Shown: positions 1-64,000 of the stretch, one piece after another
How positions within the stretch are numbered: the stretch's first letter is position 1
Layout: every line of letters begins with the position of its first letter
Assembly (NCBI GenBank): GCA_965649825.1
Contig: OZ287702.1
Coordinates: forward strand, 1,292,786 to 1,356,785
Source of the DNA: Penicillus capitatus
Taxonomy: Eukaryota > Plantae > Chlorophyta
Length of the DNA: 64,000 nt
Direction: 5' to 3'
Notes under the pieces: generated by a model
The model's database searches: none
What the model was told of the DNA's origin: nothing
The model's input: only the letters and a program-made list of their open reading frames with translations
Translations under genes and position numbers: made by a program

Positions 1-1035
1 GTTCTCTTCTCAACTTTCGGAGCTGTGCTTTCAAAGATCCACCAACCATGTACTCAATGACGATGCCATGAACATTAACCCCACGGCAAACCCCAAAAAG
101 AGTGACAACACTGGGGTGTTTCAACATTGAAAGAGTCTTGGTTTCCTAGAGCAGTGACATCGGATGGTATGCACGATCGAGACAATGGCTCACTTGATGG
201 AGGGCTCTGTCTTTTTCATGTGGATCGTTGTGATAAAATTCCTTCATAGCAACATCGACACCATGCCATTTTGCTAGATATACACAACCCGATCCTCCAG
301 ACCCTAATTGCTTGACCTGTATGTACAGCCACACGATTGGAGTGAGAACTGAGTATGGATCGATGTTCACTTTCACGATCTCTTTCTCTCTGATTTCCTG
401 AATGGGAGTGAATTCTAACTGATCGATTGTCAATTCACTCGTGCTGGCTTCGCCTGGCAGCGGCGTCGCCTGATCAGATTCTTCTGGCAGCTTCGAAGGC
501 ATGTCCATTGTGTCTGGTGTGGTGACACGTTTCCTTTCTACAAACCACCGCAATTGCCTTCCAACATCCAAAACGAGTTCTGCGTACCGATGCGATCATA
601 GATTCCTTTTCTACCATCGTATCCGTCTTTACGGTGGAATTCTGGAAACTACAAGAAGCAGATGTGAAATTGTTTACATCAGCGAACGAGTCTAAAGGAT
701 TTGTGCACAAGAAGATTTACTTCTCGATCTTTCACCTCCATTTGAGTCTCCAACAGTTGCTTCAATTTGTCGCGGAACTCCTTGAAATCTTCTGGATAAT
801 CATCTGGGGAGGGATCAGGATTTTCAGAATATGTTTCTTCTTCATCTTGATCATCATGTGCTTGCTCATCATGAGGCGAAAGAGGCTTCGGTGCTTGTGA
901 TAGAACCCCTGGCTCTCTGGATTCGATGGGTGCGGTGATCGCATGAGATTCGCCTTCGAGTGACTGTACTGTTTCAGTACCTGCCTGAACGTGAAACAAC
1001 AAACGTCCGCTTGTCAATTCTCTTCGCAGCAGCAT
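1..1035 (-). CDS. TKL/Raf-like protein kinase, multi-exon; 3' part runs off the left edge, true start upstream of 1035 uncertain
   Basis: Gly-loop LGSGGSGCVYLAKWHGVDVAMKEF in ORF 146-571; next exon (1-145) translates to LSMLKHPSVVTLFGVCRG..IVIEYMVGGSL (subdomains III-V). Confidence 0.85.
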
Positions 1036-1600
1036 TCAAGCCCTCACTCCTTCGCGTGTGGAGGACGTGCCGTGTCCACCTGAGCCGCGTTGTGAGACCG
1101 TCGGAGGCTCTTCGCTTTCTCTCACTGTCCCTGACGTTTCGGCCTGTGGCTGCGGCTCTGTAGTCTGTCCACAACGCTTCAATGACGTGCCTTCCAATAT
1201 ATATCTCCTACCCTGTGCGCGTCACGAAATTTTCGTCCGCGGTTGGAGATGGCTTTTCGAAGCGAGGTTTTCCTCCGCGTTTGCGGTTGGATAGTATCTT
1301 CTGGGTTGCTGAAGCACCCACCCTGCAGACAGAAGTGTTTTTTAGTGGATTTTTATTTCTTTATAGAACGGTCGACGGACGGCGTTGGTTAGTCCGTTAC
1401 CATGATAAGCGTTTCACTTGTTCAAGAATACTTCTCGTCAGAGCCGAGTCGATTGCATTTAGGAGGACAACGTCGTTTTGGGAAACACACAGCACATCCG
1501 TTTTACTTTCAACTTTACAAGACGAGTTGTTTTCGTTGAAATACACGAACAGGGATGCCCCCCAACCGACAGTCAAGATTTGAAGAATCTGATTGCTCAT

Positions 1601-2739
1601 TTATGAAACGTCTGATGCCGCTCTTCCCAAAAAATAGATCTCGGGGATTCCTAAAGCGATTGCCAAGACAACGGGCGTTCGTCCTTTTGCATCGGAGGCA
1701 TGAGGGTCAGCTCCACAATCGATCAGCAACCGCGAGGATGGCAGGTGCTGACCCATAACGGCAGCATGAAGTGGAGTCAATTTTTGCTTATCTGTCAGCG
1801 TTGCATCTGCCCCACGATTCAGAAGACTGAAAACACACTCAGCCATGACCATGACCCTGAGAGATAGACGCCTTACGAGGTTAACAATATGTCATTGCCC
1901 TTGGAGGCTGCCTCGAACAAAGGTGACCGACCTTCGTTATTGATACAGTTCACGTCGGTCTCGAGCTCGAGCAGATACTCGACCACCTCAGTCTTTTCTT
2001 TCTGCAGGGCCACATGCAGCGGCGTGTTTCCAGCGACGTCCTGGCATTCTGGATTCGCTCCGTACTTAAGTAAAGCCTTCATGGTTTCAACGTGCCCTTG
2101 CACAGCGGCAAGGGTAAAGGGCGTTCGATGGCGTTGGTCTTGGGCATGGACGTCGAATCCAGCTTCGATCAACAGCGTCGCAACATCGGTGTATCCACGT
2201 GCCGCTGCTGCATGGAGTGCATTCTCCCCACGTACATCTGCCTCTTTTAATGAGCAACCACGGTTGAGGTACAGAGCCGCGACGTCGAGGTGGCCATACG
2301 TGGCCGCTATGAACAGCGACGTGCGTTTCTTGTCCGTCAAGGCAAAGAGGTCGGCCTTATTCTTCAGAAGAATCTCAGCGACACTCAGTGAGCCGCAGAC
2401 CGAGGCTGCGTGTAGAGGCGTCAAGCCACGATCGTCTGAGGTATTGGGATCCGCGCCGCGTTGCAGAAGGGCGTCCACTATTTCGACATCTCCATTCGCA
2501 GCGGCAACGAACAATGGCGTTCTCTTGCGGACATCTGCCAGTTGAATATCCGCGTGTTCCTCAAGCAACATTCGAATGCCCTCGACAAAACCAGCTTCGG
2601 CAGCAATGTGGAGAGCAGTGCGTCCTTTGTTATCAGGGAGGTTCACGTAGGATACCGTCGCGTTGTGTAACGCGTTTTTCAAGGCGTCTGTATCGCCGTG
2701 CGTGACGGACCTGTGGAGTTCTGTCGTTGCATGCGGCAT
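1601..2739 (-). CDS. Ankyrin-repeat protein (about 10 repeats), at least 2 exons
   Basis: Repeated GxTPLHxAA motifs in ORFs 1873-2802 and 1601-1852, joined by a GTAAGG...TTTCAG intron; the C-terminal end is less certain. Confidence 0.9.
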
Positions 2740-2912
2740 CGTGGAAAAAGGGTCAGGAACAAAAAGAAACGAAACGGGAAGGAATATGAAGATGGGGACC
2801 AAACCGCCTTTCCTTTATCCGCGACTCAATGCTTAACAAAGAGCTCAGCTTGACGAAACGCCATCCATTCACAGGAAATGCGCATCATCAGACAACCACA
2901 GTCCATCCGCGA

Positions 2913-4520
2913 TTAAACGGCCTCGTCCGAGTCCGGGTCGCCTGTGCCTGTAGCAAAGGTCCAGTGCGTTGTAAAGACGGGTCGGATGCTGCTAGACCTG
3001 CGAAGGGAACGGCTTTCGCGGCAAAGTGCAGACTCTGCCTCCTCCTCTGCCGCCTTTGTATCATCATTACCCCTTAGGTCTTCGCAACACCCTCTTCCTC
3101 GTTTTGTTGGCTTTTTGCGAGGATCGGTCCCAAAACTATCTGTTGACAACACATCCCCTCAGCAGACACTCTCTTTCAAGGGAAGATGTCTTGTACGGCA
3201 ACAGCACTGTGTCATTCATGTGAATGATGGAATGGATGCCAAAGGTGTCGTCAAGGTGACATGACAGTGATATCTCGACTTCATTGTTGACATCGACGAC
3301 GATGGAAAATGGATTGCCCAGATTGGCGATGTCGATTGGCAGATCTGTCTCGTTGGCTGCGGATCAGGATTTCCGCCGTCATCTCGGGTTTGCTCTGGGT
3401 CATCGTGGTAGCAACGGTCACCGTGTGGTGAGACACATGCCAATGTCTGATTGGGAACGCGTTCACCGAATCCAACGCATTGGGACACAGCGACGAACGA
3501 AAAGCGGCATCACTCGTTGCGGGCATCGTTACAGGCATTAACTCGTCTGTCACGATCAAAGGAGGACTGACTGATGGAGTGGCTTGTTACCAGATCGTCA
3601 GCTGCGGAGGGCTTACTGCTCCGGATCTAATTGAAATCTCGACATCCTTCTCGGCAGACGCGTCACCGTCACTTGTCACATCGTCTTTCTTTTCATCAGA
3701 AAAAGCCGATCTGAATGACAAGACTGTGCAAGAGATCGATGTCTGTCTGTGCAGCAGAAGCGACGCTTCTCATACAGATTCTTGCCTTGGTCTACTTTGA
3801 TCACCACCACTGTTCCATTCCACATCACGACCATCGTCTAGGACATCTTTATTACTGCTACCCACTTTTCTCCACGAATCATGTCGCATATTCCTTATTG
3901 GAGTACATACTGTGAAAGATAGAGCATTATGCAAAACAGCAAACGTGCACAACGCATCGTCCTGACGAATGGTAAAGAAGACTTCGAGTGTTTCTCGCCG
4001 ATAGAGCACCGCGTTCCTCACGATGACGCATCTTCATTGTCCAGCAGCGACTCTGCGACGGGTATGCACTCGCAACTGTTGTCGGTAATGAGAGCTCGGC
4101 AGCAGAGGCGTTCGCCTGGCTGCATGACAGCTACTTGCCCGTCAAATTGCGTCGAGACATTCTGTGGAGCTGCTCATATGGGTTCCCTTCCAACCTGCGA
4201 GGGCAGGTACGTCTGAAAGGTCCTTGATCTCTTGGACGATGGCCCTTTGCAGTAGCACGTCATCGCATCATCTGTCTCAGGCACTGCCGTTCTGGATGAC
4301 GGGCAACTCGTTTGTCCACTGCATCACGCTTCGCGCTAGTTCGCGTAATCGCGGACGAGGCACATCTGTTTTTTCTTGATCCGACAACTACTCGGCTCCA
4401 CATGCGTTGCAGGAGTAGAAGTAAAATCCTATTATCCATTTTGCTTGCACGGACCAACCTAACGACAGCTATATGTCACACTTACTTTTCTCATCGTATT
4501 CCTCAACAGTCGCTTTTCCT
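2913..4520 (-). CDS. Candidate multi-exon gene of unknown function
   Basis: Protein-like minus-strand segments (KATVEEYDEKSWSVQAKW, DLPIDIANLGNPFSIVVDVNNEVEISL, RGRGCCEDLRG) separated by plausible short GT-AG introns; no family recognised; boundaries approximate. Confidence 0.35.
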
Positions 4521-4982
4521 TACGTGTTCCTGCAGCTTTTAGTCTGTCAGGTGAACTGCCTTCCGTCTCAGCAGTGACACCTCTAAGCAGCGAGATCGAC
4601 ATTGTCCTGCGTTGCATTCACATGCAGAGATACGCATAAATGTGTCACAAAGAGAGAAGGCAGTACAAACCACCTTCAGCGTTTCATCATCTGTTTAGGG
4701 AAGCGTTTCTCGTGACAACGTGCGAAAAGCAGGGAGACAGATCAGGCACAAGATCTTCGAGGCGGTCTATCTATGCATGACCGCATGGCGATGGGACGTT
4801 TACGAGGACATTTGCGTTTGATCAAACATGGAACAAATGATGGATGGCATTTCACAAGGATAGAATGTGTCTGTCACATACTACGGCGGCTGATTGCATA
4901 TTGGGTACAAAAAAGTTGCCTCGGTGAGTCCTCGCGTCAAGTGTTCTCGAAGAATATGGATTCAGTAACGAACAGAATTTGC

Positions 4983-7259
4983 CTAAGATCGGCCAAAGGG
5001 TTTGAATCCATACCATCCAGTGCTCTGTGGAGGCTTGGGCTGTTGCGTCTTATTGCTGGATTGCTGCGCATGCAATGCTGCACTGCCGCCATTTGGTGCT
5101 CCACTTTGGGGAGCCGCTTGGGAACGACTGGCAGCTGTCGATGCGATGGAAGGAGGGGGTGGACGTTTGGGTGCCACTGCCGGCGGATTGGTTCCGTTCT
5201 GCGCCGTCCGTTGCAAAGATCCACGTGATGTAACGCCAGGCTGAGCAGTGCCACCAGCAGCAGCAGGGGGCTGAGAACGTGCTGGCCCCTGAGGTGGGGC
5301 TTCCCGTCTCCTCTCAGGCGTCACGTTGCGTTTGCCTGTTGGCGGCTTGGGTTTATTGATGAACACGTAGACGCCTTCTTCATTCTTCTTTAGACGGGCA
5401 GTCAGTCCTGCTCTCTCGATGATAGAGACGTCGATTTTGGCCGTCGGAGATTGTCCCATAGAACGTTCTGCCTCTTTGAGTCTCTGCTGTGCCTTGCCGA
5501 TATCGCTCACCGTATCCTGCACCTGCCTTCTATGGCCAGCAATTCCTGCATCTTCTTCCAACAGCATATCTTTGTCTTCATCAGGCAGGCGTAGAATGTA
5601 TTCTTCAATTTTGGGACCAAGGCTTTCGGTCGATTTGTCTACCAACAAATGAACGATGACTTTGGGCACGGTCATCACTAAGGTATCGCAAGCCAATCGC
5701 GTATAGTCCTTCATATCTGTCGCATGTTGCACAAGAGCGTTCTCCATTGAGAGTTCTGCGTCGTCTTCGAGGAGGATTCCAGGAGATGGCAGCAAAGAGT
5801 TGTCCGCATCTCGACAGATCGGATCCCAGAAAACCGCTGATCCCAGCCCGTGTCCCTGACCTAGTCTCAGTCCAACATCCCCATCGGCACGTCCATGTCC
5901 TCTTTCCGTCTTCTCCTGCACAGCGGGAACACTCGTGTCAGTGGACTTCGGGGATTGAGGAAGGGCGCGAGTGGACCAAGCCGCCACTCTGGCTCCAGCT
6001 CTCGAATCTGAGATTGTGTTTCGCAAATAATTGAGCCATCTGTACTTATCTGCTGCATCTTCTGCACGCAGAATAAGATCTTTACTTTTCTTATAGATGG
6101 CCTTTTCCGGATCCTTATTCCGAAGGAAAATCAACAAAGAAATTTGCGTTTCCGCGTCCAAATGATCCGTTGATTTCGAGATGGTGCTTTGGGGAAGAAC
6201 CCCCTGGCCGTCTGTATCGGAGACGACACAATCGGCCAACTGAATGGCAACGCTCGGCATCGTGCCTTTCAGGAATGCCTCTTCGGAATGGTAGTACTCC
6301 AATGTCTTGGCATTGTCACGTACCCCAAAAAAACGGCGTTGCCATAGAGAACTCTCAAATTGCGTAAGCTTATTCCGAGAACGTGTGGACGATTTTTCGA
6401 GATAACCAGAAACACCAAAAACCGCGTCCGGACTGGAGTATACGTTAGGAATGGCATCACCCGGCAGAACGGGTGGCAGACTGACCTCAGTTTCCGCCAC
6501 GGATCGTGCGTCGTCCTCCTCTTCCTCCTCATCTTCCTCTCCAGTTTTTCGAGATTGGCGATTTGTGGCATCCCGTCGCTTCAGAGCCTCTTGTTGGTCT
6601 TGGATGCGTCTGAAGGTGAGATAACGAAAGAAACTGCAGGACACAAAACACTGCTCCATTTCCACCATACGTACCGCCATTTTCATGGCCTCCTCTTTTA
6701 ATTCCTCCAAACCGATGTTCGCCACGGGCAGTATCTGTTCGATGTAATGAGGAAATCGGACGACAGGTGGACCCCTTTCCAGAGCTGGCACTTGACAAGA
6801 CTCTTTTATGGCGCGGTCAGCAGCCATGGTCACAATTCCATGCACACTGTCGACCAAATCGCGGACAGGATTGGACAGGGACCCGATGGATTTCTCAAAG
6901 ATGGCTCGAAGACCGGCCTCGGGTGCGACGAGGTAAGGCTGATAACCGTCCGAAATTCGAAGCTCTTCCTTTACGCGAGCGATGTCGTTGTAGATATCTT
7001 CGAGTGGCAATCGGCGAACGTGTCCCGGAAAGCCATTGTCATCCACAAGCTCGTTCTTGATAGAATCCGACAATTCTGAACCGTCTTCGAGGAGAGCGCT
7101 CAGTTTGTCCGTAAAGGCACGTGTCTGTGCCATTAAATCGGAGAGCCCACGTGGCGGTGCATTGAGTGCTTCGAGCAGTTTCATGCAGTCCAGGCGTTTC
7201 TTCGTTAAGGCTCTTGATAAATCGCCCAGGCCTTCGGTGTTCACGTCAACGACAGACAT
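4983..7259 (-). CDS. DRP2-like dynamin-related protein (stalk-PH-GED-Pro-rich tail) lacking the N-terminal GTPase domain; single exon
   Basis: 758-aa ORF; SDGYQPYLVAPEAGLR and MAVRMVEMEQCFV match the plant DRP1/DRP2 middle domain; PH domain (WQRRFFGVRDNAKTLEYY..LILRAEDAADKYRW); GED (VPKVIVHLLV); Pro-rich C-terminus. Confidence 0.9.
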   Translation of the reverse strand: MSVVDVNTEGLGDLSRALTKKRLDCMKLLEALNAPPRGLSDLMAQTRAFTDKLSALLEDGSELSDSIKNELVDDNGFPGHVRRLPLEDIYNDIARVKEELRISDGYQPYLVAPEAGLRAIFEKSIGSLSNPVRDLVDSVHGIVTMAADRAIKESCQVPALERGPPVVRFPHYIEQILPVANIGLEELKEEAMKMAVRMVEMEQCFVSCSFFRYLTFRRIQDQQEALKRRDATNRQSRKTGEEDEEEEEDDARSVAETEVSLPPVLPGDAIPNVYSSPDAVFGVSGYLEKSSTRSRNKLTQFESSLWQRRFFGVRDNAKTLEYYHSEEAFLKGTMPSVAIQLADCVVSDTDGQGVLPQSTISKSTDHLDAETQISLLIFLRNKDPEKAIYKKSKDLILRAEDAADKYRWLNYLRNTISDSRAGARVAAWSTRALPQSPKSTDTSVPAVQEKTERGHGRADGDVGLRLGQGHGLGSAVFWDPICRDADNSLLPSPGILLEDDAELSMENALVQHATDMKDYTRLACDTLVMTVPKVIVHLLVDKSTESLGPKIEEYILRLPDEDKDMLLEEDAGIAGHRRQVQDTVSDIGKAQQRLKEAERSMGQSPTAKIDVSIIERAGLTARLKKNEEGVYVFINKPKPPTGKRNVTPERRREAPPQGPARSQPPAAAGGTAQPGVTSRGSLQRTAQNGTNPPAVAPKRPPPPSIASTAASRSQAAPQSGAPNGGSAALHAQQSSNKTQQPKPPQSTGWYGFKPFGRS

Positions 7260-7396
7260 TGTTCACGGTATGACAAATCGAATAATGACGATGCGTTGTA
7301 CTCGAGCGCACGAACGAACGAACGGGGTCTCATTGTTGGTACGTTCAGATCCTGTCAGCTAAGTGGACGGAAGGTCTATATATCTTTCCATACGTC

Positions 7397-8625
7397 ATGT
7401 TCACGACGCAAGGGCGATTTCAGGCCGTCTCAAACGTAACACAAGCTCGACAGAGTCCACCCCGACGGTCGAATAGACCACAGTGTCAGCCGCGGCTATT
7501 TGGGAAGCCCAGAAAACAGAATACGCACAACGCTTCGACGCTCGTACGGGTAAAACACGCAAAGGCGAACCGTCGCGAACTTCTTTCCTGTCCGCATGAA
7601 GAGAGCAGCGGTGCGACGCGAAGACGAACATGCCCCCGAAGAATACAGCCTCGCCGATTCGATGGATCAGTTGGAAATCGTGTCCAACTCTTCGACAACA
7701 TCCACTTCCGATCCAGATGTCGAAGCTTTGATGGAAATAAAGGTCCGTCGTCCGCTCTTCATTTTCCTTGCATCCAATGATGTGACGTCTTTGTTAGAAG
7801 AGCGAGGAAGTCGAGTTTCGGAGTGAAGTTGCTGCCGGCTGGATCGGAGCGGCCATGCTCTTCGGAGTCGGTATCTTCTATTTCTTCGGCCAGGAGAAGG
7901 CTGAAGAGTACTTTGCTGGATATCTCCTCGAACAGAGTCTCTCCGTCGACAATCTCTTTGTCTTCATTCTGGTCTTCAAATACTTTCGCACACCTCAGGA
8001 GTACCAGTCTAAAGTACTGACCTATGGCTTTATCACTGCAGGCGTGCTGCGCCTGATCATGGTCGTGATGGGTGTCGAAATCATCGAATACTTCCATCCC
8101 GTTTTACTCGTCTTTGCAGGACTGTTGGTCTATTCCAGTCTTCAACTCCTTCTGACAGATCCGAACGAAGACGAGGATCTCGGAGAGAACACCATTGTGC
8201 GTTTCTGCCGTCGTTTGATCTCCGTTTCCGATCACTACGATGGAAATCGCTTCTTCACTCAACAGAAAGGGATGATGGTGGCCACACCATTACTGTTAAC
8301 GCTTGCGGTTGTGGAACTGAGTGATGTCGTCTTTGCTGTCGATTCTGTTCCTGCAGTCTTTGGCATCACCCTCGATCCCTTCATTGTCTACACCTCGAAT
8401 CTCTTTGCCATTCTCAGTCTCAGATCGATCTATGGATTCGTTTCGATTGTGATGACTCAGCTACGGTTTCTAGACAAATCTGTTGCTGTTGTGTTAGGTT
8501 TTATTGGTCTAAAGATGGTAGGCGATTTTGGTGGATACCATCTAAGCACCGACCTTTCGTTGTTTATTGTTGCTTTTGTTCTGGGCAGCGGCGTGGCTGC
8601 AAGTACACTCTTTCCAGAAAAATGA
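7397..8625 (+). CDS. TERC: Thylakoid membrane TerC protein with probable transit peptide, about 3 exons
   Basis: YFAGYLLEQSLSVDNLFVFILVF and VELSDVVFAVDSVPAVFGIT are TerC signature motifs; Arg/Ser-rich N-terminus. Confidence 0.93.
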
Positions 8626-8970
8626 GATGCAGCGACTCATTCTTTGCACAATGCTGATCGACTTCGAGTCGGTTAACGGATGGTGTGTCATTAAGCGTTC
8701 CTAACGAGTGAGCGTGCTCAAGGCACGAGCTATTGCCAAAGACACGAGCGTGCATCATCTTTTTTCCTGAAATCGTCCTTGCATGTTGCTCGACTTCATA
8801 AGAACTCTTTCGCCTTGTCGCTTACGTATTGAACAGCTAGCCTTCGAAGTCGCACGCACCAGTCGAGTCGTACTTGCTAGCGACGACATTTCACAAGGCA
8901 GTGGCAGTATTCTGTTGAAACACACGGAAGTCGTTGACGCTGAGTAAATGCTGACCGGTTTCGTGCACCT

Positions 8971-11241
8971 ATGCCCATTCCACTCATTGCCCTTTTCCTA
9001 TTTGGATGGTCGTTTGTCGGAGGGTCCGTTGGCCAACCGACGCCAGGCAGCGATTCAACCATCCACATTGAATCATGCTTTGCCTTGCGGCATGAACTTG
9101 GAAGACCGGCTGGAAATGAAACATTAGTTTTGGCCCAGAATTTAACCTGCGGCGCCGATGAGTGGCCCTTTCCTGTAACCGTCAGGCAAGACAAGATTCT
9201 CCAAGGCGAACTCGGTGAACATGCCTGGACACTCGATCTCTCCAGTCTGAAAAAAGGCAGTGGCATCAAACTCGATTCTCATATCCATCTCACCCTGGAA
9301 CGTCTCGTTTTGCTCAACCGGCCAGAGGATGAAGAACAGCAATTCTCATCACTCTCGTACATACATCTCTCAGTCGGTGCAACCATTACCATCGCCCAAA
9401 GCTTCATCATCTACACCGATTGCAAACATGTTCGGCAGAAGTCTGATTTGATGACGACGAAGAGCACAGATGATCCGTATCATTTTTGCGGAACGCGGAA
9501 GCTCTGCCGACAACAGATCCATCGAAATCGACAGTACACGATCGACAAGAAGATGAAGAACAGTTGTTTGTCTGGGAATGGATTGGCAGCAGAACTGTTA
9601 CAAAAAGACGAGGCCAGGGATCAGCCAAAACGGCCAATAAACAGCCTTGCCGTGTTGATTGCCCTGTTGGTGCTACTCTCGGGATTTGTTGTGATGGGCG
9701 GCATCATTGTATGGATGTGTCGTTCAAAAGAGAGTTCCGCACGTGTGCTCGACACCTTTTTTCACCAGGATGAGAAATCCTTCACTGCCAGTGAGACGAC
9801 GGAAGTGGATTTCTCGATGTCATTGAGACTCGTTGCTTTCGATGATTTCTCTATCGATCTGGATCAACAACTCGGAGTAGGAGGATTTGGAACTGTTTAT
9901 GCAGGCAGATTTCAAGTAACGCCTGTGCTCTTCTTTCCTCTTCTCTACTCTATTGCCATTGACAGAACCAGAGAGCAGCCATCAAGGTTATCAAGTCCGC
10001 TGATGTCCCTGACGGACACGAAGCGTGTGAAGAAGCAAATCTCTCGATCGGGTTATCGCATCCAAATGTGATTAGATGCTACGCGACGAGGCACGTCAAG
10101 ATGAAAGACCTCTTTGGTGAGCAGCATCCCCAAGGCAAGGCACCTCCACACGACGCCTGACGATTGATCTGGCGGTCTTTGGCAGGAGATGACGACTGTA
10201 CACTGATATTCTTGGAGTACTGCGACAAAGGAGAGTTATCCAGAGCCATCGATCGAGGAGAGTATGTTCTGAATTTCGAATCCTTGCAGCCAAAGATGTG
10301 TTCCATCTTGCACTGTGCCCTCGATGTTGCCAAAGGACTGCAGTATCTCCACTCAAACAGCATTGTCCATGGAGATATCAAACCCGATAACATTCTTTTG
10401 AAGACCGATGAACTGGATCCTCGCGGCTACATTTGCAAAGTACACAGCCCTTTTCTCGTTCCTCTTCTAACAACAGGTCTTTCTGCAGATTTGCGATTTT
10501 GGGTTGAGTAAAAAACTGGAATCTACTGTGACACGATCGGACACATTGGGTATGATTTCTTACATGCCACCAGAGATGCTACGCAAGGGACGCATTGGGA
10601 GATTTACAGATGTGTATTCGTTCGGGATGTTGCTCTGGGAGATGGTCACTAGTGATGTGCCCTATTCCGAAGTGGACTACAATCAGATTCTTTCCGAAGC
10701 TGTCAATGGCAGGCGACCCGGGATTCCAGACACCACCCCAGCAACCATCAGAAGCCTAATCAAAGCATGCTGGATTTCTGACTATCACCGACGGCCAATC
10801 GCCACAGACATTGTTCGTCGTTTGCATCTGGCCCTGTCCGAGTGGTATTCATCGTTTCCGATGCATCCAGTGACAACTGCCATTCCACGATGGCTCAGAA
10901 CAGGCGGACGAAGGTCCGAACGCCATTCAATTCTTAACTCAACTGTATATGCCGAGTCGTTGTACTCGGATACTGCTCTCGAGGAACCAAGAGAAAGTCA
11001 CATACCTCAGAGTATCATCAAGAGCCATTCAACCTGTATCCATTCTGAATCCACAGGCCAAGATCTTTTGTTCTCTTTTGCGGGGCGGGCGGGAGCGACT
11101 TCCCTTGATTTGAATGACAACGGTGAACGGTGTTCGATTCCTTCTCGCTTGCCATCTCCGCATCCCACCATGAATGATGTGGACCATCCTCACTCCTCTC
11201 CAACCACGAACGTTTGTATGACGTCCATTCGAGTTGAATAG
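8971..11241 (+). CDS. Receptor-like TKL protein kinase (signal peptide, ectodomain, single TM, kinase), 4 exons
   Basis: Hydrophobic N-terminus; TM LAVLIALLVLLSGFVVMGGIIVW; LGVGGFGTVYAG, AAIKVIK, HGDIKPDNILL, ICDFGLS, YMPPE, DVYSFGMLLWEM across spliced exons. Confidence 0.9.
10135..10185 (+). other. GC-AG intron (51 nt) in the receptor-like kinase
   Basis: CCCCAAG|GCAAGG...TTTGGCAG|GA; removal restores QHPQGDDDCTLIFLEYCDKGEL and removes an in-frame TGA. Confidence 0.8.
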
Positions 11242-11914
11242 AACTGTCCCTCCCTAGCAGCACTTGGAAATAACAAGCAAACCAGAAGGACATGGACGAA
11301 TTCAGTTTCGTTGAGTGGGTAGTGAATGTCTCTTTCTGTGATTCCTTTGACCCCATACACCACGGCAACGATTTGATGGAACGGACATACCAGTAGAGCA
11401 GGCATGATGATGAGCCTTGTTTCTCACGCACTTGCGTCTCTAAGCTATGAAGAAGTCTAGGTCCCCTATATAGCTCTCCCCTGCATTGAAACGTTCTTCT
11501 GTGTCATAGTTCATCTGAACTCAACGTCGAGCTGAACCAAAACCACTTTTACTGTCCATGGGACTGGACTTATCTGCTACATTGTTCGGTTTGAGGATCT
11601 TGTCATCATCGTCATCATTTGTGAAGTTGATGGATTTCAAAAACTCAGTCAGAGAAATAAAGGACTTCATACACCTGACAGCCTCAATTCTGTTTTGTTT
11701 GTCTTTTAAGTGCTTCTTGTCCAAACCAGGCCACAAAGATGCTGTTGAAAATCTTATAAAGCGCTCGCATACCATCCAACCAAGTCCGTGCTCTATTTAT
11801 TGTCTATCCATAAGCTGACCGGACGGAATAGTGAACAATTCTCGAGCATATCATGAGACAAGGGGCTTAATCTTGCCAAATTGATGTTCTTTTCATAAAC
11901 AGAAGTTCCCTGGT

Positions 11915-12802
11915 TCAGCTGAGCGGGATCTTTCGGAACATGGACTCTGCACACTTGAGATATGCTTTCCAAACAGGATCGGAGAAAAGTACAAAGTGTA
12001 CTTCTTCAACATTTCCTGCATGTTTTTTTACGGCTTCGAGCGAAATCTGAAATGGGATGACTGCATCATCTGTCAACACAGATCTTAGAAGAGTATCACC
12101 TCGGCAGCTTTGTCGATCGGATAACCGTAGACTCCACAGCTGATGGCCGGAAAAGCAATGGAGTGGAAGCTTTCTTCGTTGGCCATTTTCAAACAGGCCC
12201 TACACAAAGGTCGATGATCATACAGGCCACATCGATCGCAGAAACGAACTCGTAGGTCTTTGTCAGTAGAGGACTCGAATCGGCATCGTTGGTGTAGACG
12301 GGGCCCACGGCATGGATCACATGCGATACAGGGAGACGAAATCCTCTAACTCCCAATCCAAACCAGGCAGAGACGAAAAGGACTTACTCCGTCAGACGTG
12401 CTTCGCCTGTCGGACACCTCACACCTGGACGCACTTCTTTCTGCTTTCTACACGCCTCCAGCAAAGCAGGCCCTGCAGCAGTATGGATAGCGCCGTCAAC
12501 GCCGCCGCCACCCAACATGGCCTCATTCGCTGGGAGAAGCAATGCTGCTTAAGGAGAGCAGTTGGCCGAACAGCGAAGAAACCTGCATTGACCATGACAT
12601 CTCCATGCCACTGAACAATGTTGCCCTTGAGCAGGTAAAGATCCGAGTTATTGTTCAGCATAAAGCACTGCGTGTCCTTCGGGTCCACTGCTGTGTCCAC
12701 TCCAAAGAAACGCTTTTCTTGACGGCTCATGACGGGACGAAGCCTTCGGAGCGGTCTCGATCGTTGAGAGATGCAGAATCGCGAGATCCGTTGAAGAAGC
12801 AT
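11915..12802 (-). CDS. Macrodomain protein (MacroD-type ADP-ribosylhydrolase) with organellar presequence-like N-terminus
   Basis: Spliced translation [61 protein letters not shown]; Arg-rich N-terminus [23 protein letters not shown]. Confidence 0.92.
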
Positions 12803-12880
12803 CTAGCCGAGCAGTCGTCGTTGCGTTCGTGTCACATCGTGCGGCGCAATGAGGCAATATTTTCAAAACCATTTACGATG

Positions 12881-15533
12881 CTACAATAAAAAGTCAACAA
12901 TGGAGAGACGCGTCGGATCTTCTTTGAGCTTCTCCCATTCCTTGCACATGCCTCGCACATGTGCTGTACCCACAACGGCAACAATTCTTCTTTCGTGTGG
13001 CTGATGATTCTCATGGCCATTCTGAATTGGAAAGTACATACCGTCTCCTGTTCCCATGGGTGATGCCAGATGATGACTGTCCTCTGGCATGACAAATCGA
13101 CAGAAAACGCGACCGTCTTGCACATCTGGAACGTAAGCAGGGGCTCCGCTGCTCACCTCTGTTGTACCATGCAGCATCGGCGATGTGTTGAAAGGGAATG
13201 GTGCTTACGGGTGGCAGTCATGAAGAGATTGCGTGCCATGTACTGGTCGCGTTGGTTGATGACGGGATCCATTGCACCTGGCCAGCCCAGTAAGGCGTCC
13301 TCTCCGAAGAGTTTCAGTGTTGAGTCGATGTCGGACTGAATTGGAACCTTGACGCGTACAGCCTCCTCTATCTGATCCACGGATTGCACTGCAGAAGAAG
13401 AGTGACTCTGAGCAATTGTAAGATGGGAAAGCGCACATGAGAGCCATCCAATTTCGGCGTATGGACCAAGGACAGGCCATAGAAGCACGACACATCCAAT
13501 AAGCATCACCCACAAAGAATTGTCAGATAGTGCATCTGCCATTCGCTGTTACCGTAAGGTGCTCTATGTTTAGCTGCTAGTGTTACCTGGAAACCAGGAC
13601 TGTCGAGCAAGAGTGCCAACAGAGACGGCATAGGCGACAGCTAGAGCAAAACGTGCACCCATGCCTGCAAAAATGCTTTCGGCGATGCGTTTCTGACTCA
13701 CCTACGAAGCATGGACGCTGAATCGGATGCAGCGACTTAAGAGGCGAAAGGAACTTGCTCAGGAACATCGAACAGCTGGATTTGAGAGACAGCATTGCGT
13801 AAAGATGCTGTCATACCGACCCTCCATGCAGCGCCTGGGTCCACTCCGACTTTTCGTCCAGCATCTCCCTGGAACTTTCCATACAACGACGTCACTGCCA
13901 CTCCAAAGTACTCCGCAATTCCCTGCAGTCGTCTATACGACTCATAACAATGAAGATCTGATTACCTTCTTCTGTTCATCATCTCCTAGAATGAGTGGAG
14001 ACTCGTTGTCCGTCCACTCTCGCCACAAAATCGGCTTCTGCTTGAGATTCTCTACGAGTGATGCCGTGGCTTCGGCGTCTTGAGGATCCTGCCCTCTGTC
14101 TTCGTCGTTTCCTGTCAAGTTTTGCAGGACCTTGGTGGGAATCATCATTTTCTCCGAGAGCTTGAACGGTCGATTTGCTGGTCGAAAAGGCTCAATGCCC
14201 CATCCATAACCACCCTCTGCTCCTTCCTCGAATCCTACACCGATACCATCGCACGCAAGAAAAAGAGTCCCTCAGAGAACGCACCAGCAACAAGCAGTGG
14301 ATCTGTTTCTCTCCGTGCCCGAACGATGACCTCTGTCCTTCCTTGTGCTTCACCGCGGAAAATCGTTACAGCTTCATCCGCCCCTTGGCTTTGGCAGTAG
14401 TCCAGAATCGTCTTTCTCAACTTCAAATAGCAATTCAGACTGACAGTGCCTTCTTTGGACATATCGACAGCAGTCCTTGCCATGTCTTCGATCTTCGTTG
14501 GATCTAGTTGGTACTCCTTCAGACTGCTGTCGATACGAACAGTGATGCTGATGATAGGAGGCAGACTACGGTCCCTCATTTCGAACTCGACCGCACCCAG
14601 AGGGGGAATCGTCTGTACCTCCATTGCACCGTCTGCATCATCAGCATCCATCTGTCCTCATCTGCACGATCTGATAAGCATTACCTCTGTACCTTGCACT
14701 GAATGCAGGAGCTTCTTTTTCGTCCGCCCGTGAAAATGCGGGACGCCCTTTGCTGAAAAGACCTGTCATAAAAGGGATGTCCGGCAGAGAACATATGCTC
14801 GGTATCTTCCCACCTGTTCCCAGTAGCGTCAGAATGTCAGCCTCGATATCTTGTATCTGAATTGGCACGCCTTTTTTCGTCTTTAACAGGGATAGTACTT
14901 CTCTCGCATCTGGCCAGTCATCCGAAAAAGTACTGCCGATAATCGATATCTACAGCCAGATATGTGTCCAGATCAGAATCAGGATCTAAGAGATTATGTA
15001 GAACTTTTCGTGCTTGCCACGTCTGGGAGTCTTGAGTATTGCGATCGACCAACAATCCAACGCGATCTTTGCTCAGTTCCAGACAGACGACATCCGGGAC
15101 AACAGCATCGATCAAATCGTTTACCTGTTCACATACCAACATTCAGAATCCTATATAATGAGAAGAAGGTCGGAACCTGCTGACAAGAAACTTTCGAGAC
15201 GTGTGAGATGCCCAGCACGTAACAGTATGTCATCACTCCATCTTTTTCGACTGACAAAATCGCGACTGAATTCTCCAAAGAGGAAGGAATCGTGACTTTT
15301 GCCTAAACAGGATGCACATTGGAGTCATGAAGTAGCATTGAGGGAAAGGTCGAGGGGACGGCGGGGACACTAGTGGATAGACTGGCGGCCATGGTTGCAA
15401 TGTGACTTCTACCATGGCAACGAAGTCCAGGTCTTGAGCTGCGTGATATCCGCGTACTGCTGCGTCGAATTTGATGGATCCGCCAATTGACGAAACCATT
15501 CGCCGGACAACGGGTTTTGACAGAGCATTCCAT
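12881..15533 (-). CDS. TraB/PrgY-family protein with large internal insertion (POTRA-like) and transit-peptide-like N-terminus, multi-exon
   Basis: YVLGISHVSKVSCQQVNDLIDAVVPDVVCLELSKDR (N-part), KVGVDPGAAWR, VINQRDQYMARNL and RIVAVVGTAHVRGM (C-part) are TraB motifs. Confidence 0.85.
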
Positions 15534-17913
15534 GATCGGAGAGCGAAACGATTAAAGATCGCATGTTATTGTACGACAGAATGAGTTCGATAAACGAACG
15601 GCTAAAGTGATTAAATATTTCGATGCTCTTGCAGCGTTCTGCTACGATGGGTAATGAAATATGATTCGCGAGATTCTCGCACATGAAAGACAAGATCCCC
15701 ATCGTCATCGGCAACGTCGCCACGTGCCGAATGACTTTGAATCTGATTCGCGCACCTTTGCTCGGTAGATGTTTGTTTGAAAGCTCGCAAATGTGTACTC
15801 GTCGACTCGGTGGTAGTTTATCCCCGCAAAATTCATCATCACTCTTGCACTCTGCGATACCCAAACGATCAGTGTTTGCTTTGGGGCGAAATCCATTTCA
15901 TTCACAAAACGTAGAAAGGACACTCAATGTGTTTCATTGCTATTCTTACAATTTTGACGACGCTAAGCTTACTGTGATGGGGACCATCTGGAGTTGGATG
16001 AATGTCAATAACTACATTCAAAGTCTAACGTTTTTTTTTTGAATCCAACTCGGCCAAATCGCCGTTTGGATCGTTGCTCTTGTAGTCGCGATTGCAATTT
16101 TGCTTATGTACCGTATATAATCTATCGACGTGAAAAGCTTCTGGAACATATTTGGCAGCACAAGTTGTTTGACGTTGACTCATGATTGACAAATATGTCA
16201 CCCTTTGCAACCTTCTATATTACTCGTGTCTTTGTTTTCAGCTACCCTCTAGCAGAAAATCTCAAGTCTCCGCGTCTATCAGAGCTTTATACATGCGAAA
16301 CCGTGTTTGTCACACGAGGATTGCAAAACAAGAGCAATAGAGGAAGAATGATGAACATAGCTTAAACCAATGTGAAGTGCTGTGTTTCCTTACAGGTAAT
16401 TAATTGTCAACAGCTGTTACACAGAAGAAGTTATATCATCCACCTCCATGGGCTGAATAGTAGAGCTTTATCTCCGGAGTCTATCCCGAATTAGGGTCGA
16501 GTAACAATCTTAGCGTTGTTTGCTTTCGAGAGAAGAATACGTCGTTCGATGCATTCTTACGTAATTGGACAAAAACAATTAAGCGATTGTCTTCGTAATG
16601 AGTGTAGATCGTGGATTTAAGAACTCAGCTATGTGTAGTCTTCTTATGATCTCAAACATTCTTTCCTTAAAACAACGGTGCATACCTTCGAGGTGAAGAC
16701 TGCGATGACGTCACCATAAGACGAGAAAACATCCTGTCTTATGCATTATGGGACCAGCCACAGAGAAGGACGCAGAAAATGGAAAGCTCTGTTTTCATGG
16801 CAGATACCAAGAAGACGATACAGTGAGACATCGAACCCGTACCTTCGTTGTCGTCCGTTTCATGGAGCGCAGAGAAGGATACCCAGAGGGCAACAGTGTA
16901 CATCGAAGGCATATCAACCTTCCGCCGGTGACAACGGCATCCTTTGCCAGTTCCAAACGATAGATGCGCACTCGTTGAGTTCGAACACTCCAGACAGACC
17001 AACACAACAAACCCCCCAGAGTTGCGGAAGAATCTACGACGGCGACAATCGACCTTGAGGCCTTTCCTACTCCTATTTTCTCGCCCGTCTGGCACATCGT
17101 GTACTAGACAGTCTACGCGGAAAGAAAATGCGCCACGTCGATGGAGACGGAAGCGACTTGCAAAGCGTTTTCAAAAACACATCCGTCATCTACAGTATAT
17201 CTTTCACTTGTACGCCCGCTTCAGTCAGCCGACGCACGTTCAACGCACGCACCATTCCATCGTGTTAATGCCATCATTAAATGACGTCGCCCAATGGTCA
17301 AGTCTTCTTTGTGCATCGGTTGGGACACTCACTCACTGAGTCTCTTCGCCAAACAAGAATAGAACCCAACGATGCAGATCGTCTGGACATCCCTTGAGTT
17401 TGGCAAACAGGGAAAACATCTGTCGCGTCATGATCTTGTCAGCACCGTATTTAACCCCGTACTGCCTCCCTACTCACAGAATCACAGTGCCACACGTTCA
17501 TGAGCTCCTAAACTCCTTTCAAGAAACCCAAAGCGCCGTACAGCTCGTGACCACATCTGTCAAAAGGGAACGAGTCGATCAGATAAATAACAGGCCATTA
17601 TAACATTAGGTTTTATTTCTGAATGCAATCCAACGCGCTTCGACAACTTTGAGAAGTCTCCGCGACGCATTAGCATTTTACATCCACCCACCTTTTCTTA
17701 ATAGTCAAGCGTAACTTGTCGAAAAGACAACACAGCGCCTCTTGTAGGCTTCTCCAACAGACGCGCTTCCTGGTGATCAAGATTAACCGGCGGCATGAGT
17801 GAAAACCGCGTTTTGCCTAGTTCCTGCTGAGCCAACTCGTCCAGACCGATAGAAGTGAATTCAGCTGTTTACTTGTCGACCAAAGGACAATTTTCAAAAA
17901 GGCCAGTGAAGAC

Positions 17914-19539
17914 ATGGCGTTCATCCTAAGAAGTGCGCGACACTAAGTGGTCAGTCTGTTGAGTAACGCGGATTTTTATGCTGCAGGGATTATGTCCAAG
18001 AACCGCACGCGTTATACAGAAAACGGATTCGATCTGGATTTGTGTTATGTGACGGACCATATCATCGCGATGGGATATCCAGCCGAGTGGGGTCAAGGTA
18101 AAGAACGAGGTCTGATGTGACAAGGCAATGTTTATGGGTCTACAGGGCTGTTCCGCAATCCACGTTCCGAAGTTTTGCGACTTTTGGAGACGAAGCACGG
18201 GGGACATTATCGTGTGTACAATCTCTGCGAAGAAAAGACCTACGATCCACAGACTCTGGGAGGCAACGTTGTTAGATTTCCATTCGGAGACCAACAGGTA
18301 AAGCCTCTCGTTGAGCTGCATTTGTGATGAAGAGCATCTGTGGCGCAGGCTCCCTCTTTGGGAATGATTGTTGATTTCTGCCAAGATGCAGAGCAATGGT
18401 TGCTGGCTGATCCACAGAACACAGTGGTCGTCCATTGCAAGGCAGGAAAGGGGAGAACAGGGATAATGATATGTGCTCTTCTTATGCACATGGTACGGCA
18501 GAACAGACCAAAGTGTGAAATCTCACTCTTTTTGGATGCCAGGAGAAATGTGGATTACCCGGACAAGCTCTCGAGTTGTTTGCCAACAGACGCACAACTG
18601 ATGGAGCCGGTGTCACCATTCCCAGTCAAAGAAGGTGCGAAACGCGCTGTGTGACAACACTTGTGGGAAATGCAGACTTACAGATACATTATCTATTTTC
18701 ATTATTTACTCAGTGGCAAGGGATCTGTCCATTCGTCCACTGCATTGACGCTTCAGCAGATACAGTTAACTCGTCTGCCGAAGCAAATGCTGTCACGGTT
18801 GTTGGTATGTCTGTGGGTTCGTGATAGCATTACCTGCGAACATACTCTTTTGGCCGAAATTCGATCAGGGAATGCTGGAAGACGCAATGGTGATGCACTG
18901 CTGATGAATGTTGACCTCACGTTTGTCTGTCTGTACATGACAGTTCAGTCTATGAGATGCACATCCCCTTCGTGTGGTCACTCAGTCATCGGGCACTTAC
19001 CGGATGGAAAGAAGTATCATCTGCTGATCGAAAGTCAAAATCTTTACATCGTTTTTGAAAACGATGTTGGCTCTAATACTGAGTGGAGGGTTCGTGGTGA
19101 CCTCAAAATCCAAGTCTATCAGATCGTCCTGATGTGACAGCAGCAGTTGCTCATGCTTTGCAGGTATTCGAGGAGACTCTGTCGAAGCGTAGTTCGTTGT
19201 TCTTTACGTGGATGAATACGAGCTACATTAAGGAACCACATGTTGTCTTAAGAAAACACGAAATGGATAAAGTGCGGACCGCTTTGACCTTTGGCTGGAA
19301 AGACGTTGCATCTCGGTGCCTAGGTGAACAGCCGCTTATCATCACAAGCTCAACTGAAGGTTTCCTTTTCTGGAGTTCCGGAATCTTTTTCTGCGATTCC
19401 GGAAAATATGCAACCGCACGAGAGCAACAATTTTCTCCATTCCGACGAACATCTGTCGCCACTTGCAACCTCGGAAAACGACTACTCTACAGGAAGCCAA
19501 CACTTCTTGCCGCCAGGTATCTATCACACTTGCCGATAA
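17914..19539 (+). CDS. PTEN: PTEN-like phosphoinositide phosphatase (phosphatase + C2), copy 1, multi-exon
   Basis: [43 protein letters not shown], catalytic VHCKAGKGRTG, TIPSQRRY, GDLKIQVF, LFFTWMNTSYI. Confidence 0.93.
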
Positions 19540-20957
19540 GTTACTTTGGAAACGCGTGACGTGATGCATATTCTTCCTCCGATTATATGCTTCTGCATTT
19601 TCGTCTCTCTTTCAATCGAGACGCTAAATGTGACAGAGTCCACCTCAGCCGCTTTCGTCGTAAGGGTCTCTGCCGAAATGATTGCATAGCGCTGCCGGCT
19701 AATGGGTTTCTATGGCCCCGTCTATTCCACGATTCGTTTACTTTTTGCTTCTGCATGTCGAAGAGCTTATGACTCAGTAGCGACGATGACCGCCCTTCTG
19801 ATTATCACCTCTGCGAGCATCTGTCTATTTTCCTTTCCACCAACTCAGCTGGCGTTATCTACTCTGGTAGAGAGTAGCGGGGGTTACAAGCACAAAGACA
19901 GCATCGTTTCTGTCCTACCCAAATGGCGATTCTTGTGTATCTGTCAGCCATATCTTTGCAATTGATCCCATAGATGTTATGCGGCATCAAGGCGCTAGGT
20001 TACTGAGTCATGTGTGATGTAGTTGTTCCGACATCTTCAGCTTCTCTGCAACAGCCAGAAATTGACGATTCGATGTCTTCCGGAAGTGCCCTATCCTCTG
20101 CCCTGACATCAGATGTGACCATTCCTCTTTTCTCATCGGACGCGACGGATACATCATGGAAGAATTTAAACATCATCTGGGATCGTTTTTGGATGCGTAT
20201 TTGAGCTGAAAATACGAATCTCTCGCAGTCATGTTCTGCAGGTTAGAGCATCGTAGATCTTTCACTCCCTTAGCGTCTATGTCTGCCTGAATAGTGACTA
20301 CAGATCTGATAAGGCATGCATAGTTTTGTCCGCTATCTCTCTAGCCTTACAGAATTATCCGTTCCACCAAAAATGGAATAGAGTTTACCAAATTCACACG
20401 GCGGTATTTGTCTTTCGTCCCTTTGGAACTCGGTTGAGGAGATGGACGACTCAGATGGTGTGAAGTTTGAGGTTCTTGAAGTTGCCTGTGCCTTCGTAGC
20501 GTGTAGCCATTTGAAGAAGTCGGTGTAGGTTGCAGTTTTGATCAGTCCCGTGGATAATTCTCAATGCTCATTGGGTCGATTCGTATAGATAGACACCACG
20601 CCTTACCAATGCATACGCTCTCCTCTCTCGTACGCAATCTCAAATCCCCTACTCGCTTGGGCACGAACTCTCGTTTTCGGTTTTTAATTCAGTAAGGTGT
20701 GGATCTCGATGCTATCAACTTGACGCATTTCGTGCATATACATGTACAAGCATCTACCCACTTCAACGCGGTCGTCTGGCTTGACTGTTGGGTTTTCGCG
20801 TACGAGGAGCCGTCTATTATAAGCGTTTATTTCTATATGAGATGGACGCTATTTCTGTACTCTTTCATGCGTCCGTTCGCGTGAAAAGACGCGAGAATCG
20901 TCTGCGAGGTGAACAAACGGCAAGCGTTCGGGGAATCGACGACAGAAGCTGGAGTAC

Positions 20958-21450
20958 TTGAATAAATTCAGTGTAGATCGGACGAGACAGAAACCCACGC
21001 AGATTGACAGTAGACTGCGCGATAGACGAGATCCGTGCATATCGCTTCACAAATACGGAGTCTTGACAGCGCCCCTTTCGACGGGAGCAGTTGTTTCGAA
21101 GAGCAGTCTTGCATCATTCATCCATATCAGGTGCATGACTGTGAGAAACGTAAAGAGTCTCGACACATACGTCAATACAGAGTAAAATGCCTGCGACGCC
21201 TGAAACAACTCGGCCGACGAAAAGCATTCTTTGCCGTGGAGTAGAGCGAGATTTTCGCGTCGCGGACGGCCTGCATACGAAATCGAGGGATGCTGCCTGC
21301 ACCGGGAAGCATTTGTGTACACGACACAGCTACGGTTACTCGAGTGCCGTCAAGCTGTATGAACCATTTCTTCGAGGCTATGGGTCAGTGCTTCACAAAT
21401 CGATCGAGGAAACATCGAAGAGCTACGCAAAGAATCCATCCACATTTTGC
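20958..21450 (+). mobile_element. Possible decayed, internally deleted Tc1/IS630-like transposase remnant
   Basis: In order across frameshifts and stops: VSKSSLASFIH (HTH-like), YRVKCLRRLKQ, PGSICVHDTA..FFEAMG (second catalytic D context), KSIEE; spacing is shorter than in intact DDE domains. Confidence 0.35.
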
Positions 21451-21471
21451 ACCAAGAGGGATAAAGAATCG

Positions 21472-23509
21472 TCAGGTCGCAAGATCCCACTTCAAAATCG
21501 CTTTATGAGCATCTTTTGCAAGAGCTCCTCGAATGGCCTCTTTGATTCCTGCCTGTTTTCTATCGATCCGTTCATTCTCAGAGATGTCTTTCTCGGCCGC
21601 CGCCCACGACTGCTGTAATACCTTCATCCGAGAAGCAGTGATCACTGAATGCGATCTCAAGTCTCTTACGTTTGTGGCCTTTAGGGTCATGGCTAAATCA
21701 CCTTGGCACTCAAAACATCGTCTTGCACGGTCGAGTACTCCCCTGACTGGTCCTGCGATTCCCTCATCGAGTTGGATCTGACCGGACAGAAGACAGATGT
21801 GTCCAACGAGCTCAAGCGGCATATCTTCCTCTTCTGTTTTTTCTAAAGCTTTGCGTAGGTGATGTCTCGCTTCGAGCGAGTTGCCTTGGACCTCACTAAT
21901 CAATCCTGTCCCCGCACCATTGGGTTGCGTACAGAGAGATCGGTGTGGTACCTGCCTGATACAAGGAAGAAGAGAGCATTTTCGCTGTGAGCGGTCGTGG
22001 TGTCGTTTTTGAAGCTGTCCATCAAACCCAAAGCGCGAGAGAGCCCATTCCTAGATCGACTGACAATCTCGGCAAATGCCGCCAGGAGTGAGCCACGTTT
22101 GAGCCATGAACCTTCCAGATGGCTCAGAGAACGGCGATAATGTGCCGCCGCCAGTTTGTGCAGACCCATGCACTGCAGATAACATCCAATCAAACAATGC
22201 ATCGGCGCTCTGCAAACAGCAAGTTCCGGAACCCAGACAGCTGCTGCATCTCATGCACACTTGAGCTGAACGAAGAGCGTGGGATGGCGTTCAAAGCGTG
22301 CGAGGAGTTCCGACAATGTGTCTTGTGCCTGACTGAGCCTATTGGATAATAGATTCTGTCTCGTCTTGATCTCCAATGCCGCAAATTCGAAAACCGTTTC
22401 CCGTTCCGTCTCGCTTTCCAGTAGATCTGGAGCAAGGGGACTGTTGGATAACAGCTGTGACGTGTCCAGCAGTTGTGCAGATTGGTCCATCTGTCCTCTC
22501 TGCAAGAGAATCGTTGCGAAATTTGACAACAGAGCGCAGCGGATTTCTTTCAAGGATAGCCATCTGAACGGATCAAGCCAGTCGCCGCTGCTGAGAAGCT
22601 GCAGACAGTGATGCATCTCATCCGGCAACGATGCGTCCGTGTTCATCGAAACGACTATGGATTTCTGGACAAACGTCGAATGATCGCCCGTTTGCAAGAC
22701 GAGAGTGGACGCAATGAGGGAACGGTACAGGTGTCCTGCTTTTCGGAGGTCCGGCGAAAGCGGATTTGCAGTTCTGCTCAGTCGAGATGTCAAATCACAG
22801 AGTGCGCTCTCCGTGGCCGATATGTCGCCATCGTGTAAACTCTGGAGAGAGCGCACAATCGGAATCCACACCTAGAAGTTGTTATTCCAGCTTCAGTACA
22901 CCTTCCAGCTGTTAAGGCCTCACGCACTTCGTAGTCCTCTAGCCCACATTCGCCGGCAGCTTTCTCGGCCTGCTGCAGAGATTCCAACGCCACGGCACTA
23001 TTCCCATCCGCGGCTGCTGCTCGAAAAAGACCCACAGCGAAGCAGCAGTGCCACTCATTTCTCTCGATTCTAGAGCAATATATCCCGTTCGTCTATCGTC
23101 CTGATAGATCTAACACCGGTTGACAGATGACAGGTCCGTATCCTGACAGATCTCCAATCCCTTCCGATAGCACTGTATCTGATGGCGTCGTTCCTTCGCT
23201 AAGTAGCAGCAGTGTCCAAGATGCAACAGCGTTCGGCATTTTATCACAAATCCATCTCGCAACGACATCACAGCCGCCCTCTGTCATTTACAGCATCAAA
23301 GATGGCCTCTTGGGTATCCAGCCTACGGCTTTTAATGCGTGATCCTTGGCGCGGTTGAGATTGTGGGTGTGCTCCAGAAGCGTCTGCGAGAGGCGCAAGT
23401 GCCGTTCGGCCATCTCGTGTGGTAACGTCTTCTCTTCGCAGAGCGCGTCGAGAAGTTGAATCCCGAGCCCCACGTTTCCTTCGTCGATCAGTCGTGCCGC
23501 AATGTCCAT
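21472..23509 (-). CDS. MAU2: MAU2/SCC4 cohesin-loader subunit (TPR-like), multi-exon
   Basis: N-terminal motif GIQLLDALC..EMAERHLRLSQTLLEHTHNLNRAKDHALKA is characteristic of MAU2/Scc4; helical repeat exons continue to 21472. Confidence 0.8.
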
Positions 23510-23699
23510 CGCACAGAGGATTGTCGTCACGCGCCGTTTGCACCGCCCGACCGTTCACGTCACTTCGCTCGAGGGTTGCCCTTTACATCACAAGTGGTCT
23601 GCTGGCTGAACGACGCCGTCCGCCAATCTTCTTTCCGTTTTTGGAGTGCGCGTCTCTTCCCTTTTCCGCCGTTCCTTTTTAGCTACATTTTACAAACCC

Positions 23700-25050
23700 G
23701 ACGATGACAAGTCAGAATGCGGTGCGAGGATGTCTGTCGGAACTATTCAAAGGAGGCGCCGAACCACAGCCGGTCTATTGCGACTCACTGACCGCGAATC
23801 TCTGCGAGCAACCTCAGGAGAATGCACAAACATACAGTCCCGTTGCGCGGAACAGGTGCATGTCCGTTTGGGCGAGATGGGCACGTTGTCAAGAGTGTTT
23901 ACTGTTGTCTCAGGAGCGCTCCGTTTGATATCTGTTCGGAGCTTAATCAGATTTTTGCTGGTGCTAACCCTGGGACGGAACGGTCGTCTGTGTTTGGGCT
24001 TTCTCCACCGGTCCGTGCTTCGAACCCCCTTTGTCGAGACGCACATTTTCGACGTTTTACCAAAACACACACAACGAGCAGCAACGCCCAAAAGATCCCT
24101 GTTCAGGATAGGGCATTTACCCTGGAGCTTCACACAAAATGTGTAAACTAATTGACAGGGACATTCATCATGCATCATCGCCGCATCCCTGTCTATTTTC
24201 TTGGCCGGTAGAATCGCGGTCATGTGCAGAACACCAATCATTTTTCCCTTTTCCTTTTGAAGAAAGGAGTCGTCTAGAAAAAGAAAGCATTAGAAAAAAA
24301 TCACTGAAAACCGCACTTCTGTCGTTGTCGTTGTTGTTATGGTTGTTGTTGTTATTGTCGTTCTCCAAGTCGTTGTCGGTATTCATGAAACTGTCTGAAT
24401 CTTTGATAGGCGTCTCCGACAAACATCCGGATGCGCCCTTTGCACAACCGTGCTTTATTGAATACGTCATAATTCCTGTTCCAACCTGATGATCGATTGA
24501 TCGAGCGAGCGAGTAACTGAATGCACAGAAACTATAGCATCAACAGTTAAGGGATCAATAGATGGGATGAGCGGATGATTGGACGATGACGAATTTGTGT
24601 CTCTTACGGGCTGTATAGGGTAGACAGGTTTGCGGGTGGTCGCTGCCGGTGTGAGCGCATTGTCCGTGTGTGTAAGCAGCTGGACTGTGTGACTGGGCAT
24701 TGGATTAAGAGGGACTGCCAGTAACATGTCTCTGAAACTCTTTGTAAAAAGATGTATAATAGACGGTATCAACCGCAGAGGAATCTGTGCTTATGAAACG
24801 AAATACATCAATGTTAGGCAGCTCAACGCATGTGTCAGCATCCGGGACAGGGAGACACATTCCTAAAACCATGCTTTGTCCAAAAAAACCATTAAAGGCA
24901 TTCGCTACGGACGTCACACAAAACACCAGCGAGACTGGAATCTAGCAATTCAAGTACAAGGGATTAAACCGAGAGATGTTGAATGGAGTAGAATAGAGAA
25001 TGGTTCACATGTGTCGTCGGGTCAAGGCGAGACAGACTTTATCAACCGTC
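23700..25050 (-). CDS. Candidate single-pass membrane protein of unknown function
   Basis: Signal-like IPVSLVFCVTSVANA (about 24900), Asn-rich linker, and an exon encoding GIFWALLLVVCVLV followed by KRRK (about 24040-24100); splicing not fully resolved. Confidence 0.35.
24331..24362. repeat. Imperfect (GTT/GTC)n microsatellite encoding an Asn/Asp run on the minus strand
   Basis: Sequence gttgttgttatggttgttgttgttattgtcg within a longer GTC/GTT-rich tract; minus translation NDNNNNNHNNNDND. Confidence 0.7.
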
Positions 25051-25276
25051 CCAGCAAACTTGAAGATGTCACAACATGGAACAGAAAACGAAATGCTAGG
25101 CACTAAATAATTCAGGCGGCCCATAACCGGGAATCTTTCTTTTAAGCCGAATGCACGGAGAAGAAGTCTTTATTGGTTTCTTCGAAAAAAGTTGTTCGAA
25201 TGGAAGGGAGGGAGGAAGGAAAAAGAGTTCCCGTTATGCAATTGCAGGATGCATTAGGTATACAGACTACGGAACA

Positions 25277-27497
25277 TCAGCTGATGACACAACATCCTCC
25301 TCTCTTCTTCGGTTCGCTTTCCTTCGTTTCCAGCTTTTCGTGTAAATTTTCAATTTCTATCTCCAACACCTAAAGGCGACAGACAGGCATCGTTCGAGAA
25401 CTGGCCATTTGGATTCGGTCCGGACTTTGATTTTCGACTCAAGCCTCGCACGCTCTTCGGCTTCGCTTCTGGTTTGTGCGATCGCATCGTCAATCTGATC
25501 GAGTGCGAAGACGATCAGGGAGAAAAGACAGTAGGTATGATGTTGCGTACCTTTGCTCCAAAGGTTACCATCTGGTCACGCTGTTCTTCTTGTGCTCGCG
25601 AGAAATCGCGCCTCTGATTCTCTTCTTCCAATGCGATGCGTCTGAACACACGTGTTGGCGCCACGACGCATTCGACATGTATGCCATCTTACCGCAGCTC
25701 CAAGATCTTGGATTCCCGATGAGACAGCTCCATATCTTGCTCCGTTCTCCGTTCTTGCTCGAACTTCATTTGATCACGATACATCTCCTCGATGCGATCA
25801 GACTGAGCGGTGGCACGCGACACGATTGTCTAAAGAGACGGCGCCGCCGGCTTCGCTGATGCGTCAAGGACACGGCATATACTTTTAGATTTTCGTAGTT
25901 TTCCATGAGATCATGGATCTGACGCCTGGTCTGCGATTCCTCTTCCTGCTTTGTGCTATTCTCAGTCGCCGCCGCCGTTTCTTTAACAAAATCTTCGACT
26001 GTCATCATTCTATCTTGCAGATCCTGGAACCTGTTCTCCATCGTGTGGCCCAATTGAGCAGCTTTTTCTGCCGTTGCCTTCGCCTCTTGAACAGATCGTT
26101 GTGTATCCACAATCTGACGCCGCTCGCGCGATCATGTTTCTATACAATCGTTCAGGGGCATACCTGTTGCTCGAGGCTGTTTATCTGAAACTGTTGACCT
26201 TCTTCTGTTCGAGACTGCTTCCGCGTCTCTTCTTTCAAATTGACGGTTGCATCCTCCCATTCTTTCACCCGTGCCAAAACTGAGCCAAGCGAAGAACGCG
26301 CCGTTTCCTTGAGGGATTCCACCATTTCACGCAGGTCTTCGCTTTGCTCTTTATTGTGGCGGGTTTCGTCGCTGATGCTATTGATGCGGGGACGCAGTTC
26401 GCGCAGGTGGGCCTCTTGAAATTTCAATCTTTGGTCCAACTCTGCGAGCTGCCTACACAACATCACCATCTGCACTCCATCCTCTCCCCAAACGGTGATG
26501 GAAACGTGCCTGTCCTGGCTCTCAATGCAACCTGTTAGACTCTCAACCTTGTCAAAGTTTTCTTGGCTTTCGTTCAAAAAGTGCTCTATGTTATCAGCGC
26601 GGAATCCCAAATCTTGCAGCTCGCTCTGAAGGCCCTGCAGTCATCCCATATCAGCACCGTTGAGCACCCCAACCGTCCGTGCCACACTTGTATCGCCATT
26701 TCGTGGAGCTGCAACTGTTTTCGCGGAAGAGATCTCTGCGTCACGTCATTGTATTTTGCATAGCCCTTTTCTGGAGAACTGCTCAAGTGTTTCATCCTTC
26801 TTGTCTTGGCCGAAGGAATTTGGTGTTGGTTATCATAAGTCATCTGTGCTTTGGGACGTCCTCTGGGCGTCATCGGAGAAGGATTTCGAGAAAAGGAAGT
26901 GCGTTTTTGTTCTGTTGAAGAATCACTGTTGGCATCGACGGACAATGCCTGAATCAAGTCACTCTGTTCGGCACTAATCAAATCCAGTGGAGTATGACCA
27001 TCCTGCACAAGCCTCTCCTCTCTCCTCCTTTCCACCCAGGCATTTACTTTATCTTTGGTATCGATGCGTGCGCCTGCTGAAATCAGCTCATGTACGGTTT
27101 CTTTTGTCCCTACCAGCACGGCGACGTGCAATGGAGTCTGGCCATCTCGATTCTTGAACCGCAGAGTGTGGCGCATGCCAGGCCCGAGAAGAGCCAATAC
27201 GGCACCGACGCAGCCACTCTGGCAAGCAAGGTGCAGTGGCGTATTTCCATACTTGTCCGCCACATCGAATTTTGCCTCGTGTGCGAGAAGCTCGCGAATC
27301 ATATCTTCATTACCCATCGCAGCAGAACGATGCAGAGGCGTCTGACCATCCTAATGCACAGCGATATAGGGAGACGACACGCACGGCCACCTCACAGTAG
27401 GTGTCGTCGCATGCAGAGCTCCGGGGTTGATGGAAAGCTGCTTTCGCACGTTGCCTATATGACCGCGGTCGATATCGCGAAAAATCTGCGGCGTCAT
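25277..27497 (-). CDS. Ankyrin repeats + long coiled coil + C-terminal polybasic-CaaX protein, multi-exon
   Basis: DGQTPLH/GNTPLHLAC ankyrin exons splice (CAA|GTGTGG...CTGCAG|GGC) into heptad-rich exons; last exon reads VLEIEIENLHEKLETKESEPKKRGGCCVIS-stop. Confidence 0.8.
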
Positions 27498-27665
27498 GAC
27501 CCTCGAAACTCACAAACGGAAGTGACTACAAAGACAGTTCGACGCCAAGGCTGAACTTTAAATGCGGTGATGGTTACTAGGAAGCGACTGCTTTTCGTAC
27601 ACCACCCTATCTGACCCGTAAGACAGCCAGCTTCTCGTCGACATCCGTCCAAGACAATCGCACCT

Positions 27666-29272
27666 ATGGCATCCTTTGCCGCTCATATCATGGCGACGCT
27701 CCAAACGCGTCTCCTGCACCACGGGAGCGAAGAGGCGACGCAGATGGAGATGCGATCAGAGCTGCAGACGATCGAGGCGAAACTGAAGGATCTCCTGTGG
27801 AAAACAGTCCTGGACGATGAAAACGCATCCGTGCTGCTCTATGGCTACCCAGGAGTGGGCAAAACGCTGGTCCGATGCTCGTCGGTGCTCGGATCGAGTG
27901 ACGTCTCTCGAGACAGGTCGTTGAAAGAGCGCTGCGCGCGTTGAGTGAGGAAGTGAACGGGGAGATCCCTGTTCTGTGCGTTGTTCGATTAAGTGGTGCT
28001 CTGGAGGGAGATAAGATGGATGGATTCAAGTCGATTGCCCGCCAGCTGTGTGCGTTTATGGATATCAAATTTGTTTCCCATATCTCAGCCGATCGAAACA
28101 TCAAGTTTCTCCAGGCGGCACTGAAGAAGCTGCACCAGTGCGTCCCATCACAGGATGTCGAGATCGACCCGCGGTGCTCTCTAGGGCGCATCGGTGCTGC
28201 GTTTTCGTTCTGGACGTCTTCGAGCGATTCGTGCGAGATTCCGAGAAGCAGGAGATTGTCTACACGCTTCTGGATGCGCTGCAGTTGCGAGATGTCCGTG
28301 CAACGGTGATCGGCATGACAACCGATTTCCAAGTCAAAACGGACTTTGACAAAAGAGTCCATTCGCGATTCTCACACAAATCGTGGATGGTGCCCAAAGT
28401 CTGTGCGAGTTTTGATCTCCCTCCTTCAAAAATGGGTTCTGCAGTGCAGTGATCTTCTTCCGCTGTTGCAATCCATGTTGAAGATGCCGGCGACAAAGAA
28501 GAATGAGAAGAAACGCATCGAAAAGTACAATGTCTCTGTCGAGCAGTCCATCTCTGATGCCACCACTCAGGTGCGTCCAACCAAGAACACCCTGTCTCCG
28601 AGAGATGTCCGACAGGAGTGGCTGAAAGCCGAAAAGGGACGATTTGGTGTGAGAGATGCACGAGCCATTGCTCTGCTGACCATCTCGAATGCAGCACTGC
28701 GAGAAGAGAAGTCTTTTAGAGTGAAGCCTGAAGACGTGCAGATGGCGGTACAGGAATGCATCCACAGTCATGACCCTCACGTAAATGACGACATTTTCAG
28801 ACGGATTGGATGATCGTTGTGCGTCTCTGTAGCCTTTGAAGATCTCTCAGATGGCCACCCCTCACCTCTACATGCTCGTTGCCTGTCAGCATCTGCAACC
28901 TGGATTCACTCATAAAGTACGCACACCTTGCATCACCTCTGTTATGAGTGGTGTGTGGTATCCAGGCTGCTTTCGCTAAGTATGAGTGCTTTATTCGTAC
29001 GCAGAATACGTGTGATATCTTTGATGCACCTCTCATGACACAAGCGTTCGAAGATCTCGTGCACGAAGACCTCATCTCATGCACAAGAGAAACGAAGTGT
29101 GTTCGCCATTTGCGCTGCTCTTTGCCCTATCCATTTCTGCAGGCACAAGGAAATCTTGGTGTCACCCTTTGACTTGTTCTCATTGAATGTGACGCGAGAC
29201 GAGATTCAGCAAGGAATCCTCCGCCATCCCTTTCGATCCACCATGCTACACGTGTTCTTCAAATCCGAATAG
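27666..29272 (+). CDS. ORC4: Origin recognition complex subunit 4, multi-exon
   Basis: TVLDDENASVLLYGYPGVGKT (Walker A), VFVLDVFERF..KQEIVYTLLD (Walker B region), FDKRVHSRFSH; C-terminal winged-helix exons end FFKSE-TAG. Confidence 0.88.
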
Positions 29273-29368
29273 TCACCGTGTTCGCCATACATGTCTCTGT
29301 CAAACGCACATAAACGAGCACTGTCCTTTGGGCAAGAGTTAAAGGATGTCCATTTTCAAACAAAGATA

Positions 29369-31949
29369 TCAGGCACTGATGCATTCTCCTTCCTGCAGAG
29401 CCTCCTGTTCTTCACTATCGCCCTTCTCTGCACGAAAGAGCCCCTGACAAGGCTCCATGGCGTAAGGCAGCAATTCCAGATCACTCAAATTGACACTCAT
29501 TAGATCAAAGGCGATGCAAACGCCGGCATGCACATCTGCCTCTACGACTGGCACCTTGGGATACCTGCACAGAATATGCCAGAAACTGAAGCCAGACCTT
29601 AAGGGGGAAAACCTTTGACTGAAGTGTGTAAGAATAGTACGGTAGGCATTGGCCTCTTTGGCGATGCGAATGGCATCTTGCGTTGTGCTGTGCTTCTTCA
29701 GCAGTGCTTCCGTTTTCATGTCCTCTTCAAAAGTCGCCTCGTGAATCAACAGCGTTGCCTCTTTCGCGTGATATCGAACGGCATCGCATGGCACAGTATC
29801 GCCCGAATAGACGACTTTCCATCCCGCTTGGCCCGTGAGGGCTATGCCATAGGCGAAGGGACAGTGATCTACTGGGAAACTCTCAATGCTCTTTAGATTC
29901 AGCACGTCTTTGATGGATGCGAGCAATTCCATCGAATCCCTGTGGCACAAGAATGTCGACACCGTTGCTGGTCGTTTGTTCAAGGTTTCTCACTCTTGTG
30001 GGACGCGTGGCCTCTTTGGCTTTGGCAGCGTCGCATTCGTTTCGTAGATGCAAAGATATTTAAAATGCAGCGGCTCGAGCTCTTCGTAGTTCTGCATCGT
30101 TGAACGGAGGAACGGAGGACCCATGAGCAACAATGGCGGCGCCGTCTTGTCAACCTAACACCATACATCCCACGTTCAGGGCCAAATTCTGTAGGCAGTG
30201 TGATTTGACCAGTTTCCGTCGTTCTCTCAGTATTGTCGGCAGTCCGATGTGATGATCTGCGTGGATGTGGGAAATCCAAATACACCTGGACGACATCCGG
30301 CGCATCTTCCTTCCACTCGGCCGGGATAATTACCTGAGTTTCTGAATGGCTCTTTTCGCACCTTCTTTGCCAAAGCGACGGATCAACTGGCCGTGGGATC
30401 CTTCCCCGCAGTCCAGCATGACACCCCCTCTGTCAAAGAAGTCCAAATAGATGCCTGACACATTTCTGTATTTCGAAGGAATGGAGGCGCCTGTGCCCAG
30501 AAATGTCACTTCCAGTTCATCCGATGGAAAGTGCCGATCGTTCCGTGCATCGTCCGCCTGTTTTCTTCGCTCGTGAAACTGCCCAATCCGTTCCAGCACT
30601 TCGGGATCGTCCTCTTTGAGGTCATCGGCGACCTTTGAACGACAGAATGGCTCCAGAAGCTGTGATGTATCTACTCCTTTCTTTCCTAGCGGTTTCAGAT
30701 GATAACGCATGAGATCTTTTCCCATAAGCACTTCATCGCGCTGCCATTCCTCCAAAATGGGCGTCGTTATCTGGGGATATGGGAAGTAGTCGTTGTCGAC
30801 CAGATTCAGCTTCGCCTGCACGATGGCAGCCTTGCGCATGATTGCGGTGGCATTGACGGCGCGCTGATTGACGAAGATATGACGGACATCGTTGGGAAAC
30901 CGATCCATCCACTTTTGATACGGCCCATTGGAGACGATCTCGTATGGACCCAGATGCACCATCACCAATTCCCTGTTCAGATCCGATTTCTCATAGAACC
31001 GCTCGAATCCAGGAGCAGAGAACAGTGCAGAGAAGTAATGACGATCTGGGCAGTCGACGATGAGGACGATGGGTCCAGGCATAGACGGCTCCATGACTTC
31101 ATGCGGATGCACGACACGTCCATTAGAGCCTCCAACACAGGCACCATCCACAAGTTTCGAAAACTCTGGCCCGGCAGGGACACCGAGCGCTCGTGCCTTC
31201 TCGGGCAAAAATTTTCCTTTGATCTCGCTCAGCTGACATACATAACAGGCAGCAGGGACAATACTCTTCCAATCCGTTGTCTGTAGGAAAGGATTTAGGG
31301 ATTCGACGGAGCCCGTCGGCTCAGGGATCAGAAGGATCGGTCGGATCTCCACCTGTTCGTTGGCGACGATGGGCTCTCCCAGAGATCCTGCCGTGACCTC
31401 GGAGCCAAAATTGGAGCATCCCAGGCCCTTCAGCGGAATAGATACAAATGAGCTCAACGCCTTTAAGTACTGATCGAGTTTCACAGGACCGTGCAGCTGA
31501 AACACCGTCGAGCCAGCTGAACTGTGGATGCCGTTTTCGGAGAGAGTGATGAACAGTCCAGGCACGCCTCCTGCCGCTTCGGTCGTCATCCGGGTCAGAA
31601 ACACGTCACTCAGTTTTCCCAGTTTCAGCCGATGCTGATAACAGTATCTCTGAAATCCTTCACCGACGTTGAAGACGTAGCGGTAGGAATCAAAGAAGAG
31701 CAGCACAGAGGGCATGGTATCTCCTGTATCTGTCCCGTTGCCCAAAATCTGGAGATAGCTCTCGGTGTGTCTGTAGCTTTTTTTCCTCGTCGTCGCCATC
31801 GCCGTCGATTCGACCGCCTTCTTCGACAGGACTGCTTGGAATACCTTTTTGGAGTTGGAGACGAAAGGGGATGACGTCAGGGGTCGCTGGTAGCGCTGAA
31901 CTTTGTGGAAACTGCAGAAGATCGCGCGCCGCGCTACGAAGGAACGCAT
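29369..31949 (-). CDS. TRZ: Long-form RNase Z (tRNase ZL, ELAC2/TRZ1-like)
   Basis: YLQILGNGTDTGD, FNVGEGFQR, GKFLPEKARALGVPAGP, FLGTGASIPSKYRNVS, WISHIHADHH, VYSGDTVPC, LIHEATF, ILTHFSQRY. Confidence 0.95.
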
Positions 31950-31972
31950 CAAGCGACAGCAGCTCTTATGTT

Positions 31973-33772
31973 TTATAATGACTGCAGATGCGATTTCGCA
32001 GTGTCGAAACTGGTTCGATACATGAAGGCCTGTGAAAGGATCAGTTCGATCTCCTGTTCAGTCCATTCCTGAGTGGGCGGACGCTGGAGAAGAAGAACGA
32101 TATCTTGGAAATCGAGGACCTTCACCATCTCTGCCCACTGAAGCAGGAAACATGCACAAACATACACCTGGTCACACATGACGTGTGTGAGATGAGCTGC
32201 TCAGACGAAGGCAAAGGACGCTACCAAGAAATCACGGAAATTCGAGCCTTCAGAGAGGTAGGTGTCCCATAGACGAAAAGCCAGAGAGAATGGGATTTCC
32301 CTCAGCAGGAGACAATTGACCCAGCGAAATGCAAATTGAAGAAAATCGATGCCATTCTCATCCAAGTGATCGGCTGTTCCTCCGTCAATCCGCCTGTCGT
32401 GTACACAACCGGATCGACAGATGGAGAAATGAAAAGGGGGTGCTGACCGAATGAGTTCACGGATCTTGAAGACGGCGCGTTGGATGCCTGGCTGTGCAGA
32501 AGTGTAGTGATCTTGAATACTGTCCAGTATTTTGCAGAGACACCAATAGGAATCCGCTTCGACATTCAACAATGCTTCCTACAAAGAACGCAAATGGTGA
32601 GCGTCAGCCTGAGTTTCTCAGCATACCTGTGAAATATGTGAGACATCCCAAGATTCGATGGGACCTTCACAATGCTCAGAGAGAAAGACAACGAGAAAAG
32701 GAGTGACCAAATCGTTGATTCCCTGAACGTAACCGCTTGCCGGATGCCTGCATCGAATTCCACTTGATGCATGAGAAACGAGCCAAGAGTGACAAAAGTG
32801 TGACCTGATGCCCCAGACATAGAGAATGTGCTCCAAGGACTTCTGCAGGCGTTCCGTCTGAAGAATTTGAACCCCGGGGGCTGTCCGGGGAACATCGACC
32901 ACCACTTGACGCAACGCTCCAATCTACGCATTCCCATAGGCCAATAAGTGTGACGAAGAAAGTGTGACATGACCTCCTCCTCGGAACGGATATCTTGTAG
33001 ATGATAGCAATACTCTGCCACCAAATCATGATACTCCTTCCTCTTTCTTCCCAGAACGGTAACTTGCCTCTCCCTGAAATGCATGCGCCACGATCAGCAC
33101 GGACTGGACGCAGGGATGCGCGTGGACTTGTTTGGCGGCAAGTAGTTTAGCAGAAGCTTCCAGATCTTTGGTCGCAACTGTGGAGGGACACCACTCCATG
33201 CCAACTCTCTCAGTGCATCCAGATTAACCTATCTTGTACATGTCTGTCCCTTTCTGCCGGTCGTCGTTCTTTCCCTTACCATATCCGATTCCAAGATCTT
33301 CTGAAATTTCGCGATGCGCACAGCGGAGGAGCTCCGATTTTGTGTTGGCTTTTCTCCGTCTTGCACTGGATTGGTTGCCATCTCCAACGGCATTTCGCCG
33401 CGTTCAACTTCTTCTTTTGTCTGAAAAATAGAGGATGGGATCAAGCAAGAAGTTGCAAAGCGGTTCAGGACCTGTTCTCTGAAATTCATGGGAAGATTTG
33501 AGAATTCTGTTTCCGAACCTGTCCGTGAACGTTGAATTTGACGCATTGGACGCTTCGGTGCGTTGGAATGGTTATTTTTCTCGCCGTCTTGATCCTGACT
33601 GCGACGCAGACGCACTGTCCCGGGAAAGGCTCTTCCTCTTAGGTAACTACCGACGACCGGAAACGCCTCAACAAAGTGAAAGGCCATACAGGGAACAGCG
33701 CGTGTACTTTTGAACGTTGCGAAATCCCGCGCCGATGCGTTCGACAGAGGATGGCTTCTCAGAACTGCTCAT
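31973..33772 (-). CDS. TBC-domain Rab GTPase-activating protein (GYP1/TBC1D22-like), multi-exon
   Basis: VDVPRTAPG (IxxDxxR finger), HPASGYVQGINDLVTPF (YxQ), EADSYWCLCKILDSIQDHYT, LQFAFRWVNCLLLRE, WTEQEIELILSQAF. Confidence 0.93.
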
Positions 33773-34067
33773 TTTTGTTAAATACAGGCAGCGAACGTAG
33801 CAATTCAATTCAGTTAAGAACACCAAGAGTCTTCGACGAACGGATATCTGCAAACCGCTCAGAGAAAACGTCACATCAGCTCTTTACAATGAAAACAGAG
33901 AAAGCCCAAACGGCATCACAAGAGCAGTTTCCAGAGATGTCCATCCCAAGGCACCGCCGTCACAGTCGTAGGGACACGTTACGTCTAACAACGAAAGCAC
34001 TGAGGCATGACTTGTCAGAAGAGGCGAGGCAGGGATGGTAGAAGGCGTTGCCTGCGCTCGGGAGTCT

Positions 34068-34300
34068 TCAGTCGAGGCATTGGCGATAGCAGTAGATCAG
34101 GCCGCCGAAGAAGGCCATCCAGATGATGAAGCCGATGCAGCTCATGTTTGACTGGTTCCACTGCGCGCAGAGATTCGAATTGCAAGTGATGATGACGTCA
34201 GCCTTGTCATCGATGCGGCAAAGCTCTGGGAATGGCGTATCTCGCGATGAGGCGTCTCTCTCTTACCCGACAGACACGAATTGGCGCCTTCTCCGAAAAA
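34068..34300 (-). CDS. Candidate small Cys-rich single-TM protein
   Basis: Reads LCRIDDKADVIITCNSNLCAQWNQSNMSCIGFIIWMAFFGGLIYCYRQCLD-stop; no start resolved, and it may overlap the CGL160 5' end. Confidence 0.2.
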
Positions 34301-35451
34301 GGATACTTCTCACAGGCAGATCCGAACGGTCTGAAGTAGAATCGCCTGTTGCGCTGTGTAGAAGACGTTGTTGTGTGTAGCGGATGTGCGTTCATCGAAG
34401 AGACGCCCCAAGAGCTATGATGTCACAAAAAGAGAAGGGTTTTCGGATTTTATTTGGAACACCGATTGGCAATCGCAAGTGAAGACGCCTTATAGACATG
34501 CAAGAGTGCGGGTGCAATTCTGTTTCAGTTAGATAATGAACAAGAGGCGAAGGAAAGAGGCATTCAAGAAAAGGAAGAGAATAAACGACGGCCTTCTGGA
34601 TTCCTAAGTCTCTCCAGAGCTGCAGATTTGAACGAGTGACTTTCTGCTTATTCCTCAGCGATGTGGGCATGACGCCTTGATGCAGCATGTCTGTGGATCT
34701 CAGCGATCGACTGCGTGGAAAAACAGAAGAGCCTAACGCTTCCTTGGCTGCCACAAACGCAGCTCGGCAGTACGTCCCTCCAACTCAAGTAGAAACGGCA
34801 AGAGTCAAGTGGGCGTCCTGAATTCTCCTCATATTCGGCAGAAAGAGGCAACTGATTGGGCCAGAAACACACGTTTTGCAACACGAGCGTTCGCTCTGGA
34901 CTTGGATGCCGACGGGCAGAATGCCGCAGAGAGAGATGCCGAAATGTATCGCCAAGAGAATGTGGAGATTCTTCTGTGGAATGCCGGTTTGATCGGCATC
35001 TGTTTTACAGCAACTTACGGCTTCTACACACAAGTGCGTCTTGTCATTTTCGCTTCTCAACACTTTAACGTCGTCATTTGGTAGGATCTCGCACTGAGTT
35101 ATCTGACAGGTGCTTGTGGAGGCCTGATCTATCTACGTTTGCTCAAGAAAGGCGTCGAGAGCATTGGAGCCACGAACCAAGTCTCATCCCTTGCAGCGCA
35201 GCCACGTCTGCTTGTCCCCGTCATTCTTGTCATGGCTTTTAACAGGTCTCATTTCTGAACGTATTTATGCGCATGCATTCTCATATGGACATAGGTGGAA
35301 TGCTTTGGCTGGGGATCGACTCGGTATACATTTGGAACTGCTGCCTATGTTAATTGGTTTCTTTACTTACAAGGCAGCGATTGTCGGTCGACAGTCTCTC
35401 CTTCTCTTTCAGCAGATGGTTGCAGAGATTGCAGGAGAGGGGAAGAAATGA
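34232..35451 (+). CDS. CGL160: CGL160 chloroplast ATP synthase assembly factor (AtpI-related); start uncertain
   Basis: DFIWNTDW, GFLSLSRA, and C-terminal AQPRLLVPVILVMAFNRWN..LELLPMLIGFFTYKAA match plant CGL160. Confidence 0.88.
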
Positions 35452-35466
35452 TGTGCCGTGTTTTGT

Positions 35467-35810
35467 CTATTTTTTGAGTTTTCTCAGAATGGCAGCCATC
35501 TCTTCCCTCTTCTTCTTTCCACGCTTGTGCGTTCCGAGCTTCTTCTTCGCAACCTTCAAGGCGCGTTTGTCTTTTCCGACTTTCAGCAACTCCATGATGC
35601 GACGTTCATAAGGGGCAAAGCCACAGACTTCTCGAACAAGCTCACGTACAAAAGCCGTCCGTTTTCCGATCTGAAAACAGAGAGCAGTGGGTCGGCGAAC
35701 GGGCGTAGAATGAGACGCCGTACAGCGCGCGGTTGTTTGGGCTTCTGTTGAAGCTTTGTCGTCGGATATCCCTTATCCAGACCAACGGCGATGCCAGTAT
35801 GCGTCGACAT
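35467..35810 (-). CDS. RPL36: 60S ribosomal protein L36, 2 exons
   Basis: [10 protein letters not shown]; after a 53-nt intron [52 protein letters not shown]. Confidence 0.96.
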
Positions 35811-36424
35811 GGCAGCGAAGGATCAGTGTCGGCGGCGAAGGGAAATGACCCTTGATGTGTTAAGCAAAATGCAAAATGAAGAACGAAATGAAGTGATCTT
35901 GTCATGTCTTCATATCCAACGCCTCTGTGTCAAACCGACAGGACATTCTACATTGCAACCAGTATCCCGTTTGCGAGGAAAGAAAAGAACTTTGATATTC
36001 TGTAGCAACTGTAGAGAGGAGATGCCAGAACTGGTTCAATGTCAAAAACAGGCAGCAGAACGAGAACGATGACAACGCTGAGGTGGTAAGCAAGCAATGT
36101 AGAGGCAGTGACATCGATAGAGAGATTCCAGGACGGGTCAGCTTTCGAAGAAACGCAACAAGATCTGTGATGCAAAGAACTTTGATACGTAGACACGTGT
36201 CGTTACAAAGAGCGAGAACGCGTTTCCGTCTCCGAAAGTTCGGCTGGCCAAGTCACACGTGTGACTTCATAGATACATTCTCGAGGCGGCGTGGACAAAA
36301 TGGTCAATCAGTGACATCGTTGCATTTCCAACGAGATCTAGGCGCCAACATCCAAGCCGACTGTGCGTTCTTAATGCACGGAATGACTCACAGGTCGACT
36401 AATTTGGCCTGGCGTTGACAGAGG

Positions 36425-37488
36425 ATGTCGTCGGATGTCGAATATTGTGTCGACAATCTCGTCAAGGGTATCGCGGCCAAGACCGTAGGGCGATGAAAAC
36501 AAGATGTGCGTGACCTTAGGAACGAAGGAACGGGTGCCAACACGATATGGATGTGTGACGGTCACACTTTGCGGCGACCGGTCGAAGACGCCATGTGTGA
36601 CGTACCACGATGTCGGGTTGAATCACGAATCGTGTTTCACAAGTCTTCTCGTCTGCAGCGCCGCCACATCGTTGCTCTCAGACAACGTGTGCTTCTTTCA
36701 CATCGACGCTCCCGGAACAGAGGTGCGATGTGGTTCCAAAAAGCATGTCGCCGTTTGACGCGGTCCGCGACAGAACGGGGAGGATTCCATGCCACAAGAA
36801 ATCCTGCCGCTGACATTGGAGAAACTGGCTGACCAGGTCGAAGATGTTATCCAGCACTATGGCCTCCCTCGATGCATGGGTACGCTCTTGGGTCGCCAAG
36901 GAGGTTACTCAATGGCGTGTTAAAGGAATGGGCGTCGGTGCAGGTGGATACGTGTTGACGCTTCATGCTGTCAATTACCCAAAAAGTGTCTTCGCTTTGG
37001 TGCTGCTCTCACCGGCATGCACTCAAGCGAGTTGGTGGGAATGGTCTTTTGGATCCGTCGCTTTGTGGTACATGAAGTTTCGAGGACTCCATGGCTTCGC
37101 TCTTGACCATTTGGCGCATCGACTGGTTTCTGGACGGTCTGCTGAATTGATGCTGACCCTGAGGAAGGCAATTGGGCACATGTCGCCAAGTGGAGTGTAC
37201 CATTACCTCGCTGCTGTTCTGTCTCGTCCGGATTTGGTATCGAGAATTAAGGAGTTGCAAACGGAAAGAGTCTTGTTGCTATGGGGATATGAAGCACTCT
37301 ACAAAACGGACAGTTGTGAGATGAATCGAGAATTTGTGCAACATCGAGATAGAGTTGGATGGTCAGAAATCGACAATTGCGGGGTACTTCTGACAGAGGA
37401 GAGTCCGTTTCGCATTTTGGACGAGATGTACTATTTCGTGCGAGCATTGCAGGCTCGTGGATACTGTCTAGACTGGAAAGTGGAGTAA
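36425..37488 (+). CDS. NDL: NDRG/NDL (N-myc downregulated-like) alpha/beta-hydrolase-fold protein
   Basis: TYHDVGLNHESCF, FHIDAPG, GMGVGAGGYVLTLHAVNYP..LVLLSP, CGVLLTEESP. Confidence 0.92.
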
Positions 37489-39246
37489 TAGACGAGCGTG
37501 TTCTACGTGCAATGCATCGACTCTGACATCTTGACTCTGGTCTGTGTCCACTGACCGCCAATCCATTGTATTTCTGGAGACGTCTTGCGTTTGCAGAATG
37601 TTTTATGATGAATGCCAGTCGTTGTTGATATCATGAGAAAGGAAGACATAGGAGGCTGAACACTTAACTCAACGAGGAACTGTCTCGAACTCTCTTAGGA
37701 GAAAAAACGCGCTACGCCTGATGCTGAAGATCTGTTCCAACGCTTCTTTCTTGTCGATGCCAACACCACCGAACCATTCTCCTCTGTCTCGTCTAGAATC
37801 CAAACTTCAGCTTTCGTCCATTTACGCCATTTTCTCTCCTTCATGGTTGTCTGGCTCTTCTACGGTCGGTGGTGCTTCGTCTACTTGCATGATATCGGAT
37901 GGTCAAGGGTTCCACTGCCGGATAGATAACCATGCGGGACTGGGGATCGTTGGCAAAACACGTGAACACTTGGACTATATCGTCCTCCACAGAACCATCG
38001 TCTGTCACTACAGATATCGGATGACAAAGACTGTTTGCTGTTAAGAGAAGGTTGTCTTTGAGTGTTGGATAGTGATATGCAATCATTCCTGTTGGGAATC
38101 GATACAAATAGCTTAATACAAAGAAAGTCGATATGCGCGCCGACAACGTCGACACAATCGTTCCCGATGAATGTGGTGGGCGACATAACACCTGCATCTC
38201 CTCAGTGACCTCTTCACCCAAAGCACAATGTCCTTATATTTGAGTGATCGTGAGCCTAATGTTATCACTAGCAAACCGTCCATATTGTCAGGAATTGCTT
38301 TACGTGTTACAGAGTGAGGTATACAATGGTCTACGTTCACGTATTCGTGTCACAGGTGACATGACAGATGAGTCACCGGCCTATCAGGACCACAGGAAAG
38401 TATCCATAGGTTAACGTAAACCTCGTGTAAGCGCCCCTTCGGAGACAGAACGCTTAGAAAATGAGACAGTCACGATGGGACAACCTCAGTCCTTCTGACA
38501 CACATATATAAACCTGACGTTGCATTGTAACATTTGTACAGTTATGTCAAAATGATTATTGCGTGGTTGCAACACAGAGAAGAGGCCCAAAACGTCTGGG
38601 AGTGTATTCGACCTCCACAGAGATTTGCCTTTGTCCATCCGCAGCTCGCTGTGACTATACTGACCGGCTCGGCCTACATTGACAGACCAAATGAAAACGC
38701 ACCCTCTAGGACAATGCAGAACTGAGGGATTGTCGCCAAGATTTCCCTGAAGATAGGACTGCCTTGTGCAGAAAGAGTTCATGTGTATCTGGGGCGATAG
38801 CTGTCTTGTCAACTGGGCTCATTGGCTTCTGAATGGCCTTTTTTCTCTTGCTCTGTTGGGTTGATGACTCATCTGCCTAGGAAATCACCTTATCACCTGG
38901 GTATATAAAGGACAATATGGACCGTGAAACACCTTGCTTCGAAGTGTCTAGACTTCCCATGTTCTCGCTTTCACTGCGCGGCCGATCGGCGGTAGAGGTC
39001 TTCAAATCTGTAGATACAGACCCCTGTACCACGGAATCATCAAACCATCGTCGAACAGTGTGTCGACCTGGTTCGTCACAAATCTGTTGGTTCTTTTCCA
39101 GCGTCGCGACTCCTCCATTGGCGCAGCCCAAGATTCATCAAACATGTTATGATCGTACGTCGAACGGTGTCGTGTTTTCGTCGTTTGTTACGCGCTGAAA
39201 CGCGCTAACGACGAAGGCATATCGTTACAGAAGACTGTTCTGGCAA

Positions 39247-40100
39247 TCAGTGTTCGGTCTTTATACGCGTCGATGTGACATTTGACGCGTCCCGTGGCAG
39301 CTGCACGAAGGTGGACAGCTGTTCACTGACAACGGTCAGTGCGAAAACAGTCGGTGTTTGCAGTGAGACGAAATCGGATGACCGAGGGCACGATTGGCTT
39401 CTGCTCGGAGCAATAGTGAACTTCGTCACGTATCTGGCTACGCAGCACGAAGACGTAATCTTTGCTGTCCCCTCAGGCACGCACCGCCAGGGAAACGATG
39501 ACGTAACCCTCCGCGTCCCATTGAACCCGGCCCTCTCGGCAAAGCCTTGTGTGCTTTCCGCTACACCACGGGGACTGGCTGATGATGATGGCGGCACCGT
39601 GACGCTAGCTGAGACCAACATGTGCATCGTCGTTGTCCCGTCGCGCCTCGAAGGGAGAGAGACAGAAATTGAGTGTTTCGACGAGCACCTCGACCAGCTG
39701 GAAAACGACAGAAGCCTTCTCGGCGAAGAAAGCGAGTTTCCATGCACAGGGTTTCTGTTCCATTTCCGATACACCACACGTTTCCTCTTTCAAACTCGAC
39801 GGACAACACGACCTTCACTCGACCCAATAACAAAGCATCTCAGGTTCGGGTCTACAGAATTGTAGAAGTTGAAGTTGGACAGTTTGATCACCACGTATAC
39901 CGTGTGGTGTGTGACGTGACGTGTCCCTTCTTTCCGTACGACACCGGAGTTCACGCCTTCGACAGGATTCTTGTTCGTCGTGCCGTGCTGCTTTCCTTTG
40001 TCCACCTGCGTCCCGTTTGTTCTTCGTGTAGATCATTACGTGCTGTTCCGTTGAAAGAACACTATCGTCTGCTTCGAAGACATACGCACTTCGTCGGCAC
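39247..40100. other. Unresolved coding-like segment with long open frames on both strands
   Basis: 196-aa plus ORF and 176-aa minus ORF overlap; minus-strand exon-like pieces upstream; no family confidently recognised. Confidence 0.3.
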
Positions 40101-40234
40101 GTGTACGACGTCGGCTTTCGATGAAGGTTGTTTCTTCGCAAAAACGCCAAATTGGCTATATCCCAACGACGTCTGCTCGACAGACACTTCCCTCTCCACC
40201 TCCCTGTCCGCAGGAAAACTCTGTCGACGTCGAA

Positions 40235-42704
40235 ATGCCTGACCTCGAAGGTACGACGGCGAACGGGTGCGTTTCTGGAGAAAACCTGGCAACAGCGTCC
40301 CTTTCGTCCGTCTACTCAGTTTCGGACATTGACAGTATCCTCGACGACGATCTCTGGTCACTCAATCGAACGCAATCTGACGTCGAGAGTGACGCGGACA
40401 GCTCCGACTTGGACGATATCGTCACCACTGGGACGGACGTCTGTCACGCCGCGACTCTCGAGACTTTTCTTGAAAGTGAGACCGCGCACTCCATCATCCA
40501 TTTTCGATTCTCTGAGTCAAGATCTCGAGTTCATCCCTGCCGAAATGAACCGAATTTTGAAGCTCATTGGGACGCTGGACGAGAAGTGTGAAGGTAGGCG
40601 CCGTTCCGATCGAACCTGTACCAAAGCGACGGTCTGTCCAATGCAGAGATTACAGACTTACTGGAACATCCATCCGACGAATGGTTTTTGTTGCATCAGA
40701 CAAAGAAACAGAAGAAATCGAATACCACCGAGAACGGAGAAGGCTCAAATGGCGAAGTTTCCCAATCGAATGTCGGCAACGGAGACAGAGAACTGATGAT
40801 CTATCGGAAGATTTATGAAGGACAGGACGGTGTCATCGGATTCGAAGCTTACAAGGCACGATTGGCCAAAGCAAGAAAACTTGAACGGCAAAGAGAGTTA
40901 GAGCTCAGAGCCAATGAACTCGTTTCCGTCTCAGACAGTGGTTTCAAGATCATTTACGAAAAAGGTCCAGCACCGTCGAGACGATAGCAGATCGCTGACG
41001 TGAACGGCTGACTGTACACAGATGACGAAACAACAGGGGCAGCAGACGGAAAAGAGACGCAGCCCAACAGCAAGAGTCAAGCAACTTCGCAAGCGGCAAC
41101 ATCCAGGGGAGGGGAAGCAAAGGTGGAACCTATAGCTGAATCACAGGAAAGCAAACGGACCAAATCTAAAGCACAAGAAGATGACAACAGTCCTATCCCT
41201 CCAATGGATTTAGTCGATAGCTATCTGAAAGAACTCGAACCCGGAACAGGTTCTCTCAACGGTGAATCCTGTCGAAGTCTGTGCGTTCTACATTGATCGA
41301 CGAAGATACAGGTGGACGGGGAGAGTTTATGGAGATCGACTGCAGCAGCCTTCCGTTTGAGGATACAGGAATGGGCGATGACTGGAAAGAGGAATTCGAG
41401 GACATCCAGCAGGAAAACAAAATGAATCAAGTTCAGCGCGACGACGTATGACAGCTTCTAGTTTCTTCCTTTGACATGTTGTGCTGTGGCATTAGATGCA
41501 GACATTGCGTACGTTCATGGAGAACCAACTTGCCCTTCTCTGGAGGTATACCTTGAGAAAGAAAGCTCTCACGCGTAAGGTGATCGTCTTCTTCGCCGTG
41601 ACGTGGTCGGCAGCTGTATCGAACAGGCTTACGAAATGGTGCTACATCACTACGCGTCTTTGATACAGGAGCTCGAGCCGAACAAGTTCGGTGCCAGTCT
41701 AAAGTGTTACCCCGAGGCGACGGTGATTCAGAGGGCAATGCTTAACGAGCTTGAGGAGCAATTCGTGTCGCCGGAGGAGATGTCGGAGTTGTATAAAGAC
41801 GTGGAGGAGCTCTTGGCGCAATGTGACCCTATCGAAGACGGTTATCCTCACGTACCGGGAGAACCCCAGTATCATCAAGACACGCAGCGTAAAACTACGT
41901 ATTGTCTACAGAAACGTCTTCCGAGTCGTGAATGTGCTGCAGCTCCGAATTTGAAGCAGGAAGAAGCGTGCAAAGCTCCATTATTCTGTCAAGACGGCGG
42001 CAGAAAGCTGCTTATGGACGAAAACTGCCGTCATGATAAGGGGGGTGGTACATGCTCCGCACGACCGCCCGTCAACGGTGCCGTGTCGGTCTGCAGTCCG
42101 AGTATGGGAAGCACTCAGGTCTTTGCCCGTTTCGAAGGCATGCCAAATGTCGGAGATGTGCATGCCCGTTCCGCACGCAATAAGAGACACAAACCTGCCA
42201 AAGCGCCATCCGGTATGTCCCATGCAGCGAAATCTCCGCAGGTAAATGCTTTCAAGACCGGTCGCCTTTGGATGAGTCGTACTGTGGCCGCAGTCGACGG
42301 GGCGCTTGCTAACCTACCACGATATCGCTACGCCCGCCGCGGCGGAGAAACTCTCTGGACATCCCGCCGAACTCTTTTGGCCAGACGACGATCTGTGGTA
42401 TCTCATACACATTGACGTCATTGACCCTGAGGCGAAGACGGCGAATATCGTCTATACGACGGGAGAAACGGAGAGACTCGAACTCGACGACATCGTCCGC
42501 GAAGGACACATGTCTCTTCTACCCGAACCCGAAGACACAGATCTTTCTGTTGACGAAGACGCGCTTCAGCAGACAGCAGATGTCGAAGTCGGCGAAGAAG
42601 TGATAAGTGAACTGTCTGCATCTGAAATGAGAGGCGCCTATCTCGACGATCCTTCTCACGATGAAGATGAAGTAACGAATGCCGTTTCCGATGGGACGTT
42701 GTGA
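40235..42704 (+). CDS. ING-family N-terminal domain protein with C-terminal Tudor-like domain, multi-exon (single-gene model is inferred)
   Basis: LETFLES..LEFIPAEMNRILKLIGTLDEKC resembles the ING N-terminal helix; C-terminal AELFWPDDDLWYLIHI..ANIVYTTGETERL resembles a Tudor fold. Confidence 0.65.
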
Positions 42705-42928
42705 TTTTCATTCCTTTGGCCTGTCTATCTGTCTGTAGTTGGTCAGTGAAGATGAAGAGGAGGAGGTCATGGTGAATATCCACCGTAGCCGACAATCGCG
42801 ACGTGCTGAATTGAAAGCTGAAGGCATGCAAATGCAGGAAAAACACTCGTAGTCTGGGCAGAACGGTGTTTTTCTTTTTGTCCGTTTGTATTTGATCAAT
42901 TAGACGTGTAAAACCGGCGAACATTAGT

Positions 42929-45792
42929 CTAGTCTCTATCCAGAGCCACAGTTGTATTCGTAATAAGCTTGTCTAGATCATGCACAGCTCGGACAAGATG
43001 TAGAGGCGGCTGATTCTGAAAGCAGATGATCGTGTGTATACACACATGCTGATGGGACGTGATGCGCATTACTTCTTGACCCATGCACTGGAGCTGTTCA
43101 ATAATATCTCCTATCATGTTCTTGACTTTCACTTCCAGTATCGTCCGAAGCGCTTCCCTTTGTTTACGTTGGTAGGCGACCAAGCCTTCGTACTCTCTCT
43201 TCCATCGGTCACTGCACACTAGACACCGTTCACATCCCAATTTGGGTGGGTCACTTTGATCTTCCTGCCTGTCTGCTGTGCATCCTCTTCGGGTCCATCT
43301 ATTTCGCTGGATGTTTCTTCCTGAATTTGAGTGGCTTGTGCTGAAGGCTGCAGAGACGAACTAAGGGCATCTAGTTGTTACATACGATATCTGTGAGTTA
43401 GGGATGAGGGGAACTTCGTTGGCGTTTCTGTCCATTCGTTTAGAGCCGCAAGAAGTGGAGAAGTGTGGTCATCGTTATTCCTTTCTGTTTGCTGCACCGC
43501 CGCTTTTCGGAGGCGCAGCAGTTGGCTGGATTTCATGTCCAATGCATCTTCCAGTCTCTTACGCTCTTGTTCGCTGCTTTCCAAGTCTTCCTATATTCCC
43601 TCCTTAAATCCTACCCTTGCTCGCCTCACTGAACAGAAAAGCACTTGAAGGCCGAGTATCAGTTCGTCTCTTTCATTGAGTCGTGCAGTGAGCGCAATCA
43701 TTATATCTCGTTGTTTGATCAGGAGTTTCTTGTAGCGATCGACCTGTGCTTTGTCAGCATCCACGCCTTCTCTCTCTTTCTCCAACTGTTTCAGTTTCGT
43801 CTCGTATTCCTCTGTCGTGAACGGACTGAGGCATTAGGGATTTGATGTGACTGTGTGCACCTCTGATTCTCTTATGCTCGCGATCGATCAAGATTCGAAA
43901 GGCTGGAGTGTCTTCGATTTTGTGCCCGCCGAGAAGCAACTGCGATTGCATTGTGTTGATTTTCTTCTCTAGTTTCTCCTTCAGTCTCTTCTCTCTCATG
44001 AACTCACGAGAACGTTCCTCCAGGGCTGTGATCGCTGCAAGTTTATCACGCTCTGCTCGGCGCTTTTCTTCCTCCGCCTGTGAACAGGAATAGCTAAATG
44101 TCCAGTTCGATCCCCATACGCACCTCAAGTAATCGACGTTTATCAACGAGATCTGCATTTCGCTGTTTCAATTCAGATCTCAAGAGCTTCAGTTCACGCT
44201 CATATTTTCTCAGTAACGCCCGTTGATCGAGATCTTCGTTAACAACGGCTTCGTTCTTTATCTTTTTGGCTCGGTTTGCAAATTTCAGTGTCGAAACGGA
44301 TTCGGCAAACGCCTCGAGAGCCGGCGAGATCATACACAACATGATCGTTTTGCAGTTGCCCCCGATGCTGTCTTCCAAAATCCTTGTCAACTTGGAATTG
44401 CGGAATGGTATGTGTGACCGTGGCGTACTGGATGTAATCACAGAAATCACGTTTCCTACAACGAAACCACACACATTGCGCAACGACACAGACGAAGGCA
44501 GCACCGAGTGCCGAAAGGGATTGGTTAATCTTTTTGCTCTCTTCCAATCTGCGGCCTGTCGCTCCGGTCACGTGAACGCGTTCGGATCCAGCCAAATCGA
44601 CAAGGTTCAGTTTGCCGACCTTCACCGTTCGTGCCCTTTCGGTCGATGCATAACCTACGGCTGCAAGAAACAGACCATTGACTAATTCCGCGTTTGGTGT
44701 TACATGTCGCGGAGGTGGGAGACGCCTTATTAAGATCCGTCCAGTCCGTAGAGGCAATGATGGATTTCTCCACAATGAGCTTCAGAATAGCATGACTGCG
44801 ACTGCTCACTTCGTTCATGTTGGTTGTGCCGGTCGTTCTCTACAGTAAAGAACATCTCCCCATGAGGCAAACGTCGAGACACGACTACCATCTGTGCTCC
44901 CTTTGCCATCAGTTCATAAACTTGCATTGGCGAGCGGACAACCCATTCAGAGAGTCGATGCACATAGACGCCCTTTCGTGCATCCTCTCGAATGGAGAGA
45001 TTATAGCGATCTTCTTTCAGCAAATCCGATATGCCTTCATTGTAGATCTGCATGTAGGATGCACGAACCAAGTACTTACTAAAAGCACAAAGCTCCCTTC
45101 AGATGACACCGCTCTCAATACGTCTGGAATCAGTCGAAGGCGATGTACGGAAAGCGCGTTTGCTGCTGAGCACCTGCTCGAATCTGGATCGTTTTCGATA
45201 CAGGAAAAGATGTCATGAATGGCTCTGGGGATAACACCCGCTTCCAGACCATCCGGCGATCCTGAATATCGCATTCGGCGGCCATGTGATCGGACGTATA
45301 CGACCTTCCATGGTGTACGTCTTTCCCGTTCCGGTCTGACCATAAGCGATGATCGTCGTGTTGTATCCCTCAAGAACTGATAGGATAGTGTGTTTCACTG
45401 AACCATCGTAAATCTCTTCTTGTTCGCTCGTGATATCAAAGACGTGGTCGAATGTGAAACGGTGTGTCGTGAAAAGTCCTCCGCCGATGGAGGATGGAGA
45501 CGAAGTGTTGTCCGCCGACTGCGCAATAGCTTCGAGGTTCTCCGAGATGATGATGTTTTTGTTGGAAGGATCGACGAAGACGGTATGTTCGTAAGGCCGC
45601 TGTCCTTCCAGCTCTCTCTCAAGCGGAGGTCGCACGCGTATGATGACCTTTGGAAAGACGCACATTCTCGACGAAGTCGTGGACCTCGTTGACTTTGAAG
45701 CTATCTGAAACGGAACTCGGACTACCGGGAAACGATGTCGGACAGTGTTTTGTTGCGCATAAACTGCGCATTTCATTGTCGTCGATACCCAT
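42929..45792 (-). CDS. N-terminal motor kinesin with long coiled-coil tail, many short exons
   Basis: [73 protein letters not shown]; heptad-rich tail exons to 42929. Confidence 0.95.
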
Positions 45793-45999
45793 GTCGGATC
45801 TGGAAGAAGGCAAACGACCGTCGATACGAACTCGTGTCACTTGACATGACTCTTAGATGCCGTCCTCGTCGTCTTCGGTCACGTTATGAATTGAAAGGTG
45901 TCGGAGGACGAGAGGGCGCTCGCGGCGTCTCGTGCGGCGTTCTGCGTTATAGCAAAGATCGCATTGTTAATTTGTTTCCGATGTTAAACAAAGATGACT

Positions 46000-46438
46000 A
46001 TGTGTGGTATCTAATAGGGCTTCGTCATCATGTACCAGTACTTTATTTTGAATGTCGTTGAGGAGAAATGATGTTAGGATTCGGAGATTCTAGCTTGATT
46101 TTGTTAATCTTCGATGCGTTCTGTGCTCCGTACACGTCGGTTATCTTTTGACATAAGCCTTATACGTCGTCTTCTCGATCGAATCGCTGTCGTAAACGAT
46201 GTACAATTTCACCTCCTGTATGCTCACCTACATTAAGATAGATGCATCGTGGAGCAAGGATAGTTATGATACCTAGAAGACTTCTGCTTGTCTGAGGAAG
46301 GGGAGAAAAGCAACGTGGAGTTCGTAGAAAACGACGTATGTAGCCGAATAATCTAAAGAATACTCCCGTCCTTTTAAGCCAACGAATAAAAGTGCACATT
46401 ACGAAGTAAAGACTACTTTTAGAAAATCTCGTCTGCAT
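46000..46438 (-). mobile_element. Probable decayed hAT-superfamily transposase fragment in an AT-rich patch
   Basis: EHTGGEIVHRL followed in frame (across one TAA) by KITD..GAQN; H-T-G..I...L and T28-D29 spacing match the hAT HTGxxIxxxL..TD pattern. Confidence 0.45.
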
Positions 46439-47157
46439 TCAGCCGCGGCAGACTCGATTCTATTTCACCTCTTGTGCCTGTGCTTTTATAAATTGTTGAG
46501 TACTTGAATTGAGAAAACATTGAACGAACACAGAGAAATCGGATTTAGCACAACAGGCCGTTTCTTTTCTGTGTTCTCCTACGTACGCAATCCGATCTAT
46601 CATCTTGCTTTACAATTTGAGGTATCCATCAACCGACTTCTTTAGCATTTTGTCCGGATCTGTAGTCAAGACGTCCACCCATTCATCTACTTTCCGTTTC
46701 ACATGTCAGACATTACCTCGGAATGTCCCGTTTCTGCTAGCGCTTCGTGAACATCTTTATAGACAGCCAAGAATGGCTTTTCTTTTTCATCGTCTCCATC
46801 CGATGCGGCCTCGATCTCTTGTTGAATTTCGAAAAGCAGCTCCTTCACTGCGTCCCTCTTCGGAAGCGGCTCCAGTACCGGACACAGACCAACGCCTAGA
46901 CACCTTAAAAAAGCACTGAAACATGTGTGAAGCCAGCTACCGGCATTAACACCCCGTTACTTTTTTTCTGTATTCTACAAGCTACATTCATCTTCAAAGC
47001 CAGGGAGAAAAACGCGTCACTTTGCCTTCTTATCGACACCGTAAAACATCCAAACTGGATACTTGTTTGTCGGTAGAATCATCTCCAAGTGGTAGAAAGT
47101 GCCAACGGCATTTCGCGTCATGAGTGCCATAAGGAGTATCGTAAACACGCATACTAG

Positions 47158-47973
47158 TCAATTTTGTCGGCCTTGCTGCGTAGGGCTTACTGGTGGGCTG
47201 CGGCCAGGACTAGTGACTCGTTGATCCCCTGCTTCCTCTGGATGATTTGATGGGCCGGCTTCTTCCACGAGCTCGGGCCGGTCTTCTTGGGTCGAGCTAC
47301 GTCGAGAATCGTAGAGCCCGGCGTTATGAACCACCCGATCGGCGCCCCGCTGGAACAGGTCAGTGGCGTCGATACTGCGGCGTTCTGCCTCCCGAAAATG
47401 GCCGAGTGCCGCGAGAAAGGGAGGGTTCCGGTATAATGGCGGGTACCGAACGGTCGCACGCGAAATCGATTGTCTCTCGTCGTCTGCCAGACTGAAAAAA
47501 GTCCGAACTTCAAACACTGAAAAGGTTATTACAAAAGAAGATCCCGACTCAACGTTCTTCCCCCTTTTCACCTGCTCAAGCGATGTGACCCTCGAGGCTA
47601 GTGAGTCACCCCTCGCCCCGAGCCAGAGAATCATGCCCCCCCCCAACGCCTAAGACCTCCTCTGACAAGACCCTGAGCGTCCCTTGGCGGCGTGGCCCCA
47701 TGACCAGCCAGACAGTCCCCTCAGTCGTTTCCCCCTTCCGTGCCCGCTCCATCATGCCCTCATTATTGAGCCGTCTCATCACCATCTTGCCGACAAATTT
47801 TCCGCGTTGTTATTGAGCTTTTCCAACGAGGCAACCATTAGATCTTTGATGGAGTCTTCTATCGCCGATGTGGCAGAAGTCGCCGGCGGAGAGATCTCGG
47901 TCCCCCGAATCGGATTTCGTTCGAGATCTACCTTCGCCGTTGCCTGAATCGTAACCAAGCAGACCGGCGTCAA
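47158..47973 (-). other. GC-rich coding-like island with interrupted minus-strand ORFs, unknown origin
   Basis: Visibly more GC-rich than the 45.9-47.1 kb flank; 162-aa ORF 47158-47646 plus upstream ORF 47779-47973; no recognisable family. Confidence 0.3.
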
Positions 47974-48027
47974 AGTTGCAATGCTCTCAACATCCGGTTG
48001 GCCTAAATCTCACACATTTGCAAGCGA

Positions 48028-48780
48028 ATGCCTCTCGCCGCGCGACGGAACCTTTATGAATCGACCTGCAACGAAGTGGGCCAAGCGCCGATAGCAAGAA
48101 CAAATCCAGAGGTGTTGCTTGTTCGACTGGCAGATGCGCGCGGAAACTCGAAGCCCGAGTTGTCTGGCACATGTTCTGCGCGGCAGCTGGTCGAGTCCAC
48201 ACAATCTCACCCTCGGGTTCTGTTCGGCACAGTTCCTCCTAGAGTTCTCTTCGCTAGGAATAGTCACGAAATGGACCGAATACAAAAAGGAAATCGGCGA
48301 ATCTTTCGGTGTTTCTGAATAGACGAGTTGGATGCGATCTTGGTAGAACAACTAGAAGAACACCGAAAACGAAGTGATCTGGCTTTCAAAAAGCTGCTGG
48401 GACCGGGAAAGAGTTTACACCAATCAGCCAAATTGTCTGCCGAGCAACTGCTGACAAACTTCGGAGAAGCACTTCACTCATCTGGATTCGCAGACGTTGA
48501 ATGGTGCAAACGACAGATCGGCTCTGTCTCAGCCAACTCGCTCAGGAAGACCTCGAATTCGGAGACAAGGGAAGGGCTGTCATTGATCTAAGCCCTCTCC
48601 TTGGAAATAGACAATTTCCAACAACGCAGCTAAAGCGAGTGGATTGTTGAAAATGGAACAGCTGAACAGTTGATCGCAGCCATCGGAGGCAGTTCGGTGG
48701 TACATCAATCACCACGGCGCGCTGACCATCAGCTGCGACGGGTGCCAGCCTCCGAAGTAGCTCTCTATTAACCATAGGGC
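48028..48780 (+). pseudogene. Probable decayed gene of unknown family
   Basis: One frame continues DELDAILVEQLEEH..GLSLI*ALSLEIDNFQQRS*SEWIVENGTAEQLIAAIGG with helical-looking sequence broken by TAA stops. Confidence 0.3.
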
Positions 48781-49613
48781 GATGGTTCTCGAACACGCGT
48801 TAAAGCTCGGTGCTGTTAGGTGCTAAAGCTAGGAAGTTCACAACCATCCTGGGCGTTCAAACACGACCATTCCTTTCAAGGTATCTTCTTGAGTTCCTGG
48901 TGCTCTCATCTGAATGTTCGTTATCATCGTCGGCGCGAGCTCCCAACACGGATGCTTCTCGAGTCGACCAGTTTTCTGGCCAATCGCTTCCCCTCAAAAC
49001 CCTGCCATCGGCGACTTCTTTGCTTAGAAGAAGAGGAAGACTGTGATGGTGGACTGAGAACAGAGGACGGAGACCACTTGTTTGCTGCAAGCACCCGCGT
49101 CCACCAGATTAGAACGGATCTCGCGACGAACTTCGGATGAAGGAAGAAGGCTCCAACTTTCTCTGGCATGCACCAAAACAGCTTGAGGAATTTCTATCAG
49201 CCGTCGCTTAAACATGGAAGCAAGAAGGAAGAAGGAAGAAGATTGGGATAAGCCCCTAGGATTCCCGAACAAGTGTCCATTCAATCCTGAACACTCCTCT
49301 GATGTTTAACTTAAAAAGATGTGTAAGACACACCAATTGCATAACTACATATATATAGGAGTATGGTTGTCAAATGCAGACAGAAGTTCGCAGCTGTTAT
49401 AAGCTAATGTTAGAAATTATTAACCATCTGGGTATTAAGGGGCGACAAATTCCCTGTGAAGTTATCTCGTGTTCCTAACGTCATATTCGAATGTGCTTTT
49501 ATCGCTGTTGTCGCGCGTGTTTCGGGTCCAAGCTTAACGAACACCATGACATCGACCCCGACAGGTCCTTTCGTCCGTCGAGTCGGGGAGAGGAGAACAA
49601 GCGATGTGTCGAG

Positions 49614-50579
49614 ATGAAACGGAAGCCTTACGTGTGGAACCCCGACGACTACGAAGAGAAAACCTCCTACGTTTATCAGCTGGCCGACGCACTCGTCGAA
49701 TTGCTGAATCCTACTCCTGGTGAACCAAACCGTCGCTGCGACTTCTCGGAGAGTTCTTTGCGCAGGAGAGCGCATTCTGGATCTCGGTTGCGGGACGGGA
49801 GAGCTGACTCTCGCCCTGCAGCAACGCGGCTGCGAGGTTGTTGGCGTAGACCTCAGTCCAGAGATGGTGGCGGCGGCAAGAGAGAAGGGCGTCGATGCGA
49901 GAGTGATGGACGGACACGCCATGACGTTCGAGGACGAGTTCGATGCTGTGTTCTCCAACGAAGCGCTGCATTGGATGTACAAAGATCCCGGCCGCGTCGT
50001 CGAAAGTGAGCAAGCACGCCCGGAATGACCACCTTGGCGACGATGTGACGATGGGGTGCAGATGTCGCGAGAGCGCTGAAGAAGGGAGGTAAATTCGTCG
50101 CCGAGTTCTGCGGAGAGGGAACCATTCAGCAGATTAGGAATGCGATGTCCTCTGTCCTGGCTCGTCGAGGAAAGGAACTGCCTGAAATTTGGTCTGGCAA
50201 CCTCAATGAGTGATTTCGAGGTTGAAGAGGCTTGTGTCTCGTGGCAGGTACTTTCCTGGGAAAGAGAGCTATGTGCAGCTGCTGGAATCGCATGGCTTTA
50301 AGGTCGAAGAGGCGATGCTTTTCGCGAGAGACACCCGTTGTCCTGCTGGAATTACAGGATGGCTTGAAGTCTTCGGAGGTTTTTTCTTCGAAGGACTGCC
50401 GAAATCCATGCACCAAGAGGTGTCGTCATCGTTGTCCTGAGAATGATTCTAGCGACAATCCTGTGTCTGTTTAGCTCATCAAGGAGACCGCAGTCGAAAT
50501 GGAGCCTCTACATGTCGATGAAAACGGCGTTTACCTCGTCGACTACAAGAGGTTGAGGATCCATGCCGTGAAAACGTGA
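49614..50579 (+). CDS. Class I SAM-dependent methyltransferase (bacterial Tam-like family), about 5 exons
   Basis: WNPDDY, ERILDLGCGTGELT, VVGVDLSPEM, FDAVFSNEALHW, GGKFVAEF, WYFP..Y..LLE..GF, DYKRLRIHA after removal of short GT-AG introns. Confidence 0.9.
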
Positions 50580-50836
50580 GAAATGGCCCAAGAAGTACAT
50601 TGACTGCCGGATCGGCGAGCTGGCGTCTTCGACTTGGTTGCTGGCTGGTTGATGAGCAGTGTGACGGTGACGACTTTCTTCCTGACGTGACATGTCTCCG
50701 ACGACCTGGTATCAGCTCTATTGACTGATCCATGAAGGTGACGTGAAATTAAAGTCTTCAGTGGATGGTCTTCACTCTGGTTTTTTACTACGTAACCTGC
50801 CTGCTTTTTGTTTGCTCCCAATGAACGAATCGACTT

Positions 50837-51987
50837 TCATCATCATTAAGCATTGTCATCATCATCATTTAATAAGGTTTATTGTGGCAGTGCATAATGC
50901 ACATCAGCCACATGAACAAGGACAACACGCTGTAACGTCTCGTTTTAATACGCGGATCATATCCTTGGTGCCCAAATCGGTCTGCTCAGTTGTCAAAGAG
51001 ACCAGACTACCCCGAGTGGGCGATCCTTGACAGCCTGGCGAGTGCATCTGGCTCAGTGGGAGGCTATGGCCATGGGTTCGATGGCGTAGCAGCGCGGCAC
51101 TTTGTTCGTCTGGTCGTCTCGACATGCATCCACGACTTTTGTTTTACGCTCGGCGACCAGTTTGTCGCCGATCTGCTACTCGGTGAGGTAGACGGACGCT
51201 CCATACGACTGACAGAAGCGACATTCGGATCAAGCGGCCGGCAAGGTTGGGATGTTTCAGCAAACAAGGTCGTGTTGTTCGGTATATGGCGATGAAGCCA
51301 CGGAATCTTCAGGGCGGCTGTTGCGAAACTCGCCAGACAGTTAATGCTCGACATGGCTGTAGGACGTACAACAAATCTGGAGCTCGATGAATGATAATTC
51401 CTTGAAACGTTGCGGCACGGGAGCGTTTGGATATGTTGGCCGCCGCACTTCATGAGGATATGATTTCTGAACTCACGGGTATCCAGTTACTTCCAGTGGT
51501 CGTGGCTGCAGATCTGATGAACGGAAGGAAGTCGAGATCTTTCAAGATGCGTGCGTCTTTTTGCCTTGTGGGCAGGCTGGGAGAAATGGGTGGGTGAGGT
51601 CTTGGTCAGAAACTCTGATGACACAGCGGCGATCGTTCACACAGTTCTGCAACCGAGATAGCAAGCACAGCGGGACTTCTAGTCTCCCAACCTTCGATGG
51701 TAGCATGGAGCCATCGATCGTGTCAAAAGCCGGCGACAGATCTACAGAGGCTGCCAGCATGTCTTGTCCTCGAATCGAAGAATGATTTACCTCTGTCGAT
51801 GAGGCTGGCCACTGCTGTCTCGCATGGCTCTCGTTTTCCGAAAACCGAACTGCTTGTCGGATAGGACCTTGTTTGACTCTGACCAATGTGCTGGGAGATC
51901 CGCGATGATTCTCAAACTGTTTTTTATGACACACAGCAACCCCTCCTGTAGGAGAGGGGACGGTGAACAATATGTCAAGCCATCCAT
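50837..51987 (-). mobile_element. Degenerate 5'-truncated non-LTR (LINE) retrotransposon remnant
   Basis: Frameshifted RT motifs VLSDKQFGFRK, CETAVASLID, VDLSPAFDTID, RRCVIRV..CPQG; downstream AATAAA (plus-strand 50878-50883) followed by (TGA)n tracts resembling a LINE tail; YADD motif not found. Confidence 0.8.
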
Positions 51988-52339
51988 CGATGGTGATTCA
52001 CCTTCAGCGCCTCGAGACCTTCGTCCAACACCCCATCACCGTGTTGTTCGGCAGAGGCGACGTCTCTTTTTCTTTAGCGCCGGAAGGATCCGACATCGAG
52101 AGAAGGACGAAGTGCGGCGCACGGAACGGGTTGAAGAATTCCGTATCCTTTGGTTCGATGTACGACAGCTATCCTGGAAATGTCGCGTCAGGCAGATGAC
52201 TACAGATGACTCGTGCGATTGAGAAATCTCTCGCACCGCGAGCAAACATTAAAACGCATCATCTTCCCGTCGTACAGTCGGAGGTCGTACGTCCAGGTCG
52301 TCGTTTTCGACTTCGAAAACCCGTCGGCAATCGAACAGG

Positions 52340-52612
52340 ATGGCCACGTTGCAGGACCGCTTCAACATCAACAGTCAGTTGGAGCATCTCCAGTCGAAGT
52401 ACGTCGGCACCGGTCACGCAGACCTGCCACGTTATGAGTGGGTGGTCAACGTCCACCGAGACAGCTTTGCATCGTACATCGGACACCATGGACCACTGTG
52501 TTACTTCGCCGTTGCCGAGAACGAGTCCATCGGAAGAACGCGATACCATCTGATGCAGAGAATGCTGCAGCCGTGCGGGATCCCTCCCGAGAAGAAGGAC
52601 GACGAACTGTGA
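52340..52612 (+). CDS. SF3B5: Splicing factor 3B subunit 5 (SF3b10), single exon
   Basis: DRFNINSQLEHLQSKYVGTGHAD..HRDSFASYIGH..AENESIGR..MLQPCGIPP. Confidence 0.97.
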   Translation: MATLQDRFNINSQLEHLQSKYVGTGHADLPRYEWVVNVHRDSFASYIGHHGPLCYFAVAENESIGRTRYHLMQRMLQPCGIPPEKKDDEL

Positions 52613-52959
52613 ACGCCCCCCCCCGCCGTTTATCGCATCCCGTACCCTTGTGCAAGAGAGATGAGACGTCGTTTCGGAGGATCATAGTATCAAAGTTACA
52701 TTTTAGAAGAACCAAGTTTTTATTCCACACCAAAACGGAGGGCTGTCGAAAGAAAACCAGAGCTTCGAGGCACCATTGGGTTTGATACAATTGATATTGG
52801 CAATGATGAAGTCGTCGAAGCCCATAGACCTAAATCCCTGTAAAGAAATCCCGCGAAACAGTACTTCCTGTCGTTGCGCATTGCGCGTGCGATTGTTAGG
52901 CCCACTGCCATCGTCAGCTGTACACGCATGCCGCTCGCGTGCGCGTGTGCCGATTGCCA

Positions 52960-54039
52960 TCACTGCCAATGACCGTCCGGGACAAAATCTGTCGTCGCCT
53001 GTTGTACGCGGTACTGCAGATCCACTTCGCTCTGCAGATAGCTGCTGCATTCTTCGATGTATTCGGGGGAGCACGTGAGGTCGTTGTACAGTCTGGCCTG
53101 GGTCTCGGGGAGGTTGACGTTGAACCACGGGTCGTCCCAGATTCCGTCCATGTCGATCCGGCAGCAGGGATTCGTGTGCAGAATCCTCTGCAAGAAGGCC
53201 CGGCACTCGGGCGAGAGTCGATAGGGGTACGCCTCGAACTGCAGATCCGGCTCATCGTCCGTCTCCATCAGGTTTGTCAGCTGTCGGAGGATCGACGCCG
53301 AGTCGTCCGTGAGCTGCTGCACCAGAGGCCACGCCGTCAGTCCAAGCAGCATCTTGAACAGACACACGCCGCAGGCGTAGATGTCTCCCTTCACGGCGAA
53401 CTCGAACGAATTGCGTCGATTGTGGATCATGGACTCGGGTGCCATGTAGCCGCGTTTCCCCACGTAGGACCGCTCCCCGTTCTTCTCCAGCGACAGCTTG
53501 GAGCGCGAAAAGCCCAAATCGCACAGTATGATGTTCCAGCCCTGCGCCGAATGCTGCCCCGTGATGAGGATGTTGTCCAATGCGATGTCTCGGTTGGCGA
53601 CATTGCGCCGGTGCGAATAGTCCACCGCCAGGATGAGTTGCTGAAAGGCCCAGCGAGCTTCGTCCTCTGTAAGCGGCCCATTGCGCAGAAACTCTGCCAG
53701 TGTGCCTCCTTCTTCGTAGTTGAACGCAATCAGCAGAAAGTTTCGCGTGAGGCGGACTTCACGGAAGCCGACGATGTGCTTGTGGCAGAGCTTTCTGTGA
53801 TTCAGAATCTCTCGCGTCACTCGGCGGCATTTCCTCGAATCGATCCTGAGGACGTCGCGCGGATAGCATTTCACGGCTATCGGCCCGACGATCGTGTCCG
53901 AGTACGGATTGATGCGGTGGTCGATGACTTGGTAGACACATGCCTGTCCTCCCTGTCCCAAGAGTGCGTCTTGTCCGGGCGGTATAGAAAACCACGGTGG
54001 AAAATCAAGAGGAGCGGAGTAAGCGATATCAGCATTCAT
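52960..54039 (-). CDS. SnRK2-like (algal CAMK-group) Ser/Thr kinase with divergent catalytic loop, single exon
   Basis: LGQGGQACV, AVKCYPR, REILNHRKLCHKHIVGFREV, EARWAFQQLILAVDYSH, ANRDIALDNIL, CDLG, GYMAPE, DIYACGVCLF. Confidence 0.88.
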   Translation of the reverse strand: MNADIAYSAPLDFPPWFSIPPGQDALLGQGGQACVYQVIDHRINPYSDTIVGPIAVKCYPRDVLRIDSRKCRRVTREILNHRKLCHKHIVGFREVRLTRNFLLIAFNYEEGGTLAEFLRNGPLTEDEARWAFQQLILAVDYSHRRNVANRDIALDNILITGQHSAQGWNIILCDLGFSRSKLSLEKNGERSYVGKRGYMAPESMIHNRRNSFEFAVKGDIYACGVCLFKMLLGLTAWPLVQQLTDDSASILRQLTNLMETDDEPDLQFEAYPYRLSPECRAFLQRILHTNPCCRIDMDGIWDDPWFNVNLPETQARLYNDLTCSPEYIEECSSYLQSEVDLQYRVQQATTDFVPDGHWQ

Positions 54040-54252
54040 GTCTGTCTATGTAACTCAAGCACGAGGAGAAAGGAACACGGAGGGGACAGAAGCGAAGGGC
54101 TTTAAACCGCAGACGGTAAGTGAACTGAAGTGAAGCGAAGCGAAGCTCGCACTGACGGCGGGAACGACGCGGCCAAAAGGTGCGGTCTACGCGGCTGGGA
54201 TTTGTGCTGGGAATGCCATTAACGGAGAGATGGATGCAAAATTTCCCGCGGC

Positions 54253-54858
54253 TCAGTCAACTTTGAGCTCATGCGTCATCTTCTTGACATCGGTCGGGTT
54301 ATTTTGCGAAGTCAAAACGTGAAGCAGCGTGCCTGTTGCGGAACCTACTGTGAAAGCGCCTGTGTCGCGTGCTGTCAGACATGACGCGTCATGTGCTTTG
54401 GCATTTTACCTGCGATGGTGTAGATGGAATGGTTCAGGATGAAAGGAGCAATGACTGCAGACAGCAACCCCAGAGCTGCAGAGAAACGATCGCAGCGATT
54501 CTGAGATGCGTTGTAGTGTAGACGATAAACACGATCTTCGAGACCTTCCCGGTCCATCCCCAAGAACTTGCTCAATCCCAATGCACCTAACACGTCGTCC
54601 GCCACGTATGTGTTACGTGCAATACGGGTAGGGAAATGGACCGGAGAGAGCTAAGCCGCCGGTCAGAGAGTAGCTCAGTGCTTCGGATGCGAGTCCGACA
54701 TCCAGAGGCTTTCCGGTGCGGTACCCTCGAAGTGCTAGAATCGGCAACACGATGCCGCAGCCGACTACGCTGCCAACTTGCGTCCCTTTCATACTTATAT
54801 GTTGAAAGAGACGAAGCGCCGCGTAACGACTCGGGTCAAAATCTTCGCCTGTTGCCAT
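54253..54858 (-). CDS. Small membrane protein, DUF1757-like, 3 exons
   Basis: EGLEDRVYRLHYNASQNRCDRF resembles the DUF1757 core from memory; hydrophobic segments; ends MTHELKVD-TGA after splicing. Confidence 0.65.
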
Positions 54859-54945
54859 TTTTCGCTTGAATATTCGAATTGCAAGGCTGACCGTTACGCG
54901 ATGTCACATCTCAAGCGTCATCCCATCAAAGCGGATGGGTACTGT

Positions 54946-56503
54946 TCATTCAAGGGATGTCGTGCCAATTTGTGACACCCGTGTGGACTTTAGTCGATAA
55001 AGAAGGATTTGTGGCTTCCAACCAGCTTCTTCCAGCTGAGTGAGAAAATCGCCGAACCGCATGTTCGTTTCTCGAAGGCTCTGATGAAAGGCATCGATCC
55101 CTGGAGTCCAATGATGCTGTGATTGCTGCTGAAGCCATAAGAATTGCCAAAGGGCTTTGAGACAGTGCTTTGCTCCGCCTCCTTGCTTGAGCACCACAAA
55201 CCCATGTCCCTCTTCAACAAACAGCAGATACTGCTCTTCTCTGTAAACGTCAATCCACGAACTAAATCTTGCATTATGTACAAGACGTTCGGAAACGTAT
55301 TTCAACGAGCTGCCGAATTCGATAGATGGTGTGGCCAACAACCAGTCCGTCAGAATCTGCTGTTTCTGTGCCATCGTTGCGGGATCGGTGAGCGGCTGTC
55401 CAGCGAGATGCAACTGAATGAGCATACTCGATCGGACGAGGCTAAGGGAATCGAACTGAAGACATCGAAGGGCGATGAAGCGACATACGACGTGGATGGA
55501 ATGGAAAATGGCCCAGGTGACCAGAACAGGTTCCCAGCCTGTCGCATCTTGTAAAGATGACAGAATAACAACGCTTGTCAGCAAGCCTGTAAACTGCCCG
55601 GCCACCTCCCATGACTCTTCCTTGGCTGACACCTCACCAATGTTGTTGTTTCGTGCAAAATGCTGCTGGATAACACGTAACGAAGGTTTCGCCATGCCCG
55701 TTGCCAAAGCCCTGGCGAAGTTTCCCGTTCCGGCCAACAAAAGAAACTGGGAGGGAAAGAAGACCGTTGCGATCTCCAGAGAGAGCCCGACAGTGACGAT
55801 GACATCAGCCGCCATTCTCCACTCGCGTGGGTGCTGATCGATGTAGAGTCCCAAACGGCCGCCTACGAACAGACGGCCCAATGCTCCTACTCCGTCCTTC
55901 GTGATCCACTTGATCGATGCGGCGACAGCTGTTGCCGGAACCGCACTGGATCCCACACCGACAGCCCGGAGCATACTGCTGGTGGCCAGGGAAGTGCTCA
56001 CCCATCCCTAAACACATCTTCTCGTGACGATCGCGACCACGTATGTATGCCGTTCACACGGTGATATGAGTGGGCAGTGTCCACAGTTGATAGGGCAGAT
56101 AGTCAGCTGACACAGACTTTGGAAATTCCGTAGGGATAAAGAGTCCTAAAGATGCGCATCCTAACCCTGGCTGTTGGTGATGTTGCCTACCTGCCTGTTA
56201 TGGCGTCGGACAGGCGGAGCGTTTGATTCTGTAGACGGGATTTTCCGCTGTGTTTGACTCTCCAGTGACCATTGGCATCAAACAGGAGTGTCTCTGAGCC
56301 AGTTTCGACCAGGACCACCTCGTTCTGCAGAGGTTCCTGTCCAATACTTGAGATCGCACGACCAATTGTCTTACCTTTTCCGCCATCGGTCGTGCGTTGT
56401 CCGACGGCGACCGACCATTGCGGCATCGCGGCTTCCTCAGCACGTATCTTCTCTTCAGAAAGACTGTCTGTCTTGGACATGGGACCGTTCTCGAGACGTA
56501 CAT
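54946..56503 (-). CDS. RUS: Root UVB sensitive (DUF647) family protein, RUS5-like, with probable transit peptide
   Basis: SVSADYLPYQLW, KWITKDGVGALGRL, PREWRMAAD, HFARNNNIGEVSAKEESWEV. Confidence 0.9.
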
Positions 56504-58166
56504 GAGGATGACGGACGGTACGGGCACCGTTCCCTGTTCTCTGCGATGCTTCCTTCCACCCGTGTTCGATTAAACGCCTGGGTGACCGGAGCGATCTTCG
56601 CCGGCGTCGCCTACGTACACACACAAGTACACCCACGAAGTGTTCTCCCTGTCTCTTAGTTCCCCTCTTCGCCAGAGAACCCTTCTGCAGTCGACATCAC
56701 GCGTCGTCGACGCTTTCCCCGCTTCTCGAGTCATCCCTGACCCTCCTCCTCAAGTCTGCCTGCCCACAAGAGACCAGAGATGATGCTTGGCTGTAGGTCA
56801 GGGATCCCTTGTTTGGACCTGCGTTTCGGGCGGCGTGCATCAAACAGTGGAACCAGGTAAAGGGTCGGAATTTAAAATGGAATGTATGATGTAGCCATAT
56901 CGTCCATGAATGTGTACGAAATACATCGAGAGGGCGGCAGGAGTCGCAGATCCATCACCGCCCTCACTCAATCGGAGAAAACAAAAAAAAGAGAGAAGAC
57001 ACGAGTGTTTGGCGTAGGGGATTGATTTTGTATTCGGTGGAATGGCACACGCACTGGCAAACCGTGGACTATAATGGCCATCGAAAAATCCGCCCGCAAC
57101 GTTGAATATCTCTCTGCGATGCATGAATGTCAAATCGACAATGGTCTTCCCACCCGTTGCGATTGTGACTGTCGCAAGGGACAAGGAAGCTAAAAAATAT
57201 CAGACGCCAATCATTTGCCTTTCTCTTGTTGTACATCGGATGCGATTTAAAAAAGGCGCCTTATCGGAACTGGATGTGTTCTGTCCGGTCTTGTAACGGA
57301 ACGAAAGTCTTATTCTGCGAGATACAACGCATGTCCATGCAACGCCCTGCGCGTCAAGGACATGCTTCGAGAGATCTGTACGACGGATGATTCACCGCAA
57401 TGCGACATCATGAGCAGAGAGAAGTGGTCCGATGATCGTACCTGTTTGAATTGCGGCCGCCATGTGTGATCTTTCTTGGGCCTCTGTGTGAGGAGCGCCA
57501 CCAGAAATGATCCCAGATCGAGTTCAACAGCCTCCACGATGCTTCTGTTGTTGTCTGGGGCGAGTAACGGGGAATGGCGACTTTCGGCGTCAGCGAGTAG
57601 GCCAGGAGTCTTCTCAAGGATATCGAATCCATGGATTCCGGCTCTTGCGGGTACGGGGATGACGTCTGTACGACTACATGTCACACATGTCTCAGTAAAT
57701 CACACATTACACTCTCTTTTAGCGCTTAAAAAAGTGGAAGAGTCAACAATAAGCACGTATGAATTCCAATACTGAATTCCTGGGAACCTAACTGTCTTTG
57801 GAATTTAACATCTCTCCTCGCGACCCCAGTTTCTCAACTTATTTGAATAAAAACGGATACCGTCATTTCAAACCAATCCATCCAGAAGCTACTTGAAGAA
57901 GAGAGGGGAAGGTTATTTAACAGGTGTGGCAGCAGTGGTCGTCATTATTTTCTAAGAATCGATCCTAACACGTAGAAGAAAAGAGAGTCAACAAAAAACG
58001 ATCGACGAAACCCAGTCTGCCATAGAGGGGAATCTATCAGTAACGCCACGCGTTGAGCTTTGTCGCCACAATTATAACAAATCGGTATCAGCATGTTCAC
58101 GATTACAACTTTCTTTGAATATGAGAAGAAAGACAGGAATCAAATGGATAGATAGAGTGAGAACGC

Positions 58167-59815
<1,649 letters not shown>

Positions 59816-60173
59816 TTATGGTGCCTCTGAGGAGTGTCCACGGGTCGATGGATGATTTGTCGACTCACTGAGCTTTATCTTTTTTAGAACCGTTGAATCA
59901 GAAGAAACTAGACGAACAGCGTCGTTAAGAAATCCATCGGTACGGGTCAATCACCACGAAACGCGTCTGTCTGTGAACGCTTTGCGAATGAAACTGTCTC
60001 GAGTTGTTGAGCAAGATTCACTCGATGCTCTGCAGTACGTGCTATTTGCAAAACTCTAATGCGTCGTGGAGATTCCTCGCAGTTGGTGCGCGCGTTGGAC
60101 TCACAAATAACATCTATTGCACTAATGCCGGCATTTCGTCAAGAGATTTCTTCCGTTCCGCAGACATACATAC

Positions 60174-60428
60174 ATGTCTCCTCCACGTGGCGCGCCGCAT
60201 TATCTGAAGGAAGTATGGAGTCCGATGGGTGGCTGGTACTGTGACCCAGTCTACTGGAGACGTAATACGGTCATCGGTCTCTGTGCCTGCTTTGCGATAA
60301 CCATACCAATGTTCTTCTACTCTGCCAAACTCGAAGAACGTCCAAACTATCCGCGACGTTGGATCCCTTCCCTACTCTGGTGCAAGAACTTCCCAGATCC
60401 TCCCTCAGGTGTGTTCTCACACAAATGA
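60174..60428 (+). CDS. Mitochondrial complex I accessory subunit, plant At4g00585/KFYI(NDUFC1)-like, single exon
   Basis: KEVWSPMGGWYCDPVYWRRNT..SAKLEERP..IPSLLWCKNF closely follows the plant KVWSxxGG..WRRNT..KLEQRP..IPSQIWCKNF pattern. Confidence 0.85.
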   Translation: MSPPRGAPHYLKEVWSPMGGWYCDPVYWRRNTVIGLCACFAITIPMFFYSAKLEERPNYPRRWIPSLLWCKNFPDPPSGVFSHK

Positions 60429-60574
60429 GATTCGGTTAAGCGTGACGCGTTGGTGATGAGATTAGGAACCTCCTCCTGAGATGATGAGAAGTGACGCTGG
60501 CTGGCTGTCCAGCAGCTGATGAAACACGGTTTCAGTGTGTGCTAAGAGATGGTATCTTAAATGGGTTCGATCTG

Positions 60575-61311
60575 TCAAGTAATGGGTTTCTTTCTGAAAT
60601 CTCTCCTCATGTCGTATGCGTCTTCCCCGTCTGCGTAGTACTTTGCCTCCACATCATGAATCCTATTCACCATCACAAGAGAATGTCATCCATTGCAGAT
60701 CTAGAGTGGGTTGGGACTCGTAGCCGAGGGTCTCTGTGTAGAGATGATAGGCTGCTTTGTTGGTGACACGGACATGGAGAGAAGAGTATTCGGCATCAAA
60801 CACTTGGGCCATGGCACGATCTGAACGAACGAACATGTCCGCTGTTCTACTAAGAGAGATGAAAAGACATACGTGCAGCGTTCATCAGCTTGGTCGCCAG
60901 TCCCAATTTACGGTGGGAACGCGCAACAGCGAGGGAGGTGATATGACCATGCACTTCACTCGAGTCCTCTTCCCTGAAGGAAAATGAGAAAATGTGTGAG
61001 ATATCATCGAAGGCTGTACATTTTTGCCAAAACATAACCAACGATCTTCCCATCATAGTCTTCCGCCACGTAGAGCAGCTGGGGCCAGGACAGGATATGG
61101 TAGAAATAGTACTGCACAGCCAACAATGACATTCTCACACAACACCGCCCATGCGAGTGACAGAAGAAACCTTCAGGAGATAGTTCTCGGGCAAACTGAC
61201 AACAGCAGGTCATTTCAGAACGGCGCTCTAGTAGACATAGAGTTACCAAAGGAGGTTGCAGCGTTGAATGGCGAGTAGGTCTGCAAGCGTTGCTGGTCGA
61301 ATCGACACCAT
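60575..61311 (-). CDS. NAA10: N-terminal acetyltransferase A catalytic subunit (ARD1), multi-exon
   Basis: [64 protein letters not shown]. Confidence 0.97.
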
Positions 61312-61536
61312 CTCTCCTCGACCTCAACCAACGCGACAGAAGGTGTACGATTGACCGTAGACGATGTTGCGACGACAACTGCTCCGAGTGCTCGATGCGT
61401 GGACAACGTGGAGAGGGGCCATTCGATTAACGTCGTCGCCGTCGTTGAAAGGCTCCGTCTCGACAACAAACCTTCAGGTGCGGGGGCAGGATTGGAATCG
61501 CTTTCGGAAAAACGCTGATCTGGTTGGCAGCGATGG

Positions 61537-63076
61537 ATGGCTCTCACGTGTCGCGCATCGAATGCGCGGGGTCTATTCTTCGGCGAAGTGACAGAAGCAA
61601 ACAAGTCGTTGTTTCGACGAGTGCCATTTCCAGGGAGAGGCAGATCCGTCTTCTCTCCTGGAATGTCCTGCCAAAGACCATACGTCTCACACCTTTGAAG
61701 ACGTCATCGAATGACGGTGACTGTTTTGTGCAGAGTTATGTCCCGTTGTTGCCGGATGGGATCTCTCCTCGACTGGCATCCGGTCTCGTCGCTTGGTTCG
61801 GTGCCAGCACATTCGGCGTGGCGACGTTGATCATACTGGGCGGCGTCACACGTCTCACGCGTTCGGGCTTGTCCATGACAGACTGGAAATTCACAGGTTG
61901 GGCGACCGACGTTTGGCCGCATCTCTCGATCGATCGTCGCCCGAATGGAACAGGCGAACGTCCACCGCTGACGGCATCGGACTGGGAGACGGAGTTCGAA
62001 AAATACAGACAGAGTCCAGAGTTTCACAAAGTCAATCGAAGCATCTCGTTAGAGGAATTCAAGTTCATCTACTGGATGGAGTACGCTCACCGAATGTGGG
62101 GCAGATGTCTCGGAGCGATCTTCGGTACGTTCCGTGCACGAGACGTTGCCGAATTGCCTTCCAGGGCTACCCGCACTCTACTTCGCGGCGAAGAGAGCCA
62201 TCACTCCTGTACTGGGGCAACGCATCGCCCTGCTGCTCATGATGGGAGGCGCACAGGGCCTCGTGGGCTGGTGGATGGTGAAGAGTGGACTGGAAGAGCC
62301 TCGGAACGAAACGGCTGTTCCTCGAGTGAGCCCCTACCGTCTGGCGGCGCATCTCACATCCGCCTTCGCGATCTACTCCTTTCTCCTGTGGACGACGCTC
62401 TCCTTGCGCACTCCCCGTCCTCTCCTCCGATCTGCCTCTCTCGTCATCCAACGCGGTACGGCATCGGTGGGAGAAGCCTTCTGTCTGCGAGACGCGTCCA
62501 GAGAGCCGACCACTGAGATCGTGGCTGATGCCTTTGGGAGGACTGGTTGGCATCACGGCGATCTCGGGAGCGTTTGTCGCGGGCAACGACGCGGGAAGGA
62601 GCTACAACACGTTTCCAAAGATGGGCGTGGACTGGATCCCCGAAGAGTACTTCGCTCGGAGGGTCTTCTCCAGAGAGCATCTCTTTGAGAACACAGCCTC
62701 CGTTCAGCTGCACCACAGGTCCGCGACCGAATGCCGCCCAGACGCAGATATCGCGTCCTTCGCACCAGGGTGTTGGCTCTGGCAACCGGCGCTAGCAGTG
62801 TGGCTCTCTTTCTCAAATCGCGCAGCATGGAGCTGCATCCCATTTCAAGACAGTACCTCATAGGTGCCACTCCCTGTACGATGCCCATCTGAGAGGTGGA
62901 TGGCCGCAGAGCTGTTCGGCGCCGTTCTGGTCCAAGGCACCCTCGGAATCTTCACGCTGCTCAACCACGTACCCACCTGGTTGGGTTCGGCTCACCAGGC
63001 GGGAGCACTGATTGTCCTTTCTCTCGTTATGGGTGCGGCACACTCCTGCCGAGACGCGACAACCTTCGCGGTGTAG
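61537..63076 (+). CDS. COX15: Heme A synthase COX15, multi-exon
   Basis: LGGVTRLTRSGLSMTDWK, EFKFIYWMEYAHRMWGR, GLVGWWMVKSGL, VSPYRLAAHL, SGAFVAGNDAG, VQLHHR, GSAHQAG. Confidence 0.96.
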
Positions 63077-63282
63077 GTTCCCTTCACACTCTTCGCCCAG
63101 CGCAGCCATCGCCTATCGGCGGGATAATAGCCAGAGTGGGCCCCGGGCTTACAGCATTGGCGATCTTAGGAATTGGAATTCGGGTTGCGTTAATGAATGA
63201 ATCAAGCAGGTGAAGTCTGTCGGCGGTTGAAGATCTTTCGACTAGAAACGGGGCAACAGAAAACAGTATCCCGAAAACTGCA

Positions 63283-64000
63283 CTAACGCATGGAGCCTGC
63301 CTCTAACACGTCGATCATGTCGAACACCTTCTTCGGCGTCCCCTGTTCGATGTGCCGCGCGAGGAAAAGAACGGCATCCACCGTCCCCTCGGCGTAAATC
63401 GTACGGCCTCAAGACACGCGAGATGTCAGCAAGGACGGATCGTCCGATCGGATATCGCACCTATGACATTGTGCTGAAATTCGAAGCTCACGGTGTTGTC
63501 GGGAGAGGAGAGGCGGTACGTGTGATAGCCATGGCCTGCAGGAGACACATTCGACGCAGAGACAATGCACAGGGAAGAGTGACCAGAAAGAGCCTCTTTC
63601 GGGACGCCCATGTGCTTCATCTGCGTCTCCGGATCGCGGATCGACACAATCTCCGCCTGCCACACAGCGATGGTCAGATGCGCGCTTCGTCGAAGTCGGA
63701 ATCGGCAGAACCGGATCCATCTTAGCCCCGAGTTTCAGAAACAACGAGGAAATGGCCTTTGCTGTGCCAGAAGTGTCCACTTTGGAAGATTGGTGCGATT
63801 CCGTGACCGAAAGCGAGTAGCCAGAAAACGCACCAGGAAACCTGTCGCTCATGTACTTCAGCATCGCTTGAACCGCCACAATCTGACAGACACCACGATC
63901 GGCGTCTCTCGCGGATGACTCCGGCGACACCTGTTTTCCCATCTGAGGTGCAATCACGGCATAGACCCCTGAATCATGAACGTCTTTCGTGAGCTTTTCT
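63283..64000 (-). CDS. DAPB: 4-hydroxy-tetrahydrodipicolinate reductase (plant plastid type); 5' part beyond the window
   Basis: IAPQMGKQ, FPGAFSGY..VTESHQSSKVDTSGTAKA, GHGYHTY, FEFQHNV, IYAEGTVDAVLFL, DMIDVL. Confidence 0.95.

Follow-up and report, generated by a model that had tools for sequence, protein, structure and literature searches.

A green-algal TraB/TIKI-fold protein with a predicted tandem of POTRA domains nested in its fold

A single nuclear gene of a Bryopsis-like green alga, located on the minus strand of the window (by which we mean the entire 64,000-nucleotide stretch of DNA analyzed here), encodes all parts of a TraB/TIKI-fold protein that is interrupted by an insert, which profile searches and structure prediction support as being a tandem of two POTRA domains. 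In the machineries for beta-barrel insertion and plastid protein import, such domains dock the substrate, and we know of essentially no occurrences of them outside of the Omp85/TpsB barrels and FtsQ. What appears to be new is the combination of the TraB fold with nested POTRA domains, both component domains being already known. The preliminary description of this DNA had suggested a chimera of this kind, possibly an undescribed component of the plastid envelope or intermembrane space linking preprotein handling with the TraB/TIKI fold, and we found no account of the architecture in the literature on TraB with POTRA, on TraB with the chloroplast envelope or on the Chlamydomonas Ctap proteins. 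Likewise, the Pfam annotation of proteins belonging to this family records TraB at most and otherwise nothing.

An exhaustive profile search recovered 227 representative clusters, and the named members are all chlorophytes, namely Bryopsis, Scenedesmus, Monoraphidium, Chlamydomonas euryale and a pedinophyte. Homology searches by word index had low sensitivity here, with 4, 10 and 3 matches and no named outgroup for the POTRA module. The arrangement of a TraB fold with a nested POTRA tandem and a further hydrophobic hairpin has very probably been retained across this chlorophyte family.

Gene structure and the split TraB/TIKI fold

We assembled a spliced model from the minus strand of 12500..16000, using alignments of homologues at two ambiguous points. 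The resulting coding sequence (12881..15533, minus strand) starts with the ATG at 15533 and ends with the stop codon at 12883-12881, matching the extent of 12881-15533 given earlier, and comprises 12 exons specifying 693 amino acids and a stop: 15533-15369, 15302-15177, 15124-15005 and 14949-14814 (exons 1-4), 14762-14685, 14632-14285, 14234-13966 and 13922-13755 (exons 5-8), and 13701-13587, 13535-13437, 13388-13209 and 13158-12881 (exons 9-12). All introns are of the GT-AG type and 43-66 nt in length. The protein is collinear with Bryopsis P0002, which is also 693 residues long, at 49% identity; this and the 12-exon GT-AG model bear out the earlier claim of a single gene. A family profile from which the protein had been left out scores it at 677 bits over positions 14-640 of 650, and a sub-profile of the tandem POTRA region at 192 bits, which is more than chance would produce. 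The peptide ISIIGSTFSDDWPDAREVLSLLKTKKGVPIQIQDIEADILTLLGTGLFSKGRP reported earlier is exact, and spans the junction of exon 4 (14949..14814) and exon 5 (14762..).

Certain details of the model merit comment. The donor of exon 1 lies at either 15369 or 15360, leaving three amino acids ambiguous. The segment 13436..13389 is an in-frame intron of 48 nt that lacks a stop codon and needed homologues to be recognized; the open-reading-frame stretch CALSHLTIAQSHSSSAV is this intron and was rejected as coding. A frameshift or pseudogene reading, in which '...PEQV' is joined to the frame-0 'LSPLKSL...', was also discarded, because alignment of the homologues places a true intron at 13754..13702 and makes VSQKRIAESIFAGMG coding. 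The adjoining downstream macro-domain gene is not part of the same protein, since the TraB orthologues end at this point, where the window also carries a stop codon. An exact look-up of four N-terminal variants of the model in the protein collection found none of them, and hence no existing annotation confirms it.

The TraB/TIKI fold is encoded in three separate stretches. Its N-terminal part (15005..15302, minus strand; exons 2-3, residues 56-137) includes a strand ending in LGISHVS, which supplies the first GxxH-type His, and a second strand, VCLELSKDR, with a Glu and an Arg, both of these segments having been noted in the preliminary description. As had also been proposed there, the fold is split by an insertion, with its motifs resuming in exon 8 (13755..13922, minus strand; residues 415-470) as GIAEYFG...VGVDPGAAWR...QIQLFDVPEQ. 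The C-terminal part (12881..13388, minus strand; exons 11-12) contains LFGEDALLGWPGA, NQRDQYMA (the 'ERD' motif), a beta-hairpin and IVAVVGTAHVRGM, which provides the second GxxH His; the two His are H89 and H668 in the numbering of the window protein. In the LGD(R)P-type motif the Asp is present in the window protein and in 41/41 sequences, and the Arg in 26/41, with Val in the window; the Glu of the 'ERD' motif is found in 27/37 members and is Gln in the window. In the numbering of the Bryopsis protein, H101, E125, R130, D473, R597, D598 and H669 show little or no variation across the family.

The Pfam model PF01963 detects the window protein at 29.0-29.9 bits (cut-off 26.8), covering profile positions 4-95 of 263 only, and the orthologues at 25.8-35.3 bits. 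It was the only family matched in scans with the C-terminal half, where it was detected weakly at profile positions 232-257 (E = 0.14) and, once the hydrophobic hairpin was removed, again weakly at the collinear positions 144-225 (E = 0.007). The family profile additionally matched both ends of the Tetrahymena TraB protein 7w5z_E (residues 31-82 and 270-297; E = 8e-5). In the full-length AF2 model of the Bryopsis orthologue the motif residues fall at the ends of four helix-flanked strands. The top 50 Foldseek matches of this model were POTRA structures, with no TraB/TIKI structure among them. The assignment of the TraB fold rests on sequence profiles and the placement of the motifs.

These features are shared with the TraB/PrgY/GumN family (PF01963, TIKI superfamily), which includes human TRABD, Arabidopsis TRB3, Enterococcus PrgY/TraB and the Tetrahymena respiratory-chain TraB protein (7w5z chain E): the GxxH His after the first strand, the Glu-x-x-x-x-Arg after the second, the (G)D(R)P after the third, the (E)RD-x-x-M helix and the second GxxH near the C-terminus, with the matches to the Pfam model and 7w5z_E being collinear. 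However, unlike in that family, the fold here is broken twice, by a 277-residue tandem-POTRA module and a hydrophobic hairpin of ~70 residues, the N-terminus resembles a presequence and Pfam recognizes just the first ~90 positions of its profile.

As the insert corresponds exactly to exons 4-7 of a gene model predicted from genomic sequence and homologues, it might be argued that the exons for the TraB fold and those for the insert belong to two genes, or that the insert is unspliced or misassembled. We consider such an artefact extremely improbable. TraB motifs flank the insert on both sides, so that any second gene would need to be embedded within the first, sharing its strand and reading frame. 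Moreover, the same order of parts recurs in full-length proteins, over 40 in number, of independent genomic and metagenomic origin; one of these is also represented in a transcriptome collection, with MMETSP among its listed sources, and is therefore probably a single transcript there. Finally, the full-length AF2 model of the Bryopsis orthologue is confident as a single body (pLDDT 87, pTM 0.84).

The tandem POTRA insert

The insert (13966..14949, minus strand) is 277 residues long (residues 138-414), close to the earlier estimate of about 300, and is bounded by phase-0 introns, with the exon 3/4 junction at nucleotides 411/412 of the coding sequence and the exon 7/8 junction at 1242/1243. 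The first domain, POTRA-A (14571..15022, minus strand; residues about 132-229), bears the motif IQIQDIEADILTLLGTGLF. Its span holds two introns and its first strand starts slightly upstream of the exon 3/4 boundary. In searches of PDB sequences with the family profile, POTRA-A matched 2x8x (E = 2e-7), 3mc8 (E = 3e-6 to 6e-6) and 9ccg (E = 4e-4 to 1e-6), with the top of the list occupied by POTRA proteins alone and with Toc75 and BamA being weaker. PF07244 was the only Pfam family matched repeatedly, by 4/15 members with a best E-value of 0.001; individual sequences stay below its cut-off (best 12.6 bits vs 21.3; E = 0.001-0.24). A scan of NCBIfam gave no useful match.

The second domain, POTRA-B (14316..14549, minus strand; residues about 237-314), has the secondary structure beta-alpha-alpha-beta-beta; it produced no sequence-level match and was recognized by structure alone. 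In the Bryopsis AF2 model, it comprises E249-254, H265-280, H285-302, E307-312 and E318-325 at pLDDT 96-98. It is missing in some members of the family, such as P0004, P0094 and P0121.

Structure prediction used the Bryopsis orthologue, BSKO_08552, whose POTRA region shares 46-58% identity with that of the window protein. The AF2 model of its insert (pLDDT 89, pTM 0.79) shows two beta-alpha-alpha-beta-beta units, both at pLDDT 96-98. All 50 Foldseek matches listed for it are POTRA-bearing Omp85, Toc75, BamA or FhaC structures, with a best E-value of 4e-7 and a probability of 1.00 for the best matches; the alignments extend over ~190 columns onto tandem POTRA1-2, and the full-length model likewise retrieves POTRA domains. 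The TM-scores against solved POTRA tandems are low (0.25-0.40, with an rmsd of about 10 A over 190 columns), probably on account of a differing orientation of the two domains within a tandem. POTRA-A appears to have extra strands in the model of the Bryopsis insert.

Could this likeness be coincidental, reflecting no more than a small alpha/beta motif of common occurrence, with the insert being an unrelated lineage-specific domain? The sub-threshold Pfam scores of single sequences and the low TM-scores are what such an explanation would draw upon, but it is very unlikely given profile E-values of 2e-7 to 6e-6 with none but POTRA proteins at the top, and a Foldseek result in which every one of the 50 matches listed is an Omp85-family POTRA, the best at a probability of 1.00. 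The profile matches and the AlphaFold/Foldseek comparison thus uphold the POTRA-like insertion proposed earlier, with two predicted domains in place of one.

Following POTRA-B is a conserved Gly-rich motif, AGFEEGAEGGYGWGIEPF (14185..14288, minus strand; residues 324-341), which spans intron 6 and has the family consensus TGLE-x-[ST]A-x-GG-x-G-x-GI-x-PF. This region is of high confidence in the Bryopsis model and matches no family in the libraries scanned. The preliminary description had overlooked this motif, as well as the second POTRA domain and the hairpin insertion.

The insert resembles the POTRA regions of the Omp85 family (2x8x, 3mc8/3mc9; Toc75 5uay, 7vcf_B; BamA 2qdf) in its tandem beta-alpha-alpha-beta-beta units and in the D-x-x-x-L-x-x-T-G-x-F motif of helix 2. 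Unlike in that family, the POTRA pair is nested in an enzyme fold, in a protein with a predicted alpha-helical anchor. The full-length Bryopsis model has no 16-stranded beta-barrel, POTRA-B being followed by the short motif, a helix and the TraB fold, and neither the window protein nor its orthologues showed a Bac_surface_Ag or Omp85 Pfam match. Lacking a C-terminal barrel, the protein is not a member of the Omp85 family. FtsQ/DivIB are bitopic membrane proteins with a POTRA domain, and provide a parallel for POTRA on an alpha-helically anchored protein devoid of a beta-barrel. However, FtsQ belongs to the bacterial divisome and carries another POTRA subtype without any enzyme domain, and no FtsQ match appeared in any of the profile or structure searches.

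Membrane anchor and organellar targeting

The second interruption of the TraB fold is a hydrophobic helical hairpin (13438..13760, minus strand; residues about 469-541), whose helices, IFAGMGARFALAVAYAVSVGTLA and LWVMLIGCVVLLWPVLGPY, peak in Kyte-Doolittle hydropathy at residues 489 (1.67) and 524 (2.0), and correspond to two long helices of the Bryopsis model, H476-510 and H518-550. Judging from hydropathy and the model, it is probably a membrane anchor. The hydrophobic segments are internal only; there is no C-terminal transmembrane segment and the protein ends 25 residues past the GTAH motif.

At the other end lies a presequence-like N-terminal extension (15369..15533, minus strand; exon 1, residues 1-55). 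Of the first 62 residues, 9 are Arg, 2 Lys, 11 Ser and 5 Thr, as against 0 Asp and 1 Glu, and the corresponding stretch of the Bryopsis orthologue, 59 residues long, has a pLDDT <50 in AF2, i.e. is predicted to be disordered. Among 20 family members starting with Met, these extensions are 48-100 residues long and basic residues outnumber acidic ones in 20/20. Such a basic, Ser/Thr-rich and seemingly disordered N-terminus is compatible with an organelle presequence of either plastid or mitochondrial type. Taken together, organelle targeting and membrane anchoring appear likely from the sequence.

As to which organelle, plastid and mitochondrial presequences resemble each other in green algae, and the N-terminus here is Arg-rich. 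A mitochondrial location would make the protein a divergent relative of mitochondrial TraB proteins, with its POTRA domains working with Sam50 or in the intermembrane space. Such a reading would accord with the eukaryotic TraB proteins characterized so far, which sit in the mitochondrial outer membrane (PMC9513094, PMC12329661): human TRABD is a protein of this membrane (PMC12329661), as Arabidopsis TRB1 and TRB2, TraB-family ER-mitochondria tethers and mitophagy receptors with a C-terminal transmembrane domain, are reported to be (PMC9513094). Nevertheless, we regard it as unlikely: the POTRA domains match cyanobacterial Omp85 best and Toc75 next, with no Sam50 among the matches listed, all the named family members are photosynthetic chlorophytes, and a putative cleavable presequence with an internal hairpin differs from the tail-anchored layout of TRB1. 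The cyanobacterial Omp85 matches are a hint of the plastid, which on the sequence evidence we favor slightly over the mitochondrion. No family member was found among the solved Chlamydomonas TOC-TIC structures, and none is named in the main text of the paper on Tic20/Tic214 pull-downs.

The present protein is akin to TRB1/TRB2 in being a eukaryotic TraB-domain protein, predicted to be membrane-bound, of the green lineage, and differs from them in its presequence-like N-terminus, its internal hairpin and its lack of a C-terminal transmembrane segment. On account of the latter two differences, the analogy with outer-membrane tethers drawn in the preliminary description, which refers to TRB1/TRB2, fails to carry over.

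Possible functions of the nested architecture

The TIKI superfamily possesses a His-Glu catalytic set and its members often have appended substrate-recruiting domains; in the active enzymes this set consists of two His and two Glu residues located at the ends of core strands (PMC6254334). The window protein has the two His and the first Glu, all nearly invariant in the family, and carries Gln in place of the candidate for the second Glu, that of 'ERD'. With this Gln, and with Val in the 'GDRP' motif, the catalytic competence of the window copy is uncertain, and we would place the chance that the protein is an active hydrolase acting on polypeptides somewhat below even.

A non-catalytic role would retain the same architecture, with the TraB fold as a structural platform and the POTRA domains docking to an Omp85-type barrel such as Toc75 or OEP80, or to another partner, so that the protein would bridge two membranes or complexes as a scaffold or tether, along the lines of the Tetrahymena respiratory-chain TraB subunit or Arabidopsis TRB1/2. 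That the window copy has neither the 'ERD' Glu nor the 'GDRP' Arg fits such a role, structural or tethering TraB proteins do exist (7w5z_E; PMC9513094) and POTRA domains also make protein-protein contacts. Against it, more than 30 divergent members keep both His, the first Glu and the Arg-Asp pair with few or no exceptions, which argues for selection on an active site. The first His is missing from the aligned segment of the Tetrahymena subunit, unlike in the family described here. We accordingly see a purely structural role as rather unlikely.

Our preferred conjecture is a TIKI-type hydrolase anchored in the envelope, or a scaffold descended from such an enzyme, whose POTRA domains would hold extended polypeptides. 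The presequence would deliver the protein to the organelle, most likely the plastid, and the helical hairpin would serve as its membrane anchor, most likely in the inner envelope. As the hairpin would bring the chain back to the same side, both halves of the TraB fold and the POTRA pair would lie on one face of this membrane. The POTRA domains could then hold an extended polypeptide, such as a transit peptide, an unfolded imported protein or a beta-barrel precursor, by beta-strand augmentation as in Omp85, Toc75 and BamA, and present it to the TIKI-type His/Glu site, which would trim or degrade it. For this explanation as a whole, mechanism included, we consider the chances to be evenly balanced.

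A more specific version, improbable at present, would make the protein a hitherto unrecognized component of the chlorophyte plastid envelope, namely a protease of the inner envelope exposed to the intermembrane space. Its POTRA pair would derive from an OEP80- or cyanobacterial Omp85-like ancestor, and would capture transit peptides, stalled preproteins or beta-barrel precursors and feed them to the TIKI-type site. If this were true, protein import or the biogenesis of outer-envelope barrels would gain a proteolytic step of quality control or processing.

The gene presents a clear case of a domain nested within a domain, with the insert lying between two phase-0 introns, and current domain libraries miss the POTRA domains of a family that comprises over 200 representative clusters. 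With a conserved POTRA pair inside a putative hydrolase that has a presequence-like N-terminus and a predicted helical membrane anchor, the protein offers chloroplast biologists a concrete candidate for an envelope factor that may bind unfolded polypeptides.

Gene model and the divided TraB domain

The region (G+C ~50%) is eukaryotic nuclear DNA, and on its minus strand short GT-AG introns break the open frames. With homologues as a guide, we drew up a minus-strand splice model of 12 exons (15533-15369, 15302-15177, 15124-15005, 14949-14814, 14762-14685, 14632-14285, 14234-13966, 13922-13755, 13701-13587, 13535-13437, 13388-13209 and 13158-12881) separated by introns of 43-66 nt. Its bounds, 15533..12881, are exactly those of the preliminary description, and the motifs LGISHVS and VCLELSKDR, along with a 52-residue peptide quoted there, recur unaltered in the spliced product. 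This product has 693 aa, as does its collinear Bryopsis sp. KO-2023 homologue BSKO_08552 (P0002; 49% identity). A profile built from 41 family members, the Penicillus sequence not among them, matches it in one stretch (positions 14-640 of 650) at 677 bits. An artefactual gene model is very unlikely; its sole uncertain point is the exon 1 donor, at 15369 or 15360, 3 aa apart. A 48-nt GT-AG intron (13389-13436, minus strand) is in frame and devoid of stop codons, and its retention would add 16 residues (CALSHLTIAQSHSSSA) with the frame intact; going by the homologues, it is spliced out. The closest homologue, P0001 (eukprot g8599.t1), is annotated without its N-terminus, and near PEKVHFIYSWFSCYVLGLQINQKK it carries ~16 additional residues, absent from other family members, at the position of intron 8 of the Penicillus gene. 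Sequence comparison suggests that these represent a retained intron. Given these defects in P0001, existing annotations of the family may hold errors.

The N-terminal part of the protein passes the Pfam PF01963 cut-off (29 bits versus 26.8). The C-terminal half by itself weakly matches PF01963 alone, at collinear profile positions, and does so more strongly once a hydrophobic hairpin is taken out. The family profile also matches both the N- and C-terminal ends of a Tetrahymena "TraB family protein" (PDB 7w5z; E = 8e-5). The TraB parts flank an insertion, as had been proposed: TraB motifs break off after residue 137 and restart at 415 (GIAEYFG...VGVDPGAAWR), with an intervening 277 aa, close to the ~300 aa first estimated. 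The insert corresponds exactly to exons 4-7 (14949..13966), and the introns at both its borders (exon 3/4 and exon 7/8) are in phase 0, which fits entry as an exon module but may also be coincidence. In the full-length AlphaFold2 model of the Bryopsis protein (pLDDT 87, pTM 0.84), residues 1-59 are disordered and the motif residues lie at or just past four strands flanked by helices; no TraB or TIKI structure was among the Foldseek matches listed for it.

POTRA domains of the insert

Single family sequences fall below the Pfam POTRA threshold, and consequently databases mark these proteins as TraB or not at all. Nevertheless, PF07244 is the sole Pfam family matched by several members (4/15; best E = 0.001). 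When run against all PDB chain sequences, each of three family profiles ranked POTRA proteins first: one of four sequences recovered Omp85 of Thermosynechococcus (2x8x, 5e-4) and Anabaena (3mc8, 6.5e-4) and 9ccg (1.2e-3); one of 41 full-length sequences recovered 2x8x (2e-7), 3mc8 (3e-6) and 9ccg (4e-4), followed more weakly by Toc75 and BamA; and a 15-sequence tandem-POTRA profile, on which the Penicillus protein scores 192 bits, recovered 2x8x (2e-7), 9ccg (1e-6) and 3mc8 (6e-6). The alignments cover the helix-2 motif D-I-E-x-D-x-x-x-L-L-x-T-G-L-F with its flanks, the very pattern that had prompted the POTRA assignment.

The Bryopsis insert, modelled with AlphaFold2 (74-row alignment; mean pLDDT 89, pTM 0.79), displays two beta-alpha-alpha-beta-beta units, and in a Foldseek search of the PDB all 50 matches listed were Omp85-family POTRA proteins. 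3mc9 was the best (E = 4e-7), with Toc75 of the Chlamydomonas TOC-TIC complex, Arabidopsis Toc75, BamA and FhaC below it; the top matches had probability 1.00 over ~190 columns, i.e. two domains, and the full-length Bryopsis model retrieved an identical list of POTRA proteins. From the profile matches, model and structural matches together, we identify the insert as a tandem of two POTRA domains, in line with the POTRA-like insertion originally described; a chance resemblance is very unlikely in the face of such agreement. POTRA-A (minus strand, residues ~132-229; 58% identity to the modelled Bryopsis protein) is delineated by profile and structure, and POTRA-B (minus strand, ~237-314; 46%) by structure only. 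They are followed on the same strand by the strongly conserved motif AGFEEGAEGGYGWGIEPF (residues 324-341), then by a helix and linker modelled with lower confidence. Members P0004, P0094, P0114, P0121 and P0161 retain POTRA-A alone and lack POTRA-B and the Gly-rich motif; the insert is therefore modular, differing in length between lineages.

Probable membrane anchor and presequence, and genomic setting

A second insertion separates the LFD-x-P strand from the C-terminal TraB part; it comprises two hydrophobic helices (Kyte-Doolittle maxima at residues 489 and 524) and is likely to be a membrane anchor; the Penicillus protein has no C-terminal anchor. Its N-terminal 55-60 residues are basic and Ser/Thr-rich, with hardly any acidic residues, and disorder is predicted for them; the extensions of 20 family members (48-100 aa) share this character. 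This composition indicates an organelle presequence. The "plastid-type" N-terminus of the preliminary description is presequence-like, of a kind that the tools do not separate into plastid or mitochondrial. A mitochondrial location is the rival to a plastid one. The top POTRA matches are cyanobacterial Omp85, not BamA, and Sam50 is absent from the matches listed, which mildly favours a plastid context.

Directly downstream of the TraB gene, also on the minus strand, is a macro-domain gene (11900-12802); its exons, roughly concatenated, match Pfam Macro at E = 6e-40. Its candidate starts (12802 or 12730) lie only ~80-150 nt from the TraB stop (12881), which is unusually close for nuclear genes. 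Other long ORFs or exons (1873-2802, 4983-7259, 7855-8625, 10504-11241, 30330-31952, 54946-56001 and 61524-62516) match ankyrin repeats, a dynamin-like protein (Dynamin_M, PH, GED), TerC, a protein-kinase C-lobe, tRNase Z, RUS/UVB-sensitive (DUF647) and COX15/CtaA. The full 64,000-nt window has no tRNA or Rfam match, and by its gene content is a gene-dense, ordinary nuclear region.

Distribution, novelty and possible function

When 1.84 billion representative proteins were searched exhaustively with a profile of the insert, 227 clusters were retrieved at E <= 1e-3, of which 114 reached E <= 1e-10. Many are 600-750 aa long, and in every long one whose sequence was inspected TraB halves flank the insert on both sides. 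Those with organism names are from Bryopsis, Scenedesmus, Monoraphidium, Chlamydomonas euryale and a pedinophyte, the remainder being metagenome or read-archive assemblies. TraB and POTRA domains are each already known; what is new is the nesting of a POTRA tandem in the TraB fold of a protein that also has a presequence and a helical hairpin. In keeping with the suggestion of a possibly undescribed component, we found no paper in the literature on such a nested tandem. TraB proteins are likewise absent from the chains of solved TOC-TIC structures and from the main text of a paper on Chlamydomonas Tic20 and Tic214 pull-downs. Of the three Arabidopsis TraB proteins, TRB1/2 are described as mitochondrial outer-membrane and TRB3 as cytosolic, with no mention of POTRA (PMC9513094).

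Residues H101, E125, R130, D473, R597, D598 and H669, as numbered in Bryopsis, show little or no variation across the family, a pattern that fits the His/Glu catalytic set of the TIKI superfamily (PMC6254334). The Penicillus copy has Gln in place of the "ERD" Glu and Val in place of the "GDRP" Arg. A non-catalytic scaffold or tether is the rival to an enzymatic role.

POTRA domains bind extended peptides via beta-augmentation. In TIKI-fold enzymes, appended domains for substrate recruitment are frequent (PMC6254334). The simplest reading of the two together is a TIKI-type hydrolase, anchored in a membrane, with a POTRA pair that would recruit unfolded polypeptides. The presequence would target the protein to an organelle, where the hairpin would anchor it in a membrane; as the hairpin would bring the chain back to the same side, the TraB halves and the POTRA pair would share one membrane face.
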